Positions 1 to 26,617 of a stretch of 26,617 nt of DNA are shown one piece after another (positions within the stretch are counted from its first letter, which is position 1; each line of letters begins with the position of its first letter). Under the pieces are notes generated by a model. The model was not told the DNA's origin. It saw only the letters and a program-made list of their open reading frames with translations, and did not search any database. Made by a program: the position numbers and the translations under genes. Source of the stretch: a virus (Duplodnaviria > Caudoviricetes); the IMG/VR virus record IMGVR_UViG_3300031953_000087, positions 1 through 26,617 of that record, one strand, 5' to 3'.

Positions 1-14
1 GTTTTGATTCGACC

Positions 15-29
15 GCGCGACCCTCGCGC
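15..29. repeat. Inverted repeat GCGCGA-ccc-TCGCGC just upstream of the terminase operon (candidate packaging or operator site)
   Basis: Perfect 6-bp inverted repeat seen directly, flanked by TCGA at 9-12 and 34-37. Function is inferred only from its position. Confidence 0.35.
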
Positions 30-52
30 AAACTCGATTGTTTGCCTTTGCT

Positions 53-81
53 TTGCCTGCAAGCCCGCTAGCCGCTACACT
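53..81 (+). promoter_or_regulatory. Sigma70-like promoter of the terminase/head operon, probably producing a leaderless mRNA
   Basis: TTGCCT (53-58), 17-nt spacer, TACACT (76-81). The ATG at 88 sits at the expected +1 position and has no Shine-Dalgarno. Confidence 0.6.
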
Positions 82-87
82 GGCCGC

Positions 88-933
88 ATGGCTAAAAATC
101 TAATCAGTCGCGTCGAATTAGCGCGCCGAGCTGGGGTCGCCCCGTCAAGCGTTACGAAGGCGTGCGCCGGCTCGTTAAAGAATTGTTGCACCGGGAAGCG
201 CGTCGACGCTGATCACCCGGACGTCGTCGCGTATATTGCAAGGCGCGAGCGCGCAACACGGGCGCCGGAGCTGCAGGGTATAGATCCGCTGTACGAGGAG
301 GCCGTCGATATACTGCGCGCCTGCCAGCGCCCTACGCAGACCGCCTTACGCAAGCCGCTGAACATCGGCGACAAGCGAGCGGCGACGCTGTTCGGTCTGG
401 TCAAGGCGACCGGGATCCTCGACGCCCCTGAACCGGACCCGGAGCCCGAACCCGTGGCCACGCCGGCAACCCGGGCCAATCCGCGAGGATGGGCCGCCCG
501 ACGCGAAACCAGAAAACGCGAGACGCCCATCCCCCACGACGATCAGATCTTTGCGGTACCGGAAGACATCCAAGCGTTCGCCGACATGACGCTGCGCGAG
601 CTGGTCGAGAAATTCGGGACCGACATCCGTTTCCTCGATTGGCTGAAAGCGACCAAGTCGATCGAGGACATCAACGAAAAACGGCTCAAGAACGCGGAGA
701 CGAAAGGCGAGCTCGTCAGCCGCCAGCTCGTCCGCCACGGGATCCTCGACCCGATCGAATCCGCACACGTCAAACTGCTAACCGACGGGGCGAAAACAAT
801 CGCCAGGCGCGCAACAGCGATGCACGGCTCCGGCCGCGACATGGAAGACATTGAGAAATTCGTCGCCGATCAGATCACGTCATTTCTGCGGCCGATGAAA
901 GCAAAAATCGCGAGGACGTTAAAAAATGCCTAG
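88..933 (+). CDS. terS: Terminase small subunit candidate (N-terminal HTH, internal FtsK-gamma-like domain, Nu1-like C-terminal region)
   Basis: Lies immediately upstream of, and overlaps, the GpA-type TerL. N-terminal HTH ISRVELARRAGVAPSSVTK. C-terminal 'RLKNAETKGELVSR' resembles lambda-type TerS coiled coils. Start moved from TTG 4 to ATG 88. Confidence 0.7.
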   Translation: MAKNLISRVELARRAGVAPSSVTKACAGSLKNCCTGKRVDADHPDVVAYIARRERATRAPELQGIDPLYEEAVDILRACQRPTQTALRKPLNIGDKRAATLFGLVKATGILDAPEPDPEPEPVATPATRANPRGWAARRETRKRETPIPHDDQIFAVPEDIQAFADMTLRELVEKFGTDIRFLDWLKATKSIEDINEKRLKNAETKGELVSRQLVRHGILDPIESAHVKLLTDGAKTIARRATAMHGSGRDMEDIEKFVADQITSFLRPMKAKIARTLKNA

Positions 934-2908
934 CTTGCAAGACATCGGCGCCGACTGGATCCTGGCCGAGATCGACGGGCTAACGGATGAAATTATTCAC
1001 GTCACGCCGACCGCCTACAACGAGGAGCACCGCTATCTGCCCGAGAGCGTGACCTCGATCCCCGGGTACCTGCGCTATGACGTCAATCCGTTTATGCGCG
1101 AAATCGTGGACTGTTTCGACATCGACAGCCCGGTCCGCGAGGTCAATTTAAAAAAGGGCGTCCAGATCACCTACACGACCGCGCTCGAATCCGGGATCCT
1201 GTATTTCGCTGGCCACGTCGGCACGCTGCCTATGATGTTTATGACCGCCGACCGGGAGCTGGCGAAAGCGCGGATCGAGAACAACTTGATCCCGATGTTT
1301 AATCAATCCGGAATGGCCGACATAATCCGCTCAAGCGACGAGGGCAACACGCGGAAAACCGGCAAGACCGCAAACCATTTGCAGTTCGCCAAGGGGGCTT
1401 ATCTGGTCCCGTTCGGCGCGAGGAACGCGGACAAGATGCGGAGCTATTCGATCGCAATTCTGCTGAAAGATGAAATCGACGCCTGGCCTGCGGTCGTCGG
1501 CAAGGACGGCGACCCGGACGCGTTAAGCGATGATCGCTGCTCCGCGTATTGGGAGCGCCGGAAAATATTCCGCGGCTCGACTCCGCTGCTAATGCCCGCC
1601 AGCAAAATCGAAGCGCAATACCGCCGAGGCGACCAGCGCAAATACATGGTTCTCTGCAAGTCCTGCGGGTTCGCCCAGCACCTGCGATGGGAGACCGTGG
1701 ACAAAGAGACCGGCGTCGTCGGGGGCTTCCAGTGGGAGACCGAACAGGGCTCGCTCATCCTCGAGTCGGTTCGCTACTGCTGCCAGAATTGCGGGCATGA
1801 GCATTTTGAGCACGACAAGGAACGACTGTTCAGTGAGGACCACGGCGCGCACTGGCTGGCCACGGCCCGCCCTGCCGAGCCTGGGATCCGGTCGTACCAC
1901 CTGCCGGCCCTGTACTCGCCGATCGGAATGCAGCCGTGGTACAAATGCGTTTCGGCGTACCTGAGCGGGTTTGACCCGGTCGAGCGCAAGGTCCGCGACA
2001 TCGGTAAATATCAGGTTTTTTATAATAACATCCTGGCCGAGCCGTTTGAGGTCATGGGCTCGAAAGTCCGGTTTACTAGCGTGTCGGCTCACCGCCGGGC
2101 GGTTTACCGCTGCGGCCAGATCCCGAACAACTACGCCGCGACTTACTCCGGCTCGCCGATCCTGTTCCTGACCTGCGAGGTCGACGTCCAGAAATTGAAC
2201 CTCGCGGTCGCTGTCATGGGCTGGACTCGGGACTTGCGTTGTTACGTAATCGATTACTGGCGGTTCGAAGATGCCGACTGCAGCGAGATCAGTTCCTCGG
2301 CCTGGGGGCGGTTGCGCGAGCTGGTCGAGGAGGCGGTCTATACGGCCGACGACGGCAAGCAATACCGAATCGCGATCACGCTAGTCGATGCCGGCTACGC
2401 AAACGACACGGTTACGACATTCTGCGCGGACTACGCAACCGGCGTTTACCCAATCCTCGGCCGCGACCGGGCAGCAAAAAATCAGCGGATCCAAGAATTC
2501 GCCGAGTTCAAAACGCAATCGGGAACGATCGGGTACCGGATCCTAGTCGATCACTACAAAGACCGGCTCGCAACCGTCCTGCGCCGGGACTGGACCGAGG
2601 ATTCTGGCCTGCAAAGCCCGTATCATTTCAACGCACCCGTGGACATGACCGACGCGGCGCTCAAGGAATTGACGATCGAGAGCCGGCGCGAGAAAAACGA
2701 CGGGCGCGGCAACGTTACGTACTACTGGTACCGGCCGGGAAACGCTCGACAGGAGCTCTGGGATCTGCTCGGGTACGGACACGCGGCGGTCGAGATCATG
2801 GCATATTCGATTTGTATCCAGCATTTTCAGCTTGAAACGATCGACTGGCCTCGGTTCTGGGACTACGTCGAAGCCGAGAAACTTTACTTTACCGAGCCGC
2901 GCGCATAA
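926..2908 (+). CDS. terL: Terminase large subunit, lambda GpA family
   Basis: PFMREIVD, Walker A-like KKGVQITYT, Walker B LLKDEID, GSTP coupling motif, Zn ribbon CKSC...CQNC, nuclease acidic motifs VDVQ and VDAGY; 660 aa. Confidence 0.95.
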   Translation: MPSLQDIGADWILAEIDGLTDEIIHVTPTAYNEEHRYLPESVTSIPGYLRYDVNPFMREIVDCFDIDSPVREVNLKKGVQITYTTALESGILYFAGHVGTLPMMFMTADRELAKARIENNLIPMFNQSGMADIIRSSDEGNTRKTGKTANHLQFAKGAYLVPFGARNADKMRSYSIAILLKDEIDAWPAVVGKDGDPDALSDDRCSAYWERRKIFRGSTPLLMPASKIEAQYRRGDQRKYMVLCKSCGFAQHLRWETVDKETGVVGGFQWETEQGSLILESVRYCCQNCGHEHFEHDKERLFSEDHGAHWLATARPAEPGIRSYHLPALYSPIGMQPWYKCVSAYLSGFDPVERKVRDIGKYQVFYNNILAEPFEVMGSKVRFTSVSAHRRAVYRCGQIPNNYAATYSGSPILFLTCEVDVQKLNLAVAVMGWTRDLRCYVIDYWRFEDADCSEISSSAWGRLRELVEEAVYTADDGKQYRIAITLVDAGYANDTVTTFCADYATGVYPILGRDRAAKNQRIQEFAEFKTQSGTIGYRILVDHYKDRLATVLRRDWTEDSGLQSPYHFNAPVDMTDAALKELTIESRREKNDGRGNVTYYWYRPGNARQELWDLLGYGHAAVEIMAYSICIQHFQLETIDWPRFWDYVEAEKLYFTEPRA

Positions 2909-2945
2909 TCTAACGGCTGGTAAACCCATCAAAGGACCGCCCCGA

Positions 2946-3203
2946 ATGGCCGACCGTCAATTCTGGCTCGACCGGATCGAGAAAACGAAACTGCTAATCA
3001 TCGCCTGGGAGGACGCCGAGCTCGCGCTCGCTGCCGGCGGCGTGCAGTCGTACACGCTCGACACCGGACAGACCCGGCAGACCGTCACGAAAGCCGATCT
3101 CGGAACAATTCGAAACACGATCGACAGCCTGCTGAACCGATTGGTCACGCTTGAGGCGAGGATCGGGAACGGCGGCGTGGTCATTGTGAGGCCTGCATGG
3201 TAA
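2946..3203 (+). CDS. Head-tail adaptor, gpW-like
   Basis: 85 aa between TerL and portal; helix, beta-hairpin (QSYTLDTGQTRQTVT), helix pattern typical of gpW; AAAGGA RBS upstream of ATG 2946. Confidence 0.75.
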   Translation: MADRQFWLDRIEKTKLLIIAWEDAELALAAGGVQSYTLDTGQTRQTVTKADLGTIRNTIDSLLNRLVTLEARIGNGGVVIVRPAW

Positions 3204-4900
3204 CTAAACCGAGCTTTCTACAGCGGGCGATCAATAGCGTATGGCACGCGACGCACCCGGCGACCGCCGACAGCGCAGCAACCGAAGCGACCGCCGTCGA
3301 CGACTTGAAGCCGTTCGCGTATATGGGCAACACCGGCCCCGCGCCCGTGGTCAATACGTGGATGGACGGCGAGAAATTTTTCGGCGGGTTCGGCGCAACC
3401 GAGCTGCAGACCGTTGATTACTGGACGCTGCGCCAGCGCTCCGCCCAGCTGTTCAATGAAAACTTATATGCGCGCGGTTTGATCCGGCGTCTAATCACGA
3501 ACGAGATAAACACGGGCTTGACGCCCGAGGCGGCGCCGGACGAGCAGATCATCGGAGTTGCCGAGGACAGTCTCAACGACTGGACAGAGCTCACCGAGAA
3601 CCGTTTCAACATCTGGGGCAAACAGGCCGAGGTCTGCGACCATCATAAACGCTACACGTTTGGCGCGATCCAGCGGGCGGCCCGAGCCGAGGCGCTGATC
3701 GCTGGCGACGTCTTGGTCGTCCTGCGGATTTCTCCGAGCACCCGAATGCCAACTATTCAGCTTGTCCCGGGCGAAAAGGTCCGGACGCCGCTCGGAGGTA
3801 ACGAGGGGCTACGCGTAGGGCATACGATAACCTACGGCGTCGAGCAGGACGCGAGCGGGCGAGTGGTCGCGCATTGGGTCACCCAGGCCGACGGGGGCAG
3901 CAAACGCCTGCCAGCGTTTGGCGCGCGCACAGGCCGCCGTATTTCTTGGCTGGTCTACGGTACCGACAAACGCCTCGGAGACGTCCGCGGGCAGCCGTTG
4001 CTGTCTTTGGTCATGCAGTCGTTGAAAGAGGTCGACCGGTACCGCGACAGCGCCCAGCGCAAAGCCGTGGTCAACTCAATTCTGGCAATGTACATCAAGA
4101 AAACCGAGGCGAAAGCGGGGACGCTGCCCGTCTCGAACGGCGCAGTCCGACGCGACACCGCGCAGACGACCGACGGCGATGGCACGCCCCGCCAGTTTAA
4201 CCTTGCGAACCAGATCCCCGGCGTTGTCATGGAGGAACTGCAGCAAGGCGAGGAGCCGGTCGGGTTCCATAGTCAGGGGACCGACGTCAATTTCGGGGAG
4301 TTTGAGCGGGCGCTAATTCAATCCGTCGCCTGGGCAAACGAGGTACCCCCGGAGATCCTGACGCTTGCTTTCTCGAATAATTATTCCGCCAGCCAAGCCG
4401 CAATTAACGAGTTTAAGATTTACTTGAATAAGATTTGGACCGATTTCGGCGAGACGTTCTGCTCGCCGATTTATCAAGAATGGCTGATCAGCGAAGCGCT
4501 GCAGCAAAAGATCCGATCGCCGGGCATGCTGGAAGCCTGGCGGGATCCGCAAAAATACGACGTCTTTGGCGCGTGGACGACCGTCGATTGGTACGGCTCG
4601 ATTAAGCCGTCGACCGACATGCTGAAACAGGTCAAGGGCTCGGACTTGCTGGTCGCTGGCGGATACTCTACCCGGGCCCGCGAGGCGCGCATCACCACCG
4701 GGACAAAGTTCTCGAAAAACATAAAGCGCTTGAAGCGCGAGAATCAGCTGCTCGCCGATGCGATGCGGCCGACGCTTGAGCTCGAACGAGAGTTCGCTGG
4801 CGGCAACGGCGGCGACGCGGCGGGCGCAATTAGGGCACTGAAAGAGGGGACCGCCTCGGTCCTTTCACTCGTTGAGGACATGCAAGATGGCAGCGCGTAG
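3197..4900 (+). CDS. Portal protein, lambda family
   Basis: LRQRSAQLFNEN, GDVLV, VRGQPLL and NYSASQAA motifs of lambda-type portals; 567 aa; gene order. Confidence 0.93.
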   Translation: MVTKPSFLQRAINSVWHATHPATADSAATEATAVDDLKPFAYMGNTGPAPVVNTWMDGEKFFGGFGATELQTVDYWTLRQRSAQLFNENLYARGLIRRLITNEINTGLTPEAAPDEQIIGVAEDSLNDWTELTENRFNIWGKQAEVCDHHKRYTFGAIQRAARAEALIAGDVLVVLRISPSTRMPTIQLVPGEKVRTPLGGNEGLRVGHTITYGVEQDASGRVVAHWVTQADGGSKRLPAFGARTGRRISWLVYGTDKRLGDVRGQPLLSLVMQSLKEVDRYRDSAQRKAVVNSILAMYIKKTEAKAGTLPVSNGAVRRDTAQTTDGDGTPRQFNLANQIPGVVMEELQQGEEPVGFHSQGTDVNFGEFERALIQSVAWANEVPPEILTLAFSNNYSASQAAINEFKIYLNKIWTDFGETFCSPIYQEWLISEALQQKIRSPGMLEAWRDPQKYDVFGAWTTVDWYGSIKPSTDMLKQVKGSDLLVAGGYSTRAREARITTGTKFSKNIKRLKRENQLLADAMRPTLELEREFAGGNGGDAAGAIRALKEGTASVLSLVEDMQDGSA

Positions 4901-5630
4901 CGTTTTTAATATACAAAACGACGTCCCGGCTGCGATTGGCCTCGGGCTCATAAAAGAGGCTAATCAGTACGAGGTTTTCGGCGCCCGCACGGGCCTAATT
5001 AGCGGCGTCGAGGAGGACATTTCTTTCTTGGCGGCGGACACAATACCGCTGCCGAGCAACAGCGGCCAACAGCTGGAGGTCGTCAGCACGGACGCGGCCG
5101 ACACGCAGCTGATCGAGTTCGAGGCCCTTGGTCCGGGCGCGGTAGTAATTCCAAATTTTTCTGTCAACTTGAACGGGACGACGCCGGTCCTGCTGCCCGA
5201 GGCGCTAATATCCCGGATTAACGAAATGGAAAACGCTGACCTGACCCCGTTCCTCGGGACCGTGAACATACAAGCCGCAGGCGCCGGGGCAATTTTCGGA
5301 ACCATGCGGCCGGAAGACCAGCAGATGAACCAGTGTATGTATACGGTTCCGGCGGGCAGACGGTGGCTCATAAAAAGATTGATTGGTACGCTGCAGCGGT
5401 CGACAGGAACAGAAAACGATCTAACGCTGTCGATTCTTTTTAAGAAATTCGACGGCACGGCCTGGCGTCGGCCGTTCGCGTTTGGCCTGCAGCGCAGCGG
5501 CGACTCAAGTTTCGATATTGAAAATGATTACCCGAGCGTGGGGGCCGGCCCGGTTGACATTAAACTGACCGCGCGGTCCAGCGTGGCCGGCGCGGACGTG
5601 TCGGGACGGATAAACGGCCTTTTACTTTGA
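4887..5630 (+). CDS. Hypothetical beta-rich phage protein inserted between portal and protease
   Basis: GAGGA RBS (4874-4878) before ATG 4887; 247 aa filling the gap; motifs LNGTTPV, SRIN, YTVPAG. Confidence 0.75.
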   Translation: MAARSVFNIQNDVPAAIGLGLIKEANQYEVFGARTGLISGVEEDISFLAADTIPLPSNSGQQLEVVSTDAADTQLIEFEALGPGAVVIPNFSVNLNGTTPVLLPEALISRINEMENADLTPFLGTVNIQAAGAGAIFGTMRPEDQQMNQCMYTVPAGRRWLIKRLIGTLQRSTGTENDLTLSILFKKFDGTAWRRPFAFGLQRSGDSSFDIENDYPSVGAGPVDIKLTARSSVAGADVSGRINGLLL

Positions 5631-5655
5631 CATACAAAAAACCCGCGCCTACGAT
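5627..5655 (+). promoter_or_regulatory. Near-consensus sigma70 promoter for the protease-decoration-capsid genes
   Basis: TTGACA (5627-5632), 17-nt spacer, TACGAT (5650-5655); RBS AAGGGAG before ATG 5681. Confidence 0.8.
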
Positions 5656-5680
5656 AGCGGATAACTAAGGGAGTTTCGAT

Positions 5681-6892
5681 ATGTGGCTATTAGAGCCGGA
5701 TGTCCGCGCAAGACTTGAAGCCGCGCTGAATTCAGGAGCGGCGCCAACCGCCGGACAACAAGCCGAATACGAGGCGCGCTTTTACGAGGACGACGAAAGC
5801 GGAGCGAGTAAAGGGTCGCGGATCATGTCAACCGCCGGCCGTTCTGCCGAGATCAAGATCGCCGGCGTAATGACCAAAAACCCGGATTTCCTTGCGATGC
5901 TGTTCGGGGGCGGAAACACCACGTACCCGCAGATCGTCGACGCCATCAACCAGGCGGAGGCGAACGCCGAGGTCGACGACATTACGCTCGCAATCGACAG
6001 TCCAGGCGGCGGGTTCGATGGCCTGTTTGACGCGCTGGCCGCTATTGAAGCGGCGAAAAAGCCGATTACCGCCGTTATTTCTGGCCTTGGCGCGTCCGCA
6101 GCATACGCGATTGCCAGCCAAGCCGGCGAGATCGTCGCGACTAACCGAGCGAGCCGGATCGGCAGCATCGGCGTTGCCGCAGAATTCAGGGTCCGAGAGG
6201 ACTCGGTAACCCTCACCAGCACCAACGCGCCGCGAAAGCGCCCCGACGTTCAGACGGACGAGGGCCGGGCGATGGTGATAGAAGAACTGGACGCGATGCA
6301 CGACCTTTTTGTCGACGCCATCGCTAAAGGCCGAGGCGTCACACCCTCGGAAGTAAACGCCAGTTTCGGGCAGGGGTCCACCTACCTTGCGGACACGGCC
6401 TTAAAGCGTGGTATGATCGACCGTGTAGGCGCTACTAGCCTAAAAATGGTCGGTCGTACCGACACAACCACCGCCCGCAACGGCGGGAATCAACCGGAGG
6501 CCGGATCAATGGACCTTAACGAACTAAAGGCCAAGCATCCCGCCGTCTATGCGGCGGCGATGCAGGAAGGCGTAGACCAAGAGCGTGACCGCGTGGTCGC
6601 ACACCTGAACATGGGCGTGCAAGCGGGCATCATAGACACCGCTGTCGCCTCGATTAAAAGCGGCGCAGGCATGACTCTGACCCTACAGTCCGAGTATATG
6701 AATGCAGCGGTCAACAAACGGGACACCGACCGGCGCGCGCTGGACGATGCTGACACCGGGGCCGCAAATGGCGCCGCTGCTACCAGCACCGAGGAAGACG
6801 GCCGAGCCCGCGACGCGAAAGCGGAGAAAGGGATTTGGGCGTTTGCGATGGACCGCTGCGGCGTAGAAATGGAGGGCGGCGCTAATGTCTAA
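5681..6892 (+). CDS. Head maturation protease, S49 (SppA/lambda gpC-like), with C-terminal scaffold region
   Basis: IDSPGG, GASAAYAIA, IGSIGV and FVDAIAKGRG motifs; acidic, Ala-rich C-terminal extension. Confidence 0.9.
   Translation: MWLLEPDVRARLEAALNSGAAPTAGQQAEYEARFYEDDESGASKGSRIMSTAGRSAEIKIAGVMTKNPDFLAMLFGGGNTTYPQIVDAINQAEANAEVDDITLAIDSPGGGFDGLFDALAAIEAAKKPITAVISGLGASAAYAIASQAGEIVATNRASRIGSIGVAAEFRVREDSVTLTSTNAPRKRPDVQTDEGRAMVIEELDAMHDLFVDAIAKGRGVTPSEVNASFGQGSTYLADTALKRGMIDRVGATSLKMVGRTDTTTARNGGNQPEAGSMDLNELKAKHPAVYAAAMQEGVDQERDRVVAHLNMGVQAGIIDTAVASIKSGAGMTLTLQSEYMNAAVNKRDTDRRALDDADTGAANGAAATSTEEDGRARDAKAEKGIWAFAMDRCGVEMEGGANV
6509..6892 (+). CDS. Nested in-frame scaffolding protein (lambda Nu3-like)
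   Basis: Internal GGAGG (6496-6500) lies 8 nt before an in-frame ATG at 6509 (MDLNELKAKHPAVY...ERDRV), just after the protease domain. Confidence 0.65.
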   Translation: MDLNELKAKHPAVYAAAMQEGVDQERDRVVAHLNMGVQAGIIDTAVASIKSGAGMTLTLQSEYMNAAVNKRDTDRRALDDADTGAANGAAATSTEEDGRARDAKAEKGIWAFAMDRCGVEMEGGANV

Positions 6893-7286
6893 CATTGAAG
6901 TCACAACCAACCAGACAAACGGGATCCGCATTTGGGAACCGATTCACAAAGACGATCTCGTGACGCTTGCCGGCGCGGATGTTTTGCCCGCGGGTACGAT
7001 CTTGGCGCGCGATTCGGTATCGCTTAATTTGGTCCTGTTCGTTAAGGGCGGAACGACAACCGGGAACGGCATCCCGAAAGCGGTTATTGATTACGGATTC
7101 ACCGCAACCGGCGCCGGCACGTTTTCAGTGCGCGCTCTCGTCGGCGGCCGCATCCGTGCGGCTGACCTTGTAATCGACGCCGATGGCGACGCGACAAACG
7201 TCGACGCCGCAGTTCTCGATCAGCTCCGCGACTTCGGCCTCGTTGGCCTATCGACCGCGCAGCTGTCAACTCTCGATAATCAGTAA
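6885..7286 (+). CDS. Head decoration protein (lambda gpD-like)
   Basis: 133 aa between protease and major capsid protein; 'LPAGTILARDS' motif; GGAGGG RBS. Confidence 0.75.
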   Translation: MSNIEVTTNQTNGIRIWEPIHKDDLVTLAGADVLPAGTILARDSVSLNLVLFVKGGTTTGNGIPKAVIDYGFTATGAGTFSVRALVGGRIRAADLVIDADGDATNVDAAVLDQLRDFGLVGLSTAQLSTLDNQ

Positions 7287-7298
7287 GGGGTCCAGACA

Positions 7299-8390
7299 AT
7301 GGCCGTTGAACTAAAGCGCGAAGGCTGGATCCAGTTATTCAGTCAAATGAGAAGCCCAAACGGCTTCCTATCTCGTTTCTTCACTATCAAGCCCGGCGGC
7401 GTTTATAACGGCGACAAAGTGGCGATCGACATCCAACGATTCGGCGAAGACGTCGCCATCGCAATCAAAAAATGTACTGGCCCGAATCTGAACGATTTTG
7501 ACCAGTTCACGACCAAGGAATTTACCCCGCCAGCCTATGGCGAAGCGTTCCCGCTGGACGTGTGCGACCTGCTGAACCGCATGGCGGGCGTTGACCCGTA
7601 TACAGCCGCGTACACCGAGTATGCCGGGCAGCTGGTCAGCATGATGGCGCAGGGCTTTAGCCTGATTGACGACAAGATCAAGCGCGCAGTCGAACTGCAG
7701 GCCGCGCAGATTTTGGTAACCGGTCAGCTGACCCTAACCGACAAAAACGGAAACACCGTTTACGAGCTGGATTTCAAACCGAAAGCGACGCATTTCCCGA
7801 CCACCGGGACCGCGTGGTCTAACGGCGCAGCGACACCGCTGGTTGATCTGGCAGCGCTTGCAAAAATCATTCGGTCGGACGGCAAGGTAAACCCGGACAT
7901 TCTGATCATGGGCGAGTCTGCCCTGTCGAATTTCCTGGCAAACGCGGAAGTCCAAGCGCAAGCGGATAACCGTCGTTATGAGCTGACCGAAATCGCTCCG
8001 CAGCTAATGGACTCGGGCGCCACGATGTACGGTTTTTATTGGATCGGAACCTACCGGTTCGCCGTGTGGTCCTATCCGGACACCTACGACGATCCCGCAA
8101 CCGGCACCCCGACCGAGTACGTGCCCACCGACAAGGTGATCATGTTGTCGAGCAAAACCCGTTTCGACATGACCAGCGCTCGCGTTCCGTTGCCCCTGGG
8201 CCCGGATCCACGCGTCGCAGGCCTTTTGCCTGGCCGTTTGACCAGTCGCGCCCCCGGCGGTAACTTTGACGTTACGCCGAACGTGTACGCGACGCCGAAC
8301 GGTAAGCAAATCATGGGCGAGCTGGAAAGCCGGCCTCTGCTTATCCCAGTCCAGATTGACGGGTACGGTTGCCTCGACACAGCGCCGTAA
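7299..8390 (+). CDS. Major capsid protein, lambda gpE family
   Basis: 363 aa; FTPPAY, IKRAVELQAAQILVTGQL, W..ATPLVDL and C-terminal ESRPLLIP motifs; followed by a terminator. Confidence 0.92.
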   Translation: MAVELKREGWIQLFSQMRSPNGFLSRFFTIKPGGVYNGDKVAIDIQRFGEDVAIAIKKCTGPNLNDFDQFTTKEFTPPAYGEAFPLDVCDLLNRMAGVDPYTAAYTEYAGQLVSMMAQGFSLIDDKIKRAVELQAAQILVTGQLTLTDKNGNTVYELDFKPKATHFPTTGTAWSNGAATPLVDLAALAKIIRSDGKVNPDILIMGESALSNFLANAEVQAQADNRRYELTEIAPQLMDSGATMYGFYWIGTYRFAVWSYPDTYDDPATGTPTEYVPTDKVIMLSSKTRFDMTSARVPLPLGPDPRVAGLLPGRLTSRAPGGNFDVTPNVYATPNGKQIMGELESRPLLIPVQIDGYGCLDTAP

Positions 8391-8409
8391 CGGCAAGGCA
8401 ATAGCAACG

Positions 8410-8441
8410 AAAGCCGCTCTCACTAACGGGGGCGGCTTTTT
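8410..8441 (+). terminator. Rho-independent terminator after the major capsid gene
   Basis: AAAGCCGCTCTC-actaac-GGGGGCGGCTTT stem (with G:U pairs) running into a T-tract. Confidence 0.8.
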
Positions 8442-8466
8442 AAGATAGCCAAATGGGGCAAAAATC

Positions 8467-8811
8467 ATGCCAAGCAATAAAGAGCTAATCAACGAAGCGA
8501 ACAACCTGGCCGACGAGCTGGAACTGTCGGTTCAAACCGACGGGCTCAAAAATGAAAGCCTGGCCGAGCTCGTGTCGGACCTGCGCGCGAAGAAACGCGA
8601 CGCCGACATCCAGACCCAAGCCGACGACACCGACGACACCGACGAGTCGGGCCCCCTGGCCAAAATCGACGAACATCGCGTAACCGAAGGCCGCAGCGTG
8701 ACCACAAAACGCGGCATTATCGGACCCGGCGGAAGCATCCGCGCGTCTGACCTGTCAGGCGGCGAGAGCTCGCTGCAGGGACTTGTAAAGAACGGCGCGG
8801 TTAAGGTCTGA
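8467..8811 (+). CDS. Hypothetical virion-assembly protein (two small domains joined by an acidic linker; position of lambda gpFI)
   Basis: 114 aa directly after the capsid terminator; linker encoded by a 9-nt tandem repeat CCGACGACA at 8621-8645. Confidence 0.7.
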   Translation: MPSNKELINEANNLADELELSVQTDGLKNESLAELVSDLRAKKRDADIQTQADDTDDTDESGPLAKIDEHRVTEGRSVTTKRGIIGPGGSIRASDLSGGESSLQGLVKNGAVKV

Positions 8812-8812
8812 C

Positions 8813-9193
8813 ATGGGCCTGCGCCAGCAAGCCGAGGCCGATCTCGCGTATATCCTAGAGGACAGCGAGGGCGGTTTCGGCTACCCCATAACCCTGACGG
8901 ATCCGTCGGGGCTAACCGATACGTTTACCGGTTTCTCCGATGACATCGCGCAGGTCATAGACCCCGATACGGGGACAGCGGTAAGCGGTCGCCTGGCATC
9001 CGTAGCGCTGCGAATTTCCAGCCTGTACGCTGCCGGCTTTAAGTTACCGAAAGGCATCGCCGACACCGGCTCGAAACCGTGGATCGTGGGATTCGACGAC
9101 ATCAATGGCCTGCCGTACACGTTTAAGGTCAGCCAGTCAAATCCGGATCGAGCGGCGGGGATCGTGGTCTGCCTGCTGGAGACCTACCGATGA
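8813..9193 (+). CDS. Putative head-tail joining (head closure) protein
   Basis: 126 aa, beta-rich, in the neck-gene position; tightly coupled to its neighbours. Confidence 0.6.
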   Translation: MGLRQQAEADLAYILEDSEGGFGYPITLTDPSGLTDTFTGFSDDIAQVIDPDTGTAVSGRLASVALRISSLYAAGFKLPKGIADTGSKPWIVGFDDINGLPYTFKVSQSNPDRAAGIVVCLLETYR

Positions 9194-9870
9194 TTAACGA
9201 GCTGATCGACAAGCAAGACAATTTTGAAATAATCCGGGACCAGATCGCAGCGATCCTGGCGACTGAGATCGCAAACCAGCAAACACTCGCGACCGCCGCC
9301 GGAAGGGATCCCGATCTTTGGAAAATCCGCGTATTTACCGAGCGGTCGAACCCGTGGGAGCAATACCAAGGGGTCGAGGACGGCGAGGCAGTAGACGACA
9401 GTCCGTTGGTTAATATCTGTTACGACAATAGCAATTTTGACCCCGGCGCCAGTAACGTCATGGAACGCCAGAAAACCGAGGCCATATTCAACATTGATTG
9501 CTACGGCTACGGCCGCAGCGAAAACGTCGACGGCGGCGGACACAAGGCGGGCGACGAGGAGGCTGCATTCGCCGTACAGCGCGCGCTACGCCTTGTCCGG
9601 AACATCCTAATGGCCGCAGAATACACGTACCTCGGGCTGCGCGGTCTGGTTTGGCAGCGCTGGCCGCAGTCGATCACGATATTCCAACCGCAGATTGACG
9701 GTCGAACAGTTCAGCACATAGTCGCATCGCGGCTAGCTTTTAGGGTAACATTCAACGAGTTCTCGCCGCAGGTTCAGCCCGTGACGCTTGAGCTCGTATC
9801 CATAGACGTGCTGCGGACTGAGGACGGCGAGATCGTCGTCGAGGCAGATTACGACTACACTACGCCATAA
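9190..9870 (+). CDS. Putative tail completion/terminator protein
   Basis: 226 aa immediately upstream of the sheath gene; ATGA overlap; 'IIRDQIAAILA' N-terminal helix. Confidence 0.6.
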   Translation: MINELIDKQDNFEIIRDQIAAILATEIANQQTLATAAGRDPDLWKIRVFTERSNPWEQYQGVEDGEAVDDSPLVNICYDNSNFDPGASNVMERQKTEAIFNIDCYGYGRSENVDGGGHKAGDEEAAFAVQRALRLVRNILMAAEYTYLGLRGLVWQRWPQSITIFQPQIDGRTVQHIVASRLAFRVTFNEFSPQVQPVTLELVSIDVLRTEDGEIVVEADYDYTTP

Positions 9871-9883
9871 AGGGACCACGATC

Positions 9884-11380
9884 ATGGCTATTAGTTCAGC
9901 AGTAGACGCGTCGGCGGTCGCCCGCGTACTCGGAATAAAAACGGCGTTTAAAGATCTGCGCGGGGGCGGCGTGCTGTTCTTGCCGCAGCGGATCGCGCTC
10001 GTCGGCCAAGGCAACACCGCATCGGTGTACGCCCTAACGAAATTTCAAATCACAAGCGCCAGCCAGGCCGGCAACCGGTACGGATTCGGCTCGCCGATCC
10101 ATCTGGCGGCCCGCCAGCTGCTGCCCGTGAACGGCGACGGCGTGGGCACCATCCCCGTGACCGTTTACCCGCTCGAGGACGACGGCAGCGGCGTAGCGGC
10201 CAGCGGCACGATCACGCCCGTCGACGACGCGACCCAGGCCGGCGCCTACATTATCCGAATCAGTGAAACAGACTCCGAGCAGTTCGTAATCGCCGTCGGG
10301 GACACCGTCGCGGACATCACGTTAAAGATCACCACGGCGATTAATGCGGTCCTCGAAATGCCGGTTATTGCAGCCGACAACACGACCGAAGTCACTCTCA
10401 CGGCAAAATGGGCGGGCTTGAGCTCGAACCTTATTGTCGCCTCCGCGGTCACGCCCGAGATCGGGGCCGCAACGATTACGATCGTCCAGCCGACCGGCGG
10501 GCTTATTAACCCGAGCGTTCAGCCTGCGCTTGATCAGGTCGGCGACGTTTGGGAAACGATGTTCCTAAATACCCTTAACTCTGACGACGAAATCGCTCTC
10601 GGCGCGTTTTCGGTTTTCGGCGAGGGCCGATGGGGCGCCTTGACCCGTAAACCGATGATCGCTTTCATGGGCTACACCGGCGCAACCGTGGCCGGCGCGA
10701 TTAGCGTATCCGATACGCGCAAGACCGACCGTACGAACGTCCAGCTTGTTGCCCCGGGTTCTGACGAGCTCCCGCTCGTTGTCGCCGCTCGTCAGCTGGC
10801 GCGGATCGCACCGGTGGCAAACAACAACCCGCCGCGCGACTACGGCAGCCAGTCTGCGACCGGTATCGCACCAGGCACAGACGGCCAGCAATGGAACTAC
10901 CTACAGCGCGACCAGGCAGTCAAGGGCGGGAGCTCGACGATCGAAGTCCGCGACGGCGTGGTCACCCTATCGGACGTGATAACGTTTTTCCATCCGACCG
11001 GCGACCCGATCCCGGCGTACCGGTTTGTTTGCGACATCGTCAAACTGCAGAACATCATTTTTAACATTAACTTGATTTTCGCGACTCCCGAATGGGACGG
11101 CGCTCCGCTAATTCCGGACGATCAACCAACGATCAACCGCGATGCGAAAAAGCCGAAAATGGCGGTCGCTGCGGTCGCTGCTCTGATCGACAGCTTGGGC
11201 CTGAACGCTATAATCAGCGCCCCGGAAGTGGCCAAGGCTAACACCCAGGCCGCGATTAACGAGCAAAACCCGAAACGGCTTGACGTCACTACGACGCTGC
11301 AGATTTCGGGCAACTCGAACATCATTTCGGTAGATCTGAATTTCGGGTTCTACTTTGGCCAGCCGCAGGTCGTGGCGTAA
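9884..11380 (+). CDS. Contractile tail sheath protein (Mu gpL-like)
   Basis: 498 aa; YGFGSPIHL, VTLTAKWAG and C-terminal INEQNPKRLDV motifs of Mu-type sheaths. Confidence 0.92.
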   Translation: MAISSAVDASAVARVLGIKTAFKDLRGGGVLFLPQRIALVGQGNTASVYALTKFQITSASQAGNRYGFGSPIHLAARQLLPVNGDGVGTIPVTVYPLEDDGSGVAASGTITPVDDATQAGAYIIRISETDSEQFVIAVGDTVADITLKITTAINAVLEMPVIAADNTTEVTLTAKWAGLSSNLIVASAVTPEIGAATITIVQPTGGLINPSVQPALDQVGDVWETMFLNTLNSDDEIALGAFSVFGEGRWGALTRKPMIAFMGYTGATVAGAISVSDTRKTDRTNVQLVAPGSDELPLVVAARQLARIAPVANNNPPRDYGSQSATGIAPGTDGQQWNYLQRDQAVKGGSSTIEVRDGVVTLSDVITFFHPTGDPIPAYRFVCDIVKLQNIIFNINLIFATPEWDGAPLIPDDQPTINRDAKKPKMAVAAVAALIDSLGLNAIISAPEVAKANTQAAINEQNPKRLDVTTTLQISGNSNIISVDLNFGFYFGQPQVVA

Positions 11381-11396
11381 TTTAGGGGGATAGAAT

Positions 11397-11780
11397 ATGG
11401 CAGCCGTTGGCGGGTCCATTGAATCAGTAGCACTAGACGGCCGGAGTTTCGGAGTCGCGGCGGATGCCGAGGCACAGCGCAAACTCGGCGGTTTTGAAAA
11501 CGAAGTTATGGCAAACGGGGACGGCAACGCGAGACTGATAAAAACTCGCGTTCCGATGTCTCTCGCGGGCCTGACGGTCGAGGTCGACGACGACCGAGGC
11601 GATCACGAGTTCCTGCAAGAGCTTGCAAACCGCAAGGATTTTTGGCCGATCGCTATCACCTACGCGTCGGGCAAAACTTACCAGGGGCGCGGTCAGATCT
11701 CTGGCGAGCTGCAGACCAGCAGCCAAAACGCCACCGCAGCGTTTGACCTGTCCGGCCCGGGAATCCTGACCGTTCAGTAA
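11397..11780 (+). CDS. Tail tube protein
   Basis: 127 aa directly after the sheath gene; beta-rich; Mu gpM-like size; strong RBS AGGGGG. Confidence 0.8.
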   Translation: MAAVGGSIESVALDGRSFGVAADAEAQRKLGGFENEVMANGDGNARLIKTRVPMSLAGLTVEVDDDRGDHEFLQELANRKDFWPIAITYASGKTYQGRGQISGELQTSSQNATAAFDLSGPGILTVQ

Positions 11781-11801
11781 AGGCAAGAAATGGGGCGAAA
11801 A

Positions 11802-11871
11802 CGTCGCGCGGATGCCCTATTCCCATGCCCGGCCTCGGCCGGGGCGCGACGACCTTTTAAAGAAATAGGGC
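11802..11871 (+). ncRNA. Candidate cis-regulatory RNA pseudoknot covering the chaperone RBS
   Basis: Three perfect helices: 11802-11809/11844-11851 (8 bp), 11828-11833/11838-11843 (6 bp), and the crossing pair 11814-11821/11864-11871 (8 bp). Confidence 0.55.
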
Positions 11872-11878
11872 GATTACC

Positions 11879-12292
11879 ATGTCAGAACCAAAAATTAGTA
11901 AAGAAATGGCCGAGCAGGAGTTCGACCGTTTCCTCGAAGCGATGGACATTGAAGCCGACCCCGTCGATATGGACGAGGACGACAAAAAAGGTTTTAAGCA
12001 GCAGAAATCAAGGCTCGTGGCGGCGATCATGTCCGGCAGTGCGATCATTGACGACCTCGGCCAACCGGTATTCACACCGAAACGCTCCGGCGAAGACGGC
12101 CCGCCGATCACGTTCTACGAGCCGACCGGGGCGTCGATAATGGCAATGGACCGCAAGAAAAAAGCCGAGGACGTCGGCAAACTATACGCGACAATGGCCG
12201 ACATGACCAAACAGCCGGCGAAGCGATTCGCCAGCATGAAATACCCGGATCTGAGGGTCTGCATCGCAGTCACAACGCTTTTTTTGGGATAG
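11879..12292 (+). CDS. Tail assembly chaperone (G-like)
   Basis: 137 aa between tube and tape measure genes; ends at slippery T TTT TTG. Confidence 0.8.
   Translation: MSEPKISKEMAEQEFDRFLEAMDIEADPVDMDEDDKKGFKQQKSRLVAAIMSGSAIIDDLGQPVFTPKRSGEDGPPITFYEPTGASIMAMDRKKKAEDVGKLYATMADMTKQPAKRFASMKYPDLRVCIAVTTLFLG
12280..12286 (+). other. Programmed -1 ribosomal frameshift site TTTTTTG
   Basis: In-phase X XXY YYZ heptamer just before the chaperone stop; the -1 frame is open to 12501. Confidence 0.85.
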
Positions 12293-12501
12293 TCCGGACG
12301 CCGTTAGTGCGCTACGGGGAGGACCGCACGATCGAGAACGGTGAACACCGGCTCGCGGCGGTCTACTCCGAAATGCTGCGCCAGGCATGCCGGGATTATG
12401 CGGGGCTACCAGACGCCCGCACGCTTTTACTATCTGAAATCCGGTTTTTCTACGAGGGGATCCGGGAGGAACTAAAGCAACACACAAGACCCAGGGGGTA
12501 A
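12283..12501 (+). CDS. Tail chaperone frameshift extension (GT-like C-terminal part)
   Basis: The -1 frame reads GIVRTPLVRYGEDR...LPDARTLLLSEIRFFY... and includes the 12307-12501 ORF; it ends just before the tape measure start. Confidence 0.8.
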   Translation, partial: FGIVRTPLVRYGEDRTIENGEHRLAAVYSEMLRQACRDYAGLPDARTLLLSEIRFFYEGIREELKQHTRPRG

Positions 12502-12504
12502 AGC

Positions 12505-14199
12505 ATGGCCGGCCGGTTTTCAGTCGAGGCAGTATTCAGCGCGGTTGACCGTATTACGGCCCCCGTGAGCCGCATGCAAACCCGGATCGGCAGGTTTACC
12601 CGATCCATGTCGCGCGGACTCCGCACGGCGAACCGTGTAGTCGGGAAACTGGTCGGCGGACTTGCGCGCGGCGCTAGAACCGTGGCCAAGTTTGGCGGGG
12701 CCATGCTCGGCCTGGGGGCGGCGGCAACGGTTAGCGCGATCAACAGGACGGCCGACGCGGCGGACGCTTTGGCGAAACAGTCCCGCCGGCTCGACTTTCC
12801 GATCGAAGACCTGCAGGAATTTAAATTCGTGGCCGAACAATCCGGCGTCAGCACGGATCTGCTCGACAGTTCGCTCGGCGCGTTCTCGAAACGTCTCGGG
12901 GAGGCCGCCGGCGGAACCGGCCCGCTCGTGACCGGTCTGAAAAACATCAACCCCGAGTTATTAAAGCAGCTGCAAAGCGCCGACAGTATTTCGGACGCGT
13001 TCTCGCTGTACATTGACGCTATGCGAGACGCTGGAAGCGCGACCGAACGGGCGGCGCTGGCAAACGCGGCGTTTAGCCGGGCAGGTCTCAAACTGGCCAA
13101 CATATCCGACAACAGCGCCGCGTCGATTAAGGCGCTGCGCGAGGAACAACGTCAGAACGGGAATATCACAATGGCCCAGGCAGTCGCCGCCGAGGCCTAT
13201 GGCGACGCCGTGAACACTCTGAAAAAGTCCCTAATTGGTTTAGTTCAACAGGTTTTGCTGCCGATGCTGCCAGCCATTACAAAAACGTTGCTTGGCTGGC
13301 GCGACTGGATCGCGGCAAACCGTGAAATGCTACAAACGCGAATCACTCAATTTATGCTAGAGCTAAAGGACCGCGTTCTCGACGTTGTCGATGCGGTCGT
13401 CGAGTTCAGCAAAAAATACGATCTTGGCGAACGGATCAGCGACACCCTCGACACCCTTGGGCAGTTTGGCCGCTTTTTGGGCGAAAACGGCGTAATGATC
13501 TTGAAGGTGGTCGCCACCGTCGTGGCCCTGTCCTTGGTCCTTAAAACGCTAGCGGTCGTAATGGCCGTGGTGAACGTTGTTATGGCCCTAAACCCGGTCG
13601 GCTTGATCGTCCTCGGCATTGTCGCGCTGATCGCGGCTATTGCTGCAGCGGTTATCTATTGGGACGACATCAAGGCGGCGATCCAGCGGTTCGGCGCGGC
13701 TATCATGGACGAGGTCGCCCCGGCGATTGACTGGCTGAAAGGCGCCGCCGGATCCGTAACCAGCGCATGGTCCGCGATAGGCGATTTTTTCGCGGACCTA
13801 TGGGGCGGAGTGACTAATACATTCGAGTCGGCTTGGGCGAAAATCGAGAGCATTGTAAACAAGATCCGCGGGGCGCTCGATTTTGTGTCGAATTCTGCCG
13901 GGAAAATAAAAGACGCCGCCGGCGGAGCGGTTGACCGAGCGACCGGGGCCGTTTCCGATGCGGCGTCGGGCGTTGCCGGGTTCTTTGGATTTGGAGACGG
14001 CGAGGAGGCCACAGCTACCGCCGGGGGCGGTCGGGGCGGCCAGATGGTCAGCCCGCAGGAAAGGGTCGCCAGGAGCGTCGAGGAGAGCCGTTCGACGTCG
14101 ACGTCCGAGGTCACAATCCGAGACGAAACTGGCCGAGCGGAAGTGACTAGCGGTAGAATGGGCCCGGGGCTTAAATTGCAACCGTCGGGGGCGTTTTAA
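12505..14199 (+). CDS. Tail tape measure protein
   Basis: N-terminal AVDRITAP, Ala/Gly-rich helical sequence, hydrophobic NPVGLIV segment, periodic W/F repeats; 564 aa. Confidence 0.92.
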   Translation: MAGRFSVEAVFSAVDRITAPVSRMQTRIGRFTRSMSRGLRTANRVVGKLVGGLARGARTVAKFGGAMLGLGAAATVSAINRTADAADALAKQSRRLDFPIEDLQEFKFVAEQSGVSTDLLDSSLGAFSKRLGEAAGGTGPLVTGLKNINPELLKQLQSADSISDAFSLYIDAMRDAGSATERAALANAAFSRAGLKLANISDNSAASIKALREEQRQNGNITMAQAVAAEAYGDAVNTLKKSLIGLVQQVLLPMLPAITKTLLGWRDWIAANREMLQTRITQFMLELKDRVLDVVDAVVEFSKKYDLGERISDTLDTLGQFGRFLGENGVMILKVVATVVALSLVLKTLAVVMAVVNVVMALNPVGLIVLGIVALIAAIAAAVIYWDDIKAAIQRFGAAIMDEVAPAIDWLKGAAGSVTSAWSAIGDFFADLWGGVTNTFESAWAKIESIVNKIRGALDFVSNSAGKIKDAAGGAVDRATGAVSDAASGVAGFFGFGDGEEATATAGGGRGGQMVSPQERVARSVEESRSTSTSEVTIRDETGRAEVTSGRMGPGLKLQPSGAF

Positions 14200-15443
14200 T
14201 GGCATGGGATGAAAGAATTCGAGAGGCGGCGTATACGTCGCCAAGCGGCACGCGGATCCGCTTTGATTACGAGGACGTCCGGCGCGAGTTCGACAAGGAC
14301 GGGAGCGCGTTTAACTTCCCGGACGCTGACGGGACGTATATCCAAGATCTGGGGCACTCTGGCCGCCGCTACCCGTTGCGCCTGTTTTTCTGGGGCCCTG
14401 ATTACGACCTAGAAACGGACGCCTTTGAGGCGCTTTTGCTGGAGCGTGGCCAAGGGCGGCTCGAACACCCAATTTATGGCGCCGTTGACGTCGTCCCGTT
14501 CGGCACGGTAACGCGCCGGGACGATTTGAAGACCGCCGCAAACCAGGCCGTAATCGAGCTAACATTCTGGGAAACGATCGGCCTTGTCTACCCGACCCGG
14601 CAAGCCGACCCGGCAAGCCAGGTTCGCCAAGCTGTCGAGGACTACAACGCCGCAGCGGCCGAGGATTTCGCCGACGGCGTATCGGTCGACACGGCCTCGC
14701 AGCGCGTAACCCTAAAAAACACCTACACGAGCCTAATTGATTCCGTACAGACCAGCCTGCAGGCCGTGGCGGACGTTCAGGACGACGTCAGGAAACAATT
14801 CAACGCGATAAACGACTCGATAACCCAAGGGATCGACACGCTAATCGGCCAGCCGCTGGATCTGGCCTTTCAAACGTCTTTGCTAATCCAAGCGCCTGCC
14901 CGAGCCGCGGCGTCGATAGCCGATCGCCTGCAAGCATATGGCGGCCTCGCTAGTTCTATCCTGGCAGGGGACGGCGCGAACACGTCAAACGAGAGCCGGG
15001 CGAATCAGGTCAACAGGTTCAGGGCAGCGGATCTGACCGCGTCAGGAGCCGTCACGGGCTCGATTGTGTCCGTTGTGAATAACCAGTTCAGCCAAAAGAC
15101 AAGCGCGCTAAGGGCCGCCGAGGACGTTCTCGCGCAGTTTGACGCCGTTAACAACTGGAAGGACGACAACCTCGTCGCGCTGGAGCTAATCGACACCGGC
15201 GGCGCGTACCAACGGCTGCAGGAGGCGGTAGCGCTGACGACCGGTTTCCTTGTCGAGATCTCGTTTACGCTTAAACAGGAGCGCCGGATCGTCCTTGACC
15301 GGGCCCGGACGATTATCGACCTGTCGGCCGAGCTATACGGAAGCGTCGACGATCAGCTCGATTTTTTAATCCAGTCGAACAACCTGACCGGGTCCGAAAT
15401 ACTGGAGCTACCAAGGGGCCGAGAAATTGTCTACTACGTCTAG
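14199..15443 (+). CDS. DNA circularization protein family (Mu gpN-like baseplate/tail protein)
   Basis: MAWDERIREAAY, YIQDLG and GRLEHPIYG motifs; follows the tape measure gene by TAATG coupling. Confidence 0.85.
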   Translation: MAWDERIREAAYTSPSGTRIRFDYEDVRREFDKDGSAFNFPDADGTYIQDLGHSGRRYPLRLFFWGPDYDLETDAFEALLLERGQGRLEHPIYGAVDVVPFGTVTRRDDLKTAANQAVIELTFWETIGLVYPTRQADPASQVRQAVEDYNAAAAEDFADGVSVDTASQRVTLKNTYTSLIDSVQTSLQAVADVQDDVRKQFNAINDSITQGIDTLIGQPLDLAFQTSLLIQAPARAAASIADRLQAYGGLASSILAGDGANTSNESRANQVNRFRAADLTASGAVTGSIVSVVNNQFSQKTSALRAAEDVLAQFDAVNNWKDDNLVALELIDTGGAYQRLQEAVALTTGFLVEISFTLKQERRIVLDRARTIIDLSAELYGSVDDQLDFLIQSNNLTGSEILELPRGREIVYYV

Positions 15444-16662
15444 AGTCTTGCGGGGCGACACGTTCGCCAGTATTGCGCGGCGGGTTTACGGAACCGACGC
15501 GGAAGCGAGCTTAATCCGCCGAGCTAACCCGGGCGTTTTTGCGCCGCTTGTCGTCGGCGCGCAGCTAGTCACGCCCCCCGCGCTAGGGGCACCGAAAGAC
15601 CGCCCCCAAGAGGTACCCGCAAAGGCCGAGAACGAGGTCGCGCTATTGGTTGACGGCGAGCGCTTTCGGTTCTGGGATAGCGTCCGCATCACTCGGTCGA
15701 TCGACGCAATGGACACCGCGGAGTTCGGCGGGCCGTTTGACTCAACCGCCCCCGGCATGCGCGACACGTTCCGCCCGTTCAGTTACAAAACGCTCGACAT
15801 TAAGGTCGGGGGCGAACAGCTGTTTGCCGGGACAATGGTCGCGGTCGATCCGGTTATCGCAAACGACAGTATCACGATTGCCGCCAGCGGCTACTCGTTG
15901 CCGGGCGTCCTGAACGACTGCACGCCGCCGGCGGCCTCGTTTCCGCTGGAATTTAATGACCAGACCCTGCAGGGCATTGCGGAGTCGATCGCGGGCGACT
16001 TTGGCCTGGCGGTCGAATTTCCGGACGGCCCGGGCCCGACTTTTGAACGCGTGGCCTGTGAGCCCGGGAAAAAAGCGCTCGCTTTTTTAATCGAATTGGC
16101 GCAGCAACGGAATTTAATCGTCACTAACACCGCCGCCGGGGCCCTCGTATTTTTCCGCCCCGCCCCGGTCGGGATCCCGGTCGCAAAACTCCGGCAGGGC
16201 GCGAGCCCGGTCCTGTCCGTTACGCCGATGTTCAGCCCGCAGCAATATCACAGCCATATAACCGGCATCGAGCCGGTCGTCGTCGGTACCGAGGGCTCGC
16301 AGTTCACGGTCAAGAACCCGCGCCTGCAGGGCGTCGTTCGGCCGATAACCTTTACGGCGCAGGATGTCGAGGGCGGCGACGTTGCCGCTGCGGTCGAGGC
16401 CAAGGCGAGTCGAATGTTCGGGTCGATGGCGTCGTATTCGGTCAGGGTCGCAACATGGCGGGACGCAAACGGCCAGCTTTGGGCCCCTGACACGACGGTA
16501 ACGCTCGAAGCGCCCGACGCAATGGTCTATAGTGGCTACGCTTTTATTATCCGGGCGGTCGCTTTTGATCGCGACAGCACAACCGAAACCGCGACGCTCG
16601 ACCTCGTTATCCCGGGATCGTTTAGCGGCCAACAGCCGGAGGCTCTACCGTGGGAAGTGTAG
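15427..16662 (+). CDS. Baseplate hub protein (Mu gpP-like) with an N-terminal LysM domain
   Basis: GDTFASIARRVYG...IRRANPG (LysM); WDSVRITRSID and WRDANGQLWAP hub motifs; TTG start is tentative. Confidence 0.85.
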   Translation: MSTTSRVLRGDTFASIARRVYGTDAEASLIRRANPGVFAPLVVGAQLVTPPALGAPKDRPQEVPAKAENEVALLVDGERFRFWDSVRITRSIDAMDTAEFGGPFDSTAPGMRDTFRPFSYKTLDIKVGGEQLFAGTMVAVDPVIANDSITIAASGYSLPGVLNDCTPPAASFPLEFNDQTLQGIAESIAGDFGLAVEFPDGPGPTFERVACEPGKKALAFLIELAQQRNLIVTNTAAGALVFFRPAPVGIPVAKLRQGASPVLSVTPMFSPQQYHSHITGIEPVVVGTEGSQFTVKNPRLQGVVRPITFTAQDVEGGDVAAAVEAKASRMFGSMASYSVRVATWRDANGQLWAPDTTVTLEAPDAMVYSGYAFIIRAVAFDRDSTTETATLDLVIPGSFSGQQPEALPWEV

Positions 16663-17240
16663 GTAAACTACTGTCGTTCGTCCGTCGGGTCAGAAACGGC
16701 GCCAACGTGTCCGACACGACCGCCGACCCGGGCGGGGGGCCTAACATTACCGCCGAGCATTTCGCCGCCCCGGGCGACGACAGCCATCCCCTGCCTGGCG
16801 ATTACGTCTTGCTGCTGCCAGTACGGCAAACCGGACGGGCCGCTGCTGCAGGGTATCTGGACCCGAAAAACGAACCGCTGGCGGCCGCAGGCGAGCGCAG
16901 GCTATACGCGCGGGACGGATCCGCCAACGTGATCGCGACGGTCTGGATCAAAAACACCGGCGATGTCGTAATCGAGGGCCCCGCCGCGACTTTTGAAGTC
17001 CTTGCCAGCGGGGCCGTTAAGGCAGACAACGGGGCCGGGTCGTTCGAGCTGCAGCCCGGGGGCGACGTTGTGATTAATAACGTCACGATCACACCCGCCG
17101 GCGACATCACCACGCCGACCAAGATTACAACGCCGTCCGCCGTGGTCAATAACGTTGAGGTCGCAGATCACAACCATACACAAGGCAACGACAGCGCGGG
17201 CAACACCGAGTTCCCTGTCGGGCCGATGCAGGAGCCGTAA
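16650..17240 (+). CDS. Baseplate central spike (gpV / Mu gp45-like)
   Basis: GERRLY motif, short beta-repeats, C-terminal HxH (DHNHT) metal-binding tip. Confidence 0.85.
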   Translation: MGSVGKLLSFVRRVRNGANVSDTTADPGGGPNITAEHFAAPGDDSHPLPGDYVLLLPVRQTGRAAAAGYLDPKNEPLAAAGERRLYARDGSANVIATVWIKNTGDVVIEGPAATFEVLASGAVKADNGAGSFELQPGGDVVINNVTITPAGDITTPTKITTPSAVVNNVEVADHNHTQGNDSAGNTEFPVGPMQEP

Positions 17241-17242
17241 AA

Positions 17243-17692
17243 ATGGCGAGCCAACAGCAGGGCGACGTCCGTCTGTTCCAAACAAACGACGGGGGCGAAA
17301 TACAGGTCGAGGGCGGGACTGTCGCGATGGACGGCGGTCTCGAAACGGCGGTTTACCTGTCGTTATTTGGCGGGAATGAGGGCGACGACGGCCGCCCGGA
17401 CAACCTCGCGACATGGTGGGGCAATGTCGACGAGGAGCTGCCCGAGCGCCAATACCGTAGCGAGACGCAAAACTTGCTGCGGGCCCTGCCGGCGACGTCG
17501 GGCAATCTGCGCCGCATAGAAGACGCTGTAAACCGGGATCTTGCTTGGCTTATCGAGTTAAACGTCGCCTCGTTGCTGTCCGCCGCGGCTAGCGTTATCG
17601 GCTTAAACCGTGTAAAAATAACCATCAATATCGAGGCCGTCGGGCTCCCGTCGCGTTTTGAATTCGTTGAAAACTGGAAGGCGAGCGCATGA
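17243..17692 (+). CDS. Baseplate wedge protein, Mu gp46-like
   Basis: GLETAVYLSLFGG, WWGN and DLAWLI motifs. Confidence 0.85.
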   Translation: MASQQQGDVRLFQTNDGGEIQVEGGTVAMDGGLETAVYLSLFGGNEGDDGRPDNLATWWGNVDEELPERQYRSETQNLLRALPATSGNLRRIEDAVNRDLAWLIELNVASLLSAAASVIGLNRVKITINIEAVGLPSRFEFVENWKASA

Positions 17693-18885
17693 GCACCCAA
17701 ACACCGACCACGAAAGCGATCAGCGAAAACATTATTGCGCAGCTGGAAGCATCGCTAAACCAGACGATCCCGCTGCTGCCGAAATCATTCCTGCGCGTCT
17801 TGTCGAAAGCGCTAGCGGGCGTTTTTATACTGCTCTATAAGTACGCCGGATTCATGTTCCTGCAGCAGTTTGTCAGAACCGCCAGCATTGACCCGACCGA
17901 AATAAACGGCGTTATCGTTCGCCCGCTAATTGAGTGGGGCCGGCTTGTTGATGTCGGCGACCCTGCGCCAGCAACGCAAGCCGAGCTCGTGATCGACATC
18001 ACGGTAAACGCTCAAGGCGGAGCGCTGCCATCGAATTCGCAACTTATTGGCGCAAGCAACGGCGTAACGTACATTACGATCGGGTCGGTCGCGCTTGCGG
18101 CAGCGGTCGTTCAGGCGACAATTCGGGCGGTCTCTGATCAATCCGGAGGCGGGGGCGCGGGCATTATTGGAAACTTAGACGCGGGCGCGGTAGTGTCTTT
18201 CGCTAACCCTTTGGGCAACGTTGCGCGGGCCGCCGCAGTGGTCTCGCAGACGGTAACCGGGGCCGACGGTGAATCAACCGAGGCTTACCGGCAGCGCGTA
18301 GTCGACAGGTTCCAAAAGCGCCCCCAGGGCGGCGCGTATGCTGACTATGAACAGTGGGGCGAGGAGCCGGCCGGGATCCTTAACGTGTACCCGTACACGA
18401 GTCAATTCCCGGGTCAAGTGGATTTGTATGTCGAGGCCACGCCGGAGAGCTCCGGAAGCGTCGACGGGATACCGACACCCGCGCAGCTGCTGGAGGTTTT
18501 AGCCTCGGTAGAATTAGACGACAGCGGCCTCGCAACGAGGCGCCCCGCGAATGCCCTAGTCAACGCCTTGCCGATCGTCCGCGTGGGCTTCGACGTCCGT
18601 GTTACGGGCCTCTTAGTCGATGATCTGGCGCAAGTACGAACCGACATTGAAGCCGCGCTGACCGAGTATTTCGTAAGCCGCGAACCTTTTATCGTGGGCC
18701 TGTCTATCCCCCCGCGTCGCGACAGAATAACGCGTTCGGCCCTCGGCGGCGTGGTCGACGACATCGTTTCGGCCTCGGGCGGGATTTTTAGCGCGGCAAT
18801 TTTAGAGCTTGATTCGACAACGATCGACCTTTACTCGCTCGGTATCGGAGAGAAATCAAAACTTGCCTCGGTTGGGTGGGTATAA
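17689..18885 (+). CDS. Baseplate J-like protein (Mu gp47-like)
   Basis: GADGESTEAYRQRV and PQGGAYADYEQW motifs; 398 aa. Confidence 0.92.
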   Translation: MSTQTPTTKAISENIIAQLEASLNQTIPLLPKSFLRVLSKALAGVFILLYKYAGFMFLQQFVRTASIDPTEINGVIVRPLIEWGRLVDVGDPAPATQAELVIDITVNAQGGALPSNSQLIGASNGVTYITIGSVALAAAVVQATIRAVSDQSGGGGAGIIGNLDAGAVVSFANPLGNVARAAAVVSQTVTGADGESTEAYRQRVVDRFQKRPQGGAYADYEQWGEEPAGILNVYPYTSQFPGQVDLYVEATPESSGSVDGIPTPAQLLEVLASVELDDSGLATRRPANALVNALPIVRVGFDVRVTGLLVDDLAQVRTDIEAALTEYFVSREPFIVGLSIPPRRDRITRSALGGVVDDIVSASGGIFSAAILELDSTTIDLYSLGIGEKSKLASVGWV

Positions 18886-19697
18886 TGATTTTTCGATCGC
18901 TTCGCCACCTGCTGCCAAATGGCCGAGCCTGGCGGGTCACTATCGACAAGCAGCTGCGAAAGTTTTTTGAGGGGCTGGCCAATTCTAACGAGGCCGCCCG
19001 AGAATTTATTGATAGCGTGTGGTCGGATATATTTCCGCAAAAAACGCGAGTGATAACCGCGTGGGAACAGGAGTTCGGCCTGCCGGCGACGGCCTTGTCC
19101 GTTCAGGAGCGCCGGGACCGATTGGCCGCTACGTGGGCCGCTCAAGGCGGGCAGGATCCGGCCTACATTCAAAGGACGTTAAGGGCCAACGGGTTCAACG
19201 TGTACATACATGAATGGTGGCAGCCGGGCACCGAGCCGGCGGTCGGAGTATTCGAGACGGCGACGCCGAGAAACCCGTTAATGTGGTTACGCCGGGAGTT
19301 TACGGGGATCGTTTTGCTGGTCGAGTGTGGCGAGCCGCTGGCGCAGTGCGGCGAGGCGTTTGCACAGGCCGGCAACAGCCTAAACCCGAGGGGGTATCCG
19401 CTTGTAAACAAGGTTACCCGAACCGAGAGGGACATAATACCGCTGTGCGGCGAGGCTTTGGCGCAGTGCGGCGAGGCCGCGGCTATCGCGGGAAACTATA
19501 CTGAGTTTATCGAAAGAATCGTAAACTACACGGTCCCGCAAGATCCGCAGTATTGGCCCTATTTCCTTTATATTGGCGCCGAAACATTCGGCGAACTGGC
19601 CAGCGTCGAGTCGTCCCGTAAGGATGAGTTTGAGCGGTTATCCCTGAAAATTTGCCCGGCGCAACAATGGCTCGGTATACTCGTCGAATATTCATAG
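18885..19697 (+). CDS. Baseplate wedge protein (Mu gp48 / DUF2313-like)
   Basis: HLLPNGRAW, WEQEFGLP, GGQDPAYI and KICPAQ motifs; TAATG coupling supports a start at 18885. Confidence 0.8.
   Translation: MIFRSLRHLLPNGRAWRVTIDKQLRKFFEGLANSNEAAREFIDSVWSDIFPQKTRVITAWEQEFGLPATALSVQERRDRLAATWAAQGGQDPAYIQRTLRANGFNVYIHEWWQPGTEPAVGVFETATPRNPLMWLRREFTGIVLLVECGEPLAQCGEAFAQAGNSLNPRGYPLVNKVTRTERDIIPLCGEALAQCGEAAAIAGNYTEFIERIVNYTVPQDPQYWPYFLYIGAETFGELASVESSRKDEFERLSLKICPAQQWLGILVEYS
19325..19477 (+). repeat. Imperfect direct repeat, 120 nt apart, encoding CGExxAQCGExxAxAGN twice
   Basis: Exact 19-nt core TGGCGCAGTGCGGCGAGGC at 19339-19357 and 19459-19477. Confidence 0.85.
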
Positions 19698-19710
19698 AGG
19701 TGTAAAAAAA

Positions 19711-21825
19711 ATGGCCATCAATCCCGAAACAAAGTACCCCGGAAAAATAACGCCGAGCAGCGCCGAATACCCGTATGGCAAAGCTAGGAATATTACGGTC
19801 CCGGGAGACGGTACGGGGACGCCCTGGGAAGCCGCACTGGTAAACGATATATTCGGGTTTCAGCAAGCCGTTTTAAGCGCGGCTAACATCACGCCGTCGG
19901 GCAATCCGGAGGAAGTGGGCGCGTCTCAATACCTTGAAGGTCTAAAACGGATCCTGCTGCTACCTGTCGGGGCGGTATCGGAGAATTTCGCGGGGGCTTT
20001 CGTGGCGGACGGTCTCCGAGTCCAGGCTGCAGGATGGTTGCCCGCTACGCAGATCGGCGGCGGGGTTTTTGTCGGCCGTCAAAGCGTGGCAAAATCACTG
20101 CATGACGGCGGCAAGTACATAAGCCCAACGGTTCCGGCGGCTAGCGCCCAGCCCGGCGCCGATCTAAACGCCCAGATCGCCAACTTTAACGCGGGCGCCG
20201 GGGAGACGGATCCGGGCGGAAACGGCGTGTATGTCCGCACCGATTCCATTTTAACGCCGCGCGCCTATGGTGCGCAGCTTAACGGCGTAGCGGACGACAC
20301 CGCCGCGCTTGCGTCCTATACGGGCCTGGCCGACGAAAAGGGAGCCGATCTTGTTAATTACACACCCACGCAGACCGTGGCAGAGGCTCTTGCGGCCGCC
20401 GGCGGCGGGCCGGCTGCTTTGGCTGCTGATCTTGACACTATCGCAGAATCCGGCGCCTTTTATGCCGACGTGACCACAGCAAACCGGCCGGATGGGATCG
20501 TCGGAACAGTAAACAGCATCTATGTCGATGCGAATACGGCCTCGCAGCATTTCATTGGATACAGCACTAACCGGGCGTTGTTTCGCGGGCGCTCCGCTGG
20601 CGTTTGGGGCCCGTGGTACGAAGTAACCGCGCAAGAAATATTTAGCGCTGGCTGGCCGACTATTACCGGCGACAATTTGCTGTCGGAAGTCAACACGTCG
20701 TCAGTCGCTGGCTGGACTATTGAAAACGCAAATACAGTATTTACTAGCAGCGCCAGCACTTTAATATTAGACAACGACGGCGGCGGGAAGGGGTTTGTTA
20801 ACCGCGACGTCGCTATGGCTACGAGCGGGGATTACATTGTCTACGCAAAACTTTCATCCGAGTCGGTATCTGGGTCATATAACACTGTTCAGATCGGTCC
20901 GGCAGGTGGCGGAAGGGCGATTCTCTCGCTTGGGTATAACTGGGCTACAGGATCGGAGGAGCAAAACCGTATTTCCGCAGGTTTCCGCAACGGGGCCAAC
21001 GCAGTTGTAGGTATAGCGGGGCCGGTCATCGACTACTCCCTGGGACCGGTTGAACTGGCACTGCTTTACAATAACGAATTTTCTACAGGCACGCTTTTTG
21101 TTAAAGAGTCCGGCGTTTGGGTCGGGTACGGCGCAGTTCAAGCTGACGACCCTTTCCGAAACAAGTTTCGACTTTTACAAGGCGGAGACGCTAATGCTGC
21201 GTTTACTGTTCACGAGCTGTTTGTCGCTAAACCGAACATTGTTTCAATCGGCGACAGCATCACCGAGGGCGCGACGCTATACGCGCCGGATTACTTAGAG
21301 GGGCTGACAAACTACGCCAGCACCTACCAAGGGTATGCAAACATATACACCAATGTCCGCAATAATATAATTGTGAACAAAGGCATTGGATCGCAGAATT
21401 CCTCGCAGATAGATACTAGAATCGCGGGTGTACTAACTGACGCGAATCCCGCAGTCGTGTTTTTGCAAGCGAGCGCAAACGATTTCGGGGCCGGGTTTAC
21501 GCTATCGCAGAGAACAGTAAACATTCAAAACACCATCGACAAAAGCGTAAACGCCGGCGCGAAAGTCGCATTGCTTAACGCGGTCTATCCGAACGCGGAC
21601 GCCGGCGGAATATTCCCGGACGCGCCCGATTATTATAGGGATTGGTGGGAGATTGAGCTCGGCAACATTACCGGGGCTAATATTAAAATTGATTGGATGG
21701 AGGGCTCCGGGATACTAAGCGGCGGAACCTACATGGACACCGCGTTTACGCAGTCCGACGGGGTGCACCCAAACCCAACAGGGTACGCATTGCTGGGCGA
21801 TTACATCGAATCGCTGGAGCCATAA
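19711..21825 (+). CDS. Tail fibre / receptor-binding protein with C-terminal SGNH(GDSL) hydrolase
   Basis: Follows the baseplate genes; GAGGTG RBS; SGNH blocks GDSIT, NKGIGS, ASAND and DGVHPN; pyocin-knob-like segment ending WGPWYEV. Confidence 0.88.
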   Translation: MAINPETKYPGKITPSSAEYPYGKARNITVPGDGTGTPWEAALVNDIFGFQQAVLSAANITPSGNPEEVGASQYLEGLKRILLLPVGAVSENFAGAFVADGLRVQAAGWLPATQIGGGVFVGRQSVAKSLHDGGKYISPTVPAASAQPGADLNAQIANFNAGAGETDPGGNGVYVRTDSILTPRAYGAQLNGVADDTAALASYTGLADEKGADLVNYTPTQTVAEALAAAGGGPAALAADLDTIAESGAFYADVTTANRPDGIVGTVNSIYVDANTASQHFIGYSTNRALFRGRSAGVWGPWYEVTAQEIFSAGWPTITGDNLLSEVNTSSVAGWTIENANTVFTSSASTLILDNDGGGKGFVNRDVAMATSGDYIVYAKLSSESVSGSYNTVQIGPAGGGRAILSLGYNWATGSEEQNRISAGFRNGANAVVGIAGPVIDYSLGPVELALLYNNEFSTGTLFVKESGVWVGYGAVQADDPFRNKFRLLQGGDANAAFTVHELFVAKPNIVSIGDSITEGATLYAPDYLEGLTNYASTYQGYANIYTNVRNNIIVNKGIGSQNSSQIDTRIAGVLTDANPAVVFLQASANDFGAGFTLSQRTVNIQNTIDKSVNAGAKVALLNAVYPNADAGGIFPDAPDYYRDWWEIELGNITGANIKIDWMEGSGILSGGTYMDTAFTQSDGVHPNPTGYALLGDYIESLEP

Positions 21826-21828
21826 AAC

Positions 21829-22263
21829 TTGATTATTAAAAAGGTAATAATCCACGCGGCCGACACCTTCGCCGACATGGACATCGGCGTTGAAGAAATC
21901 CGGCGCTGGCATGTCGAGGGCAACGGCTGGTCGGATATAGGCTATCATTACGTTATTCGGCGAAGCGGTTTAATCGAGCTCGGCCGTGATCTGGACGGCG
22001 ACGGCGACGTCGAAGACGAAATGGGCGCGCACGTCTATGGCCACAACCGCGGAACGCTCGCAATTTGCATGGTCGGGGGCAAGCCGGATTGTAACTTTAC
22101 GAGCGCGCAGTGGCCCTCTTTGGCCTGGCTGGTCGAGGACATTTTGGGCCGGCACGGCCTGACCACCGCCGACGTGGGCGGGCACCGGGACTTTGACAGC
22201 GGAAAAACCTGCCCGACCTTTGACGCTAGAGCATGGGCAAAAACCCTAAAGGTACCATCGTGA
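21829..22263 (+). CDS. Endolysin, N-acetylmuramoyl-L-alanine amidase (Amidase_2, T7 lysozyme-like)
   Basis: IIHAAD, GWSDIGYHYVI, GAHVYGHN and GHRD...KTCP (Zn ligands H, H, C); GGAG upstream of TTG start. Confidence 0.93.
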   Translation: MIIKKVIIHAADTFADMDIGVEEIRRWHVEGNGWSDIGYHYVIRRSGLIELGRDLDGDGDVEDEMGAHVYGHNRGTLAICMVGGKPDCNFTSAQWPSLAWLVEDILGRHGLTTADVGGHRDFDSGKTCPTFDARAWAKTLKVPS

Positions 22264-22832
22264 AACTATGGGACGTAATCAGGACCGTAGGGTCCGGCGT
22301 AATCCGTGAGGTCGTACCAGGCGGCGGGATTCTTGTCGATGCGGTAAACGAGTTCCTGCCGAGCGACAAGAAGCTGCCAAGCAATGCGACCGGCGAGGAC
22401 ATTGACGGGGCGCTGTCGGCGTTGCCGCCCGAGCAGCAGGCGCGGATTCTGGAAAAAGAATTTGACGTCGACCTGACGCGGATCCGCCAGTCGAACGAAA
22501 CGGTCCGGGCGATGCTGGAAAGCGACGCAAAGAACCAGCACACGACCCGGCCTTACATTGCGAAAGGCGCTTTCCATGTCATTGCGTTCGCCGTGGTCCT
22601 CGTGGTATCAACGTGGTCTTATGGCGTCATAATGAACCGGGAGAATCTGGTCGAGGCCGTGTCGAGCGGCTGGCCGTTCGTGCTGTCCGTTATCGGCCCG
22701 TTCGTGGTTCTCCTGCACGCTTATTTTGGCGTTCTAAAATCCGAGCACAAAAACCGCCTTGACGCGGCCGCCGGGAAATCCGGGGCGGCGGGCATGGCCG
22801 GTTTGCTGTCTAACTTAATCAGGCGAAAATAG
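22260..22832 (+). CDS. Putative holin (resembles the GTA 3TM holin family)
   Basis: GTGA overlap with the endolysin stop; TRP motif followed by two hydrophobic segments and AYFG; start moved to GTG 22260. Confidence 0.65.
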   Translation: MKLWDVIRTVGSGVIREVVPGGGILVDAVNEFLPSDKKLPSNATGEDIDGALSALPPEQQARILEKEFDVDLTRIRQSNETVRAMLESDAKNQHTTRPYIAKGAFHVIAFAVVLVVSTWSYGVIMNRENLVEAVSSGWPFVLSVIGPFVVLLHAYFGVLKSEHKNRLDAAAGKSGAAGMAGLLSNLIRRK

Positions 22833-22856
22833 GGGGAGGGGGTGGGGGTCGATGCT

Positions 22857-23210
22857 ATGCCGAGATTTAGTGACGAGCAGCTAGTCCAGCTCCGCCAGGA
22901 GTTCGAGGAGCATAAAGAGGAGCAGGCGCTTTGCTGGGAGCGCCAGGAAGAACGATGGGAGCAACTGGCTGTTATGGTCGAGCAGAACACGCAAACGACC
23001 CGTGAGCTCGCCGAAAGTGTCTGCAAGATAGCGGACAGCACAGCCGGCGTAGTTCGGATTTACGACGATGTTAAAAGCGCCGCGCGGGTCGGCGGATCGG
23101 TTCAGGCCTTTTTGATATGGCTCGGCAAATTGGGGGCCGTGGGGACGGCGTTGGTCGTCGCGATTCGTTGGATCCTTGACAACCTACCGCCCCCAGGCGC
23201 CGGCGGTTAA
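22857..23210 (+). CDS. Coiled-coil protein with a C-terminal transmembrane segment (putative lysis accessory)
   Basis: Glu/Gln-rich helical N-terminus and hydrophobic FLIWLGKLGAVGTALVVAIRWIL; last gene of the lysis cassette. Confidence 0.6.
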   Translation: MPRFSDEQLVQLRQEFEEHKEEQALCWERQEERWEQLAVMVEQNTQTTRELAESVCKIADSTAGVVRIYDDVKSAARVGGSVQAFLIWLGKLGAVGTALVVAIRWILDNLPPPGAGG

Positions 23211-24109
23211 TCGTCGCCAATGACCGACCGATACTCTCCGCCGAATGCCTCCAACAGAATCGAGAAGCACCGCAGCAGCTCGCGGGCCGTGAGGTGAAAC
23301 TCGGCATGCAGCAGCGCGGCGTGATCGTCTGAATCCACATCCTCCAATTTCTCGCGGATCCGGTCCTGCCATTTAATTGATCGCAGGCTCAAGTCCTCGC
23401 CGATCGTGGCGTTCAGGCTGCCGTCGAATTCCGCGTTAAGGGTAACGACCTGTTTCCCGGCGTTTACATGGACCAGAACCTCCAAGCCAAACAGATCGAG
23501 CCCTTTGACCTTGACGCTGCCGGCCTGATCGCCGAGTCCGTGCATTTCGCAAGCCTCGCCGGGGACGATCTCGTCGGGCCGCTCGACATCCCCGGACAGC
23601 CATCCGGTCATCGTAAAGCGCGGCGAGGCCTGAACCGCTGCCGGTCGCACCGGTAGAGACCCGAGAGCCCGTCGCAGCTCCGAGAGAAGCCCCTCGGCCT
23701 TTCCAGCGCCTTGACTGTCGACGACGACGGTCCCGCTTTTCGGGTCGATAAACGCCAGCATATGGGTCGTCTTAATAAACGCCCGGGGCAGCAGTTCGAG
23801 CTCAACCTGCTCTTTTATCTCTCGCATTTCCCGGCGGCCGATAATCCGGTCCGTCTCCCGGGCTCTCTCGTTAGCGTAGCGCGTGACCACGTGGCCGGGG
23901 AGCATACGCTCGTCCGTTCGCAGGCAGACCAGCTGCAGGCCGTCAGAGGCGACCACGAGCTGATCGTCGACGAGGGGCACCCAACCGGAACGCGCGCGCT
24001 CCTGGGGGCCGATCGGTTTCATCTGGTACGGCTGCAGCGCCTCGGCCAACTGATCGCCGGAGAGCTCAAACGGGCGGGTAAACCGCCAGAATCGTGCGTT
24101 CTTGAACAT
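23207..24109 (-). CDS. rdgC: Recombination-associated protein RdgC
   Basis: MFKNA, GWVP, ERMLPGHVV, LLPRAF, LLSELRRALGSLPV and C-terminal AFGGE; 300 aa matches RdgC length. Confidence 0.93.
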   Translation of the reverse strand: MFKNARFWRFTRPFELSGDQLAEALQPYQMKPIGPQERARSGWVPLVDDQLVVASDGLQLVCLRTDERMLPGHVVTRYANERARETDRIIGRREMREIKEQVELELLPRAFIKTTHMLAFIDPKSGTVVVDSQGAGKAEGLLSELRRALGSLPVRPAAVQASPRFTMTGWLSGDVERPDEIVPGEACEMHGLGDQAGSVKVKGLDLFGLEVLVHVNAGKQVVTLNAEFDGSLNATIGEDLSLRSIKWQDRIREKLEDVDSDDHAALLHAEFHLTARELLRCFSILLEAFGGEYRSVIGDD

Positions 24110-24112
24110 GGC

Positions 24113-24661
24113 TTAAAACCTCTTTCCGTTGGCTTTCGCGCGGTTCTCGCGCTTATGGTCGGCCCGATGCCGGTTATATTCCAGTTTTTCCAGCAGCGCG
24201 CCCTGCAGGTCGTAACCGAACGAGTCGGCGACTGCTGCGATTGTGTCGAGCAGGCGCGAGTAGTGGCGGCCCCGTGTCCATTTTCGAATTGCGTCCGGCA
24301 ACAAAGACTCGGCCAGCCGGATAATATCGCGGTTAATCGTCAAGTGACGCGCGCCGACAGACCCGTCACCATAGGGAGGCATCGCGACAAACGTGGCGCG
24401 GGGGGCGTATTTCAAGCCGAGCCGGCCCCCTAAATCCAAAACGCGGATCATCGCGTCGGCCAACTCAACCTCGCCGCCCATTCTATGCGGTAGGTGGTCG
24501 TCGAACAGGCCTTTACGCTCCGCCTCGGTCGCCTCGGCGACCTCTGTGCTGATCAGCTGCAGGGTTTCAAACAGGCAGCGGTTCGGGTCATCCCACCAGC
24601 CGACCGCCTTGTTCTGCGCGTAGATGGCTTTCGATAGCTTGTCGTAATCCATGTCGATCAT
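24113..24661 (-). CDS. MazG-like all-alpha NTP pyrophosphohydrolase
   Basis: GWW, ExxExxE (TEVAEATEAERK), DDHLPHR, EVELADAMIRVLD and EKLEYNRHRADH motifs. Confidence 0.8.
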   Translation of the reverse strand: MIDMDYDKLSKAIYAQNKAVGWWDDPNRCLFETLQLISTEVAEATEAERKGLFDDHLPHRMGGEVELADAMIRVLDLGGRLGLKYAPRATFVAMPPYGDGSVGARHLTINRDIIRLAESLLPDAIRKWTRGRHYSRLLDTIAAVADSFGYDLQGALLEKLEYNRHRADHKRENRAKANGKRF

Positions 24662-26617
24662 TCCTTTCTGTATCGTTTACCGCGCCAGCCGCCTGCGGCT
24701 TTCACGGGCCAGTCGGACGCCCAGGGCGGCACGGCCGCCATGATCCGCTCGAATTCCTCGATCGAGCCGGTCCCCTCGGGTACCTCGGCGACGATCTCGT
24801 CGTGTACGTGGAGAACAACCGGGTACCCGGCGGCCTCGACGTTTTTCAAAGCGTAGGCCAGCAAGTCCCGGGCGGTCGCCTGTACGACGTTCTCGCATAG
24901 CTTGCCGCCGTAGGTGTCGAGACGCATCCAGCCCTTTGGCCCTTTCTTGTGGTCGCTGTTCCAGCCCTCATAAGTTAGTTTCATCACCTTGCGGCCCCAG
25001 GGCGTAACGTCCGGATGCAGCCGCGGGCGCTGGTACGCCAGTTTTCGGCCTGACCACAGCTGACAATACAAGACATCGCCGCGCATGCCGTAGACAATCC
25101 CCCGGAACTGGAAGTTCTGCCCGGGGTTCTGGACCGCAGCGATTGCGGCGTCCTGCAAGCCGTACCAGAATTTGACCACGTTGGGGGACGCCTTGCGCCA
25201 CGCGTCGACCTGCTCTTTTATCGCCTCGTCGGTGTCGAAGTAGTCATCCGCCCCGAATGCTTTCCAGGCGCCGACGCTGCCCTGATAACCCGACCCGAGC
25301 TCGGCGACCTTGCCGATCTTTTTCCGTAGCGGATGATGGGCCCCGGTCTGCGGCGACTCCCACCATCGCGGGGCGTTTAGGTTTGTATAGCCGGCGTGGG
25401 CCATGATCTCCTCGAATGGCATCCCCGTAATTTTGGCGAGCGACATTTCGTATATTTTGCCATGCGTCCGAAATACATCGACTCGCCAGTCCTCGCCGGC
25501 CAACAGGGCCAAAACCACGGCCTCGATCGCCGAGTAATCCGAGCAGATCAGCTCGAACCCGGGCGCCGCGCTAAACAGTCCCCGCAGGCAGCCCGACACG
25601 GCCGCTATGGGGTCGCCGAAATAATGCTCTACGTGAGGCAGCCATCGGGTCGCTATGACCTGCAGCGTGTCCTCTACGGCGTCGACCGACCAGTCAGCCT
25701 TATCCGACGCCCAGCTCGGAGTTTGACACCACGGGCACGCGTCAAGCTCCGGCCGGGCGTGGTAATGCTTGCCGCAGCCGTTCACCGAGTCGCACCGGAC
25801 AACCTTCGGCCCGCCGGCGGTCAGGTTCTGCGGTTGCGGGCCCTTGCCGGCCCAGCGACCGGTCCGATCAGCGCCGCAGAACGAGAACAGGTCCCGCAGC
25901 CGATCGTCGTCGCTAGTCCGCCGGTCAATGGCGAACAGTTTTTTAACGCTGGCGGCGCCCAGGACCGCGCGGATCTCAAGGGCCCGACGCGCCTCGTTAT
26001 AGCTTGGCCAGTCCGGGTAGTTCCATTCCGCGAGCGTGGTCTCGACCGTCTCGGCTTGCATGTTCGGCATATGTACGCCACGCCCGCCGAGCCATCCGAT
26101 CAGCTTGTCGAGCTCGTTGGCGGTCTGTACCGACCCGCCGGTCAGGGTCACGAGCTCGGCCCCGTATTTCGTAAACGCCTGCTCGACGATCGCGATGCAG
26201 TCGGCCAGCGCCTTGCGGTCAATACGGACACCGCGCGCGTTGATCCGCTGGTCGGTTTTCCATGTTTCCAGCTCGTCCGGATCCAGATCGGGGATTTCGG
26301 CGCTTACCGACGACTCCGATTTGATATCGCCGAAATTGTATTCTATGAATTTCTGGCCGTCCTCGGCATGGTCAGGGTCGCTCATAAGCAACCGGCGCCG
26401 GGCGTCCTTTTTGGTCGGGTTCCTCGGGACGCTGAATTTCTTGATCAGCCGCATACCGTCGTCGATTTTCTGGTCTAGGGTTTGCAGAACCTCGGCGGCC
26501 TTTCCGAGTTTAGCGGGCAGACTGAACGCCCGGGATTTGGCCATCGCGTCCCGCAGCTGGCAAACGTCAATTCCAGGCCAGCCCATGCGGGTACAAACGT
26601 TTTTCCAGATCAAAAAC
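24658..26617 (-). CDS. polA: Family A DNA polymerase, phage type (5' end lies beyond the window)
   Basis: RTGRWAG..QPQNL, motif A DYSAIE, motif B KVAELGSGY, ENVVQ, motif C VHDEIV; the frame is open to the window edge. Confidence 0.93.
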   Translation of the reverse strand, partial: FLIWKNVCTRMGWPGIDVCQLRDAMAKSRAFSLPAKLGKAAEVLQTLDQKIDDGMRLIKKFSVPRNPTKKDARRRLLMSDPDHAEDGQKFIEYNFGDIKSESSVSAEIPDLDPDELETWKTDQRINARGVRIDRKALADCIAIVEQAFTKYGAELVTLTGGSVQTANELDKLIGWLGGRGVHMPNMQAETVETTLAEWNYPDWPSYNEARRALEIRAVLGAASVKKLFAIDRRTSDDDRLRDLFSFCGADRTGRWAGKGPQPQNLTAGGPKVVRCDSVNGCGKHYHARPELDACPWCQTPSWASDKADWSVDAVEDTLQVIATRWLPHVEHYFGDPIAAVSGCLRGLFSAAPGFELICSDYSAIEAVVLALLAGEDWRVDVFRTHGKIYEMSLAKITGMPFEEIMAHAGYTNLNAPRWWESPQTGAHHPLRKKIGKVAELGSGYQGSVGAWKAFGADDYFDTDEAIKEQVDAWRKASPNVVKFWYGLQDAAIAAVQNPGQNFQFRGIVYGMRGDVLYCQLWSGRKLAYQRPRLHPDVTPWGRKVMKLTYEGWNSDHKKGPKGWMRLDTYGGKLCENVVQATARDLLAYALKNVEAAGYPVVLHVHDEIVAEVPEGTGSIEEFERIMAAVPPWASDWPVKAAGGWRGKRYRKE

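Follow-up and report, generated by a model that had tools for sequence, protein, structure and literature searches.

The gene at positions 88..933 (+) of the window, by which we mean the whole 26,617-nt stretch of tailed-phage DNA analysed here (IMG/VR record IMGVR_UViG_3300031953_000087), encodes a 281-aa protein that is very probably the small terminase subunit (TerS) of a lambda-GpA-type phage. Residues 64-110 of this protein are an FtsK-gamma three-helix domain lacking the wing. The domain is optional in the TerS family and, where retained, is under purifying selection. We favour, at about even confidence, the reading that the wingless gamma is an optional second DNA grip of low specificity and not a reader of packaging site or direction. 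A TerS-gamma fusion as such is already known (PMC8190038); what is new here is a TerS of the GpA type with an internal, wingless gamma.

The peptide that the earlier note had quoted for positions 283-453 is exact: it forms residues 66-122 of the ORF and is followed by PEPDPEPEP. Its assignment to the FtsK-gamma family also held up. Pfam FtsK_gamma matches residues 66-114 of the whole protein (E=9.2e-5) and the segment alone (E=7e-6, 26.1 bits, profile positions 4-50 of 63), with scores of 22.5-26.1 bits that lie below the curated cut-off of 30.6. Among 37 related records, 20 match the same family, 18 of them above the cut-off, with one copy each and always in the TerS gene. A PDB sequence search with the segment returned six matches, all of them FtsK gamma (best E=9e-4), and a profile of 148 family rows matched the E. 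coli gamma domain 2j5p at E=8e-10. The top ten rows of a Foldseek PDB search with the AlphaFold model were likewise FtsK gamma (rmsd 1.0-1.5, 45-48 columns) at non-significant E values of 0.3-0.7, and a VIA structure comparison of the model placed 5dcf (Z 7.8) and 2ve8 (Z 6.9) in its top rows. The three-helix core of the model superposes on solved gamma domains at an rmsd of 1.0-1.5 over 45-50 residues, with helices predicted at residues 69-78, 84-91 and 95-108. The domain spans 277..417 (+).

Of the winged helix described in the earlier note, the gamma three-helix core stands and the wing does not. Two AlphaFold models show no strands for a beta-hairpin after helix 3, and the wing motif was found in none of the 206 gamma-bearing family proteins. 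The gamma wing takes part in KOPS binding. Its place here is occupied by a Pro/Glu-rich linker at 418..480 (+), predicted to be flexible (pLDDT 54-69); across the 206 proteins, the 15 residues downstream of gamma are 25% Pro. The domain carries a net charge of +5 in the window protein, and in the family the median is +4, with at least +3 in 93%.

The identification of the gene as TerS, made in the earlier note from its position, is borne out by its neighbours and its relatives. The ORF overlaps by 8 nt a large terminase (TerL) gene of lambda GpA type at 926..2908 (+; Pfam GpA_ATPase E=5e-43, GpA_nuclease E=1e-34), and TerL is the next long ORF after TerS in 74 of 78 family loci, with the identical 8-nt overlap in 42. 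Genes for a head-tail adaptor, a lambda-type portal, an S49 protease, a decoration protein and the major capsid protein lie downstream of TerL. The PHROG TerS family phrog_57 is matched by the window protein (E=9e-4) and by 91 of the 148 family members (best E=7.8e-10); no Pfam TerS family, Terminase_2 included, was matched among the 148. Between the portal and head protease genes lies a 252-aa gene (4872-5630, +) that has no Pfam family and a weak match to PHROG 8198 (E=0.002).

The protein is built of an N-terminal helix-turn-helix (HTH) domain, gamma, the Pro-rich linker, a basic helix and a helical C-terminal domain. The HTH (residues 4-57; 97..258, +; pLDDT about 90) is of the MerR/Xis-like winged type, is predicted to be the main reader of cos, and remains intact in gamma-less relatives. 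It matches BldC (prob 0.94), and its VIA comparison with the N-terminus of lambda TerS, chain 6hn7_B (PMC6739421), gave a middling score (Z 5.5, rmsd 4.5, 64 aligned); lambda 1J9I was absent from the fold-search matches listed. The conserved C-terminal domain (residues 154-281; 547..930, +) consists of long helices (179-206, 212-247 and 252-280 in the AlphaFold model) and is predicted to serve oligomerisation and TerL binding, the latter by extrapolation from lambda Nu1. The Nu1-like C-terminus claimed in the earlier note has no basis beyond the phrog_57 TerS match; HHalign against HK629 Nu1 was non-significant (E=0.11). Fold matches of the C-terminal domain were generic helical hairpins only, and we gave no weight to the phage 44RR TerS (Z 7.2) among them.

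Packaging in this phage group is predicted to involve a 15-nt 5' cohesive end (cosN); in the window it would lie at 1..15 (+), as the genome's left physical terminus, 72 nt from the TerS start. The prediction follows from shared fixed ends, a parallel in phi80 and lambda-like features of the site. The cos motif at window base 1 is the contig start in 45 of 75 family loci, and two Logan contigs terminate at that base. An identical 15-mer stands at both ends of 8 of 18 whole records, with a 16-mer in one more, and three additional contig ends fall on base 15 of it; such 15-nt ends were seen at contig ends L093, L099, L105, L108, L111, L116, L119 and L128. The phi80 record likewise carries its cos, an annotated 12-base 5' end, at both ends, and GGGTCCT lies 23 bases upstream in its cosQ region. 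In the family, a cosQ-like motif AGGTACT (GGGTCCT in G016) is found 23-25 nt upstream of cos, and the right part of the cos 15-mer varies, as described for the right half of lambda-like cos sites (PMC4669245). Headful pac packaging, called by PhageTerm for the distant relative PD0307 (PMC10132091), whose TerL is 40% identical to the window TerL, was set aside for the window clade, in which both contig ends are fixed and have 15 nt in common. Two contig starts at which TerL-like sequence is joined to the leader (L027 1-190 and L028 1-170) are probably chimeric assembly ends.

Next to cos, at 22..31 (+), lies the conserved leader motif CCTCGC.CAA, which by its position would be a cosB-like TerS site. 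The consensus of cos and leader is alike whether drawn from the 41 gamma-bearing loci or from the 8 that are gamma-less, so gamma is not required to define the cos site; the cosQ-like motif is likewise the same with or without gamma. The 22-24 nt spacer between AGGTACTG and the cos 15-mer is hypervariable yet rich in G/C runs (74% GC), even in AT-rich genomes (L001, L007, L010, L031, L051, L056, L073, L111 and others).

The family comprises 334 matches among 8000 scored candidates, and its representatives number 1205 at E<=0.001 and 317 at 1e-30. The suggestion in the earlier note that gamma might be a lineage-specific insertion fits its presence in part of the family: it is missing in 57 of 162 rows, scattered over the TerS and TerL trees. 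Among 148 newly listed representatives, 96 are full-length with gamma and 49 are without it, six of the latter with decayed remnants recognised by eye. A TerS tree was built from the HTH and C-terminal domains of 162 rows, of which 105 have gamma or a remnant of it; the trait changes on this tree 34 times (46.7 in shuffles), and strong branches force 11 of these changes. On a TerL tree of 51 of the 53 aligned rows (two with truncated TerS left out), 12 rows are without gamma and the trait changes 8 times, 5 of them forced, these counts treating gain and loss alike. A single-change history was found in 0 of 200 bootstrap TerL trees. Linkers of 14 to over 100 residues stand in gamma's place, and the 17 records (of 37) whose TerS is gamma-less, seven of which are complete or almost complete, yielded no separate stand-alone gamma gene. 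Presence of gamma has no association with genome GC (p=0.61). Given the scattered absence, the decayed remnants, the lack of a substitute gamma gene in those records and the unchanged cos, leader and cosQ, we conclude that gamma is dispensable in this family. One 336-aa protein (P0217), excluded from the TerS tree, has a duplicated C-terminal domain where gamma would be.

Private residues shared among 85 members (C76 in 69, G64 in 72 and an aromatic residue at 82 in 58) and a fixed HTH-gamma spacing of 17 residues in 46 of them suggest a common origin, and point to a single gain of gamma in the lineage followed by many losses. Across six non-overlapping pairs, dN/dS is 0.30 for gamma, close to the HTH value of 0.25; the linker stands at 0.42 and the C-terminal domain at 0.08. 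In the 85 distant members, gamma similarity is uncoupled from C-terminal-domain similarity (rho -0.03; HTH rho 0.22), which may reflect swapping or diversifying selection instead of plain descent.

Residue n of the window TerS corresponds to residue 1200+n of E. coli FtsK, a numbering checked at R1280, R1297 and R1300. FtsK R1300, E1303 and E1306 are required for KOPS recognition (PMC2680272), and at these positions the window protein has T100, G103 and K106, in a helix that reads GDKR rather than GYNR. At the XerD contacts Q1288, R1289, R1292 and N1296 (PMC5052618), it has R88, K89, N92 and K96. Of the 206 gamma-bearing proteins, 204 have R97, 37 (about 18%) have GYNR and 32 (about 16%) have the full XerD set (Q88, R89, R/K92, G94, N96). 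Positions 95-96 and 100 are variable, and near-identical phages switch between GYNRA and GWERA with the leader unchanged. The recognition helix is thus altered, as the earlier note had observed, but the new specificity proposed there does not hold as a fixed one: since positions 95-96 and 100 drift and only R97 is nearly invariant, the IGDKRAAT-type helix is best read as one point in a drifting range, with no fixed new code.

Fusion of gamma to TerS was described by Kazantseva et al. in 2021 for the Bacillus phages Sam46 and Sam112, whose TerS has gamma at its N-terminus (PMC8190038), so the earlier note's statement that it knew of no such description was mistaken; a PHROG label, FtsK/SpoIIIE-like, also existed. 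The Sam46/Sam112 protein (gp1, MN604698.1) resembles the window protein in having an FtsK-gamma within a small terminase, yet only gamma aligns (HHalign 93%, 49 columns) and the rest of TerS, and TerL, are dissimilar. In Sam46, gamma is N-terminal with a wing (GSKPREVLI) and goes with Terminase_2 and headful pac packaging, whereas in the window phage it is internal and wingless behind a lambda-like HTH, and is accompanied by a TerL of GpA type and a predicted 5' cos. Because TerS and TerL differ, the HTH is retained ahead of gamma and the wing is missing, the window fusion is, on these comparisons, independent of that in Sam46/Sam112. In the open-access literature we found no paper on a TerS-gamma fusion of the GpA type. 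The fusion therefore extends beyond the pair of Bacillus pac phages. A further terminase class unrelated to theirs (lambda-GpA, predicted cos) has gamma at another position and in another form, in a family that numbers hundreds of clusters.

Compared with the gamma domains of FtsK/SpoIIIE (PF09397; 2VE8/2VE9, 2J5P, 5DCF), the window domain is alike in its three-helix core and its DPLY and IG..RA motifs, but it has no wing and no FtsK motor, its KOPS and XerD contacts are mostly altered, and the genomes that carry it are not enriched in KOPS. Lambda gpNu1 shares the N-terminal winged HTH and a TerS gene overlapping GpA TerL, and lambda shares the 5' cohesive end at both record ends, the variable right cos half and the cosQ-like motif. 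The lambda end is 12 nt against 15, its cos-TerS distance about 177 nt against 72 and its TerS 181 residues against 281; there is no significant sequence match to Nu1, and gamma is extra in the window protein. The family corresponds over its full length to PHROG 13700 ('FtsK/SpoIIIE-like protein', E=1.6e-97), filed as a host-takeover gene. Its member in Shewanella phage SppYZU01, gp04, is hypothetical in GenBank, and neither is labelled TerS; our analysis re-annotates PHROG 13700 as TerS and predicts the 15-nt cohesive end for the phage group.

In the reading that we favour, the N-terminal HTH would recognise the conserved leader adjoining cos, and the basic gamma head tethered to each TerS subunit would add avidity for nearby DNA during terminase assembly. 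Gamma would have been gained once, possibly from a phage-borne pool such as the RdgC fusions, and lost many times. That gamma is functional where it is kept is supported by purifying selection, the retention of R97 and the retained basic charge. Three observations weigh against a grip of low specificity: the proportions with canonical GYNR and with the full XerD set exceed what non-specific binding needs; GGGNNGGG in the spacer is a possible specific site; and the uncoupling of gamma from the C-terminal domain may speak against plain descent.

An unlikely alternative is that gamma targets host DNA or host FtsK, competing for host KOPS, steering the terminase from or to host DNA or tuning the packaging of host DNA, with a helix that follows the host. 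The host-like GYNR helices would fit, as would the recurrence of gamma modules in further phage proteins such as the RdgC fusions, and a like idea was put forward for Sam46, whose authors proposed KOPS-like loading sites or mispackaging of host DNA (PMC8190038). Against it, the window protein lacks the three residues that KOPS recognition needs, most family members have drifted, the wing is absent, and a cos phage must start at cos. Equally unlikely, in our estimate, is a broader proposal, that unrelated terminases repeatedly capture gamma as a swappable second reading head, which here would read the cosQ-cos G tract or host KOPS, its helix diversifying against host FtsK or TerS-hijacking satellites; the GYNRA-to-GWERA switch in near-identical phages and the uncoupling of gamma from the rest of TerS would fit this.

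A sequence-specific reader of the G-rich tract at cos, or of polar motifs in the genome, that aids the choice of cut site or direction comes next in our ranking and is improbable. The tract itself is suggestive, as the spacer stays rich in G/C runs even where the genome is AT-rich, and 11 of 15 gamma-bearing spacers contain a KOPS-like octamer (<=1 mismatch), a level that 0 of 300 dinucleotide shuffles equalled. But the reversed KOPS is equally frequent (11/15), the KOPS-like octamers are oriented 5 plus and 5 minus, gamma-less spacers have them at a similar rate (5/8), and the G tract is missing in two of the four phages with canonical GYNRA. KOPS at the cos spacer was accordingly rejected as no better than its reverse. 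GGGNNGGG, in one orientation or the other, is present in the spacer of 10 of the 15 gamma-bearing phages and of 3 of the 8 gamma-less ones, the eight excluding L217, whose TerS is unreadable as a whole; this word may be a specific site and is a lead only.

For polar motifs, the three KOPS copies of the window all lie on the + strand. In 12 gamma-bearing records, however, KOPS is present in 30 copies against 32 for the reversed control, and its + strand lean is independent of gamma (13:5 with and 22:9 without). The strand-skewed octamers for which the earlier note had proposed a search did not emerge either. The polarised words found, by a test of low power for motifs under about 10 copies, are of 5-6 bases, several per genome, at the expected level on one strand and depleted on the other: CACCG 68:0 in G001, CGCAG 48:0 in G003 and CAGCAG 20:0 in SppYZU01, with 49 CACCG on the + and 6 on the - strand of the window. 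They track lineage and not the recognition helix, and a gamma-less genome has them too. No over-represented 7-mer common to and specific for gamma-bearing genomes stood out. The pooled words CAGGAG and GCAGGAGC were rejected as guide motifs because per-genome tests gave differing 5-6-mers wiped from one strand. With gamma-less relatives using the same cos as well, the evidence does not support the direction sensing or packaging-site choice that the earlier note had proposed for gamma, nor a part for it as direction sensor of the packaging motor.

The polarised words likely reflect avoidance of type III restriction, several systems at once, since they are depleted on one strand and include EcoP15I and PstII sites, and T7 evades EcoP15 through one-strand site orientation (PMC3874151). 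One-strand-depleted words were seen over whole records (G001, G003, G004, G005, W01, W03). Depletion of type III sites could help in host prediction.

That gamma is a near-neutral passenger, a folded spacer in an essential gene, we consider more improbable still. Its repeated loss, its decayed forms and the linkers that replace it are what a passenger would leave, but its dN/dS is near that of the HTH, its surface residue R97 hardly ever varies, its basic charge persists, and some two thirds of the family, a large and old one, still have it.

Least probable is a role in protein contact, in which gamma would activate XerD or bind some other protein, for instance in resolving or integrating phage DNA. 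The XerD-contact surface on gamma helices 2-3 and their loop lies off the wing and a 9-residue peptide suffices (PMC5052618), so a wingless domain could serve, and 32 of 206 relatives keep the contact set, but the XerCD contact raised in the earlier note is unlikely for the window protein, in which Q1288, R1292 and N1296 are missing and the key R1289 is replaced by K; the window has no XerD-arm-like 11-mer (<=1 mismatch), 11-mer matches in other genomes are without an inverted arm (by eye), and a tyrosine recombinase is present in 1 of 12 gamma-bearing against 2 of 7 gamma-less records. No dif-like site turned up, and no link of gamma to an integrase or dif was found.

The point of interest becomes why unrelated terminases capture gamma repeatedly. 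The closest cultured relative of the window phage is SppYZU01 (TerS gp04 57% and TerL 79% identical), and the natural pairs with and without gamma, together with this cultured phage, make the role of a phage-borne gamma directly testable. The stretch was found in brine metagenomes. Gamma is also present in other phage proteins, often annotated as RdgC; the RdgC gene of the window (23207-24109, -) is without gamma, that of many other phages has it, and gamma may pass from one phage gene to another by way of such fusions. Elsewhere in the window, the gene at 19711-21825 (+) encodes a tail-region protein of 704 aa that has an SGNH/GDSL esterase domain at its C-terminus and is likely a receptor-modifying tail fibre or spike.
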